A stretch of 64,000 nt of DNA. Source: Longimicrobiales bacterium (GTDB taxonomy: Bacteria > Gemmatimonadota > Gemmatimonadetes > Longimicrobiales > Gaopeijiaceae). A program made the position numbers and the translations under genes. Positions 1-64,000 of this stretch are shown here, piece by piece. Position 1 is the first letter of the stretch, and the number at the start of each line of letters is the position of its first letter. The stretch is from contig CBDFMQ010000002.1 of assembly GCA_965249725.1 (NCBI GenBank), positions 128,001-192,000 of the forward strand, read 5' to 3'. The notes under the pieces are model-generated. The model was not told where the DNA came from. It was given only the letters and a program-made list of their open reading frames with translations, and did no database searches.

Positions 1-621
1 GCCAGCGCCCTGGGGCCTCGACCGCCGGATCATTTTCTGCTGGGGCGCATGGTCCAACGGATGGGCAACGTGTACGCGGCCAGCCCGAAGGACGAAGAAT
101 GGATTGATGCACAGCTGGCTGGAGCACGAAGCCGGGTGCTCGAGTGGATGCTCCCTTATATGAACGCCCCCGTCGACGCAGCAGGGTTCGGCCGTCGCCT
201 GTTGGAGGTGTGTTATCAGGGTGAACTCCGCCCCGAGTCCAGGGGTCGGTCCGATCGAGTCTACGACGCCCAGGCGGACCACTTTCGGGAGCAATTTCGC
301 TCCGTGTTGGTGCGGGGCGAAGAGGAGGGGACTCTGCTCCGAGACGGCGAGCACTTCGTGCTGGCGGCTCCCGTGCCGGACCGTATCCGTCGGCGATGGC
401 GTTCCCACTTCCGACGCTCCAAGGTTCGCGCGACTCTGCGTTGGTTCAAGCACACGATCACGTTCGCGAATTGGCTTCCCTACGTCGTCCGGAAGGTGGA
501 GCGCCACACGGGTCGCCCGGTCCACTTGACTGCCCTCGAACGGAAGTTGCCGCTTATCTTCCTGTGGCCGCGTGCCATCAAGGTGCTGCTGACTCGTCCC
601 CCGCGAGAGATCACGAAATGA
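1..621 (+). CDS. 5'-truncated protein, possibly a bacterial Tam41/Mmp37-like phosphatidate cytidylyltransferase
   Basis: Frame is open from base 1. YQGELRPE and the C-terminal TF..WLPYVVRKVERHTG resemble bacterial Tam41-like proteins as I recall them. ATGA overlap with a CDP-alcohol phosphatidyltransferase. Confidence 0.55.
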   Translation, partial: ASALGPRPPDHFLLGRMVQRMGNVYAASPKDEEWIDAQLAGARSRVLEWMLPYMNAPVDAAGFGRRLLEVCYQGELRPESRGRSDRVYDAQADHFREQFRSVLVRGEEEGTLLRDGEHFVLAAPVPDRIRRRWRSHFRRSKVRATLRWFKHTITFANWLPYVVRKVERHTGRPVHLTALERKLPLIFLWPRAIKVLLTRPPREITK

Positions 622-1352
622 GAACGGACTTCATGGTCCTCTTGTTCATCCTCGGTATTGCCGTGGCCTCGATGCCCGTCTACGCCCTGAGTGCCGCGCG
701 TAGGTCGGGTGATCCTCACGAAGTCGCGAACCGGGGGAGCTTCGCGCTTGGGGGTTTCGTGCGGAGTTGGTTCTTCTGGTTCGTCCGGCCGATCGAGGTC
801 GTGTCCCTGGCGCTGGGACTCTCTCCCACCGCGTTCAATATCCTGGGTGTCGCATTCGGCGTCGGTGCCGGCGTGAGCTTCGGCCTCGGATACGTGAATC
901 TCGGTGGTTGGGGTGTGCTCATGGGTGGCGTGGCGGACGTGATGGACGGCCGCATCGCACGTGCCCGTGGCATTGCCGATCAACGGGGGGCCTTTCTCGA
1001 CTCGACTCTCGATCGCTTCGCCGAGGTGGGTGCGTTCGTCGGTCTGGCTGTGCTTTTCAGCGATTCGACCTTGGCGTTGTCACTGACCGTTGCCGCCCTG
1101 GGCGGCTCCCTGTTGGTGAGCTACGCCCGGGCCCGCGGCGAGAGTCTGGGCGTGCTGTGCAACCTGGGTGTGATGCAGCGGGCGGAACGATTGATGCTGA
1201 TCGGCTTCGGAGGCATCCTGGATCCGGCCGTCAGCGCGTGGGCCGGATGGGCTCCCGGTACGCTGCTGATCGGCCTCGTTGCAATCGTCGCGGTCGGGAC
1301 CGTGGGCACAGCCGTGTTCAGGACCGTGTGGATCGCCAAACGACTGGCTTAA
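618..1352 (+). CDS. CDP-alcohol phosphatidyltransferase family protein
   Basis: Signature DVMDGRIAR...GAFLDSTLD, YARARGE motif, several TM segments. ATG at 618 overlaps the upstream TGA. Confidence 0.92.
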   Translation: MRTDFMVLLFILGIAVASMPVYALSAARRSGDPHEVANRGSFALGGFVRSWFFWFVRPIEVVSLALGLSPTAFNILGVAFGVGAGVSFGLGYVNLGGWGVLMGGVADVMDGRIARARGIADQRGAFLDSTLDRFAEVGAFVGLAVLFSDSTLALSLTVAALGGSLLVSYARARGESLGVLCNLGVMQRAERLMLIGFGGILDPAVSAWAGWAPGTLLIGLVAIVAVGTVGTAVFRTVWIAKRLA

Positions 1353-1454
1353 GCGACTAGCGGCGACCGCGACCTGGCCCGAGTGGAGCGGGATTACAGT
1401 CCCCGTCCACCGGACCAGGCCGCTCGGGCAAGGCCGCTGTCCTGCCTCTTCCAC

Positions 1455-2615
1455 TCAGTGCCTGACCACCTCGACGCGGGCGAACACGCCCACATGGTCG
1501 GAGGGCTTCAGGCCGGTCACCGCCTCATCGGCTTCCAGGTTTCCCGTGATCGCGAAGTTCACAACGTTGACGTCCAGGTCCCGGGTTCCCCGGGCCATCA
1601 CGTAGTCGATTCGCTCGAACAGGCCGCCCGCCCGCAGATCCGGATCGAAGCAGCAGGTATATCCGGGCAGAGACCCACGGGCCATGGGGCTCGTCTGAGC
1701 GTCCTCGAAGCCCGCGTTTAAGAGAATCGGATACGTCGCCGTACTTGCCGCGTCCGGCAGGGCATTCAGGTCGCCCATCAGGATCGCCGGGGCTGAGACG
1801 CCCGACAGCATCCCGATCAGCTCGGCGGCCTGCGACTCCTGGGTGGTGGGACCGGTTTCGTCCGTCTCGAGGTGCGTATTGACGACGTGGAACGGCTGCC
1901 CGTCGATCATGAGATCGACCCGGTTCCAGCCTCGCCGAATGGTCATCGGCGACCCACCGCCCACCGGAATGGAGACGTTCAGGGCGAAGTTGTTCGAGGT
2001 CTCGCCGATGATCTGGATATCGCCCCGCACGAGCATGACGTCGTGGTCGGTCCAGCGAACGTCGACCAGGCCCTCGTGCGTGACGGCGGGGAACTCGATG
2101 TCGGTGTTCTCGACCACCGAGGCGATCGTGTAGTCGAGGCCCCTGTTTCGCATCGCGTCCAAGAGGATCATCAGGTAGTCGAACTCGACCACTGTGGCTC
2201 TTGTCGGATTCCCCACCAGGAAGTCTCCCGGATTCTGGCTTCGGAACTTCGCGACCTCCTGCAGGCCGATCACATCAGGGCGTGTGCTCTGGATTTCCCG
2301 TGCTATGGCGTCCGCCCTTGCCGGAAAGTCGTTCAGGACGATCCGGTTCCAGGCCTCTCCGACCGCCGAGGGAATCTGCTCGGGGGCGCTCGCGCTCATG
2401 ATGGGTGTGAGGTCCGCTCCGAGGTACAGGTTGCGTGACATGACGGTGATGGTGCGGACGGGCGGTGGAGGCGGAGGCGGAGGCGTGGGCTCCTGCTCGA
2501 CGAACTCTTCCTCCTCCGGAAGAACGTCGTCCTCGACACTGACCGGATTGCGATCGCACGCTACAGCGGCGAAGGCCAAAGAAGCGATGGCTGTGATGGT
2601 GAGTAGCGACCTCAT
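1455..2615 (-). CDS. Endonuclease/exonuclease/phosphatase family lipoprotein
   Basis: Lipobox AVAC; motifs MSRNL, GLQEV, NTHLE, GDLNA, RIDY, SDH; Pro-rich linker. Confidence 0.88.
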   Translation of the reverse strand: MRSLLTITAIASLAFAAVACDRNPVSVEDDVLPEEEEFVEQEPTPPPPPPPPVRTITVMSRNLYLGADLTPIMSASAPEQIPSAVGEAWNRIVLNDFPARADAIAREIQSTRPDVIGLQEVAKFRSQNPGDFLVGNPTRATVVEFDYLMILLDAMRNRGLDYTIASVVENTDIEFPAVTHEGLVDVRWTDHDVMLVRGDIQIIGETSNNFALNVSIPVGGGSPMTIRRGWNRVDLMIDGQPFHVVNTHLETDETGPTTQESQAAELIGMLSGVSAPAILMGDLNALPDAASTATYPILLNAGFEDAQTSPMARGSLPGYTCCFDPDLRAGGLFERIDYVMARGTRDLDVNVVNFAITGNLEADEAVTGLKPSDHVGVFARVEVVRH

Positions 2616-2828
2616 GGTGTCCTCCTTATTCGTTGATGACGGCGGACTGTCCCGCCCTCATCGAAGGATGCCATGGGCCTCGACCTGATTGGATACGACA
2701 TAGTACGTAGTAGGACGTACGGATGACGTAGGCCTTTACGCGTGCATGAATGTGCGCTTTGATTGTATCTTGCTCGGCTTGTACACAGGATTTCTAGCCG
2801 AAGACTTGGTCGAAGAGGGGATGGGAAC

Positions 2829-5468
2829 ATGGGTGTAGGTCGGTACATCACAGCTTTCGTGGTCGTTTTGACGGCAACAGGCTTATCCACGAGTGCGCTC
2901 GCGGCTCAGGGCACTCTTCAGAGAGCCTCAGCGACTCGCGTCGAGGGGCGAGCGCCCACGATAGACGGCGTGCTGGACGATGAGGCCTGGAGTGCGGCAG
3001 ATCTGATCTCCGATTTCACCCAGAAGGTGCCGGTCGAAGGGGCTGAGCCGTCGGACGCCACAGAAGTCCGGATGATCTACGACGACGATGCTCTGTACAT
3101 CGGCGCCCGCATGTATCACTCGGACCCCGCGAATATCCGCACGACCCTTACGCGTCGTGACGGAGAGAGCGATGCCGAGCGGCTGATCTTCGCCTTCGAC
3201 TCGTATCACGACCGGCGTACGGCCTACAGTTTCGGCGTTTCGGCGGCGGGTGTGCGCTTCGACATGTACCATCCCGACGACCGCACCTCCGGGGAGACCC
3301 AATTCGACCCCGTATGGGTGACACGCGTGACGATCGATTCGCAGGGGTGGATGGCCGAATTGCGTATCCCGTTCAGCCAGCTTCGGTTCAACGCGGCGGA
3401 TCCTCAGGTGTGGGGGATGGAGATCACCCGCTATGTGCCGGAACGCAACGAAGAGATCCAGTGGGCGTTGATCCCGGTCTCTCGTGCCCAAGCCGGTTAT
3501 GCATCGCAGTTCGGCGAGCTTCACGGGATCTCGGGCGTTCGACCCACCCGAAGGGTCGAGATTCTCCCCTACATAGCGGGCGATCTGACCCTCGAGTCGG
3601 ATGTCGACACGGCAGATCCGTTCGACCAGAAAACACGGACTCGGGTAGGCGCCGACGTGAAGATGGGCCTGGGGCCCAACCTGACGCTCGATCTCACCGT
3701 CAACCCGGACTTCGGGCAGGTGGAGGCGGACCCCGCCGAGGTCAACCTGACGGCGTTCGAGACGTTCTTCCCGGAACGCAGACCCTTCTTCATCGAGGGG
3801 AACGGAATGCTGGACGGTCGCCAAGGGTATGTTCCGCTTCCGAAGTGGTATTACTCTCGTAGGGTCGGTGCGGCGCCCCACGCTCGTGCCGATGGCGACT
3901 ACGTGAAGACGCCTGCCAGCACGACGATTGCGACGGCAGCCAAGGTGACCGGACGACTCGCTTCAGGCATGTCCGTGGGGGCGCTCCTGGGATTCACGCC
4001 GCGCGAACAGGCCAAGAGCTACGATCTCGGCTCGGGCCAGACCTCGGTGGTGCCCGTCGAGCCCGGTTCGGCATACGGAGTGATCCGGCTCCAGAAGGAG
4101 ATCGGCCCGCAGCAGTCGGCCGTCGGCCTCGCGATGACCACCACGAGAAGACGCTTCGAGGACGGCGACCCGCTTGCGGACCTGCTGGTCCGGTCGGCCT
4201 TCTCGGGTGGGTTGGACGGCAAGTTGCGCGTCAAGGACGGAATGTACGAGTTCACGGGTTTCGCCGGTGGGAGTCGGGTCGAGGGCAGCCCTGAGGCCCT
4301 GGAACGGCTTCAGTTCTCGTCGGCGCGGTACTACCAGCGGCCCGACCAGGACTATGTGACGTACGACCCGCTTATGACCTCCATGACTGGGTACAGTGCT
4401 GCCGTTCGTGCCGACAAGAATGCGGGAAGGCGGCACGTGTGGGGCATCGGCTTCACGGCGCGGTCTCCCGGCTTCGAGATCAACGACGTGGGACAGATGC
4501 GTTCCGCCGACGATCTCGACTTCAACTGGGACTTCCAGTTTCGCGATACCCAGCCGGGCCCCCTCTTCCGCTTCTGGAACATCGGTCATTCGAACCGAAA
4601 TGGGTGGTCGTACGGCGGAGTCCGACAACACTCGAACTTCAACCAGAGTGTCAGAGTCGAGTTCCACAATTTTTGGTCTCTCCGGTACTCGACGAATCGC
4701 ACGGTCCGAGGCATGAGCGATGTCTTGACCCGGGGTGGGCCACTGATGGGTACGGCGAGCGGTTGGCGATACGACGCTCGCCTCAGTGGAAATCCGGGTG
4801 CTCGGATCTCGTGGAATACGCACTTCCAGTACCACACGGACGAATTCGGTGGATGGGGGAGGGAGTTGGAGGGTGGGCTCCAGTTCCGGCTCGCCCCACG
4901 CTGGCAGGCGTCCGTCAACCTGGCGTACGAGGAGAGAGTGGACTCCAGGCAGTACGTGACGACCCGCGACGACGGTCGCGCCGTAACGTACGGGAATCGC
5001 TACATCTTCTCGTACATCGAGCGCTCCGAGCTATCCGCGCCCCTGCGGCTTGACTACTCGTTCACCCCGGATCTCACCGTGGAGCTTTGGGCTGAGCCGT
5101 TCGCGGCGAGCGGCCGATTCTTCGACTTCGGGGAGCTGCCCGCTCCTCAGGCCAGACACCTTCGGACGTATGGTACCGACGGGCCGACAATCGCGACGCA
5201 GTCCGACGGGTCGCACTTGGTCACGGACGGGGCAACCAGCTTCACGATCGACAACCGCGACTTCAACCGACTGTTCCTACGGTCCAATCTGGTCGTGCGG
5301 TGGGAGTGGGCTCCGGGAAGCACCTTGTATCTGATCTGGCAGCAGAACCGGTCCGAGTTCGCGAGCACGGGCGAGCTGATCGGGGTGGGCTCACTCGGCG
5401 ACGCGATCACGGCGCCGGGTGACAACTTCTTCGCCATCAAAGCGAGCTATTGGCTAGGGCTCAGATAG
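2829..5468 (+). CDS. DUF5916 / CBM9-like domain secreted (probable outer-membrane) protein
   Basis: Signal peptide; PTIDGVLDDEAW, NPDFGQVEAD, FFPERRPFF; aromatic C-terminus. Confidence 0.85.
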   Translation: MGVGRYITAFVVVLTATGLSTSALAAQGTLQRASATRVEGRAPTIDGVLDDEAWSAADLISDFTQKVPVEGAEPSDATEVRMIYDDDALYIGARMYHSDPANIRTTLTRRDGESDAERLIFAFDSYHDRRTAYSFGVSAAGVRFDMYHPDDRTSGETQFDPVWVTRVTIDSQGWMAELRIPFSQLRFNAADPQVWGMEITRYVPERNEEIQWALIPVSRAQAGYASQFGELHGISGVRPTRRVEILPYIAGDLTLESDVDTADPFDQKTRTRVGADVKMGLGPNLTLDLTVNPDFGQVEADPAEVNLTAFETFFPERRPFFIEGNGMLDGRQGYVPLPKWYYSRRVGAAPHARADGDYVKTPASTTIATAAKVTGRLASGMSVGALLGFTPREQAKSYDLGSGQTSVVPVEPGSAYGVIRLQKEIGPQQSAVGLAMTTTRRRFEDGDPLADLLVRSAFSGGLDGKLRVKDGMYEFTGFAGGSRVEGSPEALERLQFSSARYYQRPDQDYVTYDPLMTSMTGYSAAVRADKNAGRRHVWGIGFTARSPGFEINDVGQMRSADDLDFNWDFQFRDTQPGPLFRFWNIGHSNRNGWSYGGVRQHSNFNQSVRVEFHNFWSLRYSTNRTVRGMSDVLTRGGPLMGTASGWRYDARLSGNPGARISWNTHFQYHTDEFGGWGRELEGGLQFRLAPRWQASVNLAYEERVDSRQYVTTRDDGRAVTYGNRYIFSYIERSELSAPLRLDYSFTPDLTVELWAEPFAASGRFFDFGELPAPQARHLRTYGTDGPTIATQSDGSHLVTDGATSFTIDNRDFNRLFLRSNLVVRWEWAPGSTLYLIWQQNRSEFASTGELIGVGSLGDAITAPGDNFFAIKASYWLGLR

Positions 5469-5475
5469 GACTCTC

Positions 5476-6507
5476 ATGAAACTGCATGCGAAACTGCACG
5501 GGATCTTCACACCGATAGCGACCGCCGCGGTATTGTCCTCGGGCATAATGGCGTGCGCACCGCCGGCGGAGCAGTCGTCCGGAATCGACCACGACATGCT
5601 CCAGGGCACCTGGCAGATCATGACCATCGAGAACCTGGAGACCGGAGAGGTGGACCGGATCGGGGATCGACGGACGATCTGGACTCAGTACACCGACTCC
5701 TTCTGGACCTACGTTTGGATGGACCCGGGCCGTGAGGGGAGGACACCCGCAGATTTCGCCCAACTCTCGCCCGACGAGCAGTACCGGGAGAACCGCGCCA
5801 AGATGTGGAACGAAGATGAGGAGTGGCGCTTCTGGGGGAGCGGCGGGACGTATGAGCTCGATGGGAACCGGATGGACTATACGAACGTCGTGTCCATCGA
5901 GCCGTATCAGGTCGAGATGGGCGGGGTTGAAGAGATCATCTACGTCAACGACACCGCCTACGCCTACCACACGGTGCCGCGAGACGGTGAGCCTGTGCGC
6001 GAATTCACGCATCGTCGCCTCGACACCATGGGAGTCCTCCCCACCACCCGCCAGGGCGACATCGACCCCGCCGACCTACGAGGCAACTGGCAGGTCATGT
6101 CCACGAGGCACATGGGCACCGGTGAGGTGGAGCAGATCGCACCGCATCGGACCAACTGGTTCCACGTGACCGACACGCACTGGACCTACGTCTGGATGGC
6201 GAAGGGTAGGGACGTGGTCACTCCGGACCAGCTGGCCCAGATGGACCCGGAGGAGCGTATCGCCGTCCAGTACGCCAAGATCTGGAACGAGCGCCACCGG
6301 CCCGTTTTCTGGGCCAGTGGCGGGACGTACACGATCGAGAACCAGGCCTTTGTCGTCGGTCCGAGGGATATGTCGATCGAGCCCTGGATGATCGGGGTGG
6401 AGGGCGAGGAACCGATCAGTCAGCTCGATCGATACACTTACGTGTATCTGTCCCCGCCACGGGCCGATGGCTCCGTGACGGAGACGACACACAGACGGCT
6501 GGACTGA
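5476..6507 (+). CDS. Lipoprotein with two tandem lipocalin-like domains
   Basis: Lipobox IMAC; two homologous halves (L.G.WQ, WTYVWM, FW.SGGTY, SIEP, THRRLD). Confidence 0.7.
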   Translation: MKLHAKLHGIFTPIATAAVLSSGIMACAPPAEQSSGIDHDMLQGTWQIMTIENLETGEVDRIGDRRTIWTQYTDSFWTYVWMDPGREGRTPADFAQLSPDEQYRENRAKMWNEDEEWRFWGSGGTYELDGNRMDYTNVVSIEPYQVEMGGVEEIIYVNDTAYAYHTVPRDGEPVREFTHRRLDTMGVLPTTRQGDIDPADLRGNWQVMSTRHMGTGEVEQIAPHRTNWFHVTDTHWTYVWMAKGRDVVTPDQLAQMDPEERIAVQYAKIWNERHRPVFWASGGTYTIENQAFVVGPRDMSIEPWMIGVEGEEPISQLDRYTYVYLSPPRADGSVTETTHRRLD

Positions 6508-6560
6508 CGAGACGCGTCAGGGCCGAGGTCCGCCGGACCTAGTCCAGATCTAGTCCAGAC

Positions 6561-7364
6561 CTAGGTGATCATCTCGGCCGGCAGTTCTCTCTCGGTCACT
6601 CTGCCGCCGACCATGCTGACGTAGTAACACTTGGCGTCCGGACGGGTGTGTACGACCCGTTCGACCTCGTTGTCCACGAAGTAGATGCCGGCGTCATTGT
6701 CGCACGCATACCCGGGCTGCATCTCGCCGGACCCGATCTTCCTATGGTATGTGGGCCTGCGGTTTGCCTCCCCATCGTAGTGCGGAGAGTGGCTGCCCTT
6801 CAGGAATCCGAGGCACTTCACCGTCGTGAGTTCAATGGGCCTGGAGTCTGTGGTTCCCTCGTCGAACCAGCACAATGATCCGGCGCTGGCGCCTCCCAGC
6901 ACGATCCCGCGGTCCCAGGCCTTCTGGAGCACCTCATCGATCCCGTGGGCTTTCCAGATCACCTGTTGATTCAGCGTGTTTCCGCCGGAGACCACGATGC
7001 CGTCCATGGACAGCAGCACCTCTTCCCACGTCTGCTTCATCCGATTGCTGTTGATGAAGCTCGCTTGCCAGTGGGGCTCGACGTTGAGCGGTGCGCAGTT
7101 CTGGAAGAACCTGAGATTGCCTGATTCACGGTCCGCCGAAGCCGTGGGCAGATAGCAGATTCTCGGTCTCTCCTTGCCGGTAAGCTCGGCCATGTACTTG
7201 ATGAAGGTCGTACCGAACCCGCCGCCCGCGATCAGGATCTTCCGGTTGCGGTTCTGCGCAACCGGCTTGATCCCGGCGATCTCGAGCCCGCTTATCGACA
7301 AATCGCCTGTCTTGAGGCCGACCGAACCCAGTGCGGAGGCGGCCAAGAACTCTCTTCTCTTCAT
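6561..7364 (-). CDS. Peptidase S51 (dipeptidase E-like) with Tat signal
   Basis: MKRREFL Tat motif after a GA-rich RBS; PTAS, SGGNT, GASAG nucleophile, PHYD. Confidence 0.9.
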   Translation of the reverse strand: MKRREFLAASALGSVGLKTGDLSISGLEIAGIKPVAQNRNRKILIAGGGFGTTFIKYMAELTGKERPRICYLPTASADRESGNLRFFQNCAPLNVEPHWQASFINSNRMKQTWEEVLLSMDGIVVSGGNTLNQQVIWKAHGIDEVLQKAWDRGIVLGGASAGSLCWFDEGTTDSRPIELTTVKCLGFLKGSHSPHYDGEANRRPTYHRKIGSGEMQPGYACDNDAGIYFVDNEVERVVHTRPDAKCYYVSMVGGRVTERELPAEMIT

Positions 7365-7452
7365 GATCCCTTCCTTCCTTTCGTGTTGCCTGAGCCCACT
7401 GGCCGAGGCGGGATCCACCACCGCCTGACCTGACGACGTTCTTCATGCGCTT

Positions 7453-8022
7453 CTACATACCGGGTCCCGACCTGTGTACCGAGCGGACCGTGACCAGTAG
7501 CATCGTGATCAGCAGAAAGGCCGCACCCGCCATCACGGGAATCGTGACGAAGCCGAACACGGCGACGTACCTGCCGGAACACGGCGGACCTGCCCCACAC
7601 GGGACGAGATCCAACGAAGGCCGGTGCTGCACCACGATGTGATACCCCGAAATGAGGAGGCCGATCACCGGGAGCGGGAGCGCGAAGCGCCAGACGCCTC
7701 CGTCCCCGGCGAGCATGCCCGCGCCCAGCACGAGCACGAGCGGATACATGGCGATTCTCTGATACCAGCACAGCGAGCATGGCACGAAGCCCACGCCCTC
7801 CGAGAAGTAGAGGCTTCCCGACGTCGCGACCAGGGCGAGAAACCAAGCCCATGCGATGGGATGCCGCTCACGGCCACCGAGCGTGGATTGCAGTCCCGAC
7901 CGCGCGTTGGGCAAGAGCAGCGCCACCGCGAGCGCGAGGGCCGTGACCGTAGAGAGCAGCGCGAGCGCGCCGAGGGTCTGAACGATGGCTGTGTACACGG
8001 TCGGGCTCCAAACTGAGTCCAA
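7453..8022 (-). CDS. dsbB: Disulfide bond formation protein, DsbB/BdbC family
   Basis: PCSLCWYQRIAMYP motif, second Cys pair PCGAGPPCS, multiple TM helices. TTG start is uncertain. Confidence 0.88.
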   Translation of the reverse strand: MDSVWSPTVYTAIVQTLGALALLSTVTALALAVALLLPNARSGLQSTLGGRERHPIAWAWFLALVATSGSLYFSEGVGFVPCSLCWYQRIAMYPLVLVLGAGMLAGDGGVWRFALPLPVIGLLISGYHIVVQHRPSLDLVPCGAGPPCSGRYVAVFGFVTIPVMAGAAFLLITMLLVTVRSVHRSGPGM

Positions 8023-8279
8023 GCTCAGTCGAGACTCGGTGCGTATCAGGACTCTCAGAATGGCGGACTGTCACCGTAAAGAATAGTCGTGGACGTCGCG
8101 GACCAGAAGCGGGGCCAGGGCGTCTGCCACTCGGCTCTCCTGCCCCTGACCTGGCGGCTGCCCCCTTCGGGAGATGCCCAGCAGCAAAGATGCTCATATA
8201 ATGCAGGCCTTCCGCCTGATACTCCTGAAGCGGTCCAGAACAGGTGTTCGGCCGTGAGTGCAACAAAGCGAGGTGAATC

Positions 8280-9599
8280 ATGATGAAGCCGACTGTTCTG
8301 ACATCTGCCGGCGCCCTGTTGGGCTTGGCGGCTCTCCTCACTGCGAGCCCGGTGCTGGCTCAGGAGGACGCGGAGAAGCGGGGGAGCGACAATGTCGAAG
8401 TCGTGGCGCACATCCCCCTCGGACCGAGTGTGTCCGACATCGAGGTCGAGCAAGACATGGACCGGCCTTACGCCTATGTGGCGAAACAGGATGGCGGTCT
8501 GGACATCATCGACCTGCACGACCCGTACGATGCGAAGGTGCTCCACCGTTGGCGCTTCGACGACATGGACATCCATGTCGGATCCGCCGGCAAGGATATC
8601 AAGATCTTCGAGTACAACGGCCGGAACTACGTCGTCCATTCTGTTCAGTTCCGTCAGGGCGGACCGGATGCGGACCTCGGAGCCGTCGTTTTCGACGCCA
8701 CGGGCCTACCCGACGTCTCGACCTGGAAAGAAGTGGGCCGCATCCAGGGTCCCGGTGAGCTCGGTGGCTTCCACAACATCTACGTCTATCGGCACAGCAA
8801 CGGCCGCCCGCTCCTCATCTCCACCGTGTCGGGACCGTTCGCCAATGTCTACGACCTTGGATATGTCGTGGACGGACGGCTCGACGAAGCGCTCGTCGCG
8901 CAGATTCCCGTTCCGGCGAATGACTCCGATCGGCCCGGACCCCGCGGGTACCACGACTTCTACGCCGGATTCCATCCGGACAGTGAGCAGGACCGCTTCT
9001 ACGGGGGCGGCACCGGAGGCTTCTACGTCTATAACATCACCGACCTGGAGAACCCGGAGCTCATGGTGACCCTCACGGGCGTCAGCGGAGTGGATTGGGG
9101 CCATACCTTCACTCCGTCGCCCGACGGTCGTTATGTCGTGGGTGAGGTGGAGTACCAGTACGCTCCGCTTCGGATCTTCGACCTCAAGCCGGCCCTGGAC
9201 GGTGAGGTCTCGAACATTCGCCGCCCGATCTCAGCCTGGACCGCCAACTGGGAGAACCTGTCGCACAACCACGAAGTGCGTTGGCCCTTCGTCTTCGTGT
9301 CGGGCTATCTGGACGGCATGCAGGTCTTCACGCTGTCCGATCCCAAGCATCCGAAGACGGTCGCCCACTACGACACGTACCTCGAGCCTGAGGACAACCG
9401 TGGCATGGGCGGCAACTGGGGTGTCGACGTGAGGAACGCCGACGGCCTGATCGTGTCGTCGGACTCGCAGACCGGCTTCTGGGCCTTCAAGATGGACGGG
9501 TTCAACGGCTGGAACGGACTCGACTGGGGTCAGCCCAACATCTCGAGTGCTCAGGACTGGGTGAACGGCCCGGCCTACCAGGCGGTGACTCGCTACTAG
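8280..9599 (+). CDS. Secreted LVIVD-repeat-type His-rich beta-propeller protein
   Basis: Signal peptide; GLDIIDL and GMQVFTL repeats; FHN, YHD, GHT, HNHE motifs; WGVDVRNADGLIV. Paralog of the 34.5-40.3 kb array. Confidence 0.75.
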   Translation: MMKPTVLTSAGALLGLAALLTASPVLAQEDAEKRGSDNVEVVAHIPLGPSVSDIEVEQDMDRPYAYVAKQDGGLDIIDLHDPYDAKVLHRWRFDDMDIHVGSAGKDIKIFEYNGRNYVVHSVQFRQGGPDADLGAVVFDATGLPDVSTWKEVGRIQGPGELGGFHNIYVYRHSNGRPLLISTVSGPFANVYDLGYVVDGRLDEALVAQIPVPANDSDRPGPRGYHDFYAGFHPDSEQDRFYGGGTGGFYVYNITDLENPELMVTLTGVSGVDWGHTFTPSPDGRYVVGEVEYQYAPLRIFDLKPALDGEVSNIRRPISAWTANWENLSHNHEVRWPFVFVSGYLDGMQVFTLSDPKHPKTVAHYDTYLEPEDNRGMGGNWGVDVRNADGLIVSSDSQTGFWAFKMDGFNGWNGLDWGQPNISSAQDWVNGPAYQAVTRY

Positions 9600-11750
9600 A
9601 TGGTCGGTGCTCTCCTACTTGCAGTACTGAGCCTTCCGCAGGCCGGGGGTGTCGCGCAGACGCCTCCGGCTGCGGAGCTCTGCCCGAGGGACGCGAACGC
9701 GTGGACCGTGCCGGCGTGGAGCGCGTATTGTACGGACCTGATCCCGGTCCCGACGCTGCGCTATGCGTACGGGATTCTCGAGATGCGGGGCCTGCCGACC
9801 CCGTTCGATGTCTCGGTCACCAGGGACGGTAACTACGTCTATGAGCTGACCGCGCTGGTGGACGGCCTTCCCGCGCCCGAGACGCTCGGCGACTACAGCG
9901 TGTACGTGGCCTGGGCCACCACGCTCCTGCTCGGAAACCCGATCAATTTGGGCGTCGTGACAAACGGTCGGGTCGATCTCGGGACGCTGGACTACGATCA
10001 GTTCCGGATTCTGATCAGTGCTGAGCCGAGCGCCGACGTGCCGGATCGCACGGGTCCCCTGGTGCTTCGAGGCACGTCCCCGAGCGCCCAGGCGCAGCAG
10101 CACCAGGACGCGCTCATGTTCCCGCCGTCCGACATGGACCACTCGGGCAGCGGCTGGAGGGCTCCGCCCATGGCGCCGGCGTCACCGATGATGCCGGGGC
10201 TCATGGGGTTGGTACCGGTCGTGGAGCCTTTCCTGCCGGGGTTGGAGGCCGAGGCGGGTCCCGTGCCGCGCGTCGAGCCCCCGGGGTCGGTGACCCTTGC
10301 CGATGGGGACACGCTTCGGCTCGAGGCCGCTCCGGTCCGGGCGAGCATTGGCGGCCATGACCTCGGCCTGTACGGATTCAACGGGCAGAGCCCGGGGCCC
10401 GTGCTCAGCGTCCAACAGGGTTCCGAGATCGTCGTGGCGTTCACCAACTCCACGGCTCTATCCACGACGCTGAGATGGCACGGAGTGCGCTTGGAAAACC
10501 GCTTCGACGGTGTTCCCGGACTCACCCAGCGGCCGGTGCGCCCGGGCGACACGTATACCGCGCATGTCCGCTTTCCGGACCCTGGCGTTTTCTGGTACCA
10601 CCCGCATCAGCGGGGTGACGCTGCCCAGGATCTGGGACTCTATGGCGCGATCCTCGTGGAGCCCGACGATGGGGACTACTACGCTGATGTGAACCGCGAA
10701 GAGGTGCTGATCCTCGACGATCTCCTGATCGACGACCAGGGCCTCATCCCGTGGGGGAGCGAAACACCCACGCATGCCTTGATGGGGCGCTTCGGCACGC
10801 AGGTCCTGTTGAACGGTCGGACGGACCACGAGATCTCGGTCGACCGTGGCGACGTGGCGCGGTTCTTCTTGGTGAACGCCTCCAACACGCGGGTCTTCAA
10901 CATGGCCTTGGGCGGGGCACCGATGAAGGTGGTCGCAGGGGACCTGGGCCGGTTCGAACGCGAGGAATGGGTGGAGAGCGTGGTGATCGCCCCGGGCCAA
11001 CGCTACGTCATCGAGGCCCGCTTCGAGGACCCGGGCGACGTCGCCATCACGAACCGGGTGAGCGCTCTCAACCACTATGCGGGTGTCTTCTACGCCAAGG
11101 TGGATACGCTGGGCGTCGTGCGCGTGGGGACCGAACAGACCACGCGGGATTACTCCCGGTCGTTCTCTCGGCTGAGGGAGAATGACGATGTCATCGGAGA
11201 CATCGACCGATTCCGCCCGTACTTCGACAAGCCGGTCGACCACAACCTGGAGCTGCGGTTGGTGGTCCAGGATCTAGCCCCCGTGCTCGACATGGCGATC
11301 CGAAGCTCCACGTATTCGCCGCCCATGGAGTGGAATGACGCCATGCCGGTGATGAACTGGCTTACGACCGGGCTCACCGTGAGGTGGGTCCTCAACGAGC
11401 CGACGCCCGAGGACGACCCGGGCGCCGACGACGAGGACCTCGCCCCGGCGACGGGCTGGCGCTTCACCCAGGGGGACGTGGCGAAGATCCGCATCGTGAA
11501 CCCGGGAAGCGGCGTCCACCCGATGAACCATCCGATGCATCTGCACGGTCAGAGGTTCCTGGTGATCGAGCGTAACGGAGTGAGAACGACCAACCTCGTG
11601 TGGAAGGACACGGCCGTGATCCCGGTGGGGTCCACGGTGGATCTCCTGGTGGACATGTCCAACCCGGGGAACTGGATGCTCAACTGTCAGATTCCCGAGC
11701 ACATGGGCTCGGGAATGGCGATTTCGTTTGCGGTGGATCCCGCGCCTTAG
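9600..11750 (+). CDS. Multicopper oxidase family protein with a degenerate trinuclear copper site
   Basis: GFNGQSPGP, RWHG, FWYHPH, HPMHLHG, WMLNCQIPEHMGSGM; extra N-terminal domain; signal peptide. Confidence 0.88.
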   Translation: MVGALLLAVLSLPQAGGVAQTPPAAELCPRDANAWTVPAWSAYCTDLIPVPTLRYAYGILEMRGLPTPFDVSVTRDGNYVYELTALVDGLPAPETLGDYSVYVAWATTLLLGNPINLGVVTNGRVDLGTLDYDQFRILISAEPSADVPDRTGPLVLRGTSPSAQAQQHQDALMFPPSDMDHSGSGWRAPPMAPASPMMPGLMGLVPVVEPFLPGLEAEAGPVPRVEPPGSVTLADGDTLRLEAAPVRASIGGHDLGLYGFNGQSPGPVLSVQQGSEIVVAFTNSTALSTTLRWHGVRLENRFDGVPGLTQRPVRPGDTYTAHVRFPDPGVFWYHPHQRGDAAQDLGLYGAILVEPDDGDYYADVNREEVLILDDLLIDDQGLIPWGSETPTHALMGRFGTQVLLNGRTDHEISVDRGDVARFFLVNASNTRVFNMALGGAPMKVVAGDLGRFEREEWVESVVIAPGQRYVIEARFEDPGDVAITNRVSALNHYAGVFYAKVDTLGVVRVGTEQTTRDYSRSFSRLRENDDVIGDIDRFRPYFDKPVDHNLELRLVVQDLAPVLDMAIRSSTYSPPMEWNDAMPVMNWLTTGLTVRWVLNEPTPEDDPGADDEDLAPATGWRFTQGDVAKIRIVNPGSGVHPMNHPMHLHGQRFLVIERNGVRTTNLVWKDTAVIPVGSTVDLLVDMSNPGNWMLNCQIPEHMGSGMAISFAVDPAP

Positions 11751-11764
11751 GCCGGAGGAACAGG

Positions 11765-13210
11765 ATGATGATGAAGCGATTGGAGCGGGGGCTCGTGTTC
11801 GCGGTGATCGGACTGCTGGCGAACGGATTGTCCGGGGTGGAGGTCGCCGCGCAGGCGCCCAACCTCGTCCGGACGGACGCATCAGTAGTGGCGCTAAACC
11901 ATGTGGCCGTCATCGACGGTACAGGCGCCGAGGCGGTCGAGGACCAGACGGTGCTCATCCGAGACGGTGACATCGAGGCGGTTGGCGCGTTCGGATCGGT
12001 GCCGGTCCCCCCCGGAGCCGAGACGTTCGATCTCTCCGGTCACACCGTCATGCCGGGCATCGTGGGCCTCCACGACCACATGTACCTCTCGTCGAACATG
12101 GGCAGCATGAGGCCTCAATTGGCCACGTATCCCATGCTTTTCTTGGCCAGCGGCGTCACGACCATCCGCACCACGGGGAGCGTGGATCCGTATCAAGAGC
12201 TGAACATGAAGGCGGCCATCGCCGAAGGGTCACGAATCGGTCCGGAGATCTTCGTGACGGGGCCGTATCTGCAGGGGCCGACCTCCCCGGTGGGCGTCAT
12301 GCACGAGCTCCAGGACGAGGAGGACGCGCGCCGCCTGGTTCGGTATTGGGCGCAGGAGGGCGTCAGCTGGTTCAAGGCGTACACGACCATCACACGGGCA
12401 CAGCTCGGCGCCGCCATCGACGAGGCCCACAAGTACGGCGTGAAGGTCACGGCGCACCTCTGTTCGGTGACGTTCCGTGAGGCGGTCGACCTGGACATCG
12501 ATCATCTGGAGCACGGATTCGACACCGATCTACAGTACTTCCCGGGCAAGCAGCCCGATGAATGTCCGCTCAACAGCGCCGAGTCCTATCAGGAAATGCA
12601 GGAGACCTACGCGGCGATAGACATCGAGGAGCCGCGGGTCCAGGCCACCATCTCGCACATGATCGAGGCCGGAGTGGGGCTGACGTCGACGCTGGCCGTC
12701 AACGAGATCGGAAAGCCCTCGTTCTACGAATTGGACCGGCGCGTGCTGGACGTGCTCCACCCCGAGATCGCCGAGTGGGTCGAGGAGCAGTACGAGGCCC
12801 GCAAGCCGGAGGCGACCGAGACCGGCGCCCAGATGATGAACCGGCTCTGGGAGTTCGAGAAGTCGTTCTACGACCAAGGGGGACTGCTGACCGCCGGGTC
12901 GGATCCCTGCTGCGTGTGGGTGATCGCAGGGTTCGGTGACCAGCGTAACTACGAGTTGCTCGCAGGGCGCGGTGGGTTCACGGCCGGCCAGGCGGTGCAG
13001 GTCATGACCTACAACGGTGCGCGAGCGCTTGGGATCGACGATCGGGTAGGGAGGATCCAGCCCGGGATGCAGGCAGATCTGATCGTGCTGGAGGGGGCTC
13101 TGGCCGAGGATCCCTCGGTGATCAAGAACACACGTTATGTCTTCCGGAAGGGCGTGGGCTACGACTCGCCGGCGATTCTGGATTTCTTGAAGGGCAGGGT
13201 GGGGAGGTAG
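11765..13210 (+). CDS. Secreted amidohydrolase family protein
   Basis: MPGIVGLHDH, GVTTIRT, TAHL, LEHG, GSD, GRIQPGMQADL; RBS GGAGG upstream. Confidence 0.9.
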   Translation: MMMKRLERGLVFAVIGLLANGLSGVEVAAQAPNLVRTDASVVALNHVAVIDGTGAEAVEDQTVLIRDGDIEAVGAFGSVPVPPGAETFDLSGHTVMPGIVGLHDHMYLSSNMGSMRPQLATYPMLFLASGVTTIRTTGSVDPYQELNMKAAIAEGSRIGPEIFVTGPYLQGPTSPVGVMHELQDEEDARRLVRYWAQEGVSWFKAYTTITRAQLGAAIDEAHKYGVKVTAHLCSVTFREAVDLDIDHLEHGFDTDLQYFPGKQPDECPLNSAESYQEMQETYAAIDIEEPRVQATISHMIEAGVGLTSTLAVNEIGKPSFYELDRRVLDVLHPEIAEWVEEQYEARKPEATETGAQMMNRLWEFEKSFYDQGGLLTAGSDPCCVWVIAGFGDQRNYELLAGRGGFTAGQAVQVMTYNGARALGIDDRVGRIQPGMQADLIVLEGALAEDPSVIKNTRYVFRKGVGYDSPAILDFLKGRVGR

Positions 13211-13827
13211 TGACCACCAGAGTCCTCGAGGTCTTTACGGACTTCGTCTGACCTTGGTGCTACTTGAGCGCCGGGCGCGTTCGGAAGCTGGAAGCCGAGT
13301 ACGATCTCGACGTCCGCTACACCTATTTCCCGCTGCACCCCGAGACTCCCGTAGAGGGGCGGCTCCTTGCCGACTTGTTCGCCGGCCGCAGCGAGGCCGC
13401 GTTGCAGGCCATGAAGTCACGGCTGGCCGGCTTCATGGACCAGGAGGGCCTGGAGTACGGGGATCGCACGCGCACCTACAACAGCCGAGTCGCTCAGGAG
13501 CTGGCCGTGTGGGGCGACGACGAGGGCGTGACGGATGCACTGCACGACGCGCTTTTTCGCGCCTACTTCGTCGAAAACCGAAACCTGGCCGAGACGGATG
13601 TGCTTGCGGACGCGGCGACGTCGGCGGGGCTGGACGGAGAGCGGGCCCGGTCCATCGCCGAGGATCGCGCTTACCGAGGGGCGGTCGACGACCACTGGAA
13701 ACGCGCCACTGACATGGGAGTGACCGGGGTGCCCACCTTCGTATCGGAGGGGTTCGGGGTAGTGGGCGCACAGCCGTACGACGTCCTCGAGGAGCTGGCG
13801 AGCAGGGTAGGGGCGGTGCAGCGTTGA
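13210..13827 (+). CDS. DsbA/FrnE-like oxidoreductase, predicted selenoprotein (UPWC)
   Basis: GTG at 13210 overlaps the upstream stop. Reads MTTRVLEVFTDFV-TGA(13249-13251)-PWCYL, then FPLHPETP and GVTGVPTF, GAQP. The TGA sits at the first Cys of CPWC. Confidence 0.88.
13266..13283 (+). promoter_or_regulatory. Candidate bacterial SECIS hairpin
   Basis: GAGCGC-CGG-GCGCGTTC stem-loop with its loop about 20 nt downstream of the in-frame TGA. Confidence 0.45.
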
Positions 13828-13858
13828 GTGGAGCGCTCGTGGTTAGCGGAGCAGTGCG

Positions 13859-14407
13859 GTGTCCGGGATCCGAGATCGGCGGGACCCGGACTTGAGTCTC
13901 CACGGAAAGCTCGCCGCCGCGTGGGGCGTCGGTGGTATCGTCCTCTTGCTCGCCGACGCCATCTACCGGCTGACGCCCCTCGCGATCGAGACGTTCGATA
14001 GCGCCTTGGGCGTCCTGCACTGGGGTGCCTTGGTGGTTTGGGCGGCCGCGATGTTGGTCATGGAGGGATACATGGGCTTCCAGCGGTCCTTCTCTCCTCG
14101 CTTCGCAGCCCGTGCCCGGTACCTGGCGGAACATCCGAACTTGGTACGATCGCTCTTCGCCCCCTTCTTCTGCATGGGGTACTTCCATGCCACCCGCGGC
14201 GTGCAGATCCGGTCGATTCTGCTGACGATCGGCATCGTGGCCCTCGTGGTGGGTGTACGGCGGGTGGATCAGCCGTGGCGCGGAATCATCGACCTGGGGG
14301 TTGTGCTCGGCCTGACCTGGGGCACCGTCAGCATCGCAGTGTTCAGCTACCTGGCGTTCGCGACCGAGGGGTTCGGCCACTCGCCGGAGACGCCGAAAGG
14401 CAAATAG
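13859..14407 (+). CDS. Hypothetical membrane protein
   Basis: About four hydrophobic segments, typical codon usage; EGYMGFQRSFSPR, QPWRGIIDLGV. Start uncertain. Confidence 0.75.
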   Translation: MSGIRDRRDPDLSLHGKLAAAWGVGGIVLLLADAIYRLTPLAIETFDSALGVLHWGALVVWAAAMLVMEGYMGFQRSFSPRFAARARYLAEHPNLVRSLFAPFFCMGYFHATRGVQIRSILLTIGIVALVVGVRRVDQPWRGIIDLGVVLGLTWGTVSIAVFSYLAFATEGFGHSPETPKGK

Positions 14408-14577
14408 ACCTCCGCCCCCACCCAGATTGCCGCATGGTGGGGAGCCCTGGCCCTTCCTTGTGGTTTCCTGAGACCGGACCACATGTTGTCCGCCACGACC
14501 GAGCCCGTAGGCCTCTGAGCGGGGTATCCGCCCCCGGCTTGCCCGGCACGTATATCGCCAATGAGCTGGAGCCCCCT

Positions 14578-17280
14578 ATGAGCGACACCATGGAACGCCT
14601 GAACGCTGCCCTCGAGGGCCGTTACGTCATCGAGGGCGAGCTCGGCGAGGGCGGTATGGCGACCGTCTACCTGGCCGACGATGTCAAACACGAGCGCAAG
14701 GTCGCCCTCAAGGTTCTCAAGCCCGAATTGGCCGCGGTGGTCGGCGCCGAGCGCTTCCTGGCCGAAATCAAGACCACGGCCAACCTGCAGCACCCCCACG
14801 TTCTACCGCTCTTCGACTCAGGCGAGGCGGACAGCTTTCTCTTCTACGTGATGCCGTACGTTCAGGGTGAGACGCTCGCGGACCGGATCGATCAGGAAAA
14901 GCAGCTTCCCGTCGACGAAGCCGTGCGCATCGCCATCGCTGTGGCCGGCGCGCTGGACCACGCGCATCGTGCGGGGGTCGTGCACCGGGACATCAAGCCG
15001 GCCAACATCTTGCTTCAGGATGGCCAGCCGGTGGTGGCCGACTTCGGGATCGCGCTGGCCGTGGGAGCGGCGGGGGGCTCACGCCTTACGGAGACCGGGC
15101 TGAGCATAGGTACGCCCTTCTACATGAGCCCCGAGCAGGCCACGGGCGACCAGGGCGTGGGTGCAGCGAGCGACACCTACGCGCTCGCCTGCGTGCTCTA
15201 CGAGCTGCTCGTCGGCGAGCCGCCTTACCTGGGCAACACCGCCCAGGCCGTGCTCGGCAAGATCATATCGGGCCGGCCGGTGGCGCCCACCGAGCACCGG
15301 TCGTCGATCCCAGCCAACGTGGACGCCGCGATCCGGAAGGCGCTGGAGAAGCTTCCGGCGGACCGGTTCACGTCGGCGCAGGACTTTGCCAAGGCGCTCG
15401 AGGACCCGGGCTATCGGCACGGGGAGTTGGCGGGTGCCGGGGCGAGCGTCGATGGTGATCGCTGGAAGCGGATAGCCATGGGGTTTGCGGCCGCGACGGT
15501 CGTGTTCGGTGGTGTGTCTGCGTACGCGCTGCTCCGGCCCGAGGCGCCCGCGCCGGTCAGCCGCTACAGCATCGCGCTGCCGGAATCGGAAGCGTTGGAC
15601 CGCGGGTTCGGCTCCGACATCGCGATCTCGCCCGACGGATCACGCTTCGTGTACGTCGGTGTCGACGACGACGAAGGGGACCGGCCACAGCTCTGGCTCC
15701 GGCGGCGGGATCAGCTTGGCGCCCTCGCGCTGCCGGGCACGAGCTCCGCCCAGCAGCCCACCTTCTCCCCTGACGGCGAGAGCGTGGCTTTCTTCACGTT
15801 CGGACCGAATTCGGTGAAGGTTGCCTCGCTCGGCGGTGGCCCTCCGCTCACGGTAGCGGACGAAGTACTTCAAACCGCAGGACTTACATGGGCGCCCGAC
15901 GGCTTCCTCTACCTCGACATGGTGGAAGGCCTGGGACGTGTTCCCCCCACCGGCGGCGAGATCACTCTCGTTACGACGCTCGGCGAAGCGGAGACCAGTC
16001 ACAGCTGGCCGGACGCGCTGCCCAACGGCCGGGGTGTGCTCTTCACGATTTTCCGTGAGCCTGTCACGGACCAATCTCAGTACGACATCGCGGTGATGGA
16101 CCTCGACTCCGGGGAGCACCAGGTCCTGGTGCGTGGCGTCTACGGTCGGTATGCCGCCCCGGGGCACCTGGTCTACGTCACGGCCGACGGCACGATGATG
16201 GCGGCGCCCTTCGACGCGGATCGCCTCGAGGTGACAGGCCCCGCAGTGTCCCTTACGGAGGGATTGGGCATTGGGAGGCTTGGCGGCACCAACCTCGCCC
16301 TGTCGAAGTCCGGCGACGCCATGTACGAGACCGGTACCGTGTCCGAGGGATTGCACGAGTTCACCTGGGTGACACGGTCCGGGGAGGCCATATCAGTGGA
16401 TTCCGGTTGGTCGTTCCGCCGAGGGGACGCGAATCGTGGATGGACTCTGTCGCCCGACGGGAGCCGCCTGGCGCTCCGGGCGCTCGCAGAGGACAACTAC
16501 GACATCTGGGTGAAGGAGCTGCCACGGGGGCCCCTGTCACGGCTCACGTTTCACGAGACCCAGGACAAGATGCCCCAGTGGACCCCGGACGGAGAGTCGG
16601 TCTTGTTCCTTTCCGATCGGCTGGAGTCCAATGACTTCGACTTGTGGACCAAGCGTGCCGACGGCACCGGCGAGGCCGAGCTCTTGTACGACTCCGAGAG
16701 TTCCATGGCGGAGGGATTTGTCAGCGAGGATGGGGAGTGGACCGTGTTGCGCGTCGCGGGAGTCGGTGGCGTCGCCGGCGGGCGCGACATCGTGGCCGTC
16801 CGGTCCGGAGGCGACGGAGAGACGTTGCCCCTACTTGTGGGAGAGTACGACGAGAGCTCCCCCCAGCTCTCCCCCGATGGCCGCTGGATGGCGTACCAAT
16901 CGAACGAAACGGGTCGGGACGAGATCTTCGTCCGCCCGTTCCCCGACGTGCAGAGCGGCAAGTGGCAGGTCTCCACGGACGGCGGGCGGGGGCCCGCGTG
17001 GGCGCACAGCGGACAGGAGATCTTCTACACCGTCCCCGCTGGTAGCCAGATGGTCGCCGCGAAGGTCTCAGCCGAGTCCGCGTTCCGGGTGGAGAGCCGA
17101 GAGACGCTCTTTTCCACCGCCGGATACACACTCGGCAACGTTACACGTCAATGGGACGTGACCGGAGACGATCAGCGATTCCTGATGGTCCGCCCATTCG
17201 GCGTAGACGAGGAGACCAGCAACCAGTTGATCGTGGTGGAGAACTTCACCGAGGAGCTGAAGCGACGGGTGCCGAATTGA
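14578..17280 (+). CDS. Ser/Thr protein kinase with a TM helix and TolB/PD40-like beta-propeller
   Basis: GEGGMATV, VALK, HRDIKPAN, DFG, GTPFYMSPE; multiple SPDG repeats. Confidence 0.95.
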   Translation: MSDTMERLNAALEGRYVIEGELGEGGMATVYLADDVKHERKVALKVLKPELAAVVGAERFLAEIKTTANLQHPHVLPLFDSGEADSFLFYVMPYVQGETLADRIDQEKQLPVDEAVRIAIAVAGALDHAHRAGVVHRDIKPANILLQDGQPVVADFGIALAVGAAGGSRLTETGLSIGTPFYMSPEQATGDQGVGAASDTYALACVLYELLVGEPPYLGNTAQAVLGKIISGRPVAPTEHRSSIPANVDAAIRKALEKLPADRFTSAQDFAKALEDPGYRHGELAGAGASVDGDRWKRIAMGFAAATVVFGGVSAYALLRPEAPAPVSRYSIALPESEALDRGFGSDIAISPDGSRFVYVGVDDDEGDRPQLWLRRRDQLGALALPGTSSAQQPTFSPDGESVAFFTFGPNSVKVASLGGGPPLTVADEVLQTAGLTWAPDGFLYLDMVEGLGRVPPTGGEITLVTTLGEAETSHSWPDALPNGRGVLFTIFREPVTDQSQYDIAVMDLDSGEHQVLVRGVYGRYAAPGHLVYVTADGTMMAAPFDADRLEVTGPAVSLTEGLGIGRLGGTNLALSKSGDAMYETGTVSEGLHEFTWVTRSGEAISVDSGWSFRRGDANRGWTLSPDGSRLALRALAEDNYDIWVKELPRGPLSRLTFHETQDKMPQWTPDGESVLFLSDRLESNDFDLWTKRADGTGEAELLYDSESSMAEGFVSEDGEWTVLRVAGVGGVAGGRDIVAVRSGGDGETLPLLVGEYDESSPQLSPDGRWMAYQSNETGRDEIFVRPFPDVQSGKWQVSTDGGRGPAWAHSGQEIFYTVPAGSQMVAAKVSAESAFRVESRETLFSTAGYTLGNVTRQWDVTGDDQRFLMVRPFGVDEETSNQLIVVENFTEELKRRVPN

Positions 17281-17293
17281 GGGGTGGGCCCGC

Positions 17294-17704
17294 CTAGTTC
17301 GCCGGGTCGATTACTACCAGTCCCTCGAAGTAGTCCCGGTAGAACCCGTGATCCCGTGTGAGTAGCCGATCCGCGTGTGCCTGGGCATGCGCTCCCACCA
17401 GGAAGTCCGCGGCGATGCGGCGAGACTCTCCCCGTCGCCCTCGGTACTTCTGCCAAAATCCGGCTGCGAGCAGGGCTGCGGCTCGGCTGGTTGGAACGAA
17501 CCTGACTCCAAGAATGTCTAGAGCCCGCTCTGCGGCGGCGGGATCGGGTTCGAATAGTGTGGCGACCTCGGTCCAAACCACGGGGCTCGCCACAAGACTG
17601 CCTTCCGCAAGGCACGTGCGGATCATCTCACGCGATGCCTCACCATACTCGCGGTCTGCCACAAAGAGGTCCACGAGCACGTTTGTGTCTACCGCGGTGA
17701 TCAC
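17294..17704 (-). CDS. vapC: PIN-domain VapC-type toxin
   Basis: VDTNVL, E in VWTEV, ADFLVGAHA, LLTRD; GTGA overlap with the antitoxin stop. Confidence 0.9.
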   Translation of the reverse strand: MITAVDTNVLVDLFVADREYGEASREMIRTCLAEGSLVASPVVWTEVATLFEPDPAAAERALDILGVRFVPTSRAAALLAAGFWQKYRGRRGESRRIAADFLVGAHAQAHADRLLTRDHGFYRDYFEGLVVIDPAN

Positions 17705-17931
17705 TCGAGCCGCTCTCCACCCCGGAGCGAAGCCATGAGGTCTTCGGTTGAGCACTCATTGGGGAGGATGCCGAAGACCGCGTCCACGGGACTCCTTGGA
17801 ACGAACTTGCGAACCTCGAGACGACCTTCTCGCTCCTCGAACTCCACCATTTGACCCGGCCGAATGCCCAAGCGATCCCGGAGTTTCTTGGGAATCGTTA
17901 TCTGACCACGGTCGCCGACTTTGGATTTCAT
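17701..17931 (-). CDS. AbrB/MazE/SpoVT-family antitoxin
   Basis: KVGDRGQITIPKKLRDRLGIRPG; directly upstream of the PIN gene. Confidence 0.9.
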   Translation of the reverse strand: MKSKVGDRGQITIPKKLRDRLGIRPGQMVEFEEREGRLEVRKFVPRSPVDAVFGILPNECSTEDLMASLRGGERLE

Positions 17932-17966
17932 ATCAACAAGATATGAAATCATATGACGATTATCAA
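17924..17966 (-). promoter_or_regulatory. Sigma70-like promoter with palindromic operator of the TA operon
   Basis: Minus strand: TTGATA, 17 nt, TATCTT, 6 nt, ATG. Perfect inverted repeat GATTTCATATC-N5-GATATGAAATC at 17924-17950. Confidence 0.75.
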
Positions 17967-18039
17967 ACTCATCTCCTCTCTTCGGCTTGGCCTAACTCTC
18001 GGGGGGGTGATGGGGCGATCAAATGCCTGGTTGCGCCAC

Positions 18040-18509
18040 TGACTGGCACAACCCACCCTACCTCCAATGAAATCCTTCTTCCCCATGAGACGGGGCGAGG
18101 TGGCGACTCTGCTCTCCCTCGTCTTGTTCGCTGCCTTCTCGTTCATCCCGGCCTGGCGAACCATCGAGCTGGGCGGCATGGCCGTATTCGGTTGGCTCAT
18201 GGCCGCTCTGATGGTGGTTTCTCCGGCGATTGCACTGTTTACCTTTCTGCGCGGGAGCGGTGGCACGTCGGGTGACTGGCACAACCCACCCTACCTCCAA
18301 TGAAATCCTTCTTCCCCATGAGACGGGGCGAGGTGGCGACTCTGCTCTCCCTCGTCTTGTTCGCTGCCTTCTCGTTCATCCCGGCCTGGCGAACCATCGA
18401 GCTGGGCGGCATGGCCGTATTCGGTTGGCTCATGGCCGCTCTGATGGTGGTTTCTCCGGCGATTGCACTGTTTACCTTTCTGCGCGGGAGCGGTGGCACG
18501 TCGGGTGAC
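18040..18509. repeat. 233-bp tandem direct duplication
   Basis: 18040-18272 is repeated at 18273-18505 with no differences seen; TGAC occurs at all three boundaries. Confidence 0.95.
18067..18303 (+). CDS. Duplicated small membrane protein, copy 1 (altered C-terminus)
   Basis: Identical to 18300..18584 up to ...SGD, then WHNPPYLQ from the duplication junction. Confidence 0.5.
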   Translation: MKSFFPMRRGEVATLLSLVLFAAFSFIPAWRTIELGGMAVFGWLMAALMVVSPAIALFTFLRGSGGTSGDWHNPPYLQ

Positions 18510-18584
18510 GCCGCTCGGGCCGCGGATTTGGCCGATCACGCCGGGTCGGCCGAAGGTGAGACGTCCGGCAGGAGCACCCCCTGA
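18300..18584 (+). CDS. Small two-TM protein, probable symporter accessory subunit
   Basis: Two hydrophobic helices; TGATG coupling to the sodium:solute symporter. Confidence 0.7.
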   Translation: MKSFFPMRRGEVATLLSLVLFAAFSFIPAWRTIELGGMAVFGWLMAALMVVSPAIALFTFLRGSGGTSGDAARAADLADHAGSAEGETSGRSTP

Positions 18585-20011
18585 TGCTCCTCGAACGCAT
18601 CCTGGTCGGCATCTATCTGTTCGGCTGCGTCGGCATCGGCATCGTGGCCTCGAAAAAGGTCATGGGCTCCCGCGACGAGTACTGGGTCGCAGGCCGGCGC
18701 ATAGGAACCGTGGTCAACTCGATGGCGATCATGGCGGCCTTGGCGAGCGGCGGCTCGATCATCGGGGTCATGGGACTCGCCTACTCCCAGGGCATTCCCG
18801 CAACCCTCGCCCTCTTCGCGGGGGCTGTCCTCGGCTTTCCCCTGGCTTCGATCCTGGTGGCGAAGCCGCTCCGGAACTTCGGCAAGTACACGATCACCGA
18901 TTTCCTGAGCTATCGGTATCCGCACGCCATCGTCCGTTACCTAGTGCCGATCCTCATCGTGATCGCCTTCACGATCTACATCGTGGCTCAGCTCAAGGCC
19001 GCGGGCATCACGTCCGAGGCCCTGCTGGGAATCCCCTACGACGTCTCACTGACGTTGGCCACGGTGGTGTTCATCATTTACGTGTCCTTCGGAGGGATGA
19101 TCGCCATCACCTGGACGGATGTGATCCAAGGGATGCTCATGGTGATCGTGGTGGTCGGTACGGCGCTGGTTCTCATCTGGAGGGTGGGGTCACCCTTCGA
19201 GATCATGAGCCAGGCGACGGCCGTCGCGCCCGAACTGGGGGAGGTGGTGCACCGACCGGTATCGAGCTACCTCGGCTAATTCCTGATCTGGGCCACGGCC
19301 ATCCCGGTCATCCCCCATATCGTCATGCGGGTCTACACGGCGAAGGATGCCGAGAGCGCCCGTCTGTCGCTGAACCTGGCCATGCTGGTCTACAGCGTCG
19401 TGATCCTGGCTGCGGTGTTGGCGATCGTGCCCGTCGGCAGGATCGACTTTCCGGGGCTACAGGACGCCGATCAGCTCTTCCTGCGCGTCATGGAGACCCA
19501 GTTTCCGCCCTTGATCCGCGGGATCGCGGTTGCCGCCGTGCTGGCCGCGGTCATGTCGACCACGGACGCGCTGTTGTTGGCGTGTAGTTCGGCCATCGCG
19601 CACGACATCTTGGGTGGATTCCTGCGTGAACGGGCCAGTGAGCGGACGCTGAGCTTCGTCCGGATCGGCTCCACCTGGGTCATCGGCATTGTGGCGTTGT
19701 TCTGGGCGTTCTCGCCTCCCGAGCTCATCAGCCAGTTCTATACGGCGGGTGTCGGCGTGCTCAGCTCGAGCCTGTTCGTGCCGACCGTCGCAGGGCTCTG
19801 GTGGAAGAAGGCCAACCTGGTCGGTGGGGTGGGTGCGGTGGTGTGCGGCGCGGGGGTCTACGTGCTGGTCCAGCTGGGTGTCATCGACATCGGGTTGGCT
19901 CCCGTGGTGGTCGCGTTGTTTGCCAGTGCCGCCGCGATGTTGTTGGGGGGGCTGTTCGGCCCGTCAGAGGCCCCTGAGATGATCGATCAGATCGAGGCGC
20001 TGCACCGGTAG
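18584..20011 (+). pseudogene. Sodium:solute symporter (SSS, ActP/PutP-like) interrupted by an in-frame TAA
   Basis: YWVAGR, GKYTITDFL, GGMIAITWTDVIQG, PHIVMRVY, AAVMST. Both halves share one frame, with TAA at 19277-19279. Confidence 0.85.
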
Positions 20012-20212
20012 ATCCCGCGTCGCGGAGGCCCGATGCGCCTATCGAGACATGAGGTCGCCCCCGCGTTTCCGCGGAAACGTGCCCCGCGCTGGAGGGCGGA
20101 GTCACGCCGCCCCCACGCCCTCCCCTTGCTCCGGACATCGGCCTGCGCGCACGTTGACGGGCCGCCAACGCCCCACTTCCACAGAACCGATGCACTCGGT
20201 TGGGAGGCTCTG

Positions 20213-22129
20213 ATGCGACGAGCACTTAGGATGGCCCTCGTTCCCCTTCTTGCCTCGGCCTGCACTGAACCCGCCCAAGCTCCCCTGGACGCTCGAGCTC
20301 CAGGAGACTTCACGCTCGAAGAGTTCGTCTCTCTGAGTTCGCTGGTGGATGGTGGCGTTCCGGATTGGTCCCCGGACGGCTCGCAGATCCTCTTCCTGGG
20401 ACGCGGCACACTCTGGACCGTCGGCGCGGAGGGGGGGACCCCACAAGCGCTCCCCGCCGAGGGCGTGACCGACCCCCGATACTCGCCGGACGGGGCGTGG
20501 ATCGGCTACGTGTCGAGCGCCTCGGGGAACGGACAGGAGGTCTGGTTGTGGTCCTTGGCCGAACAGCGAGCCGTGCAACTCACCGACATGGGTGCCCGCA
20601 CGCTCGCTTGGAGTTGGTCGCCGGACGGCCGGCAGATCGCCTTTTCGAACTCGCTACGCGGCAACTACGACATCTATACGGCCTCGGTCCCCGACGGGCA
20701 CATCAAGCGCCTCACCACGGATACCCGCTTCGACGTACAACCCACGTGGACTCCGGACGGATCGTCCATCGTGTACGTACGCATGGACCAGTGGTGGGTC
20801 GACCACGACGTGATCTCCATCGATGCGGCGACGGGCTCGGGCGAGCGGGTGATCGTGAGCGACCGAGACTGGATGGATTATCGCACCGGCCAGGAGTTCG
20901 GGCCCGGCCAGGTGTCGCCCCGGGGCGACCTGGTCCTCTTCCGCTCCTACCGGAACGGCTGGATAAATTGGTGGGTGGCTCCCATGGCTGGCGGTGAGCC
21001 TAGACCGGTCGCGGCGGAGCAGGCCGACCAGAACTCCCAAAAGCCCTTCCGCGGCTACGCACGGTGGTCACCCGACGGCGGGTCGGTCGCGTACACATCG
21101 AACCTACGGGGCAATCAGGTGCTGCGGGTCGCATCGGTCGACGACGGCACCGTGACGACGCTCTTTGCGCCGGAGATGGGCCTCGTCGCCAACCCGGCCT
21201 GGTCTCCGGACGGGAGCCGAATCGCGTTCACCTACGACACGCCCCGCCATATCCCCGAGTTATTCGTCGTCGACGTCGCGAGCACCGAGGCTAGCACCGA
21301 GATGGTGCGCCTGACCCACTCCATGCCTGATCCGTCGCTGTCGGACGCGTTGTTCATTCCGGAGAGGGTGAGCTACATGAACGACGGGCTCACGATGCAC
21401 TCCTACCTGTTCCGCCCGCCCGGGCCGCCACCAACGGGTGGGTATCCGGCCATCGTGTGGGTGCACGGAGGCCCCTCGTCGCAGTTCGAGGACGGCTGGC
21501 GACGCCACTCCGACGCTCACTACTTCATCAAGCACGGCTACGCGGTGTTGGCCCCGAACATCCGCGGGAGTTCGGGCTTCGGCTGGGAGCACGAGCAGGC
21601 CAACAACGGCTGTTGGGCACGCTGTGACCTGGATGATGTCGTGGCCGGCGCGAGGTACCTCGGGACGCTGCCGGATATCGACGGAGATCGGATCGCAGTC
21701 ACCGGCGTGAGCTACGGAGCCTACCTGAGTTTCGCGGCCAGCACCTTCGCTCCCGATGTGTTCCGGGCCGCGATCCCGCTGCGCGAGGGATACGCCAACC
21801 GGATTCGACTCGTCGAGAGTGAGTCCGCTCTGGCGAATATCAACATGTATCAGTACGAACTCGGGTTGCTCACTGAGAACCGTGAGACCTTCCGGCGTGC
21901 CTCACCGACCCTGTACGCACAGGACGTCGGAACGCCCATGCTGATCATCGCCGGTGAGCGGGATAAACAGATGCAGGCGTTCGCGACTGAGGCGGCCCGT
22001 TACTACAAGCCGGTTACGTACGAGATGTACGAGAACACGGCGGGGGCTGAGGCTCGTCTCCAGTGGATGCCGAGGATGCTGGCCTTCCTTGATCGCCATG
22101 TGAAGGGGGATGTGGATCTATGGCCGTGA
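20213..22129 (+). CDS. S9 (prolyl oligopeptidase-like) family lipoprotein with TolB-like propeller
   Basis: Lipobox ASAC; WSPDG repeats; VHGGP, NIRGSSGFG, GVSYG, GERD. No catalytic His evident. Confidence 0.85.
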   Translation: MRRALRMALVPLLASACTEPAQAPLDARAPGDFTLEEFVSLSSLVDGGVPDWSPDGSQILFLGRGTLWTVGAEGGTPQALPAEGVTDPRYSPDGAWIGYVSSASGNGQEVWLWSLAEQRAVQLTDMGARTLAWSWSPDGRQIAFSNSLRGNYDIYTASVPDGHIKRLTTDTRFDVQPTWTPDGSSIVYVRMDQWWVDHDVISIDAATGSGERVIVSDRDWMDYRTGQEFGPGQVSPRGDLVLFRSYRNGWINWWVAPMAGGEPRPVAAEQADQNSQKPFRGYARWSPDGGSVAYTSNLRGNQVLRVASVDDGTVTTLFAPEMGLVANPAWSPDGSRIAFTYDTPRHIPELFVVDVASTEASTEMVRLTHSMPDPSLSDALFIPERVSYMNDGLTMHSYLFRPPGPPPTGGYPAIVWVHGGPSSQFEDGWRRHSDAHYFIKHGYAVLAPNIRGSSGFGWEHEQANNGCWARCDLDDVVAGARYLGTLPDIDGDRIAVTGVSYGAYLSFAASTFAPDVFRAAIPLREGYANRIRLVESESALANINMYQYELGLLTENRETFRRASPTLYAQDVGTPMLIIAGERDKQMQAFATEAARYYKPVTYEMYENTAGAEARLQWMPRMLAFLDRHVKGDVDLWP

Positions 22130-22201
22130 CGGACGGGCTCCGTTTGCCTAATCTTCCTGGATCAGCATCCAATCACTCAAAATCAAACCGGGTAGACCAC
22201 C

Positions 22202-22393
22202 ATGGCAGCGTATACCTGCGACAATTGCGGCATGAGCGTCAACATGACCTGCGGAGAGTGCGGGGCGGACCTCGTCCACGACACACTCATCAAGGATGAC
22301 GGCGGCCGGGTCGACATCTCCAAGTGCCCCAACGGTCATGGGAAGATCAAGTCGCCCATGTGTTGTGCCGAAGACATGACCTGCTCGATCTAG
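22202..22393 (+). CDS. Small Cys-rich putative metal-binding protein
   Basis: 63 aa with CxxC, CxxC, CxxxH, CC and C; GC3-rich codon usage; fills an intergenic gap. Confidence 0.8.
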   Translation: MAAYTCDNCGMSVNMTCGECGADLVHDTLIKDDGGRVDISKCPNGHGKIKSPMCCAEDMTCSI

Positions 22394-22429
22394 AGACCAG
22401 TTGAACCCATACAGGTCTCCGGGCCGGTA

Positions 22430-22475
22430 GAGACGGCACCGCCCGACGGCACTTCGGTGCCACGGGCGGCGTCTC
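22430..22475. terminator. Long hairpin between convergent genes
   Basis: GAGACG..CCGCCCG..GGCAC-TTCG-GTGCC.CGGGCGG-CGTCTC with a cUUCGg tetraloop; no U-tract. Confidence 0.5.
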
Positions 22476-23955
22476 AACCCCCTCCGGAGAGAGCAGCCTC
22501 CAACTCGGCCAAAGCCACGGGCCAGCGCGGGTGGCGCGCCTCTCTTATTCTCGCCAGCGGACCGACCACTACGGTCACCAGGGTCTCCGGGTCGAGGTAG
22601 CGCTGCGCCACGGCTTTCACGTCATCGCCGGTGACAGCCCGTACGGCTCTCGGCCATCCCATCAACTGATCGGTATCCCCGCGACGTACATGCTCCGTCG
22701 CATAGGCATCGCTAGCTCCCGTCGCCAGTCCCAACGACGGTCGCCAGACCGCGTGCACGAGCCAGCCCTGCGCCCGAGCCACCTCGACGTCCGTCACAGG
22801 CTCCCCGGCATCGTACAGGCGCTGAAGCTCATCCAAGCTGAAGCGGACCAGGGGCGCAACGGCTTCGGGCCGTCCGCCGGTGCGGACGGTTACCAGGCCA
22901 GTTCCCGATCCGGTGACCGGGATCTCGAAGTCGTCCCGGTTGGCCAGGCCACGCATCTCACGGGCCGCGATGTTGAGCCGCTCGGCGAGAATGAACCTCA
23001 GGACCGCGAGGGTCGCCCGGTCTGCACCAGGAACGGAGCCGATCGCGTTGCCGATGGCGATCCAGCCCTCCAGGCTCGGAGCGTCCACGACGTGGATCCG
23101 ACCCGGATTCGGCGCCGGTTCGATCGTCCCGGGGGCCGGCAGAGGTTCACTCCCCATGGCCCACCCGAGGGTCAGAGACTCGACGGCCTCCTCGACACCC
23201 TCTCGCGGGGCAGCGCCACCCACACCCAGCACGACCTGGTCGGCCCTCAGCGTGCGAGCAGCAAGCGCCCGGATCGCACCGAGCGACACTGCGGTTCCGG
23301 GATCGGGCGGAGCCAACGGATAACCCGCTACCCGACGTTCTAGCTCGACCTTGGGTCGGAAACCGTCACCTCCGGTGCCGGCCATCGGCATCGAGTACCC
23401 GGAGCCCGCCCGGTACTGCCGGACCGTGGCGGCGTCGATCTCCGGATCCCGTACCAGTCCGACCAACTGCGCGAGCCCCGCCCGCCAATCCTCCGGGAGC
23501 ACGTCGAGCGAGAGCCTCGCAACGTCCAGCGTTTCTTCGGCAGCCAACGTCGCACCGAGTTCCGCGAGCTGAAGAGAGAGAGGTCGAGTCGCTCCAGCCG
23601 CGCCCCGTGTCGTAAGGAGTCGGACCAGTAGCGCCGATGCTCCGGCCTCGCCCTCGACTTCCCGCAGTCGACCGAGCGGAAGCGCCGCCGTCAGCCGCAC
23701 GAGTGGATCCGACGCGTCGGTTACGATGTAGGCCTGAACCCCGCTGGAAGCCACAAACAGAGCACCTCGGGGATCCGGCGGCGTGAAACCGATGGGGCCC
23801 ATCTCCAGGTCATCGGGAGCGGCCCAATCGTGCTCGAGGATCGGGCGGGAGTGGCCGGGCAGGGCCTCTCCGTCTCCGCCGCCGCATCCTACTGCAACCA
23901 GCAGGGCCAGCGCCGCCATGGACAAGCCCGTGGCACGCCCCACGCCGGCCCTCAT
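22474..23955 (-). CDS. M16 peptidase family, non-catalytic partner subunit (lipoprotein)
   Basis: Lipobox AVGC; M16-like C-terminus (AVTGDDVKAVAQRYL..LVTVVVGP); no HxxEH; ATGA coupling. Confidence 0.75.
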   Translation of the reverse strand: MRAGVGRATGLSMAALALLVAVGCGGGDGEALPGHSRPILEHDWAAPDDLEMGPIGFTPPDPRGALFVASSGVQAYIVTDASDPLVRLTAALPLGRLREVEGEAGASALLVRLLTTRGAAGATRPLSLQLAELGATLAAEETLDVARLSLDVLPEDWRAGLAQLVGLVRDPEIDAATVRQYRAGSGYSMPMAGTGGDGFRPKVELERRVAGYPLAPPDPGTAVSLGAIRALAARTLRADQVVLGVGGAAPREGVEEAVESLTLGWAMGSEPLPAPGTIEPAPNPGRIHVVDAPSLEGWIAIGNAIGSVPGADRATLAVLRFILAERLNIAAREMRGLANRDDFEIPVTGSGTGLVTVRTGGRPEAVAPLVRFSLDELQRLYDAGEPVTDVEVARAQGWLVHAVWRPSLGLATGASDAYATEHVRRGDTDQLMGWPRAVRAVTGDDVKAVAQRYLDPETLVTVVVGPLARIREARHPRWPVALAELEAALSGGG

Positions 23956-25604
23956 CGTCCGTCTCCCGGCAGGTCTGCCCACAGGAAGTCGAGCCAGCTG
24001 GGCCCGCTCCCTTCCGGGGGCTCGGCCCGCGCGACGGCGATTACGCGGTTGGACGGGACGAAGTAGGTCTGCGCCACTCGTTGAACATCCTCAGCCGTCG
24101 CGGCATCACGCGCCTCGACCAACGCGGGCAGGACGCTCCAGTGGTTCATCGTATGGTGGTGCCCGATCAGGAACGCCAACTCCTGGGGATTCGAGAGGAA
24201 CTCCGCCCACTCGACCCGTAGCCGCTTATGGGCCCGATCGAGCGCGCCGGAGTCGATCCGACCGGCACGCAGGTCGTCCAGGGCGGCCAGGAGCCCGCGC
24301 TCCACGTCGGCGAGATTCCTATCGGCCCCGGTCCGTGCCACCAGGTTGAAGGCGCCCGGCGAACCGAAACGGTACGTGTGGATCACCCGGAAGTCCGCCG
24401 ATACCGAAGCAGACGTGCCACTCGCAGCGAGCCGCTGTCCCGCGACGCCGTGGGGACCGCTGAGCAGAGCGGCGATCAGGTCGAAGACAGGGCGATCCGG
24501 GTGCCCCATCCCGGGAATGCGGTATCGGACGTGCACCTGGGGCGAGAGCGGCTCGGTCCAGTCGAGACGCACCGACCCACCCGGCACGGGTTCCGCCTCG
24601 ATATCCAGGTCGGCGGGTGGCTCAGGGCCTCGGGGCAGGGCGCCGAAGTAGCGCTCCGCGAGGGGCACGGCCTCCGCCATCGTCACGTCCCCGACGAGCA
24701 CCAGCGTCAGGTTGTTGGGCACGAAGTAGTCGTCGTAGATCTTCTGGTGCGCTGCCCGAGTGAAGTTCCCGAAGTCCCTGATGTGCCCGCCGTCAGGTCG
24801 GTAGATGGGGTGCGCCTGGGCCGTGACGCCGTCGATGGCCTCATTGAAGCGCGTCTGGGGCCGGCTCTGCCCTCCGAGAATCTGCTCGAGCACGGTGAAG
24901 CGTTGAGCCTCCCATCCCCTGAGAATGGCGTTGGCCATGCGGTCCGCTTCGATCCTGAAGAAGAGCTCCAGATTCTCCCGCGGGAGCGCCATGTTGATCT
25001 CCATGTAATCCTGCTCGGTACTGGCCGGCACCGGATCCGTGTGGCGGGCGTAGCCCCCCTGACCCATATAAGCGTTGTAGGAAGCCCAGAAGTCGCGATA
25101 CTCGTTGTCCTGATCTTCCAGCGCGTAGAGCCGCTCCCTGAGCGCCTTCATCTCGGCCGTCTCGGGCCAGGCCATCTCATCGATGAAGACGCCGCGTTCA
25201 CGGAGCTCATTGCGTTCGCGGTTTCTGACGGCGATGAGCTCCTGCTCCGTTTCGTGGATCTCCTGCAGGATGGGCAGTTCGGCGGCGAAGTCGCTCGTTC
25301 CGATCGTCGTGGTCCCTTGATGAATGACATGCTCGAGAAAGTGCGTCATCCCGTGCAGGCCGACCGGCTCCTGCATCGATCCGATCCGGATCCACAGATT
25401 CGCGGCAACGCGCGGCATGCGGTGGTCTTCCAGAACGAGGAGCGTGAACCCGTTCTCGAGCTCGTGCTCCTGGATCTCGAAAGGCGCTGATGCGGACTGA
25501 AACGCATCGGGCGGAGTGTCGGCGTCCACACGAGGTGCCGTAGCGGCGTCTGAGGACAGCAACGTGGCCGACGCGAGGAGGGTGACAACAAGCAGGGTTC
25601 TCAT
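23952..25604 (-). CDS. M16 (pitrilysin/insulinase) family peptidase
   Basis: LENGF, GSMQE, HFLEH (HxxEH), YFVPNNLTLVLVGD; signal peptide. Confidence 0.88.
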   Translation of the reverse strand: MRTLLVVTLLASATLLSSDAATAPRVDADTPPDAFQSASAPFEIQEHELENGFTLLVLEDHRMPRVAANLWIRIGSMQEPVGLHGMTHFLEHVIHQGTTTIGTSDFAAELPILQEIHETEQELIAVRNRERNELRERGVFIDEMAWPETAEMKALRERLYALEDQDNEYRDFWASYNAYMGQGGYARHTDPVPASTEQDYMEINMALPRENLELFFRIEADRMANAILRGWEAQRFTVLEQILGGQSRPQTRFNEAIDGVTAQAHPIYRPDGGHIRDFGNFTRAAHQKIYDDYFVPNNLTLVLVGDVTMAEAVPLAERYFGALPRGPEPPADLDIEAEPVPGGSVRLDWTEPLSPQVHVRYRIPGMGHPDRPVFDLIAALLSGPHGVAGQRLAASGTSASVSADFRVIHTYRFGSPGAFNLVARTGADRNLADVERGLLAALDDLRAGRIDSGALDRAHKRLRVEWAEFLSNPQELAFLIGHHHTMNHWSVLPALVEARDAATAEDVQRVAQTYFVPSNRVIAVARAEPPEGSGPSWLDFLWADLPGDGR

Positions 25605-25836
25605 CTCTCGAATCCTGATTTGCGGTGGTGATCGGTTCAGCGGATGGGCACCTACAATGGGACTTGGGCCGGGTCCGGGCCAGGCGAAGACACCTTATCC
25701 GCGAGACCGCACTCCTTGCTGGCTCTGGTCCGGGTCGGCATGGTAAGGCTCGAAACGAAGTGCGGATCCACCCGACAGGCTATTGGGTCGGAGGGAACGC
25801 CTACTGTGAACCCCTGGCTATGGCGAACGTCTGCAC

Positions 25837-28029
25837 ATGCAAAAGCGCCTAGCGCTACTTACAGCCCTATCGGCGTGCGCGGTGGCGTTCCCACGGGGTC
25901 CGCTCGTCGCACAAGGGTCCGGCACAGCTCCCGTCGAATCCGACTGCCTCGCCTCGTGCCTGTCCTTTCGGGCGGTGAGAATCGACACGCCCCCCGAGAT
26001 CGACGGCGCTATCGATGAGGCCTTCTGGGACGACATCGAGCCGATCACGGACTTCAAGCAATGGGTCCCGGTGGACGGGGGAGAGCCGACGGAGCGTACC
26101 GAAGTGCGGATCGCCTACGATCGGGACAATCTCTACTTCGGCTTCAAGCTCTTCGACTCCGAGCCCGACAAGATCATCGCCACGGTGCTGGAACGGGAAG
26201 GAAAGCTCCCGTACAACGACCGTGTGGCCATCGGTCTCGACACCTTCAACGACGATCGGAACGGGTACATCTTCTCCATGAACCCTCTCGGGACCCAGGA
26301 GGACGGTACGTTCACGGACGAGGGAGCGGTGTCCTGGGTGTGGGAGAGCGTCTACCACAGCGAGGGGCGGATTACATCAGACGGGTGGGAGTTGGAAGTC
26401 GCTCTTCCGTTCACCACCATCCGTTTTCCCGACACTGAGTCGGTGACCATGGGGCTCGTGCTGTATCGCCGGATCAGGCGCAAGAACGAAGACGTGTTTT
26501 GGCCGCACATGCCGAAGCGATTCCGGGCCGGTGTCTCTCAGGCCTCCCAGTACGCGGATCTGGCGGGGTTGGAGGATATGCGCCGAGGCCGGAACCTCGA
26601 GTTCAAGCCCTTCGCGATCGCCGGCGCTCAGAAAACGGCGGCGGAGCCGGAGACCGACGTCCTCAGGGACTTCGGCTTGGACCTGAAGTATTCCGTCACG
26701 TCGAACCTCACGCTTGACCTCACGGCCAACACCGACTTCGCACAGGCGGAGGCGGACAATGCCCAGGTCAACTTGACCCGGTTCAGCTTGTTCTTTCCCG
26801 AAAAACGGGAGTTCTTCTTGGAGCGCGCGGGGCTGTTCAACTTCGGTGAGCGGCGGGAGACGGAGGCGTTCTTCAGCCGCCGCATCGGAATCGACAACGA
26901 TATCCTGGGCGGTGGACGTCTGACGGGTCAGGCCGGGCCGTTCTCCATCGGGCTGCTCAACCTACAGACTCGTGACGGGGACGGGGGCGCGATCGCCGGC
27001 GCCAATAACGCCGTGGCCCGGATCCGGGTGGACGTGCTGCCGCGGACCACCATCGGCGGAATCTTCACGAATCTCGAGAACGGCGACGGGTACAACCGCG
27101 TGTGGGGTGGCGATGTCGCCCTCCGATTCTGGAACTCAAGCTCGCTGACCGCGTGGGGAGCCAACGTTTCGGACTCGGACGACCTGCCCGGGAGTACGTT
27201 CGCGGGGGCCGCAGCCCTGACCGTGGCCAACGATCTCTGGCAGGTGGGGGCGGATGTTCAGGATATCGGCGAGGGTTATCAGCCGGCCCTGGGCCTCGTT
27301 CGCCGGGGGAACATGGTCAAGTACGGCGGTAGTCTGGGCTTTACGCCGCGCTTCGAGTCGAGCACTTGGGCACGCCAGCTCGACCTGACCTCGTCGGGTT
27401 TCTACATCGAGGGTCAGGACGGGGTGGAGCAGACGACCGAGGCCAAGCTCGCCGCCAAGATGATGCTGGAGTCGGAAGAGCACCTCACACTCCAGGGCAT
27501 CCGGACGACCGAAGTGCTGGATGTGCCTTTTCACATCCGGTCGGACGTAGAGATCCCGGTGGGACGCTACGAGTTCAACCAGTTCAGTGCGGTCTTCGGC
27601 ACCAATCGCGGCCGTTCCGTCTTCGGGACCCTCACGGTCTCCACGGGGAGCTTCTTCAACGGCAACCGCACGCAGTTCAAGGGAGACGTCCGTTGGAGCA
27701 CGGGAAAGCACTTGGTGCTCATCGCGAGTGCGGACAGGAACAAGATCTCGCTTCCGGTCGAGAATGGCGACTTCACGACCACGGTGCTGGGGCTGACACC
27801 GGAGATCGCGATCAGCCGGAAACTGTTCGCCAACGGGCTCATTCAGTACGACACCGACTCGAAGACGCTCGCGACGAACTTTCGGATCGACTGGATCCAC
27901 ACGCCGGGCAGCGACCTGTTCCTGGTGTTGAACACCGGGTACTTGATCGGCGACCAGTTCGATCCGAACGAGACCCGGTGGGACTACCGGACGGGGGTCG
28001 TGAAGCTCACGTACCTGAAGACGCTTTAG
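25837..28029 (+). CDS. DUF5916 / CBM9-like domain secreted protein
   Basis: PEIDGAIDE, NTDFAQAEAD, LFFPEKREFFLE, FFSRRIG, C-terminal KLTYL. Confidence 0.85.
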   Translation: MQKRLALLTALSACAVAFPRGPLVAQGSGTAPVESDCLASCLSFRAVRIDTPPEIDGAIDEAFWDDIEPITDFKQWVPVDGGEPTERTEVRIAYDRDNLYFGFKLFDSEPDKIIATVLEREGKLPYNDRVAIGLDTFNDDRNGYIFSMNPLGTQEDGTFTDEGAVSWVWESVYHSEGRITSDGWELEVALPFTTIRFPDTESVTMGLVLYRRIRRKNEDVFWPHMPKRFRAGVSQASQYADLAGLEDMRRGRNLEFKPFAIAGAQKTAAEPETDVLRDFGLDLKYSVTSNLTLDLTANTDFAQAEADNAQVNLTRFSLFFPEKREFFLERAGLFNFGERRETEAFFSRRIGIDNDILGGGRLTGQAGPFSIGLLNLQTRDGDGGAIAGANNAVARIRVDVLPRTTIGGIFTNLENGDGYNRVWGGDVALRFWNSSSLTAWGANVSDSDDLPGSTFAGAAALTVANDLWQVGADVQDIGEGYQPALGLVRRGNMVKYGGSLGFTPRFESSTWARQLDLTSSGFYIEGQDGVEQTTEAKLAAKMMLESEEHLTLQGIRTTEVLDVPFHIRSDVEIPVGRYEFNQFSAVFGTNRGRSVFGTLTVSTGSFFNGNRTQFKGDVRWSTGKHLVLIASADRNKISLPVENGDFTTTVLGLTPEIAISRKLFANGLIQYDTDSKTLATNFRIDWIHTPGSDLFLVLNTGYLIGDQFDPNETRWDYRTGVVKLTYLKTL

Positions 28030-28133
28030 AGCGGAGGCCTCCTTGGGAGCATCAATCGGGGCCTCACGTGCTCTCCGAATGCTCGTCCTGGGCGGCACCG
28101 GATTCGGGCTGGCTTACCCGACCGGTCGACCCC

Positions 28134-28550
28134 TCAGATATCCCATCCCGCCCGCGCCAGCATCCAGAGATTGATCAACACCACGACGATGGCCGTGATG
28201 TAGAACGCAGGGGGTGTCACGGCGGCCGGGGCAGCGAAGAACGCACCCCGCACCAGGCTCGGCAGGCGAAGTCCGTGCATCGCCCAGACGACTCGGGCGA
28301 ACCACACGTTCTGCCACCGGTACAGGCCCACGAAGATGAAGGCGGTCACCAGCGCCCCTGCGCCGAGCCAAAGCCAAGGCGACCCGAATCGCTCCGGCAG
28401 TAGGCCGGACGAGAGCATTCCGTAGGCGGCCGATTCGTAGAGGATGGCGACGTGCAGGTACACGAAGCCGGCCTGTCGGAACTTCAGCGCACGTGGTGCG
28501 GGCCACTCTTGTTTCAGCACGATCTCTCCTTGTTTGAGGCAACCATCCAC
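28134..28550 (-). CDS. Hypothetical membrane protein
   Basis: About four TM segments; ends WMLARAGWDI. Start uncertain. Confidence 0.7.
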   Translation of the reverse strand: MDGCLKQGEIVLKQEWPAPRALKFRQAGFVYLHVAILYESAAYGMLSSGLLPERFGSPWLWLGAGALVTAFIFVGLYRWQNVWFARVVWAMHGLRLPSLVRGAFFAAPAAVTPPAFYITAIVVVLINLWMLARAGWDI

Positions 28551-28668
28551 CGGTGGGTTGCTCCCCGCAAGAGGCGGCGGCGGCGATCGAGCTACTCGTG
28601 CCCATCACGCTGGCTTGTGGGCGAGCGCCGGCCCGTCTCATGTTACGGACATGGCCCGTCTTAGAAAC

Positions 28669-29580
28669 ATGGTCCGTCCCATCCGCGATCTTTCGGCTGC
28701 GTTGCTCCTGACGCTCTTGCCGTTCACGCCGGCGTTCGCGCAGGAGGTCCTGAGCGTCGACGACGTGGTCGCGATGGAGTCGCCGGCCCCCCAGCTGCGG
28801 CTCCCCTACGGCGATCATCCGCTTCAGTTCGGGCATCTCCGTCTTCCCGAAGGAGACGGGCCACATCCAACGATCATCTTCATCCACGGCGGGTGTTGGC
28901 TCAGCGTCTACGAAATCGGGCACGTCGGTCTAATGGAGGAAGCGGTCGCTGCGGCTGGATACGCAGTGTGGAGCCTCGAGTATCGTCGCGTAGGCGATGA
29001 GGGAGGTGGTTGGCCCGGGACGTTTCTCGATATCGCCCAGGGCGTGGATGCACTAGCCGACCTCGCGATCGAACATTCGCTCGATCTGAATCGGGTGATC
29101 GCGAGCGGACACTCGGCCGGTGGGCAGCTCGCGTTGTGGGCGGCCGCCCGGCCGCAGATTCCACGATCGAGTGAACTGTACTCCGCCCGTCCCTTGCCCA
29201 TCCACGGCGTACTCGCCCTCGCACCGGCCGCCGATCTGGAGACCCTCCAGTCGAGGTCCTCGCGCGGAGGAGTGGTGGACGGCCTCATGGGTGGGTCACC
29301 GGAGGCGGTGCCCGAGCGCTACGATGCGGCGTCTCCAATGAGACTGACGGCGGCCGAAGTGCCGCAGCGCATCGTGATCGGCGCCCTCGACCGAGCCTGG
29401 GCACCGGGCGGACGCGCCTACTTTCAACGGGCGAGCGCTATGGACGGTGCGAGGGTCGTGCTCACAGAGGCTCCGGAGTCCGGGCACTTCGAGATGGTCG
29501 TCCCCGCGACCTCGACCTGGCCGTTGGTCCTACAGGAGCTCGAAGCGCTTTCATCTGAGATCTCGCGACAGGGAGGTTGA
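28669..29580 (+). CDS. Secreted alpha/beta hydrolase (HSL-like esterase)
   Basis: IHGGCW, EYRR, GHSAGG nucleophile, GALD, SGHF. Confidence 0.9.
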   Translation: MVRPIRDLSAALLLTLLPFTPAFAQEVLSVDDVVAMESPAPQLRLPYGDHPLQFGHLRLPEGDGPHPTIIFIHGGCWLSVYEIGHVGLMEEAVAAAGYAVWSLEYRRVGDEGGGWPGTFLDIAQGVDALADLAIEHSLDLNRVIASGHSAGGQLALWAAARPQIPRSSELYSARPLPIHGVLALAPAADLETLQSRSSRGGVVDGLMGGSPEAVPERYDAASPMRLTAAEVPQRIVIGALDRAWAPGGRAYFQRASAMDGARVVLTEAPESGHFEMVVPATSTWPLVLQELEALSSEISRQGG

Positions 29581-29583
29581 GAC

Positions 29584-29988
29584 ATGGGCCGTAGATATGC
29601 GCTCCCCGCCGGTCCGATCTTCGCGACCCGTCCGATGCTCGCCGCTCCTCTGATACTCGCCGCGACCTTGACACTGGGTGCTTGCGCCTCGGCGACGCCG
29701 TCGGGGGGGAGCTACGCGAGGGACCGCATTACTCGTGAGGATATTGCTGCCACACTCGCTCTGAACGCATATGACGCCGTCCGGTTACTGAGGCGGAGGT
29801 GGCTCGCCGACAACGTGACGATCTATGAAAACGGCTCGCTCGTGAACCAAGGAACATCCAGCTTCCTCCGCATGCTGCGGATCGAGACCGTCGTGGAGAT
29901 TCGTTACGTCGACCACGAGGTCGCCAGGACCGTCTACGGGTACAATGTGGGTGGCGCAGTCCTGGAGGTGGATACGGTAATCCCCTAG
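29584..29988 (+). CDS. Hypothetical lipoprotein (TonB plug-like)
   Basis: Lipobox LGAC; ITREDI..NAYDAVRLLR..WL, EIRYV..A...YG. Confidence 0.6.
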   Translation: MGRRYALPAGPIFATRPMLAAPLILAATLTLGACASATPSGGSYARDRITREDIAATLALNAYDAVRLLRRRWLADNVTIYENGSLVNQGTSSFLRMLRIETVVEIRYVDHEVARTVYGYNVGGAVLEVDTVIP

Positions 29989-30086
29989 TCCGCCCGGGTG
30001 TGGAGGCGGCGGGCACAGACTGCTAGAGCTTGACGGGGATCGCCCACCCGACGTATCGATTCAGTACCCCGGGCAGGAGCAGCACT

Positions 30087-30614
30087 ATGACCAGTCAGAC
30101 CGAACTCCTATCTCCCCACCGCACGGCAGGCGCACTGCTGTTGATCATTGCGCTGAGCTCTGCAGCGTGCAGCGACGGCACGTCTCCCCATGGCACTGCA
30201 CCGGACCACGTACCGGTAGTAGGTCCCCTGACGCTCGAGATCCTCGCCCCGGACTCCAGTGTTACCGAGAAGGTGCTGTTTCCCGACTTGACCTATAGCT
30301 ACGTCTGCACATTGAGCCTGCTGGCTAGGCTGTCGGGTGGGGACCTCGACAGTGAGATCTCCTGGCAGAGTGCCGACGTGGAGTGGCACTGGCTCTCGGA
30401 CAACCGGTTCAGGAACGCAACCGTATGGCCGATGCAGCAGCTAGAGATCTTCTGGGGATCGGACAGGCTCGGGACGGGACAGGCTCGCGAGTCGCTCGCT
30501 TGGCAGTTCATCGGCACGCAGCCGTACAGGCTCGATTTCGCTTTCCACTATCTGATTCAGGGTGACGACAGCCTGAGGACGCACGCTACAGCAGTTCGCT
30601 GCGTGGGGCCCTGA
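30087..30614 (+). CDS. Hypothetical lipoprotein
   Basis: RBS AGGAG; lipobox SAAC. Confidence 0.6.
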   Translation: MTSQTELLSPHRTAGALLLIIALSSAACSDGTSPHGTAPDHVPVVGPLTLEILAPDSSVTEKVLFPDLTYSYVCTLSLLARLSGGDLDSEISWQSADVEWHWLSDNRFRNATVWPMQQLEIFWGSDRLGTGQARESLAWQFIGTQPYRLDFAFHYLIQGDDSLRTHATAVRCVGP

Positions 30615-30687
30615 GGGGTGCTATTGCGCCGCCGGTCCCCGTGGGCGGCCGAAGATGTCAGAGGGGATGTCGGAGTCGTAGAGGGTC

Positions 30688-32169
30688 CTAGATTTCGCGT
30701 GGCCGCCGGTTCGCCGGTTGCCCGCTCCCGGGTTGCCCGACGACCCGGCCGTCTTCGTAGACCACTTCGCCTCGTCGAATCGTAATCACCGGCCATCCGG
30801 TGACAGTCCAGCCCTCGAAGGGTGTATAGTCCGACCGCGAGGGATCGTCGTCCGCGCTGGCGATCCGTTCGAGCGTCGGATCCAGCACCACGACATCGGC
30901 GACCGAACCCTCTCTCACCACTCCCCGCTCGGGGTAGAGCCCGAACGTCTTGGCCGCGGCGGTCGATGTCACCTCGACGAAGCGCCGCTCCGATATCCGT
31001 CCCTTGTTGACACCCTCGGAGAAAAGCAGGGGCAGCATGAAACGCAGATCACTGACGCCCGGACGGAGTCGGCCGACGTCCAGCTCGGGATCCATCTTCT
31101 GTGCGCGGGTCCACGGAGCGTGGTCCGTAGCGAGGAAGTCGATCCGCCGGTCCACGAGTCCGTCCCACATTGCGTCTACGTCCGAGGCGGAGCGAAGGGG
31201 CGGCTGACCGACGTAGAGCGGACCGTCGTCGCCCAGGAACCGCTCCTCGTTGAAGTAGAGGTAGAGGGGTCGGGTTTCGATGGTGAGGGGTAAGCCTCGT
31301 GAGCGGGGTGTGCGTGCAGCGTCGAGGGCACCCTGTGACGAGAGGTGCACGAAGTGCATGGGCGCCCGGGTGAACTCGCAGAGCGCCACCGCGTCTTGAG
31401 TGGCTGCGACTTCGGCGATCACGGGCCTGCTCTCCGCGAAGTGGCGGAGCGATGTACGCCCTTCGGCCCGGAGGCCCTCGAGTACGGCGCTCAGCATCGC
31501 GCCGTCCTCGCAGTGCATGAGTGTGACGACTCCGGCGTCGCGAGCAGCTCCCAGCAGCTCGATGAGTGCGCTCCGGCTCGTTCCGAAATCCCGACGCGTC
31601 ATGAAGATCTTGTGGCTCGGCTGCCCCATCGCCGCCAGCTCCGGCATCAACGCGGCGAATTCAGGTGTCGGTGGCCAGGTTGAGGCATGGAAGAACACGT
31701 CACCAATGGCACTCCGGCCGACCTCCGCCAACCAACGGTCCATCGCCTGAACCGCGTTCTCGCCCTCCTCGGGATAGGCGAACGTGCCCACGGTCGTGAT
31801 GCCGCCGGCCACGGCCGCCGCCGTGCCGGTCGTGAGGTCGTCGACGAAAGACCCCTGCAAATGCGTGTGAGGATCGATGCCGCCCGGGATCACGAGGTGG
31901 CCCGTCGCCTCGATGATCCGGGCAGTGGGGCCCGCTCTCAGGCCGGACCCGATCTCGGCAACGGTATCTCCGACGATGCGCACGTCGGCGGCCTGGCTGG
32001 CGTCCGCGTTCACCACGCGAGCGCCCCGGATCAGAATCTCAGGGACTTCCTGTCCCGCCCCCCGTGCGGCATCTCGGCTGTCGCGTCGCAAGCTCGCTGT
32101 GTCGGCAGGGCCCGCGGCGAGCCCGAGTGCCGCGGCGCCCATGGTGTGTATTGCGTGGCGACGGTTCAT
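30688..32169 (-). CDS. Dihydropyrimidinase/hydantoinase-family amidohydrolase with Tat-like signal
   Basis: PGGIDPHTH, KIFM, HCED, VHLS, ATDHAP; N-terminal MNRR. Confidence 0.88.
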   Translation of the reverse strand: MNRRHAIHTMGAAALGLAAGPADTASLRRDSRDAARGAGQEVPEILIRGARVVNADASQAADVRIVGDTVAEIGSGLRAGPTARIIEATGHLVIPGGIDPHTHLQGSFVDDLTTGTAAAVAGGITTVGTFAYPEEGENAVQAMDRWLAEVGRSAIGDVFFHASTWPPTPEFAALMPELAAMGQPSHKIFMTRRDFGTSRSALIELLGAARDAGVVTLMHCEDGAMLSAVLEGLRAEGRTSLRHFAESRPVIAEVAATQDAVALCEFTRAPMHFVHLSSQGALDAARTPRSRGLPLTIETRPLYLYFNEERFLGDDGPLYVGQPPLRSASDVDAMWDGLVDRRIDFLATDHAPWTRAQKMDPELDVGRLRPGVSDLRFMLPLLFSEGVNKGRISERRFVEVTSTAAAKTFGLYPERGVVREGSVADVVVLDPTLERIASADDDPSRSDYTPFEGWTVTGWPVITIRRGEVVYEDGRVVGQPGSGQPANRRPREI

Positions 32170-32324
32170 GCTGGGGCCCCCTCCATTCGGCCGAATCCTC
32201 CGAACTGGTTTTTGCGTCTACCAGCAAAGGTCTCCGAGTCTACCGACAAAGAAAGAGTCCAGCGAGGTCGTTGCCTGGCCGGGCTTCTCCTGGAGCACCG
32301 TGATCAAAGCCGGAAAGTGTCCGC

Positions 32325-32630
32325 TCAGCCGCTCGTCTCCGCCGGTTCGCGCACGGTCCACCCCATCGCCTCACACACCTCAGCCGGTGTCACGCCCAGG
32401 TCGCGAAAGCGGCGAGCGATGCGTTCGGCCAATTCTCGATGGACATCCCCGACATCGCCGGAGGGTGGGGCCTTCTTCGCTACGATGCGTTTGCCTCGAG
32501 ATTCGAACACGAGGGTGTCGCCCACGTGCAGTCCGAGGCGGTCCCGGAGTTCCTCGGGCAGCGTCAACTGCCCGTCTTCGTCTATGTTCGCAGAGAACTG
32601 GACCATGTTTTTGCTCCTCGTCATCGTCAT
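32325..32630 (-). CDS. AbrB/MazE/SpoVT DNA-binding domain protein
   Basis: IDEDGQLTLPEELRDRLGLHVGD. Start at 32630 or 32606. Confidence 0.75.
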   Translation of the reverse strand: MTMTRSKNMVQFSANIDEDGQLTLPEELRDRLGLHVGDTLVFESRGKRIVAKKAPPSGDVGDVHRELAERIARRFRDLGVTPAEVCEAMGWTVREPAETSG

Positions 32631-32842
32631 CCCACCCACAACACACACCTAGTTCTACGCTCACGGGTGAAGAAAGATTCTCGCCCGACTGTTCACCTCC
32701 AACAGACGGGGCCTCATTCACCGACTTACCCGAGAGCCGCCATCTCTTTGGCCCCCCAGCCTCGAAACTGATAGGGTGTTTCCGTTCGGCATGATCTGAA
32801 TCCACCGGCCATTGGGTCGGTCGGTGCTCACAGGAGGAATCG

Positions 32843-34450
32843 ATGGGGGAGAGACGCGTCGGCGCCTGGGTCGCCCTGATCCTCTGCCTGTCGTGGCTGG
32901 TGGAGGGGTGCGCCACACCGGGTAGCGCCGCGCCATCTCGCGCGGTCGATGTGGTGGAGCTCACCACAGCGCAGATCCAGGCCGGGCTCGCTGCCGGCGA
33001 TTTCACGTCGCTGGATCTCACCCGCGCGTTTCTCGGTCGCATCGACCTGTATGAGGAGCACTACAATGCCCTGATCTCGATCAACCCAGACGCCCTCGAC
33101 ATCGCCAAGAACCTGGACAAGGAGTACCGAGAGCGGGGCCCGCGCGGACCCCTTCACGGGGTGCCGGTGGTCATCAAGGACAACCTCGACTACGGCGGGC
33201 TCGTTACGACCGCGGGTTTTTCCGGATTCAGCGAGGCTACCGGCGGTGTGGACATGATTCCGGGGGACGACGCGGCGGTTGTGGAGCGACTGCGCGAGGC
33301 CGGTGCAATCGTGCTCGGAAAGACGAACATGCCCGACTTTGCCGGCCATGGTACGCGAACGAACAGCTCGGTGGCCGGGGTCACTCTCAACCCGTACAAC
33401 GTGGACAAGGCACCCGGCGGATCGAGCGGCGGTACGGCCACGGCGGTCAACGCGAGCTTCGCAGTCCTGGGCCTCGGGACGGAAACAGGGGGGTCGATAC
33501 AGAACCCTGCGGCGGCCCAGGCCCTGGTCGGCGTGAAACCGACCTTCGGGTTGGTGCCCCTCGAGGGTGTGGTGCCGATCAATGCGACCTACATCGATGT
33601 GGTCGGGCCGCTCGCCAAGACGGTCTACGATGCGGCGATCACTTTGGACGTTCTGGCTGGGCCGACGACGGAGGACCTCGCGACGTATTCGGCCGTCGAG
33701 CACATCCCGGAGGAGGGGTATGCCGCGGCCCTGAGCACTCGGGCCTTGGAGGGCAAGCGGTTCGGATTGGTCGGATCCGGTTGGCGCGAGGAATTCCTGC
33801 CTCTGGCACCTGAGACCGAGCAGGCCTACCGGCAGGCGATCGACATTCTCGAGGAGCAGGGAGCCCGGGCGGTGGACGACCCGTTCCGGGGCCGGGGCTT
33901 CATCGAGCTATATGACGAAAGGCCCCGGGTGTCCGTGGGCTCCCACGACATGTTCGTGTACTTCCAGGGGCTCGGTGACGACGCGGCGTTCCACAGCGTC
34001 GACGAGTGGGAAGCCCTGACCGGAGAGGAGTTCCGCGGCGGGAGGGCAAACCGTCCCCCGGTCAGGCCCAGCGCCACGGAGGAGGGCGACGCCTTTCAGG
34101 CCTGGCGGCTTCAGATTCGGGAGCGGTTCCGCAGCGTGCTCGAGGAGTTCGATCTCGACGGGCTTTTCTTTCCACAGGCGGGGTCCCCGATCCGCGATCT
34201 CGTGGAGGATCCGGAGCGCCCGGACTACAACCCGAACAACCACCCGGAGCTTCCCAGCAACATCACCAACGAGATCGGCCTGCCGGTCGTAACCGTGCCC
34301 TTCAGCTATTACGACGACGGCACCCCGTTCGTCATCGCCTTCATCGGGGACACCTGGACGGAGGCCGACCTGCTGGGGTTCGCGTACGATTTCGAGCAGG
34401 CTACCCAAGCGCGGATACCGCCAGAAGTGATGACGAGCACCGGGCGCTGA
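32843..34450 (+). CDS. Amidase signature family lipoprotein
   Basis: GPLHGVPVVIKD, GKTN, PGGSSGG, GTETGGSI; RBS AGGAGG. Confidence 0.93.
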   Translation: MGERRVGAWVALILCLSWLVEGCATPGSAAPSRAVDVVELTTAQIQAGLAAGDFTSLDLTRAFLGRIDLYEEHYNALISINPDALDIAKNLDKEYRERGPRGPLHGVPVVIKDNLDYGGLVTTAGFSGFSEATGGVDMIPGDDAAVVERLREAGAIVLGKTNMPDFAGHGTRTNSSVAGVTLNPYNVDKAPGGSSGGTATAVNASFAVLGLGTETGGSIQNPAAAQALVGVKPTFGLVPLEGVVPINATYIDVVGPLAKTVYDAAITLDVLAGPTTEDLATYSAVEHIPEEGYAAALSTRALEGKRFGLVGSGWREEFLPLAPETEQAYRQAIDILEEQGARAVDDPFRGRGFIELYDERPRVSVGSHDMFVYFQGLGDDAAFHSVDEWEALTGEEFRGGRANRPPVRPSATEEGDAFQAWRLQIRERFRSVLEEFDLDGLFFPQAGSPIRDLVEDPERPDYNPNNHPELPSNITNEIGLPVVTVPFSYYDDGTPFVIAFIGDTWTEADLLGFAYDFEQATQARIPPEVMTSTGR

Positions 34451-34551
34451 CTTGTGGTTACCCGCGGGCCGACCACATTTTGCGTGCGATGTCCTGGTCG
34501 ATGCCCGCCCGACCGCGTCTCTTTAAGACCTCGAGGTCCCTAGGAGTGACC

Positions 34552-35970
34552 ATGCGTCCGCGTACACTGCCGATTCTGCTCGCCCTCACCATGGCGGCTG
34601 TGGCCGTCGCCTTTACGTCGCCCGACGCGTTGGCCCAGGTGACTTGCTTCGGTGACCCGACGTGTGTCCAGCCCGTAACCGGCTATCCAGTGGGCCGGCC
34701 GGGTACGCCGAACATCGAGGTCGTCTCTCACCAGCCGCTGCCCGGCGCGCCCTTCAGCCACGCCGACATCGAGATGGAGCAGGAGATGGACCGGCCCTTC
34801 GCGTATATCGCTCAGCGCTTCGGTGCTTCGGGCTTCTATGCGATCAGCCTCGAGGACGAGGCGCATCCGGAGGTCCTATACCGCTACACGGTGGACGATC
34901 CGGATCTGCACCTCGGCACCGGCTGCGTAGACATCAAGTATGCCAAGGCGGAGGGCCGGTACTACGTCATCGTGTCCTGTCAGTTCGGGCAGGGTGGGCC
35001 GGACTTCGACTTGGGTGCGATGATCTTCGACGTGACCGGGCTGCCGGACGCTTCGACCGTGAGGAAGGTCGCGGAACTCAGGCTGCCGGATCTGCCTGGC
35101 GGCTTCCACAACGTCTACACGTACCGTCACTCGAACGGCCGATCGCTGTTGCTGGCGACCACCCAGTCGAAAGACGCGTTCATCTACGACATCGCCCAGC
35201 TCGCCGATGGCAACCTCGATCCGGTGTCGGCCATTTCCGTGCCTCAGCCTTCGGAGTCGCGCAGCCGTCAGTGGCACGACATGTACGTCGGCTTTCTTCC
35301 CGACGCCGGTCAGGACCGCTTCTACGGAGCCGGTACGGGAGGATTCCATGTGTATGACATGACGGACGTGGAGAATCCACGGCTCCTGACGTCGGTCACC
35401 GGCGTGCCGGGCGTCGAGAACGGACACACCTTCACCCCCACTCCCGACGGCCGTTACGGACTCGGTATGCCCGAGCCTACGTACCAGCACTCGCCCGTCC
35501 GCTTCTTCGACTTGAGACCGGAGGGGTCGGAGGGCCAGACGCCCAACATCGTGAGGGGGTCCGGAGTCGGGGCCTGGATCGCCAAGTTCGGAGGCTCGAC
35601 CCACAACCATGAGATCCGTTGGCCCTATGTCTTCATTTCGGCCCAGGACGACGGACTCCAGATCGTGAACATGGCCGATCCCACACACCCGTTCACAGTC
35701 GGCTACTACAACACTCGCATCGGGCCGATGCTGTACGGCGGTGGAGACCGCCCGAGCCAGGCTACCACGGGGAACATCTATGACGGTGCCTGGGGCATCG
35801 ACATCCGGGACGAGGACGGGCTCATTGTCGTGAGCGACTTCACTACGGGATTCTGGGCCTTCAGGCTCGACGGCTTCGAGGGCTGGAACGGTAATGACTG
35901 GAACATGCCCGACGTTTCGAGCGCCCAGCATTGGGATGAGAGCCCCGATCAACCACAGGAAATCAGGTAG
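34552..35970 (+). CDS. Secreted LVIVD-type His-rich beta-propeller, array copy 1
   Basis: RBS AGGAG; signal peptide, then QVTCFGDPTC; FHN, WHD, GHT, HNHE, DDGLQIVNM. Confidence 0.8.
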   Translation: MRPRTLPILLALTMAAVAVAFTSPDALAQVTCFGDPTCVQPVTGYPVGRPGTPNIEVVSHQPLPGAPFSHADIEMEQEMDRPFAYIAQRFGASGFYAISLEDEAHPEVLYRYTVDDPDLHLGTGCVDIKYAKAEGRYYVIVSCQFGQGGPDFDLGAMIFDVTGLPDASTVRKVAELRLPDLPGGFHNVYTYRHSNGRSLLLATTQSKDAFIYDIAQLADGNLDPVSAISVPQPSESRSRQWHDMYVGFLPDAGQDRFYGAGTGGFHVYDMTDVENPRLLTSVTGVPGVENGHTFTPTPDGRYGLGMPEPTYQHSPVRFFDLRPEGSEGQTPNIVRGSGVGAWIAKFGGSTHNHEIRWPYVFISAQDDGLQIVNMADPTHPFTVGYYNTRIGPMLYGGGDRPSQATTGNIYDGAWGIDIRDEDGLIVVSDFTTGFWAFRLDGFEGWNGNDWNMPDVSSAQHWDESPDQPQEIR

Positions 35971-35978
35971 GAGACATC

Positions 35979-37439
35979 ATGCGTAAACCAAACCTGACGG
36001 TCCCCCATCCGCTCGCGCCGGCCGCATTCGCGCTCGGACTGGCCACTCTCGGACTGGTCACTCTGGGACTTGGGCTGACTGCGGCGCCCGCTTCGGCGCA
36101 GGTCACGTGCTTCGGCGACCCGACGTGTATCCAGCCCGAGACGGGCTATCCGGTGGGCCGACCCGGCACGTCGAACATCGAGGTGGTCTCGCACCAGCCT
36201 CTGCCCGGCATCCGCTTCAGCCATGCCGATATCGAGATCGAACAGGAGATGGATCGTCCTTATGCGTATATAGCGCAGCGCTTCGGTGCCTCAGGCTTCT
36301 ATGCCATCAGTCTCGAGGACGAGAACCACCCCGAGGTACTCTACCGCTACACCGTCGACGATCCCGATCTGCACCTCGGGAGCGGATGCGTCGACGTCAA
36401 ATACGCGAAGGCCGAAGGGCGGTATTTCGTGATCGTGTCCTGTCAGTTCGGACAGGGCGGGCCGGACTTCGACTTGGGTGCCATGGTCTTCGACGTGACG
36501 GGGCTCCCGGACGCCTCGACCATCCGGAAGGTCGCGGATCTCCGTACTCCGGGGATGGGAGGCGGCTTCCACAACATCTTCACATACCGCCACTCGAACG
36601 GCCGGACCCTCTTGCTCGCGACCACGCAGTCCGAGGATGCGTACATCTATGATCTCGCCCAGATCGCGGCGGGAGACCTGGATCCGGTGTCGGAGATCGC
36701 CGTCCCGCAGCCCAGAGCTAGTCGTACGCGTCAGTGGCACGACATGTACGTCGGCTTTCTGCCCGACGCGGGTCAGGACCGCTTCTACGGAGCGGGCACG
36801 GGCGGCTTCCACGTGTTCGACATGACCGACGTTGAGAACCCTCGCCTGCTAACGTCCGTGACGGGCATTCCGGGTGTGACGGACGGTCATACGTTCACGC
36901 CAACGCCCGACGGGCGGTACGGACTCGGCATGCCCGAGCCCACCTACCAGAACTCGCCGATCCGCTTCTTCGATCTGCAGCCGGAGGGGTCCGAGGGACA
37001 GACGCCCAATGTCGTCCGTGGCTCCGGGGTCGGAGCCTGGATCGCGAAGTTCGGAGGCGCGACCCACAACCACGAGGTGCGCTGGCCCTACGTCTTTATT
37101 TCGGCTCAGGACGACGGGCTGCAGATCGTCAACATGGCCGATCCGACGCACCCGTTCACGGTTGGTTACTACAACACCCGTGAGGGCCCGATGCTCTACG
37201 GTGGAGAAGGCGCGCTGATGACGGGCAACAACACGACGGGCAACATCTACAACGGTGCGTGGGGCGTGGACATCCGGAACGCGGACGGCCTCATCGTCGT
37301 GAGCGATTTTAATACGGGCTTCTGGGCGTTCCGACTGGACGGTTTCCAGGGATGGAACGGGAACGACTGGAACATGCCGAACATCTCGAGTGCCCAGATG
37401 TGGGACGAGACTCCAGACCAACCTCAGCAGATCCGCTAG
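35979..37439 (+). CDS. Secreted LVIVD-type His-rich beta-propeller, array copy 2
   Basis: Same motifs as copy 1; RBS overlaps the previous TAG (TAGGAG). Confidence 0.8.
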   Translation: MRKPNLTVPHPLAPAAFALGLATLGLVTLGLGLTAAPASAQVTCFGDPTCIQPETGYPVGRPGTSNIEVVSHQPLPGIRFSHADIEIEQEMDRPYAYIAQRFGASGFYAISLEDENHPEVLYRYTVDDPDLHLGSGCVDVKYAKAEGRYFVIVSCQFGQGGPDFDLGAMVFDVTGLPDASTIRKVADLRTPGMGGGFHNIFTYRHSNGRTLLLATTQSEDAYIYDLAQIAAGDLDPVSEIAVPQPRASRTRQWHDMYVGFLPDAGQDRFYGAGTGGFHVFDMTDVENPRLLTSVTGIPGVTDGHTFTPTPDGRYGLGMPEPTYQNSPIRFFDLQPEGSEGQTPNVVRGSGVGAWIAKFGGATHNHEVRWPYVFISAQDDGLQIVNMADPTHPFTVGYYNTREGPMLYGGEGALMTGNNTTGNIYNGAWGVDIRNADGLIVVSDFNTGFWAFRLDGFQGWNGNDWNMPNISSAQMWDETPDQPQQIR

Positions 37440-37447
37440 GAGATATC

Positions 37448-38887
37448 ATGCGTCAACCAATTCAGTCGGTTCTGTATCCGGTCCTCCGCGCTGCCACGCT
37501 CGCGTGCGTAGCCGTAGCACTCTCGACCTCCAGCGGGATGGCCCAGGTGGTCTGCTTCGGCGACCCGACGTGTGTCCAGCCGGAGACGGGCTACGCCATC
37601 GGACAGCCGGGTACGCCCAACATCGAGGTCGTCTCACATCGGCCCCTGCCGGGAGAGCGATTCAGCCACGCCGACATCGAGATCGAGCAGGAGATGGACC
37701 GGCCCTTCGTCTACATCGCTCAGCGCCACGGCGCATCGGGCTTCTATGCGCTGAGCATCGAGGATGAGGAGCACCCTGAGGTTCTCTATCGCTACGTCGT
37801 GGACGACCCCGATCTCCATCTCGGCAGCGGATGTGTGGACGTCAAGTATGCCAAGGCCGCCGGCCGGTACTACGTGATCCTCTCCTGCGAGTTCAGCCAG
37901 GCGGGACCGGACAGCGACCTCGGGGCGATGGTCTTCGATGTCACGGGACTCCCTGATGCGTCGACCGTACGCAAGGTCGCGGAGCTCAGGGTCCCCGGGA
38001 GGCCTGGGGGCTTCCACAACATCTTCACCTACCTTCACTCGAACGGCCGACCCCTCTTGGTCGCGACCACCAAGGAGGCGGAGGCGTGGGTGTACGACCT
38101 CGAGCAGGTCGGCGAGGGTGTCACGGAGCCCGTCTCGGCGATCTCCGTCCCGAATCCGACGGCAACCAACTACCAGACGTGGCACGACATCTACCTCGGC
38201 TTCCTTCCGGACGCAGGCCAGGATCGCTTCTATGGGGCTGGGGGAGGGGGCTTCCACGTGTACGATGTCACGGACCTCGAGAACCCGCGGCTCGTCACCT
38301 CGGTTACGGGGATTCCGGGGGTTACCGATGGACATACGTTCACACCCGGGCCCGCCGGCCGCTTCGCGATCGGCATGCCGGTCCCGACCTATCAGCATTC
38401 GCCGCTCCGTTTCTTCGACCTGCGCCCTGACGGGTCGGAGGGCCAGGCGCCGAACATCGTGAGGGGCTCCGGGGTCGGCGCTTGGATCGCGAAGTTCGGA
38501 GGAGCGACCCACAACCACGAGATACGCTGGCCCTACGTGTTCATCTCCGCCCAGGACGATGGGCTCCAGATCGTCAACATGGCGGACCCCACGAGGCCCT
38601 TCACGATGGGATACTACCACACGCGTGGGACCCCGGCGCTTTTCGCCGGCGAGGGTGCTCTGGACGCAGGTACGGCGAACACGGGCAACATCTACAACGG
38701 TGCCTGGGGGGTCGACGTGCGGAACGCCGACGGACTGATCGTGGTGAGTGACTTCAACACCGGGTTCTGGGCGTTCCGGATGGAGGGCTTCCAGGGCTGG
38801 AACGGAAACGACTGGAACATGCCGAACATCTCGAGCGCGCAGGACTGGAACTTGGAGCCCGATGAACAGACGCAGGAGATGCGGTAG
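37448..38887 (+). CDS. Secreted LVIVD-type His-rich beta-propeller, array copy 3 (most divergent)
   Basis: QVVCFGDPTC and the same His motifs; TAGGAG RBS. Confidence 0.8.
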   Translation: MRQPIQSVLYPVLRAATLACVAVALSTSSGMAQVVCFGDPTCVQPETGYAIGQPGTPNIEVVSHRPLPGERFSHADIEIEQEMDRPFVYIAQRHGASGFYALSIEDEEHPEVLYRYVVDDPDLHLGSGCVDVKYAKAAGRYYVILSCEFSQAGPDSDLGAMVFDVTGLPDASTVRKVAELRVPGRPGGFHNIFTYLHSNGRPLLVATTKEAEAWVYDLEQVGEGVTEPVSAISVPNPTATNYQTWHDIYLGFLPDAGQDRFYGAGGGGFHVYDVTDLENPRLVTSVTGIPGVTDGHTFTPGPAGRFAIGMPVPTYQHSPLRFFDLRPDGSEGQAPNIVRGSGVGAWIAKFGGATHNHEIRWPYVFISAQDDGLQIVNMADPTRPFTMGYYHTRGTPALFAGEGALDAGTANTGNIYNGAWGVDVRNADGLIVVSDFNTGFWAFRMEGFQGWNGNDWNMPNISSAQDWNLEPDEQTQEMR

Positions 38888-38906
38888 CGATCGGAGAGGA
38901 GCGACA

Positions 38907-40343
38907 ATGAGAAGGCTGACCTCAAAGATGGGTCGCGCCGTGCTCGGCGCGCTTTTGCCAGCGACACTGTTGGCTTGCCTCATTCCCGACAGCGGAAAGG
39001 CCCAGGTGACCTGCTTCGGCGATCCGACCTGCATTCAGCCGGAGACCGGGTACGCCGTGGGGCGACCCGGGACACCCAACATCGAGGTGGTCTCGCATCA
39101 ACCGCTCCCCGGGGTGCGCTTCAGCCACGCCGACATCGAGATCGAACAGGAGATGGACCGGCCTTATGCGTACATCGCGCATCGGCTCGGCGCATCGGGC
39201 TTCTACGCCATCGGCCTCGAAGACGAGGAGCACCCGGAAGTGCTCTATCGGTACGTCATCGACGAGCCCGATCTGCATCTGGGGAGCGGATGCGTGGACA
39301 TCAAGTATGCCAAGGCCGAGGGACGGTACTATGTGATCGTCTCGTGCCAGTTCGGCCAGGGAGGGCCCGACTTCGATCTGGGGGCGATGGTCTTCGACGT
39401 CACGGGGCTCCCCGACGCGTCGACGGTCCGCAAGGTGGCGGAGCTCAGAACTCCCGACATGGGGGGCGGCTTCCACAACATCTTCACGTATCGGCACTCG
39501 AACGGCCGCACGCTTCTGCTCGCGACGACCCAGTCCGAAGACGCCTTCATCTACGACCTGGCTCAGGTCGCGGCAGGCAACCTCGATCCGGTTTCCGAGA
39601 TCGCCGTCCCGCAGCCTTCGGCGGCGCGTACTCGCCAGTGGCACGACATGTACGTGGGCTTTCTCCCGGATGCCGGGCAGGACCGCTTCTACGGCGCGGG
39701 CACTGGGGGCTTCCACGTCTTCGACATGACGGACGTGGAGAACCCGAGGCTCCTCACTTCCGTGACCGGCGTCCCGGGCGTGGAGAACGGTCACACCTTT
39801 ACGCCCACGCCCGATGGCAGGTACGGACTCGGTATGCCCGAGCCCACCTATCAGCATTCGCCGATCCGTTTCTTCGACCTGCGACCCGAAGGCTCCGAGG
39901 GACAGACGCCCAACGTCGTGAGGGGCTCCGGGGTCGGAGCCTGGATCGCCAAGTTCGGAGGCGCGAGCCACAACCATGAGTTGCGCTGGCCTTACGCTTT
40001 CATCTCGGCGCAGGACGACGGGCTCCAGATCGTCAACATGGCGGATCCCACGCACCCCTTCACAGTCGGCTATTACAACACCCGCGAGGGCCCGATGCTC
40101 TTCGGTGGCCAAGGTGCGCTGATGACCGGCAACACCACCACGGGCAACATCTACAACGGCGCCTGGGGCGTGGACATCCGCAACGCGGATGGCCTGATTG
40201 TGGTGAGCGACCTGAACACCGGCTTCTGGGCGTTCCGACTGGACGGTTTCGAAGGCTGGAACGGCAACGATTGGAACATGCCGAACATCTCGAGCGCGCA
40301 GACGTGGGATCAGAGTCCGGATCAGCCGCAGCAGATCAGGTAG
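38907..40343 (+). CDS. Secreted LVIVD-type His-rich beta-propeller, array copy 4
   Basis: RBS GAGGAG; QVTCFGDPTC and the same motifs. Confidence 0.8.
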   Translation: MRRLTSKMGRAVLGALLPATLLACLIPDSGKAQVTCFGDPTCIQPETGYAVGRPGTPNIEVVSHQPLPGVRFSHADIEIEQEMDRPYAYIAHRLGASGFYAIGLEDEEHPEVLYRYVIDEPDLHLGSGCVDIKYAKAEGRYYVIVSCQFGQGGPDFDLGAMVFDVTGLPDASTVRKVAELRTPDMGGGFHNIFTYRHSNGRTLLLATTQSEDAFIYDLAQVAAGNLDPVSEIAVPQPSAARTRQWHDMYVGFLPDAGQDRFYGAGTGGFHVFDMTDVENPRLLTSVTGVPGVENGHTFTPTPDGRYGLGMPEPTYQHSPIRFFDLRPEGSEGQTPNVVRGSGVGAWIAKFGGASHNHELRWPYAFISAQDDGLQIVNMADPTHPFTVGYYNTREGPMLFGGQGALMTGNTTTGNIYNGAWGVDIRNADGLIVVSDLNTGFWAFRLDGFEGWNGNDWNMPNISSAQTWDQSPDQPQQIR

Positions 40344-40483
40344 CGCCATCTCTCAGGATGGAGTCCTGACCGTGCGCATGACCGTAATGGGCGGGGACGT
40401 GACCTTCGAGTTGGACGAAGCCGGGGGCCGGTAGGCCCCCCCAATGGACGCTCTTCTCGCACACCCTGAAAGGGAGAGGAAAC

Positions 40484-41014
40484 ATGTTGCTCTACGGGTC
40501 CAAAGAGCTCGCGGCGAGCTTTCGCACCGTGAGAGGGAACACGCTGGCGGCGGCGGCCGACCTTCCCGCCGACAAGTACGACTTCCGACCCGCTCCGGAC
40601 TGCCGCAACGTCGAGAAGCTGCTGACACACATCGCGCTGGCGTACCGCTTCCAGCATCAGATTCATGGCGTCGAGAAGCAGTCCAACCTGGAGGGGTTCG
40701 ACTTCCCCGCATTGATGGCGAAGCTCGGGGCGGAAGAGGCGAAGCCACGCACCAAGGACGAGGTCATCGACCTGCTCGAGAAGGAGGGCGAGGTCTGGGC
40801 CGAGTTCCTGGACGGGGTTTCCGACGACTTCCTGAATCAGACTGTGAGTTTCGGGCCTGGCGCTCCGCCCAAGAGCCGACTCGAGATGCTGATGTCGGTG
40901 AAGGAGCACGAGATGCACCATCGTGGTCAGGTCATGGTGGTCCAGCGGATGCTGGGCATCGTGCCTCACCTGACGAGGGAGCGGGAGGCACGCATGGCCC
41001 AGGCGGGGGGATGA
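40484..41014 (+). CDS. DinB family protein
   Basis: YDFRP, LLTHIA, EHEMHHRGQ..V..RMLGIVP His triad. Confidence 0.9.
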   Translation: MLLYGSKELAASFRTVRGNTLAAAADLPADKYDFRPAPDCRNVEKLLTHIALAYRFQHQIHGVEKQSNLEGFDFPALMAKLGAEEAKPRTKDEVIDLLEKEGEVWAEFLDGVSDDFLNQTVSFGPGAPPKSRLEMLMSVKEHEMHHRGQVMVVQRMLGIVPHLTREREARMAQAGG

Positions 41015-41865
41015 CGGGGCCCGTGTGTCGCCTTCAGAACCGCCTCGCCCGGTTGGCACCATTGGCCATCGCCATCAGCCTGGTGGCCGTCCCCATACCG
41101 CTCTCGGCCACCTGGTCCGTCATCGCGGTGGACGCCCGTACCGGCCGTGTGGTCATCGCATCAGCCACGTGCGTGCCTCAGGACCGCTTCGCGGGATTCC
41201 CGGCCAAGGGCCTCATGGACATCCAGGCGATCGTCGTGCCGGGCGTCGGTGTGGCGGCGGCCCAGGCTGGTGTGGACAACACCAGGGAGAACCAGCGGCT
41301 TATCTACCGTGAGCTTAAGAACGGCACGCACCCCGATGGCATCCTCGAAATGTTGAAGCAGGACGAGAACATCGAACGACGTCAGTTCGGCATCGTCGAC
41401 ATGATGGGCCATTGCGCCGGCTTCTCGGGCAGCGGAAACGGTGCGGCATCGTTGTCCGTTCAGGACACCGTGCCCGGCACGGAGATCTACTTCTCGATCC
41501 AAGGCAACATCCTGGCATCCGACGACGTGGTACACACGGCGGTGGAGGCGTTCAAAGCCGAGGGCGGAACGCTCACGGATCGTGTGATGGCTGCAATGGA
41601 CGCCGCCGACGCAGCCGGCGGGGACGTCCGCTGCACCTGCGAGAGCGAGCCCGTGCTAGAGGCTCCGTGCGAGGCCAAGACCGCGCACGTGGCGTACATC
41701 CTGGCCGCCGATCCTGACGACCCCGAAGGGGAGTCGTTCAACGACGGGCAGTACGCGCTCTACCTGAGCGTTACGGACAACGACATCATGCCGGAGGAGA
41801 ATGCGAATCCGGTGGTGACGCTCAGGATGCGGTACGATGCGTGGAAGGCGGGGCAGGGGGGCTAG
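41011..41865 (+). CDS. DUF1028 (Ntn-hydrolase-like) secreted protein
   Basis: Signal peptide, then TWSVIAVD; RQFGIVD, QGNIL, AGGDVRC; ATGA overlap. Confidence 0.85.
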   Translation: MTGPVCRLQNRLARLAPLAIAISLVAVPIPLSATWSVIAVDARTGRVVIASATCVPQDRFAGFPAKGLMDIQAIVVPGVGVAAAQAGVDNTRENQRLIYRELKNGTHPDGILEMLKQDENIERRQFGIVDMMGHCAGFSGSGNGAASLSVQDTVPGTEIYFSIQGNILASDDVVHTAVEAFKAEGGTLTDRVMAAMDAADAAGGDVRCTCESEPVLEAPCEAKTAHVAYILAADPDDPEGESFNDGQYALYLSVTDNDIMPEENANPVVTLRMRYDAWKAGQGG

Positions 41866-41897
41866 GGCTCAGGCGCGAGGCGCTTCATTGCGCCGAG

Positions 41898-43658
41898 CTA
41901 GCGTGACCCGCCGGCCTTCGCCTCCGCTTCGACGTCGGCCACCCACTCGTCGAGGAGCCCCCGAAGCCGCCGGGCCACGTCCTGTCTGATGTTCGACAGG
42001 TCGTTCCGCTCCCCCGGGTCGTCTTGGACGTTGAACACGAACGAGGCCCGTCCCCAGTCGACGTCCTGTATCAGTAGCTTCCAATCGCCGCTCCGGACGG
42101 CTCGATCGATGCCCCCGGTGGCCCGCCAGAACAGGGTGCGCTCCACCTCGGGTGCCTCTCCGGTCAGGATGGGCAGCAGGTTGATACCGTCGAGATCCAG
42201 GTCGGTGGGCACGGACGCACCGGTGGCCGCCAGAATGGTCGCCGTAACGTCCATTGTGATGCCCACCTGCCCGGTCACCGGCCCTGCTGGAATCACACCC
42301 GGCCAGGCCATGATGGCCGGCACACGAATCCCCCCCTCACAGACGGTCCCCTTACGGTTGAAAAGCGGTGCGTTGCGCGAAAGCCACTCGCCGCCGTTGT
42401 CGTTGGTGAAGACCACCAGCGTGTTCTCGGTCAGCCCGGCATCGGCGATCGCCTGCACGATGGCCCCGATGCCCTGGTCGGCGCGCTCGAGCATGGCGAT
42501 GTAGTCCTCCCGCGTGCTCGTATCCTCGCTGTGCGGCTGCAGGTGGGCCGCATTCCGTCGGGCCACCGACAGCATGTCGGGCGGTTGGTACGGCCAGTGC
42601 GCCGCGTTGTACTGCACGGAGAGGAAGAACGGTCGGCCGGCGTTCTGATGGATGAAGTCGACGGAGCGGTCGGTGATCAGGTCGGTGAGGTAGCCGTCCG
42701 CATCGATCCGCTCCTCGTTCTCCCACAGGTCTGATGCACCCTGACCGTTGGTGTGTTGGTAGTAGTCGACGTAGCCCGACTTGAAGCCGTAGAAATAGTC
42801 GAAGCCGTGCGCACCAGGACTCTGATTCCGCTTGTAGCCGAGGTGCCACTTCCCGACGAGACCCGTGGCGTATCCGCTGTTCTTGAGGAGCTGCGGCAGC
42901 GTGCGCCCGTTCGCCTCAAGCCCTCGCGCGTTCAGCACCAGCCCTCCCCAGAACGACTCGCGGGCGCTGCCCATCGGTGCTTCCATCCCCACCCTCTGTT
43001 GGTACCGACCCGTGACGAAGCCCGCGCGGGTCGGCGTACACGCAGGGGCGTTGGCGTAGAAGTCGGTGAAGCGCACTCCGTCGTTCGCGAGCTGATCGAG
43101 GTTGGGGGTTCGGATGTCGGGTCCCCCGTAGCTGCCGAGGTCTCCGTAGCCGACGTCGTCGGTCATGATGAAGACAACGTTGGGGCGGGTTTGGGCGTGC
43201 AGGAGTGATGGGCTCGCGAGGACCGTCAGGAAGAACAGAGCCGTGACGCTTAGAACGCGTGGCCCCCCCCAGACATCCGAGGCGTCCGAGGGGACATTAC
43301 CGCGATTCGTGATCACCTCCTGGATCGCATCCATGAGATCTTGCGGATCGACGGGCTTTTCCAGCGCCGCCACGGCTCCGTACTGAATCGCAAAGGGAAG
43401 CTTGCTGGAGGCAGCACCGGAGACGGCGATGATGGCGGCGTTCGGGTGCTTTCCGAGCAACTCTTGAATGAGTCGGAGCCCGTCCACATTGGGCATCTGG
43501 AGATCCGTGACCACGACGTCGATGTCGTGCTCCTCGTAAACTTTCAGCGCGGCCTCGCCATCACCGGCAAAGTAGGGCTTGTGACCGGCGTCCTCGACCA
43601 CGGTGCTCTCGAGGAACCGGTCCATCTCCTCGTCGTCGACGATCAGCACGCTTGCCAT
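41898..43658 (-). CDS. Response-regulator receiver domain fused in frame to a sulfatase
   Basis: VLIVDDE, TDLQMP, VSG, KP; then an internal signal-like segment, PNVVFIMTDD, CTPTRA (CxPxR), GKWHLG, NDNG. Confidence 0.85.
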   Translation of the reverse strand: MASVLIVDDEEMDRFLESTVVEDAGHKPYFAGDGEAALKVYEEHDIDVVVTDLQMPNVDGLRLIQELLGKHPNAAIIAVSGAASSKLPFAIQYGAVAALEKPVDPQDLMDAIQEVITNRGNVPSDASDVWGGPRVLSVTALFFLTVLASPSLLHAQTRPNVVFIMTDDVGYGDLGSYGGPDIRTPNLDQLANDGVRFTDFYANAPACTPTRAGFVTGRYQQRVGMEAPMGSARESFWGGLVLNARGLEANGRTLPQLLKNSGYATGLVGKWHLGYKRNQSPGAHGFDYFYGFKSGYVDYYQHTNGQGASDLWENEERIDADGYLTDLITDRSVDFIHQNAGRPFFLSVQYNAAHWPYQPPDMLSVARRNAAHLQPHSEDTSTREDYIAMLERADQGIGAIVQAIADAGLTENTLVVFTNDNGGEWLSRNAPLFNRKGTVCEGGIRVPAIMAWPGVIPAGPVTGQVGITMDVTATILAATGASVPTDLDLDGINLLPILTGEAPEVERTLFWRATGGIDRAVRSGDWKLLIQDVDWGRASFVFNVQDDPGERNDLSNIRQDVARRLRGLLDEWVADVEAEAKAGGSR

Positions 43659-43735
43659 GGCATCACGGATCTGAGAGGTCAGTCAATTGAAGATTGTCCC
43701 AACTATTACGGTGTGATGTGACACATGCAAGCGCC

Positions 43736-45085
43736 TCAGTGCCTCGGAGCCCGCGCCGGCCGCCGCCTCGGATTGTTCATCGTCCTCGGCGTGTCCCATT
43801 CGAACCTGCCGTCCCGCTTGTAGACCTTTCCGTCCTTCATGACGAAGTGGACTCCCCGGAGTGCAGCAACATCGCTCAGCGGGTTGTCACTGACGGCGAT
43901 GATGTCGGCTGCCAGCCCTGCCCTGAGCACGCCGCTGTTCACACCAAGAAGCTCGGCGGAGTTCTTCGTGAGCATCTGGAGGATGTACGAATCAGGGATA
44001 TCCGCCGCCTTGTAGCTGTCCAGGAACTCCAACGTGAGTTCACCGCGGGTCCACCCGTCTCGGATGTAGACAACGTCCGTCCCGAATACCATTGGCACGC
44101 CGAATCCGTAGGCTCGGCGGATGCGATCGACCGCTCTCGCGTAATTCTCGGGGCTGTGCCGCGAAGCCGGGAAGTCGGTCCCGCTGAGATAGGTCCCGCG
44201 CTCGGCCATGAGCTGGAGGGTCTCGTCGGTGGGTCGTGTCCCGTGCTCGATGGAGGCCACGCCGGCTAGGGTAGCGTTCCGGATGCCCTCGTCCGTGTGG
44301 GCGTGCGTCATGACCTTGATGCCGACGTCACCGGCCTCTTCCACCGCCGCACGGATGTCGTCCACGGAGTAGATGTAGGGCTGGTTGTCGACGATGAGCT
44401 TGATGAAGTTCGCGCCGTAGTGGATGTTCTCGCGGATCGCCTTACGGATCTCGTCCTGGGTATCCGCATATGTGTATTCGGGGTTGCCGAGGTCCGGCTT
44501 CTCCGGCTGCATCTGAAACTGACCCCCGAACGGGGCGATCATGATGCCGGCGGCCTTCATGTTCGGACCCGGTATCCAACCGCCTTCGATCGCCCTCCTC
44601 AGGGTCACGTCGCCATAGAGCCCGTTGTTGCCGGCGTCGCGTACCCATGTGAAGCCAGTCTCGAGCATATTGCGGGCCTGCATCGTCCCCTGAGCGACGC
44701 GAAACGCCGTCGGCTCGATCAGGCTCGTGTAGTAGTAGGATCCGAAGTCGTTGATGTCGGCGCCCGGCATCTCGGTGAGCGCCAAGTGAGTGTGGACGTC
44801 CATCATGCCCGGGAGGACATAGGAGTCCGAGAGGTCGATCACCTCCGCGCCGGAGGGGATGTTCACGTTGGGGCCCAGCGCCTGGATGATGCCGTCCTGG
44901 ACCAGGATGACCTGGTTCGACACGGCTTGGCCGTTCTCCACGTCGATCATGTTGCCGGCCCGGATGGCGATGGTCTGTGCAGAGGCCGATCCAAAGATCG
45001 CGGTCTGGAGCAGGAGAAGGAGGAAGAAGAGGAAGCCGCGCGTGGCGGTACGGATCGTGATGGCGTGACTACTAGCCTGTCTCAT
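43736..45085 (-). CDS. Secreted amidohydrolase (Xaa-Pro dipeptidase-like)
   Basis: PGMMDVHTH, FIK, THAH, SIEHG, FGTD. Confidence 0.9.
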   Translation of the reverse strand: MRQASSHAITIRTATRGFLFFLLLLLQTAIFGSASAQTIAIRAGNMIDVENGQAVSNQVILVQDGIIQALGPNVNIPSGAEVIDLSDSYVLPGMMDVHTHLALTEMPGADINDFGSYYYTSLIEPTAFRVAQGTMQARNMLETGFTWVRDAGNNGLYGDVTLRRAIEGGWIPGPNMKAAGIMIAPFGGQFQMQPEKPDLGNPEYTYADTQDEIRKAIRENIHYGANFIKLIVDNQPYIYSVDDIRAAVEEAGDVGIKVMTHAHTDEGIRNATLAGVASIEHGTRPTDETLQLMAERGTYLSGTDFPASRHSPENYARAVDRIRRAYGFGVPMVFGTDVVYIRDGWTRGELTLEFLDSYKAADIPDSYILQMLTKNSAELLGVNSGVLRAGLAADIIAVSDNPLSDVAALRGVHFVMKDGKVYKRDGRFEWDTPRTMNNPRRRPARAPRH

Positions 45086-45134
45086 GATGTCCTCGCGTGG
45101 AGGGTTGATGCGCGGCCGGGGTGGGTGATCCATC

Positions 45135-47411
45135 TCAGCTCCCCGGTGTCAGCAGCAGGCGGTACTCGGCGTTCGCCTCGACGGCCTCACGGCTGAACGA
45201 CAGCGGGAAGTACTCTTGGTTGGCCCAGCTCTCTGTGAGGTTGCCGTAGAAGGGACTACCCGGACGCTCCGATTGGCCGGGTGCGTTCGTGCCCACCGAT
45301 CCGTCGAGATTCGAGAAGTCGATGACCTCACGGAACGTCGCTCCGATTGCGGCGACCGTGCCGGCGCCGCCCGTCCGCTCCGCCGCTGGCAGGTCGTACG
45401 CGGACACCAGCGAGTGGGGGAACTCGCTCCGATTGGTGCGCCCCCATCGCCAATCGGCCGGATCGTCACCTTGCTCCTCACGCAGCATCTGGAGTGCGGT
45501 GGTGAGCACATACTCCGGATCGATCTCCGCGCGGCCCGCCGGCTGCCCGAAGCCGAGGTCCGCCAGCACGCCACGAGCATGACCGAAGAGTGCCGCGGCG
45601 CGATCCTCTCTCCGGTAGACTCCATCCCAGTCCGCCAGTTCCTGCCTGTACCGCTCGACGTCCGCGTCCTCGGAGGTCCACCCACTGAAGATCTCCGCCC
45701 CCTCGGCCGCGGATGCCGAGAACGCATCGTGCTGCAGATCCTTGGAGTCCTGAACCGTGAACCCGCTTCTCGTCGAGATCACCTCGGAGACCCGCGCGAA
45801 CCGTGCGAACGGGCCCTGGGTCTTGAAGAAGAGCGGCGGGTCGTATCCCGGTGGATGGATGTCGTGATTTGCGGTGCCGACCCATCCCCGCTCGGGATTC
45901 AGCTCCCGTGGAAGGTCGTCCCGGAAGCCCTGCCACTCGTACTCGCCCGTGCCCGGCACCGGCAGCCGCCCGTGCCATCCTTCCCGGCGAGGTGATAGCG
46001 CGGAGGCCTGCCACGCGATGTTCCCCGATGCGTCGCCGCACACCATGTTCTCGGTCGGTGCGAACCAGTAGTCGAGCGCGTCCAGAAACTCGACGCAGTC
46101 CGACGCAACGTTGAGCCGCAGCGCGGCGAGGTAGCCGGTGCTACCCGGCTCGTGCATCGTCGAGCGCATTGCGTACATCAGTCCGTTGTCCGCGTCTTCG
46201 TGGAAGATGGGTCCATGTCGCGAGAACTTGAGCTCCACGACATCCGCCCCCCCGCCGCGGATGCGGATCGTGTCGTATTCGATACGGAGTGCCTCCCAGC
46301 CGTCTCCGAAACGGACTTGGTTCGGATCCTCCGGGTTCACCTGTTCTACGTAGACATCGGACTGGTCCGTCCCGACGATCGTGAGGCCCCAGGCGATACG
46401 ACCGTTGTGACCGATCGCCACGCCGGGCAGGACCGGCTCGGTGGACCCGATCGCCGTCCACCCCGGGGCGTCGAGGTGCACCATGTACCGGAGCGAGGGG
46501 TTGGTGACCCCCCGGTGTGGGTCGTTGGCCACGATGACCTGACCGGTGGCCGTGCGCGAGCCGCTGATCGCCCAGTTATTGCTTCCCGGCGACGTCTCCC
46601 GCACACCGAGATTCAGTGAGACCCTCGCGTCGGACCAGGTGTCGAAGGGAGAGACGAGGGCAGGCCTGACGATCGTGCCCTGAAATCCTCGGAGACCCGC
46701 CGGCACCGCACCGTCGATGATCGTGTAGTCGACGCTCTCCGGGACGACCAGGTCACGGAAGGGGGTCGGGCGTGCCTGCTGGTTCGCCTGTTGGGCCCCG
46801 ATCTCTGCTACGCTCCGAGCGAGCAGGAGCTCACGCCCGGCGTCTCGCGTGGGCATCGCGGTGGCGATCCGGAGCAGAGGCGTCTCGATGCTCCACGGGA
46901 GAGGGCGGAGGCCGGTCAGTTCGAACTCCACCGGTAGTCGGCCCGTGGCCTCTGCATGGGCGATGTAGGCGTTGACCCCTGACGAGAACGCCTCGAGGAT
47001 GCGACGGCCTTCCGGGTGATAGCTGTTGAACTCCTCGTCGGTCCAGGGCCCCCGGTACTTGATGAGCCTCGCGAACCGATCGTGTGCGAGGGCGCCCGAG
47101 CCCAGAATCTCTGCCAGCCGGCCCTCTCCTGCACGCCGGTACATGTCCATCTGCCAAAGGCGGTCCTGTGCTTGAACGAAGCCTTGGGCGAAGAAGAGAT
47201 CGTCGATGTCGTCCGCATAGATATGGGGGACACCCCACGGATCGCGGATCACTTCCACCTCGGCCTGAAGGCCGGGCACCGAGATCGTTCCCTCGATCTG
47301 TGAGAGATGCTCCCGTGCGAGCCCCGCGAAGTCGCTTGGCGCCGACTCGCAGGCGGCGGTCGCGAGGATGACGCCTGTCGCGAGTGAAACGACAAATCGA
47401 GATGTCTGCAT
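45135..47411 (-). CDS. Penicillin acylase (S45, Ntn-hydrolase) family lipoprotein
   Basis: RDPWGVPHIYA, AQDRLWQM, GSNNWAISG, ANDPH, PGQS; lipobox ATAAC. Confidence 0.93.
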   Translation of the reverse strand: MQTSRFVVSLATGVILATAACESAPSDFAGLAREHLSQIEGTISVPGLQAEVEVIRDPWGVPHIYADDIDDLFFAQGFVQAQDRLWQMDMYRRAGEGRLAEILGSGALAHDRFARLIKYRGPWTDEEFNSYHPEGRRILEAFSSGVNAYIAHAEATGRLPVEFELTGLRPLPWSIETPLLRIATAMPTRDAGRELLLARSVAEIGAQQANQQARPTPFRDLVVPESVDYTIIDGAVPAGLRGFQGTIVRPALVSPFDTWSDARVSLNLGVRETSPGSNNWAISGSRTATGQVIVANDPHRGVTNPSLRYMVHLDAPGWTAIGSTEPVLPGVAIGHNGRIAWGLTIVGTDQSDVYVEQVNPEDPNQVRFGDGWEALRIEYDTIRIRGGGADVVELKFSRHGPIFHEDADNGLMYAMRSTMHEPGSTGYLAALRLNVASDCVEFLDALDYWFAPTENMVCGDASGNIAWQASALSPRREGWHGRLPVPGTGEYEWQGFRDDLPRELNPERGWVGTANHDIHPPGYDPPLFFKTQGPFARFARVSEVISTRSGFTVQDSKDLQHDAFSASAAEGAEIFSGWTSEDADVERYRQELADWDGVYRREDRAAALFGHARGVLADLGFGQPAGRAEIDPEYVLTTALQMLREEQGDDPADWRWGRTNRSEFPHSLVSAYDLPAAERTGGAGTVAAIGATFREVIDFSNLDGSVGTNAPGQSERPGSPFYGNLTESWANQEYFPLSFSREAVEANAEYRLLLTPGS

Positions 47412-47452
47412 GGCCTCGCCCCCGGCTTGTCGAAACATGCGTGTGGAACTGA

Positions 47453-50107
47453 TCACGGCAGCGCAAATACCAGGACGTCCGATCCCCCGGCGATCGCCAC
47501 GTACTGTTTGCCGTCTGCCATATAGGTCATGGGTGAGGCCTTCCAGAACTGGTTGGCCTCGAACCGCCAAAGCGGGTGACCGTCCGCTGCGTCGGCGGCG
47601 GAGAAGGCGCCGCTGTCGTCCCCGTAGAACACGAGTCCTCCCGCGGTACTGAGCGCTCCGCCCCAGGTGTCGGCGTGGCCAGCCTGAGGGATCTCCCAAG
47701 CGATCTCGCCCGTGTCGAGGTCGATCGCCCGCAGGTATTTCTTGCCCGGCTCGCCCGGGACCAGGCGGGTCGAGCCACCGTAGAACGACTCGCCCTCACG
47801 CCACCACTCGTCCGACTTCGTGTAGATGTTGCACTTCTCGAGCGCCATCACATAGAAGAGCCCCGTCCCGGGGCTGAAAGCGGTCGACATCCAGTTGGTG
47901 GCCCCTTCAATGGCGGGGCAGGCCTTGACGCCTTCGTAGCTCGGCACTGCGCCCGGTACGAGCACAGGCCTGCCGTCGGGGCCGATTTCGGTCGCCCAGG
48001 TCAGGCTGTCGACGAACGGCTCGGCCATCAGCAGCTCGCCACTCAGTCGGTCAAGCACGTAGAAGAACCCGTTGCGGCTGGCCTGCGCTAGGAGCTTCCG
48101 CTCGGACCCACGGAAGGGAGCATCGATGAGCATGGCCGTCTGCTGCGCGTCCCAGTCGTGCACGTCGTGTGGCGTGTACTGGAAATACCACTCCAAGGCC
48201 CCGTCGTCTGGATCCAGAGCGAGCACCGCGTTCGAGTACAGGTTGTCGCCCAGGCGCTCGTCCCCGTTGAAGTCGGGGCAGGGGTTGCCCGTGGTCCAGT
48301 AGAGGAGGTCGGCCTCGGGGTCGTAGGTGCCTGTGAGCCAGGCCGTGGCGCACCCGTGCTCGAGGGCTCGGCCGACCCACGTCTCCGAGGGCGGCTCTCC
48401 GGGCAGAGGGACTGTCCAGAAGCGCCACAACTCCTCCCCCGTATCAGCGCTATACCCTGCGACGAACCCCCGAGCGCCCTCGTCGCCGCCCGACGTCCCC
48501 GAAATCACCATGTCCTTGACCACCAACGGTGCCGACGTGGCTCCGTAGTGCTCACGGTAGTCGGCCATCTCGGTCTCCCACACAAGACTGCCCGTCCGCC
48601 GGTGCAGGGCGATCAAGTGAGCGTGGTCCGTGGCCAGGAACACCCGATCGTCCAAGACCGCCACTCCCCGGTTGATCCCACCCCGCGCATCGCCGATGAG
48701 CCCCGGAGTACGGGGGCGGGAGTAGTGCCAGATCTGACGGCCGGTCACGGCGTCCAACGCATAGACCTGGTTTGCGGTCGTGACGTACATGGTGCCATCG
48801 ACCACGACCGGCGTGACCTGCAGGCGGCTGGCATTCCGGATCGGGAAGATCCACTCGACCGAGAGGTCCGAGACGTTGCCGGTATCGATCTGATCGAGTG
48901 GGCTGTGCCGATTGCCGCTCAGGTGGCCGTGGTAGGTGGGCCAATCGCCGAGGCGTGGGTCGGCGATCTCGGAGAAGGGGACCGGGCGGGGAGGCTCGAT
49001 TTCCGCGATCTGTGCGTGCAGCGCAGGGTTGTCGGCTGCCGCGGCCACGAGCGAGCGCACGTACTCGACGAGCGTGTCCAACTCGTTGCCCTCGAGGGTG
49101 GCGGCGGGCATGCCGCCTTCTGGGACACCAACCGTGATCAACGACCGGAGAGCCTCGGGTGAACTCGCTCCGACTCCGTCGGTCCGCACGATGCTCGGCC
49201 CCAACTCACCGCCGGCCCCGTCACCTCCGTGACAAGCAGCGCAACGTCCCTCGAAGAGCTGCCGGCCTTGGGTGGCCGTGCGCTCCGGCGGTTCACCCGC
49301 CTGGCCAGCCTCGAAGACCAGATAGCCGAAGCGGCTCGGCTCGTGGACCGTCGAGCGCGTCGGGGACCACGCCAACTCTTCGACTTCGTAACCCGCGCCT
49401 CGGCTGTACCGATAGAAACCGCCCCGCCAGGTGTCGCCAGGCTCAGGTGTCGATGCCTCCAGGTCGGAGAACGGCACCCTTGCTTCCACGACCCAGTGCG
49501 TGTCCCTGTCGCTGGCGTCCTGGACTGTGCCCAGCACAGCAACGGCACTGGTCATGTCGGTCGCGGTGTAGTCCCAGTCACCCTCGATGCCTTCGGACAT
49601 CCCTGCTGCGTCCAGGGTGTTGACGATGACGGCGTCGAAAACGGCCCCTAGCGGGTTCCACTGTAGCTCGATGTACCGAGTGAGATCGCCCGAAGTGATG
49701 AAGAGCTCGGCGACCTCCTCCTCCCAGAAGCGGCTGTCACGCTCGGTGAACGTTCCTTGGATCTCGGAGTCGCTCACGATCCAGGCCATGTAGAGGGCGG
49801 AGTCGTCGTAGAAGAGGCGGACGTCCGTCGACTCCCTCCCTATACCCGCACCGTCGTTACGGACCAACGACAATCCCGCGGCGGTCCGCCACACGGTTTC
49901 GTCCAACCGGCCGTCGACAGCGACTGCCTCGGTGGAGCGCGGGATCGAGATCCGATTCGGGGAGATGCCCGAGGATTGCTGGGCGCCGGCGAGGACCGGT
50001 GTCGCCAGAAGGATGACCGGTGCGGCCAGAAGAGTGGGCGTGCACCATCCGCCAGACCGGAGCGCGCCATGTCCGCGAAGACGCCTAGGGTCGGATCGAT
50101 GGAGCAT
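47453..50107 (-). CDS. PQQ-dependent dehydrogenase with N-terminal CBM9-like and cytochrome c domains
   Basis: VDGRLDETVW..LFYDDSALY (CBM9-like); CAACH; WPTYHG..RHSPLDQI, INRGV, YQ-type YTPHDVHDWD, ASPMTY..GKQYVAI. Start uncertain. Confidence 0.88.
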   Translation of the reverse strand: MLHRSDPRRLRGHGALRSGGWCTPTLLAAPVILLATPVLAGAQQSSGISPNRISIPRSTEAVAVDGRLDETVWRTAAGLSLVRNDGAGIGRESTDVRLFYDDSALYMAWIVSDSEIQGTFTERDSRFWEEEVAELFITSGDLTRYIELQWNPLGAVFDAVIVNTLDAAGMSEGIEGDWDYTATDMTSAVAVLGTVQDASDRDTHWVVEARVPFSDLEASTPEPGDTWRGGFYRYSRGAGYEVEELAWSPTRSTVHEPSRFGYLVFEAGQAGEPPERTATQGRQLFEGRCAACHGGDGAGGELGPSIVRTDGVGASSPEALRSLITVGVPEGGMPAATLEGNELDTLVEYVRSLVAAAADNPALHAQIAEIEPPRPVPFSEIADPRLGDWPTYHGHLSGNRHSPLDQIDTGNVSDLSVEWIFPIRNASRLQVTPVVVDGTMYVTTANQVYALDAVTGRQIWHYSRPRTPGLIGDARGGINRGVAVLDDRVFLATDHAHLIALHRRTGSLVWETEMADYREHYGATSAPLVVKDMVISGTSGGDEGARGFVAGYSADTGEELWRFWTVPLPGEPPSETWVGRALEHGCATAWLTGTYDPEADLLYWTTGNPCPDFNGDERLGDNLYSNAVLALDPDDGALEWYFQYTPHDVHDWDAQQTAMLIDAPFRGSERKLLAQASRNGFFYVLDRLSGELLMAEPFVDSLTWATEIGPDGRPVLVPGAVPSYEGVKACPAIEGATNWMSTAFSPGTGLFYVMALEKCNIYTKSDEWWREGESFYGGSTRLVPGEPGKKYLRAIDLDTGEIAWEIPQAGHADTWGGALSTAGGLVFYGDDSGAFSAADAADGHPLWRFEANQFWKASPMTYMADGKQYVAIAGGSDVLVFALP

Positions 50108-50362
50108 GCGGTCGTGTCTCGGGCCCGGGAAAGTGTGCGCTTACCGTGTCGCTCACCGGAAGACGGGTGTTCATGATACGGGCCTAGGAGCGTGAGTTCA
50201 AAGCGGGCGCCGGCCCCGCGGGCGTCCCCCGGGGCATCCGGTCAGGAGAACTCCCACATGTTCGAGGGTAACATCCGGATGGTGCCAGGTGGGGGCCGGT
50301 GGCATGTTTTCGAAGGTTGGCGTTCACCCTACTCGATGTCCTCATTGCGGGAGAAAGAGATC

Positions 50363-50941
50363 ATGGGCGTGAGATCCGCCGTCCACGGACTCGTCATCAT
50401 CAGTGCCGCTACGTTCGTCGCGGGGTGCTCCGGCTCGCCCTCAGGCGATGGTCCGACCGCACCCACCGCACCCACGGGACCCACCGTGCTGCTCTCGGTC
50501 GTGCCGGCGGTCGGCACCGTGGACGTCGGCCTCACCGCGGATATCGAGGTCCGCTTCAGCCAGTCGATTCCGACGACGATGCGGAACTATATCGCCCTGC
50601 ACGACGGGGATTGTCCGGGACCGGTGGTGGGAGGGATGTGGTCTCGCACGAGCGATCAGGTGGGGCTCCACTTCATGTCGTTCGAGCCGTTGATGCCCGA
50701 GACCGAGTACACGATCCACGTCGGTGGTGGCATGACCGACGGGTCCGGCATGACCTTCGACCTCGGGACGCACGGCTTCGGCATGGGAGGCGAGTGGGCG
50801 ACCGAGGAGATGGTGCTCGGGCCGGATGGCATGGGGATGGGAATGGACATGATGGGCCAGACCATCAGCCATACCGGCCTTGGCTGGGCCTACTCCGATG
50901 GCACGTACGGGATGGTGTTCCAGTTCACCACGGGCGGTTGA
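50363..50941 (+). CDS. Lipoprotein with an Ig-like domain and Met/Gly/His-rich insert
   Basis: Lipobox VAGC; IEVRFSQ, PLMPETEYTIHV; GMGMGMDMMG; C-terminal FTT. Confidence 0.7.
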   Translation: MGVRSAVHGLVIISAATFVAGCSGSPSGDGPTAPTAPTGPTVLLSVVPAVGTVDVGLTADIEVRFSQSIPTTMRNYIALHDGDCPGPVVGGMWSRTSDQVGLHFMSFEPLMPETEYTIHVGGGMTDGSGMTFDLGTHGFGMGGEWATEEMVLGPDGMGMGMDMMGQTISHTGLGWAYSDGTYGMVFQFTTGG

Positions 50942-51021
50942 GCCGAGCCGCATAAGGGCGTTGCGGGGAGGGACCCCCGGGCCCATTGCGCCGACCGCGG
51001 TGCACCGACACCCTATCCGCC

Positions 51022-52287
51022 ATGACTCCCGTTGAGCTCAGTACCTTCGCGAAATCCCTGACCGCCGAGACGGCGTTCACCGTGCTCGCAATTGCCAAGA
51101 AGCTCCAGGCATCCGGTAAGGACGTTGTGGAGTTGGAGATCGGCGACAGCCCGTTCAACACATCCTCGGCTGCCAAGGCCGCCGGGATCGAGGCGATCGA
51201 GGGCAACCATTCTCGGTACTGCGCTTCACCGGGTTTGCCGGAGCTCCGTGCGGCCGCGGCCCGATATGCCCGAAACGAATTCGGTATCCCTGCCGAGAGC
51301 GAGAACGTGGTCGTAGGATCCGGCGCCAAGGTCTTCGAGCAGTTCTTCTGCGAAGCCTTCCTGAATCCCGGCGACGGTGTGCTCGTTTTCAGTCCCTACT
51401 TCCCGACGTATGTGCCCAACATCCTGCGCCGGGGAGGGCGACCGGTTTTCGCACCGCTCAGACAGGCGAACGAGTTCAGGCCTGATCTGGCTGATATCGA
51501 ACGCTTCCTTGCGGATGATCCCTCACCGAAGGGCATCTTCCTGAACTCGCCTCACAATCCCACGGGGGGAGTGGCCACCGAAGATGACCTGAAGGCCATT
51601 GCCGACCTCATTCGCGGCCGACAGGTCGCGGTTTTCTGCGACGAGCCGTACTGCCACATGGTGTGGAAGGGTCATCATCACTCGTTGATGGCCCAGCCCA
51701 ACATGCTGGATCACGGCGTCGCGGCGTACACCTTCAGCAAGTCGTACAGCATGGGTGGATGGCGGCTAGGGTTCGCGGTGTCTTCTCCGAGCACGGCCGA
51801 GCGGATGGGTACGATGATCAACACCACGCTCTCGTGCACGCCGCCGTTCGTCCAGTTGGCCGGCACGGCCGCTCTCGAGCACGACGGCTCCGAGCGGGAT
51901 GCGACGATGGACAAGTTCCGCGGTAAGGTGAGCCTACTGACCGAGGGACTCAATCGAATCGACGGGTTCCACGCCCTCGAGCCCCGCGCCACGTTCTACG
52001 TGTTTCCGAACGTGGCTGACGTCTGCGACCGGCTGGGGATCACCAGTCACGGGTTGGCGCTCTACCTGCTCGAGGGCGCGGACGACGACTTCGGCGTGGC
52101 CTGTCTCGGCGGCGAGTGCTTCGGCGATGCCGGGGCGGGCTTCCTGAGACTCAGCTGCGCGGCCTCCGACGAGCGGCTCGAGCAAGCGTTGGACTTCATC
52201 CCGACGGCCATCGGCCGGGATGAGCGAGTCCGCGCGTTCCTCGAGGCCCGCCCCGAGCTGCGGCTGGAGGCCCCCTACCTGCGGTAG
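51022..52287 (+). CDS. PLP-dependent class I/II aminotransferase
   Basis: GLPELR, NSPHNPTG, DEPY, FSKSYSMGGWRLG, FLRLS. Confidence 0.93.
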   Translation: MTPVELSTFAKSLTAETAFTVLAIAKKLQASGKDVVELEIGDSPFNTSSAAKAAGIEAIEGNHSRYCASPGLPELRAAAARYARNEFGIPAESENVVVGSGAKVFEQFFCEAFLNPGDGVLVFSPYFPTYVPNILRRGGRPVFAPLRQANEFRPDLADIERFLADDPSPKGIFLNSPHNPTGGVATEDDLKAIADLIRGRQVAVFCDEPYCHMVWKGHHHSLMAQPNMLDHGVAAYTFSKSYSMGGWRLGFAVSSPSTAERMGTMINTTLSCTPPFVQLAGTAALEHDGSERDATMDKFRGKVSLLTEGLNRIDGFHALEPRATFYVFPNVADVCDRLGITSHGLALYLLEGADDDFGVACLGGECFGDAGAGFLRLSCAASDERLEQALDFIPTAIGRDERVRAFLEARPELRLEAPYLR

Positions 52288-53450
52288 TCCCGCACGGGTG
52301 TCAGCCGGGCGCCGGTGCCTCCCGGCGGCTCCTCTTCGGCGACCACGGGCATCCGTAGCGTACCGATTCCGTCGATCGTCGCCACGATCTCCTCGCCGGG
52401 CTGCAGGAACCGCTGCTCGCCGCGAACCGCCGTCCCCATTCCGACTCCTCCGGACGTGCCGTTGTTGATCACGTCACCCGGAAAGAGCGTCACGATGGAC
52501 GAGGCGTACTCGATCACCTCATAGAGCGTGTGGATCATGTCGCCCGCGGTCGCCTCCTGCATCTGCTCGCCGCCGACGCTCAAGGTCTGCCTGAGGTTGG
52601 TCATGGGATCCCCGTAGAACTCTTTCGGCACGATCCACGGGCCCATCGGCGCGAAGGTGTCGTGTCCCTTGCCCACGAACCAATCCGATCGGAGCGGATT
52701 GCCGCCCGGGGGACGGCCTCCCCGATCCAAGATGTCGATCGAGACCATGTATCCGAAAATGTAGTCCTGCGCCTCGGGGGCGCTCACGTACTTCGCCGCG
52801 CGGCCGATCACCGTAGCCAGCTCGACTTCCCAATCGGTGCGGTCGCGACCCCAGGGGATCACCACTGCATCGCCGTTACCGATGACCGCACCTCGGGTCG
52901 GCTTCATGAAGAGGTAGGGCACCCCACGATTCTCACGTCGGGCCCTCCGCGCCTTCGCCCGCTCCTCCGGCGTGCCGGTCTCATCGACGTGGCTGTAGAA
53001 GTTGACTGCCGCGTTGAGGATCTTGCCCGGATACATGATGGGCGGAAGCGTCCGCACGTCCTCGACGTCGTGGATGAAGTCGGGGCGGGCCCCCATGGAG
53101 AGGCGCCCCTCGGCGACCAGATCGTTCACGATCTCGTAGAGTCGCGGCTGCAGCCCGTACTCGTATCGGCTGATCAACTCCAGCATGTCGGCCGGCATCG
53201 GGATCTTGGGGTACGCCGGGTCCATCTCCAACGCGGCATTGGCTGCGTCGAGGTCTACGATCAACTGGTCTCGCAACACGATCCCCACCTGTGCCGCACC
53301 TTGTATCTCGAACGTGCCGACTTTGAACGGCTCGGCGCTCGTGCGAGCCGGCCCTCCCTGGGTGGAGAGAGGCGCCGCGGTACCGAGGGCGAATAGCAGG
53401 ACGCCAAGGAGGCAGAACCCCGCCGGCTTCAGTGGGATGACATTGCGCAT
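52275..53450 (-). CDS. Fumarylacetoacetate hydrolase family protein with signal peptide
   Basis: AVNFYSH, DWEVEL, GKGHDTFAPMGP, PGDVI..GT..GVG; RBS GAGGAG. Confidence 0.9.
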   Translation of the reverse strand: MRNVIPLKPAGFCLLGVLLFALGTAAPLSTQGGPARTSAEPFKVGTFEIQGAAQVGIVLRDQLIVDLDAANAALEMDPAYPKIPMPADMLELISRYEYGLQPRLYEIVNDLVAEGRLSMGARPDFIHDVEDVRTLPPIMYPGKILNAAVNFYSHVDETGTPEERAKARRARRENRGVPYLFMKPTRGAVIGNGDAVVIPWGRDRTDWEVELATVIGRAAKYVSAPEAQDYIFGYMVSIDILDRGGRPPGGNPLRSDWFVGKGHDTFAPMGPWIVPKEFYGDPMTNLRQTLSVGGEQMQEATAGDMIHTLYEVIEYASSIVTLFPGDVINNGTSGGVGMGTAVRGEQRFLQPGEEIVATIDGIGTLRMPVVAEEEPPGGTGARLTPVRDYRR

Positions 53451-53527
53451 TGGACTCCTCCTCATGGACGGTCTGCTCGGTTTCTCAGTCAATCGGCTGG
53501 CTCCCCCAGGCAATCCGGCCGGCTCCC

Positions 53528-55033
53528 TCAGGCGTTCGGGTCGATGTTCGCGTTGAGCCGGAACAGGTTGCCGGGGTCATACCGGTTCTTGATTCCGACC
53601 AACCGATCATAGTTGCGCCCATAGTTGGCGTGGTAGGTCGCGTCGGTTGCATCGGGGTCCCCGTCGTTGCCATAGAATCCCTTGGTGAACGGCTCGATCT
53701 CAGACCAGTATTGCCTCATCCAGGCCATGTGCGGGCTTCCGTCCTGGCCGTAGGCCCAGTCGGTGATGCCCAGCAAGTTGCCGAGGACATCTCGGTGCGA
53801 GAACGCGGTCGCGTCGTCCGCGACGCGCCCGATCGCCCCTCCACTCTGCTGATACGTGAGCACCGTCGTACGATCGGGGTGCCCTTCCATGTTTTCCACG
53901 ATTGCCGTGACTAGGTCGGCCGGGAAGTCAGTGAGGAAACCGCTCTTCAGATAACCGGCTCGGGCTCTGGGATCGTCGACGTCGCCGGAACTCTGAACGG
54001 CCACATAGTCCATGGCTTGAATAGTGTCCACCATGGGAGTGCCCAAAGCCCGGATCGGCGCGAGAACCCTCTCCGCGTCGTTCTCTCGTCCCGAATAGCG
54101 GACGCTGAAGCCGGCCATCCCCGGGCCGCCACCGGGCGGGTGAACGACCACGAAGCTCAGGTCGAGCTCGTCCGGGGCCTCCTGGCTGTAGTCCCCGAAC
54201 AGGGTGACTACGTCGTGCGCCCGGGTGATCGGGAAGAAGACGCTGCCGAAGACCACCGTGCGCTGCATGGGATGGAGCTGGAACTCGAACGACGTGACGA
54301 CCCCGAAGTTTCCACCACCACCTCGCACGCCCCAGAACAGATCCTGATTCTCTTCGGCGCTCGCATGATGGAGCTGACCATCTGCCGCCACCACGTCCAC
54401 AGACCGAAGGTTGTCGATGGACAGGCCGAAGCGGCGTCCCAGCCGCCCGAATCCGCCACCGGTCACCAGACCCCCGGCACCGGTGTGCGACACGGTTCCC
54501 ATGGTGGTGACCAGCCCGTGTGACATGGCCTCGTGATCGATCTGTCCCAGCAGGCTTCCGCCCGTGACACGGGCCGTTCGGGCCTTGGGATCCACCCGGG
54601 TGTTCCTAAAGAGAGAGAGGTCGATCATCATGCCCTTGTCGCATGTCGACTTACCCGACGCGCTGTGTCCTCCGCATTTCACCGCGACAAGCAGTTCGTT
54701 CTCTCGCGCGAAGTCGACCGCGCTCCTGATATCAGCCGTGCCCGTGACCTGCGCGATAAGCGCGGGGTGTCGATCGAAGGAGGGATTCAGAATGTGGCGA
54801 GCGTCGTCGTAGCCCTCGTCCCCACCCAGCAGCAGTGGTCCCTTCAGGCGGGCGGCCAGGTCGGCGACGTCCGCCCCCTTAAGAGTGATCTCCCGACCCA
54901 TACCCGTGATGGCATCCACATCGGGAGGCACCTGCTGATACGGGTTGTAGCGGGCCCCTAGCAGCCGTTCGGCGGGGAGGGTGGTCGCTATCGCTGCGGC
55001 GATGGAACTGCGGACGAAGGTGCGTCTCTTCAT
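53528..55033 (-). CDS. FAD-binding oxidoreductase (berberine bridge/VAO family) with Tat signal
   Basis: MKRRTFV; GGHS covalent-FAD motif, GGGFG, DLFWGVRGGGGNFGVVT, YDPGNLFRLN. Confidence 0.92.
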   Translation of the reverse strand: MKRRTFVRSSIAAAIATTLPAERLLGARYNPYQQVPPDVDAITGMGREITLKGADVADLAARLKGPLLLGGDEGYDDARHILNPSFDRHPALIAQVTGTADIRSAVDFARENELLVAVKCGGHSASGKSTCDKGMMIDLSLFRNTRVDPKARTARVTGGSLLGQIDHEAMSHGLVTTMGTVSHTGAGGLVTGGGFGRLGRRFGLSIDNLRSVDVVAADGQLHHASAEENQDLFWGVRGGGGNFGVVTSFEFQLHPMQRTVVFGSVFFPITRAHDVVTLFGDYSQEAPDELDLSFVVVHPPGGGPGMAGFSVRYSGRENDAERVLAPIRALGTPMVDTIQAMDYVAVQSSGDVDDPRARAGYLKSGFLTDFPADLVTAIVENMEGHPDRTTVLTYQQSGGAIGRVADDATAFSHRDVLGNLLGITDWAYGQDGSPHMAWMRQYWSEIEPFTKGFYGNDGDPDATDATYHANYGRNYDRLVGIKNRYDPGNLFRLNANIDPNA

Positions 55034-55198
55034 GATCAAACCCCTGGTTCGGCGGACTTGAAGTGGACGGGGCTCATGCGGCGGGCGTCCACACGACACC
55101 GTCGCGAATCTCGAGGGTAGCGGCGGGATCGTGGGCCTACATTGGGGCGAAGCGCGACGGGTCGCAACAACGCCCGTGGGCTCGTTTCCGCGTACGGC

Positions 55199-56125
55199 CT
55201 ACGGTCTGGTGAGCCTCTCGCTCAACTCCCTCAGCCTCGTCCGGGCGCCGAGGTCGTACGCCTGATCATGCGCCCGTGTCGCCTGAAGTCCTTGGAAGTA
55301 CTGACCGCTCTTGAGCGTGGGTGAGGTTACGAGTTGCAGGACCGCCTCCGCCCCTTCTCCCACGGTGCTCCTCGGCCTGAGCCCCCGCTCCAGCACCATG
55401 TCCGTGTCCATGTAGGTGGCCGGATGCAGGCTGCTCACAATGACATCGGTGCCCGCGAGCTCCTCGGCGAGATCGAGGGTGAACATGACCTGGGCGAGCT
55501 TGCTTTGAGCGTAAGCGCGTCCGTCGTCGTAACCCCGCTCCAGCATGACGTCGTCGAAGTCGATGGCTCTCTGGGCCGCCGACGCGACGTTCACGATACG
55601 CGACGGGGCGCTGTCGACGATCAACGGAAGAAGCAGGCGAGTGAGAAGGAACCCAGAAAGGTAGTTCACCTGGAAGTGCAGCTCGTGTCCGTCGCCGCTG
55701 ACCGGCCGGTTCGCGCCCTCGAGCCAGATGCCGGCGTTGTTGATGAGGACGTCGAGGCGGTCGTAGTCCCGCTGGATGGTCTCAGCGAGTTCTCGGACCT
55801 CGGCATATGAGCCGAGATCGGCTGCGTAGAAGCGGGCGCTGCCCACGCCGCCGCGTTCGATCTCATCCACCAGGGCTTCCCCGCGCTCCCGATTGCGGCC
55901 GTGTACGATTACGTGGGCACCGGTCGCCGCCAAACGGCTGGCCAGTTCTCGGCCCAACCCGCCGGTGGAGCCTGTGACGAGAATCACTTGCTGCTCCTGT
56001 TGTTCTGCCAGGTCAGTAGCCGTCGCCGCCACGGCGGCCAGCAGAGTCAGGCCTCCGACCAGGGCCGCCTGGATCCGCACGCGCGAGGTCCCGCCCACCC
56101 GCATAGCGGCGCGCCGCACGGTCAC
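55199..56125 (-). CDS. SDR family oxidoreductase with a hydrophobic N-terminal extension
   Basis: TGSTGGLG, NNAG, NVAS, YAQSK. Start at 56125 or 56104. Confidence 0.9.
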   Translation of the reverse strand: MTVRRAAMRVGGTSRVRIQAALVGGLTLLAAVAATATDLAEQQEQQVILVTGSTGGLGRELASRLAATGAHVIVHGRNRERGEALVDEIERGGVGSARFYAADLGSYAEVRELAETIQRDYDRLDVLINNAGIWLEGANRPVSGDGHELHFQVNYLSGFLLTRLLLPLIVDSAPSRIVNVASAAQRAIDFDDVMLERGYDDGRAYAQSKLAQVMFTLDLAEELAGTDVIVSSLHPATYMDTDMVLERGLRPRSTVGEGAEAVLQLVTSPTLKSGQYFQGLQATRAHDQAYDLGARTRLRELSERLTRP

Positions 56126-58402
56126 CTACCGCGACAGCAGGTACGTGAACTTCAACAGCACCTGACGGTCCCGGACCTCCGTGAGCCCGGACGGATCGCG
56201 GCGTACCTCGTCGAACACCAGGTAGATGTCGCTGCCCGGGCGGTAGATGTAGTTGAAGCGGGCGCTCGTGCTCCACTGTTCTGTCAGGGAGTTGTATTGG
56301 GTGAGCGTGCGCAACGTCATCTTCGGCGAGAGGGCGAAGTCTACTCGGATCGACCCCAGTTCCGCGACGAAATCACCGGCCGGCAGATCGACATCGTTCC
56401 GCGTGTATTTCCCTTCGGTCGACAAGCGGTCGGTCAGTCGCATGCCCAGCGTCAGGCTGACATCCGTGCGGTTGCCGTCGAAGAACGTCTGTGGCTTGTA
56501 CTGGACGCTCGTGTACAGACGACGCGACGGGTCGCTCGTCAGCCAAAACTGCCATTCGCCGAAGTTGTAGTCCCCCGGGGCGACGACCACGTCGGGGCGA
56601 AGCGCGAAGGGCTCATCGAGTCGCTCGAAGTAGTCGTTGTACCAGATGATCAGATAGGCCCCGTTGTCCATGCGGGCCCCAATCATGTTGTGGATCCGGC
56701 GGCTAAGGAGCCGGTTGTTCTGGTCGGACGTGTACGTGACGTTGACCATGGGCTCGAGCACACGGATCCCCCAGCGATCGGGCCTCGGATTCCACTCGAG
56801 GTGAACCCTCGTCTTGCGGATTCCGAGTCGGGGCACGAATCCGACCTCGGGGTTGAAGTTCTTCTGGAGATCCGAGTACTCGATGTGGGCCTGGTAGGAC
56901 TGATCGAGCCATTCGGCTCGGAAGTGCCCGCCCATATCCCTGTTCGAAACGCCCGCCGTGGACGTCTTCGCGATGAATCCGTTCATCGCCAGGTTGGGGT
57001 GCGGAGCCAGTACGAAGTCGGCCCCGAAGGTCCGATTGTAGTGGTCTCCGCTCGTCGCTTCTTTGTTGATGACGATGGCTCCCACCTTGGAGCGCGTGAG
57101 GATGCCGCGGCTGTAACGGGCCACCAGGAAGTTGTCGCCGGACGCCCCGAACGCCTCGTCCGTTTGGATGTCCATGACGGCGATGTTGTTGCGGCCCACC
57201 TTACCGGTCAGCCGGGCCCCTCCGATGATGGGGATCGCTTCGCCGGTGTCGGATAACCCGATGCGCCGGCTGAAGAACAGGTCCGCGATGCGCTGGAACG
57301 TGTTCGTCGTGCCGACGTTGAACTGTCCGGAGTTCTCGAGGAAGAATTCACGTTTCTCGGGCAGGAACAGGGCGAAGCGGGTGAGGTTGATCTGCTCGTC
57401 GTCCACTTCCGCCTGGGCGAAGTCGGTCTTGACGGTCAGGTCGAGGTTGAGTCCGGCGGTGACCCCGTACTTCACGTCGAGGCCGACATCACCCTGGCTC
57501 GAATTGTCCACGACGCCGTCCTCGGACAGGCGACGCCCACCACCGACCGCAAACGGCTTGATGCGAAGATCGAGCCCGCGGTTGAGTGACTGCAGACCCT
57601 GGAGGCTTCCCGCGAGGCTGACGCGGGTCAGCGAGTAGGCCTTCGGAATCGGTGCCCAGAACACCTGCTCGTTCTTGCGCCGGATGTTGCGCATGAAGTT
57701 GACGCCCCAGCTCTGTACTTCGCTGGCCGGGAACCGGAGCGTAACCAGGGGGATGGCGATCTCGGCTGTCCAGCCGTCGGCGGTCTGCCTCGTGGAAACG
57801 TGCCAGACCCCGTTCCAATCGCGGTTGAGGTTGGACGATAGACCGAACGTGCGCCCTTCACCTTCTTCGAAGACCTGTTGCTCGAGCTTCGCACCCAGTG
57901 GACTAGTGACGAACATGTAGCCCGAGCGAGAGTCCTCGAAGGTGTCGAGGATGATCTGGAAGTTGTCCTCGTCCAGGATCCGCGGAGAGTCGCGCCGCAT
58001 TTCGGTGGCGATGATCCCGCTCGGGCTCGAGTCGAACGCCCGAACGCCTATGTAGAGGTTGCTCTCATCATAGAGGAGGCGGACCTCGGTTCGCTCCGTG
58101 GCCACGGCACCCTCGTTGGGTTCCTGCTGCACGAACGCGTCGATGAGCGTAGCGCTGCCCCAGACCCCGTCGTTCAAGTCCCCGTCGATGTCCGGACCCT
58201 GATCCACTCGGACCGCCTGGGCTTGATAGGTGGCCTTGCTCTTCTGGGCGGCGACCGGTGCCGAAATGGCCGCGGTGAGGACGGCGGCGGTGGCGATGGC
58301 CAGGAGGGTGTGCCACAGCAGCGGAGGGACCGGCGCGTGAGCGAAGGGGGCAGCGCTTCTCGGCTGAGCTCCTCGGAGAGGAGCGGACGTGGATGTGCTC
58401 AC
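56126..58402 (-). CDS. DUF5916 / CBM9-like domain secreted protein
   Basis: PDIDGDLND, TDFAQAEVD, PEKREFFLE, FFSRRIG, KFTYL. Confidence 0.85.
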   Translation of the reverse strand: MSTSTSAPLRGAQPRSAAPFAHAPVPPLLWHTLLAIATAAVLTAAISAPVAAQKSKATYQAQAVRVDQGPDIDGDLNDGVWGSATLIDAFVQQEPNEGAVATERTEVRLLYDESNLYIGVRAFDSSPSGIIATEMRRDSPRILDEDNFQIILDTFEDSRSGYMFVTSPLGAKLEQQVFEEGEGRTFGLSSNLNRDWNGVWHVSTRQTADGWTAEIAIPLVTLRFPASEVQSWGVNFMRNIRRKNEQVFWAPIPKAYSLTRVSLAGSLQGLQSLNRGLDLRIKPFAVGGGRRLSEDGVVDNSSQGDVGLDVKYGVTAGLNLDLTVKTDFAQAEVDDEQINLTRFALFLPEKREFFLENSGQFNVGTTNTFQRIADLFFSRRIGLSDTGEAIPIIGGARLTGKVGRNNIAVMDIQTDEAFGASGDNFLVARYSRGILTRSKVGAIVINKEATSGDHYNRTFGADFVLAPHPNLAMNGFIAKTSTAGVSNRDMGGHFRAEWLDQSYQAHIEYSDLQKNFNPEVGFVPRLGIRKTRVHLEWNPRPDRWGIRVLEPMVNVTYTSDQNNRLLSRRIHNMIGARMDNGAYLIIWYNDYFERLDEPFALRPDVVVAPGDYNFGEWQFWLTSDPSRRLYTSVQYKPQTFFDGNRTDVSLTLGMRLTDRLSTEGKYTRNDVDLPAGDFVAELGSIRVDFALSPKMTLRTLTQYNSLTEQWSTSARFNYIYRPGSDIYLVFDEVRRDPSGLTEVRDRQVLLKFTYLLSR

Positions 58403-58623
58403 GAGATGGGACCTCTCGGATCGTTCTGGGCTCGGACTCCATCAACCGAAAACCTCACCGATAGCGGGGTTTGGGTCAACGTCGCGCCGATCTGGAGCCG
58501 CGCCTTCAAGCCGACCCTCTCAGAGCCTCCGCATCCTCCAAGGCCTCCAGTGCGCGAGTCCACACCGCGAGGGGGATGTCGTCCTCACACGGGCGGCGAG
58601 CGGTATCAGCGGTCCCCGCCGCA

Positions 58624-58652
58624 TACGTATGGTCGCATCCCGATCATACGTA
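58624..58652. terminator. Hairpin downstream of the M28 peptidase gene
   Basis: TACGTATGGTCG-CATCC-CGATCATACGTA: 12-bp arms with one non-Watson-Crick pair. Confidence 0.4.
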
Positions 58653-58669
58653 CAACCCTACCTTCAACC

Positions 58670-60289
58670 CTACCTGGTGCTCTCCCCCGAACTCCTCGCC
58701 GGCGAGCTACACTCCGGCCACTCCGCCCCGTCCGCCATCACCCGCCGATCTCTCGGCATCGGCTCCGGATCCTCCGACGCCAGATACACCAGCATCGCCG
58801 TCATCACCGCGTCATCTCGCAAATCGTCGAAGATGATTTTGTCGTATGTGTCCCGGTTCGTGTGCCACGTGTACAGCATCGTGTCCCAGCGGTTGGTCCC
58901 CATCGGTAGGTCCTCCCGCCGACCCTCTCCGACGCTGAAGCTGAACGCGGGCACGCCGGCGCACACGAAGGACGCATGGTCCGTTCCTCCCGACGAGGGG
59001 CTGCCGGGGATCTCGAGGTCCACCATATCCGCGTACTCGGTGGGTACACGCGCGAGCCAGTCTCCGAAATAGCCACCGGCGGCGGTGAACCCCTGCAGCG
59101 GGATTGATGTGACCGGGCCCGTTCCGTGGTCCGAGTTGAAGGCGGTGTGCGTGCGCTCGAGGATTTCGGGGTGGTCCTCTACGAACGCCCGTGACCCGTT
59201 CAAGCCCTGCTCCTCGCCGTTCCACAGGGCGCCAATGATGGTGCGACGGGGGTTTGGAACGGCCGCCTTCAGGATGCGCATGGCCTCCATGATGGCGACC
59301 GCGCCGGTTCCGTTGTCCAGCGTGCCGGAGCCGCCGTCCCACGAGTCGTAGTGGCCGCCGAGGATGACGAACTCCTCGGGCTGGGCGCTCCCTTGGATCC
59401 TGGCGATCGTGTTGAAGACCGGGACCTCACCGAGGAAGCGGGCCTCGGCCTCGACGCGCAGCACCGGAGACTGCCCGTTTTCCGCGAGGCGGTACACGAG
59501 CCCGTACGCCTCGCAGCTCAGGTCGAACACCGGCGCGCGCTCCGTATTTGTGCCGAAGATTTTGTTCACGCCCCAGCCCTCCGACCACTGCGAGCGGATG
59601 ACGCCCGCCGCCCCGGCGTCGTCAAGCGCCTCGGCCAGCATCCGTCGGTCGACCCCCGTGTTCTCCTCACGTGTACGCCATGCCTCGATCGCCCGCTCGC
59701 GCTCCGCGGTCATCTGCTCGAGCGTGCTAGGCCGGGCGAACCACTCGAGGTTATCCCGCGGCCGGCAACTCGTCTCCGGACGAGAGATCAGTACGAACTT
59801 GCCGCGCACCTGTGGCAGCCAAGCCTGGAACGCTGCGGGACCGTCGACGTCGGCCAGGATCACCACATCCGCTTCGACCGGGCCGTCGGTAGCGGGGCTC
59901 CAGGCGGCGGCCATTCCCTCCAGCGATCGCACCCTCGGGGACACGAGATCGATGTGGCTGATTCCTCGTTCCCAGCTCCGCCAGGTACCGTACTGCTCTT
60001 TCTCGGCTTCGATGCCCCACTCGGTGAACTTGGCCACGGACCAATCGTTGGCCCCCGCCATGGCGGGCGAGCCTGTGAGGCGCGGCCCGATCGAGTCCAT
60101 CATCACCTGTCCCAGCTCGTAGATCTGCGAGCGATCCACGCCCTCCTCCCAGAGGGCCCGGATCACCGGGTCCTCTGACGGGAAGGATTGGGCTGCTGCT
60201 GAACTACTCGTGCCGGGCTGGGCAGGGGCAGCGAGGATGGAAAGGGACGCCAACGCGCACACGAACAGGACTCGGACCGAGGGCCTCAT
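58670..60289 (-). CDS. M28 family (carboxypeptidase Q-like) secreted peptidase
   Basis: IGPRLTGS, GGHYDSWD..GTLDNGTG, GEEQGL, GTDH, WHTNRDT. Confidence 0.92.
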   Translation of the reverse strand: MRPSVRVLFVCALASLSILAAPAQPGTSSSAAAQSFPSEDPVIRALWEEGVDRSQIYELGQVMMDSIGPRLTGSPAMAGANDWSVAKFTEWGIEAEKEQYGTWRSWERGISHIDLVSPRVRSLEGMAAAWSPATDGPVEADVVILADVDGPAAFQAWLPQVRGKFVLISRPETSCRPRDNLEWFARPSTLEQMTAERERAIEAWRTREENTGVDRRMLAEALDDAGAAGVIRSQWSEGWGVNKIFGTNTERAPVFDLSCEAYGLVYRLAENGQSPVLRVEAEARFLGEVPVFNTIARIQGSAQPEEFVILGGHYDSWDGGSGTLDNGTGAVAIMEAMRILKAAVPNPRRTIIGALWNGEEQGLNGSRAFVEDHPEILERTHTAFNSDHGTGPVTSIPLQGFTAAGGYFGDWLARVPTEYADMVDLEIPGSPSSGGTDHASFVCAGVPAFSFSVGEGRREDLPMGTNRWDTMLYTWHTNRDTYDKIIFDDLRDDAVMTAMLVYLASEDPEPMPRDRRVMADGAEWPECSSPARSSGESTR

Positions 60290-60477
60290 CGATGCCTCCG
60301 TGAGATGGGATTCAGCGACGCGAGCGGGGCCGATACGCGCTTTGACTCGCCTCTCACGCCGGGTGGGAAAGTAGGGGGGTTCAGAGGCGGGGAATACCTA
60401 CGCCGATTGCGCATCGACGCTCCCGCCCCGACTCTGTCGGTTCGGACTCATGTACAGCCTGAACCTTGGAGTCTCCG

Positions 60478-61242
60478 ATGCGTCTTGAAGGTCAGCGAGT
60501 GCTTGTCACCGGCGGATCCCGCAGCATCGGCCGCGGGATCGCCCTCGGATTGGCGCGCGAAGGAGCCGATGTGGCGGTCAACTTCAGGAGTAGTTCCCAG
60601 GACGCGGAGAGCGCTGTTGGAGAGATCGAAGGGGCGGGGCGCCGTGGCGTGGCCGTGCAGGGTTCCACCGACTCCGGCTCCGACGTCGAACGCTTTGTCG
60701 GTGAGGCCCACGACTACCTGGGCGGCATCGACATCCTCGTCAACAACGCCGGGATCTTGAAGCGGACGGCACTTCTCGATATCAGCGAGGAGGAGTGGGA
60801 CTCCATCCTGGACGTCAACCTGAAGGGCTACTTCCTCGTCGGTCAGGCGGTGGCGCGGCGGATGGTCGCGGACGGAACGCGAGGGGCCATCGTGAACGTG
60901 TCCTCCGCGGGTCAGGCGGTCGCAGCGCCCAACCTCACCCACTACTGTGTGGCCAAGGCGGGCGTCGACATGCTCACGAAGCAGATGGCGCTCGAGCTGG
61001 CGCCCCACAAGATCCGGGTGAACTCCATCGCTCCGGGGCTCATCGAAACGGACCTGAACCGGGCCGACATCGCTCGGGAGGACTTCCGGGAGCGCCGGCT
61101 GGCCCGCATCCCACTCAAGGAAATCGGGGTCCCGGAGGATCTGGTAGGGGCCGTGGTGTTCCTGGCGTCGAACCAAGAGGCGCGGCTGGTGACAGGCGCG
61201 TCGGTGTTCATCGACGCCGGCCAGACGATCTGGGGTGCCTGA
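60478..61242 (+). CDS. SDR family oxidoreductase (FabG/glucose dehydrogenase-like)
   Basis: TGGSRSIG, NNAG, YCVAK, VNSIAPG. Confidence 0.92.
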   Translation: MRLEGQRVLVTGGSRSIGRGIALGLAREGADVAVNFRSSSQDAESAVGEIEGAGRRGVAVQGSTDSGSDVERFVGEAHDYLGGIDILVNNAGILKRTALLDISEEEWDSILDVNLKGYFLVGQAVARRMVADGTRGAIVNVSSAGQAVAAPNLTHYCVAKAGVDMLTKQMALELAPHKIRVNSIAPGLIETDLNRADIAREDFRERRLARIPLKEIGVPEDLVGAVVFLASNQEARLVTGASVFIDAGQTIWGA

Positions 61243-62296
61243 GGGTCGAAGGTCGGCGGACCCGGGGATCGCCTCGGGCCGCATCGGTCGGTTGTTCACG
61301 ATGCTAGCGGTGGCCGCGCTCCCGGTCCTCGCCTGTGGGGGACCGGACAGTGTGTCCGAGTCCGCCACCTGGAAGGTGCGCCTCTCTCACGTGCTCTCCA
61401 GTAGCTCCGAGCTCCACCTCATGGCCGAGCGCTTTCGGGACCTCATGCTCGAGCGTACCGACGGCCGGTTCCGGGTCAGCATCTATCCCTCGGGACAGCT
61501 CGGCGGTGAGCGGGTTGCGTTCGAGCAGATCCAGGTCGGTGCGGTGCACATGGCCATCTCCGGGACTCCCGTGCTCTCGGGCTGGGTCCCCGAGGGGCAG
61601 ATGTTCGACCTGCCGTTCCTCTTCGAGAGTCGCGACCATGGCCTCGCCGTCATGAACGGCCCGATCGGCGACTGGTGGCGGGATCTGCTGCTGGAGCGCA
61701 CCGGAGTCCGATCTCTCGGATTCCTCGATTACGGCTTCCGGAACGTCTACAACAAGCGGCGGGCCGTCGACGTGCCCGCAGACCTGGACGGGCTCAAGCT
61801 CCGGGTCCTACAGAACGCCACGTACCTGGCGGCCTACTCGGCGCTGGGCGTTCAGGCGACGCCCATGAACTACGGAGAGGTCTACTCCGCACTCCAACAG
61901 GGTGTGATCGACGGTGGGGAGGCCAACCCGATCGGCTTCGTGAGCAGCCGGCTCTACGAGGTGGCCAAGTTCTACAGCTTCACGTCCATCACGTACAACC
62001 CGATCACGTTCCTCGTGAACGAGCCGTTCTACCGGTCGCTTCCGGGTGACATCAGGGCCGCCATCGATGAGTCGGCCGTGGAGGCCCTCGCCTACCAGAG
62101 CGAGGTCGCTCGCCGGATGGAAGCGGAGGCGCTGGAGCAGATGCGGGCCAACGAGGTGGAGATCTCGCGTCCGAATGTCGCGCCATTCGCGCCTTCGGTG
62201 CGACCGCGCGTTTGGGACGAGCTGGCGGCCCGGCTACCCGACGGGGAGGCCTTGATCGCGCGGCTGGTGGACGAGGTGGGGAGGGCGAGGCCGTGA
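61235..62296 (+). CDS. dctP: TRAP transporter substrate-binding protein
   Basis: YPSGQLG, FDLPFLF, GFRN, DLDGLKLR, EVYSALQQGVIDGGE. Start uncertain. Confidence 0.92.
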   Translation: MPEGRRSADPGIASGRIGRLFTMLAVAALPVLACGGPDSVSESATWKVRLSHVLSSSSELHLMAERFRDLMLERTDGRFRVSIYPSGQLGGERVAFEQIQVGAVHMAISGTPVLSGWVPEGQMFDLPFLFESRDHGLAVMNGPIGDWWRDLLLERTGVRSLGFLDYGFRNVYNKRRAVDVPADLDGLKLRVLQNATYLAAYSALGVQATPMNYGEVYSALQQGVIDGGEANPIGFVSSRLYEVAKFYSFTSITYNPITFLVNEPFYRSLPGDIRAAIDESAVEALAYQSEVARRMEAEALEQMRANEVEISRPNVAPFAPSVRPRVWDELAARLPDGEALIARLVDEVGRARP

Positions 62297-62814
62297 TGGG
62301 GACTGCGCTTCGCAACCAGATCAAGGCGCTGAACCGCCGCCTGGTCGCTCTCGAGACCCTCGCTGCGGGAGGGCTCATCGTGACCGTGTGCGCCGTCGTG
62401 CTCCTTCAGGTCGGCATGCGCTACCTCTTCGCCTACCCCAACCCCTGGAGCGAAGAGGTGTCACGCTTCTGCTTCATTTGGGTGTCGATGCTGGGTGCGT
62501 CACTGGCGGTGGAGTACGGGGCCCACTTCGGCTTCGACCAGGTCACCAAGGGACTGTCTCCGAGAGCGAAGCCCGCCGTGGAGGCGTTTGCCGCGACGGT
62601 CGTGTTCCTGTTTTCTCTCGTCCTCGTCGCGACGGGCGTCTCCCTCATGGCGCTCACGATGGGTGAGCGATCATCGGCGTTGAATCTGCCGGTCGCGTGG
62701 GTATACGTCGCCGTGCCCGTGTCGGGGGCTTTGATGGTGGTCCACCTGTTGGCCGGGGCGGGGCGGCCGAAGGCGCTCGAAGACCAGGGGTCGTCCCCCG
62801 AGGCCATCGAATGA
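62296..62814 (+). CDS. dctQ: TRAP transporter small permease
   Basis: QVGMRY, WSEEVSR, four TM helices. Confidence 0.9.
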   Translation: MGTALRNQIKALNRRLVALETLAAGGLIVTVCAVVLLQVGMRYLFAYPNPWSEEVSRFCFIWVSMLGASLAVEYGAHFGFDQVTKGLSPRAKPAVEAFAATVVFLFSLVLVATGVSLMALTMGERSSALNLPVAWVYVAVPVSGALMVVHLLAGAGRPKALEDQGSSPEAIE

Positions 62815-64000
62815 TGGGCGGCCTGCTCCTCGGGACTTTCGTTGCGCTCGTGTTGGCCGCCGTACCAATCGGTTTCGCTCTCGCCACTGCCGCCAGCGTC
62901 GCGGTGGTCGCGGCGGACCTCCCGCTCATCATCATCCCTCAGCAGATCGTCGCGGGAATGGACTCGTTCCCGATGCTCGCCGTGCCCCTCTTCATTCTGG
63001 CCGGATTTCTCATGGACGTGGGGGGGATCAGCCGCCGCCTGGTGACACTCGCTCGCACGCTCGTAGGACACCTTCCCGGTGGGCTGGGTCAGGTTGTGAT
63101 CATGGCCGAGATCTTCTTCTCGGGCGTCTCCGGCTCGACCTCGGCAGACGCCGCGGCCATCGGCGGCATCATGGTTCCGCAGCTCACGGCCAACGGGTAC
63201 ACCCGTGCCCGCGCGACCGCGATCGTCTCGGCGGCGTGCGGGATGGGGATTCTCATCCCGCCCGCCATCGTCATGGTCGTATACGGCGTGATCGGCAACG
63301 TGTCCGTGGGAGCGCTGTTCGTGGCCTCGGTCACGCCTGCGCTACTGATCGCCATAGGCCTCATGACCCAAATCGGATGGCAGGCCCGAAGAGAGGGATG
63401 GCCGGCGGGGGAGCGTGCGTCGTTCGCCGAGGTGCGGCTCGCCGCGATCGACGCGGTGCTCCCGCTCTTCATGATCGTGGTCATCCTCGGCGGTATCCGC
63501 TTCGGCCTTTTCACACCCACCGAGGCCGCGGCGGTCGCGGTCGCCTACGCGCTGCTCTTGGCTGGGCCGGTGTACGGGGCGCTCCCGAGGGCCGAGTTGT
63601 GGAGCAAGATCGTCCAGACGGCCATGGTGTCGGGGATGGTGTTGTTCGTGGTTGGGGCCGCGCGGTTGCTGGGATGGGTGCTCGCCGTCATGCAGGTGCC
63701 GCAGGCGCTGGCGTCCTCCGTGGTCGCCTTGGGGGGCGGCCAGGCGGGCTTCATGATCCTCACCATCCTGATTTTCCTTCCGCTCGGCGCTATCCTCGAG
63801 GGGGTGCCGGCGGTCGTCCTGTTGACCCCGATCCTTCTGCCCCTCGCGCGTCAGCTCGGCATCGACCCGGTGCACTACGGCACGGTCATCGTCGCTACCC
63901 AGGGGATCTCGGTGTTCCTACCGCCCGTTGGCGTGAGCCTGCTGGTAGCGTGTTCGATCGGGGGTGTTGAGCCAGCGGAGGTCGCGCGGCCGCTCTGGCC
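62811..64000 (+). CDS. dctM: TRAP transporter large permease (3'-truncated by the window)
   Basis: Read directly from ATG 62811 (not in the ORF track): LAVPLFILAG, FSGVSGS, LIPP, FTPTEAA, GIDPVHYG. Confidence 0.92.
   Translation, partial: MMGGLLLGTFVALVLAAVPIGFALATAASVAVVAADLPLIIIPQQIVAGMDSFPMLAVPLFILAGFLMDVGGISRRLVTLARTLVGHLPGGLGQVVIMAEIFFSGVSGSTSADAAAIGGIMVPQLTANGYTRARATAIVSAACGMGILIPPAIVMVVYGVIGNVSVGALFVASVTPALLIAIGLMTQIGWQARREGWPAGERASFAEVRLAAIDAVLPLFMIVVILGGIRFGLFTPTEAAAVAVAYALLLAGPVYGALPRAELWSKIVQTAMVSGMVLFVVGAARLLGWVLAVMQVPQALASSVVALGGGQAGFMILTILIFLPLGAILEGVPAVVLLTPILLPLARQLGIDPVHYGTVIVATQGISVFLPPVGVSLLVACSIGGVEPAEVARPLW

Follow-up and report, generated by a model that had tools for sequence, protein, structure and literature searches.

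The locus lies in a 64,000-nucleotide stretch of a Longimicrobiales genome (the window) and holds four consecutive genes on the plus strand, all intact open reading frames, with spacers of 8, 8 and 19 bp (Table 1). The AGGAG of genes 2 and 3 overlaps the preceding TAG, so the arrangement given in the preliminary description is correct. The amidase, DinB and DUF1028 flanks named there are each borne out by Pfam. A promoter scan found none against 1.5 expected. Three terminator-like sites were found against 4.1 expected; none is on the plus strand, and none lies between the amidase gene and gene 1. In runs of four studies, contigs from two or more runs cross every junction of the array (X6 and X11 for the gene 3–4 junction), while the whole array is not covered by any single contig. 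Misassembly was rejected on this basis.

Table 1. Features of the propeller array and related genes in the window.
Feature	Position	Strand	Remarks
Fifth family member in the window	8280..9599	+	About 51% identical; outside the Cys subclade
X fused to multicopper-oxidase-like protein	9600..11750	+	Three trinuclear-site His missing (RWH, NCQ); type-1 ligands kept
Amidase-signature enzyme	32843..34450	+	101 bp upstream of gene 1; Pfam
Propeller gene 1	34552..35970	+	472 aa; signal cleavage predicted after residue 28
Gene 1 ring His codons	H186 at 35107, H242 at 35275, H292 at 35425, H351 at 35602	+	
Gene 1 other sites	H120 at 34909; M306 at 35467; E308 at 35473	+	
Gene 1 Cys pairs			Residues 32/38 and 125/143
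Variable loop 232-240 of gene 1	35245..35271	+	Joins strand D of blade 3 to strand A of blade 4, directly ahead of WHD; strand order puts it on the top face
Hypervariable loop 390-407 of gene 1	35719..35772	+	Joins strand D of blade 6 to strand A of blade 7; strand order puts it on the top face; low pLDDT
Propeller gene 2	35979..37439	+	486 aa; sister of gene 4; RBS overlaps gene 1 stop
Propeller gene 3	37448..38887	+	479 aa; most divergent of the four; Val at position matching Sb-PTE E407
Propeller gene 4	38907..40343	+	478 aa
DinB-family gene	40484..41014	+	Pfam; conserved neighbour at 0/4 orthologous loci
DUF1028 gene	41011..41865	+	Pfam; follows array at 1/4 orthologous loci

Genes 2, 3 and 4 exhibit 83, 75 and 83% identity to gene 1 over the whole protein, and 86, 76 and 87% to mature gene 1. 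Between array copies dS is 0.98–1.27, dN 0.05–0.16 and dN/dS 0.05–0.14, and the longest DNA run in common is 24–32 bp. With dS of about 1 and such short shared runs, they are therefore old paralogues; that they are real duplicates had already been supposed. The shortness of the identical stretches also rules out recent gene conversion. The N-termini are signal-peptide-like and mutually unrelated, ending by eye in A-x-A or G-x-A before QV(T/V)CFGDPTC, and the mature regions are alike from this motif onward, in agreement with the first reading. The proteins are presumably exported by Sec and probably contain two disulfides. As first described, the proteins have the His motifs, two Cys pairs and two variable loops. 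The term 'His-rich' holds in direction only, the enrichment being modest (2.7–3.2% His against 2.0% genome-wide).

The array was initially taken as a system in itself, a view given up because it represents four of 45 family members spread over 21 loci of the genome. Eleven of the 45 form the disulfide-bearing (Cys) subclade, to which H70 of SHAD is confined. The branching within the family, gene 2 as sister of gene 4 included, comes from a FastTree tree with midpoint root and no clade test. The locus orthologous to the array contains 1, 2, 2, 2 or 4 copies across genomes, which makes the proposed fixed hetero-oligomer of the four proteins unlikely. Gene 3 has its own orthologues at two related loci. 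Across 301 genomes of the phylum, 200 have no copy, 97 have one to three and four have 14–78, as judged by a motif count that recovers 44 of this genome's own 45 copies and misses diverged ones. The expansions in the four high-copy genomes appear to be largely separate.

AlphaFold predicts a seven-bladed propeller (pLDDT 90.4). H186, H242, H292 and H351 fall at one register in the AlphaFold strands, the start of the inner strand in blades 3 to 6. The array genes exhibit 43–54% identity with the non-Cys copies of the genome and share with them this ring and a Trp-rich C-terminal tail; H120 and H353/E354 are also invariant in the family. The top sequence match and the top Foldseek match of the family are both Sb-PTE (14% identity), the nearest solved relative and the only characterised one found. 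A second structural search with the propeller model returned generic WD40 propellers only, with Sb-PTE absent among the 50 matches listed. The ring shares a register on four consecutive blades with Sb-PTE H258, H317, H389 and H475, which we take to be metal ligands; the first three are seen in alignments and H475 is placed by blade order. Because of this common register the four His likely hold a metal. The idea of a metal-centred periplasmic family is supported in part, by a predicted exported propeller with invariant His at the Sb-PTE metal-site register, with the correction that the family is wider than the array. Sb-PTE E201 in blade 2, presumably the bridging glutamate, corresponds to position 126, aligned through a weak segment (3 bits), which is V, L, M or K here and Glu in 0 of 194 sequences parsed out of 258. 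E407, presumably the terminal glutamate at the end of strand B in blade 5, is matched by E308 in three of the four genes (1, 2 and 4; Val in gene 3), in a register made uncertain by a 2-residue insertion.

The partners of the wider family provide an indication of the metal. In low-copy genomes a multicopper oxidase adjoins the propeller at 16 of 20 loci, and X, an orphan protein with a Cu,Zn-SOD/CCS-like fold, at 18 of 20; these loci are kin and not independent samples. The trio of propeller, X and oxidase is conserved between families of the phylum, and Rhodothermales/Bacteroidota records have it too. The oxidases have Pfam Cu-oxidase domains and Met/His-rich N-termini. The match of X to the SOD/CCS fold is modest (Foldseek E 0.006), its conserved His lie in the C-terminal Met/His/Cys tail and not in the barrel, and a PDB sequence search with X gave a repeat-like match only. 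A complex prediction for a low-copy propeller with X, folded without alignments, scored 0.00, which counts neither for nor against contact between the two. Since the ancestral trio joins the propeller to a SOD/CCS-fold protein and a multicopper oxidase, the bound metal is probably copper.

Two other readings of the metal site were weighed. The propellers could be mononuclear four-His iron oxygenases like the carotenoid-cleavage dioxygenases, the oxidase managing the iron redox state. Such a site would fit a predicted seven-bladed propeller that has four His close to its axis and lacks a conserved bridging carboxylate, an arrangement resembling that of those dioxygenases; we consider this very improbable, as none is found among the sequence matches or the 50 Foldseek matches listed, and the fold and tails of the partners favour copper. 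Alternatively, the propellers could be non-catalytic binders of a metal or chelate, which buffer or store copper or capture imported metal complexes as members of a copper-handling unit that also includes a chaperone and a cuprous oxidase. The Met/His-rich oxidases, the tail of X and the wide conservation of the trio are compatible with binding. However, buffering calls for more protein rather than 45 divergent genes with separately kept orthologue lines, and the oxidase of this genus is without three trinuclear-site His, so that it is predicted to be unable to oxidise cuprous copper. Non-catalytic binding is therefore improbable, if less so than the iron oxygenase.

The differences between copies were compared by region. 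In the two top-face loops pN/pS is 0.59–0.60, against 0.14 elsewhere in the protein, supporting a relaxed constraint there. No region has pN/pS above 1 by a counting method with dS near saturation, and no positive selection on the loops was found by this method. For the proposal that the variation lines the mouth of the propeller there is only a trend towards the top face, with a loop-level permutation p of 0.13. The variable loops and the lineage-specific expansion could instead suggest metal-free surface or adhesion propellers, diversified to bind host or community molecules, which is how LVIVD repeats are usually interpreted; PMC2447325 describes LVIVD as a cell-surface repeat. Yet no anchor, lipobox or repeat extension is seen in the array proteins, the loops are under purifying selection, and this reading would account for neither the invariant His ring nor the oxidase operon. 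We regard adhesion as the least probable of the readings considered.

The neighbours of the Cys subclade tell a different story from those of the wider family. No multicopper oxidase or X occurs within 5 kb of its genes (0 of 15 loci) or beside the array, both being found elsewhere in the genome. Its neighbours are the amidase, amidohydrolases, esterases and SusC/SusD. DinB and DUF1028 are not supported as partners; of the flanking genes first named, the amidase alone is conserved, lying immediately before the array at 4 of 4 orthologous loci. A contender, ranking close behind the copper reading, is that the proteins are Sb-PTE-like Mn/Zn/Fe hydrolases of small periplasmic amides, esters or phosphoesters that act in concert with the upstream amidase and SusC/SusD importers, the copies widening the substrate range. 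The four His registers and the E407 position match Sb-PTE, an amidohydrolase or esterase adjoins other subclade loci, and three of the five SusD homologues are found no more than 3 kb from a propeller cluster, against 0.27 expected. On the other side, the E201 position is never Glu, E308 is Glu in 19 of 29 subclade genes and V, A or G in 10, gene 3 included, and the link of the wider family to oxidase and X is left unexplained. The whole window is also hydrolase-rich, which lessens the weight of hydrolase adjacency.

We tentatively favour the reading that the array proteins are periplasmic copper-linked oxidising enzymes whose substrates have diversified between copies. The exported propeller would bind a metal, probably copper, in its four-His ring and oxidise small organic molecules in the periplasm, and the variable loops would set which molecule each copy takes. 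X may load copper into the propeller, and electrons may pass to the type-1 copper of the oxidase, in trans for the array. Each copy would then have one activity on a different substrate. Several points weigh against copper-linked oxidation. The Cys-subclade loci have hydrolases and SusC/SusD in place of oxidase and X, and the sole characterised relative is a hydrolase, with E308 matching E407 in genes 1, 2 and 4. A universal Met ligand was rejected, since K126/E306 and L126/E306 members have no Met. The fold match of X is modest, and a shared fold proves no function. The 20 low-copy loci are related by descent. Loss of the trinuclear site does not go along with expansion, as three other expanded genomes have canonical oxidases.

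A more inclusive proposal, which we think rather unlikely as a whole, is an undescribed class of periplasmic copper oxidoreductases in which the His-ring propeller is the catalytic unit, X loads the metal and the oxidase is the electron sink. At least four Gemmatimonadota lineages would have amplified it separately (14–78 genes), the genus oxidase would be a type-1-only shuttle for 45 enzymes in trans, and the disulfide-locked subclade would be a specialised branch. The genome carries four X and three oxidases for its 45 propellers.

The family occupies about 63 kb (1.5%) of the genome and reaches 78 genes in one relative; therefore, it is probably the sign of a major activity in the periplasm of these uncultured bacteria. 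Its natural variants, alike in the His ring and different in the loops, form a panel from which the native chemistry of LVIVD-type propellers could be worked out; the one characterised relative found for these degrades pollutants. Should the copper and redox reading be true, this would be a new copper-enzyme system equipped with a chaperone of its own; should hydrolysis be true, it would be a large untapped hydrolase family.

The family falls within the LVIVD / choice-of-anchor B / Sb-PTE group. It shares the LVIVD repeat type (PF08309; Pfam E 5e-4 to 1e-2), the array proteins scoring 15.7–19.9 bits, just under the gathering threshold of 20.2, and Atlas clusters at 0.97–0.98 are named LVIVD with no common Pfam. 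Similarity to choice-of-anchor B (TIGR04312; NCBIfam E 1e-6 to 3e-5) covers the last blades only, at 23.5–27.8 bits, below the curated cut-off of 100. Choice-of-anchor B proteins of the same genome carry the family's HN/HD/HQ/HN series. Unlike LVIVD and choice-of-anchor B proteins, those of the array have no FG-GAP or sorting domains; no function for either family was found in the literature searched.

Methanethiol oxidase (SELENBP1/MtoX), nitrous oxide reductase and galactose oxidase are copper propeller enzymes with dedicated accessory genes. The family would resemble them in holding copper by His on the axis of a seven-bladed propeller and in having genes for a copper chaperone and a redox partner alongside, a likeness used here as a working analogy only. 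MtoX/SELENBP1, NosZ and galactose oxidase are absent from the sequence matches and from the structural matches listed. Unlike such enzymes, the family has no cupredoxin domain, and no MauG, SCO or Nos genes occur among the neighbours scanned. Its oxidase partners match CueO/CopA-type oxidases in Cu-oxidase domains and the Met/His-rich N-terminus, but the oxidase of this genus has RWH and NCQ in place of HWH and HCH. The barrel of X is like that of CCS and Cu,Zn-SOD, but without conserved barrel His. Sb-PTE, the phosphotriesterase / haloalkylphosphorus hydrolase of Sphingobium sp. TCM1 (PDB 5HRM, 5IOJ), is seven-bladed, exported and disulfide-bearing, as is predicted here. Compared with it, the family has in addition the invariant H120, H353/E354 and Trp-rich C-terminal tail, the copper-oxidase link and up to 78 copies per genome.

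The AlphaFold model of the propeller, built on an 80-sequence alignment (pLDDT 90.4, pTM 0.91), reads from its strand list as a propeller of seven blades with four strands each; an N-terminal strand provides the closure, and a Trp-rich tail is added. In this list, H186, H242, H292 and H351 (gene 1 numbering) each open strand A of blades 3–6. The start of strand A in propeller geometry lies on the top face, beside the axis. By strand register and this geometry, the four ring His would sit on the top face near the axis. H186 is kept in 44 of the 45 own-genome copies and the other three in all 45; among other His, H120 and H193 are kept in 45/45, H353 in 40/45 and H70 in 11/45. C125 and C143 are predicted at the top ends of neighboring strands, a placement consistent with a disulfide.

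Matches to Pfam LVIVD and NCBIfam choice-of-anchor B both fall under the cut-off, the Atlas neighbors are LVIVD-named clusters without annotation, from Gemmatimonadota for most, and no functional name occurs among the 120 homologues listed. Divergent homologues (P0022, P0024, P0033, P0035, P0037, P0039, P0055, P0059, P0062, P0083, P0100, P0125) keep the scaffold motifs with most or all ring His gone, and from their sequences are possibly an inactive branch. Nine distant LVIVD-type genes of the choice-of-anchor-B kind were scored. The choice-of-anchor-B-like proteins of the own genome carry the same His series, and one of their genes is convergent with the oxidase of the ten-gene array.

The preliminary description of four tandem ORFs with short spacers, overlapping ribosome sites, motifs and variable loops was reproduced throughout. 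The array genes are, as it proposed, real paralogues; they are old and under purifying selection, with pairwise dS of 0.98–1.27, dN/dS of 0.045–0.143 and a longest identical DNA run of 24–32 bp in any pair. GC content is even over the region. Contigs from 4 of 24 runs (4 studies) bridge all gene junctions in the stretch between the amidase and DinB, none of the contigs of these 4 runs covering the whole array. A contig of sequencing run X11, at depth 2, drops 831 bp in frame within gene 4, either a strain variant or an artefact.

Variation had also been described as concentrated in a few loops. Loops 232–240 and 390–407 do stand out (pN/pS 0.59–0.60). The four-gene values are 0.12 for strands, 0.15 for bottom loops and 0.31 for top loops; when each loop counts as one unit, top and bottom do not differ significantly (p=0.13), and variability is also seen in two bottom loops. 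The loop variation amounts to relaxed constraint and does not demonstrate positive selection.

Contrary to the earlier suggestion, the four genes do not by themselves make up the system: a profile of genes 1–4 finds 45 family members at 21 loci, about 63 kb of the 4.16 Mb genome. The array is real and is a view onto a large uncharacterised family of putative metallo-propellers. One of the 45 copies has a truncated open frame, being a broken gene or a sequence error. Across 301 phylum genomes, the back-translated motif HNxExRWP (reversed control, 0–1 per genome) was absent from 200, present in 1–3 copies in 97, and in many copies in four: the own genome (44), G126 (78), G042 (20) and G277 (14). 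Two same-genus genomes hold 11 and 35 copies, and the remaining 38 relatives 0–3. Since many low-copy genomes are single contigs, low copy number cannot be put down to assembly loss alone. In a midpoint-rooted FastTree tree of the 45 own copies together with 20 genes of low-copy genomes and 16/78, 14/20 and 10/14 copies of G126, G042 and G277, copies group mostly by genome (9 label changes versus 36.4 shuffled), which points to separate expansions in the high-copy lineages. G126, G042 and G277 belong to other families of the phylum, and their large expansions are probably separate.

The ten-copy array forms its own clade and ends in the small orphan protein X and a multicopper oxidase. X and 19 homologues (alignment A3) have a predicted Cu,Zn-SOD/CCS-like barrel and a His/Met/Cys C-terminal tail; X is also found fused to an oxidase. 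In the oxidase-like genes of the genus, three His of the trinuclear site are missing (RWH, NCQ) and the type-1 ligands are retained; these genes evolve under purifying selection, and their products are predicted to be unable to reduce O2. The oxidase is canonical in other lineages, other expanded genomes included.

BLAST recovered five SusD-like_2 homologues, each no more than 7 kb from a propeller gene and three of them no more than 3 kb away (expected, 0.27); an outer-membrane barrel gene often lies in between. Further window ORFs are tabulated.

Features of the window, of the own genome (G000; contigs C1, C3) and of numbered loci (L)
Feature	Location	Remark
Gap in X11 contig	window 38981-39811	
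Choice-of-anchor-B-like proteins	G000 C1:701471-703903, C3:2530337-2532766, C3:2839613-2841895	N-terminal repeats
Multicopper-oxidase-like genes of genus	window 9600-11750; L009:901-2706; G000 C1:699813-701450; L088, L090, L094, L095, L068, L078	first fused to X
Ten-copy propeller array	L003:1942-18061 (G000 C1:682837-699064)	
X	L003:18068-18610	
Truncated family copy	L013:3328-4446 (G000 C3:1914328-1915449)	first blade missing from open frame
SusD-like_2 homologues	L004, L005, L015, L002; G000 C3:72258-73700	
Receiver domain, signal-peptide-like segment and sulfatase in one ORF	window 41901-43658 (-)	response regulator; perhaps two genes run together
Two small tandem ORFs	window 18067-20008 (+)	identical N-terminal 38 residues; followed by apparent split sodium:solute symporter gene (by eye)
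Small AbrB/MazE-like gene (by eye)	window 32328-32630 (-)	divergent from amidase; recurs at one orthologous locus

The CFGDPTC motif occurs in 11 of the 45 own-genome copies, a long-branch clade with support of 100, and in 1 of the 301 genomes, the own one. This Cys subclade is also found at 15 loci, which may overlap with genomes of that count, in records named Longimicrobiales, Gemmatimonadota, Gemmatimonadaceae and Acidobacteriota; the nearest (up to 92%) are Longimicrobiales. Genes 1 and 3 each cluster with orthologues of related loci and not with each other, while genes 2 and 4 are sisters.

Over all catalytic readings, the propellers are probably exported metalloenzymes handling small molecules at the His ring. 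Copper-linked oxidation there is our tentative preference, because the conserved family partners are copper proteins, because the bridging ligand of the hydrolase (E201 of Sb-PTE, the propeller phosphotriesterase of Sphingobium sp. TCM1 and nearest solved relative) is missing, and because a conserved type-1-only oxidase would be a sensible electron acceptor. That the propellers are hydrolases is a somewhat weaker possibility, close in weight because the Cys subclade is no longer part of the copper operon and has hydrolases as neighbors.

In searches whose coverage mostly excludes subscription journals, no publication was found for LVIVD with Gemmatimonadota, Longimicrobiales with multicopper oxidase, or choice-of-anchor B, and none of the LVIVD titles listed concerned the propeller family. 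Three sources describe LVIVD as a repeat of surface proteins (PMC2447325; bioRxiv 10.1101/2022.05.06.490989; PMC7848895), and Sb-PTE has its own literature (PMC11656708; PMC13202482; PMC11277490; PMC13611039; PMC9371700; bioRxiv 10.64898/2026.02.02.703255). Added here are the 45-copy census, the phylum distribution, the separation of the Cys subclade from the copper operon, the lack of the bridging Glu, the predicted SOD/CCS-like fold of X, and a type-1-only oxidase limited to the genus.
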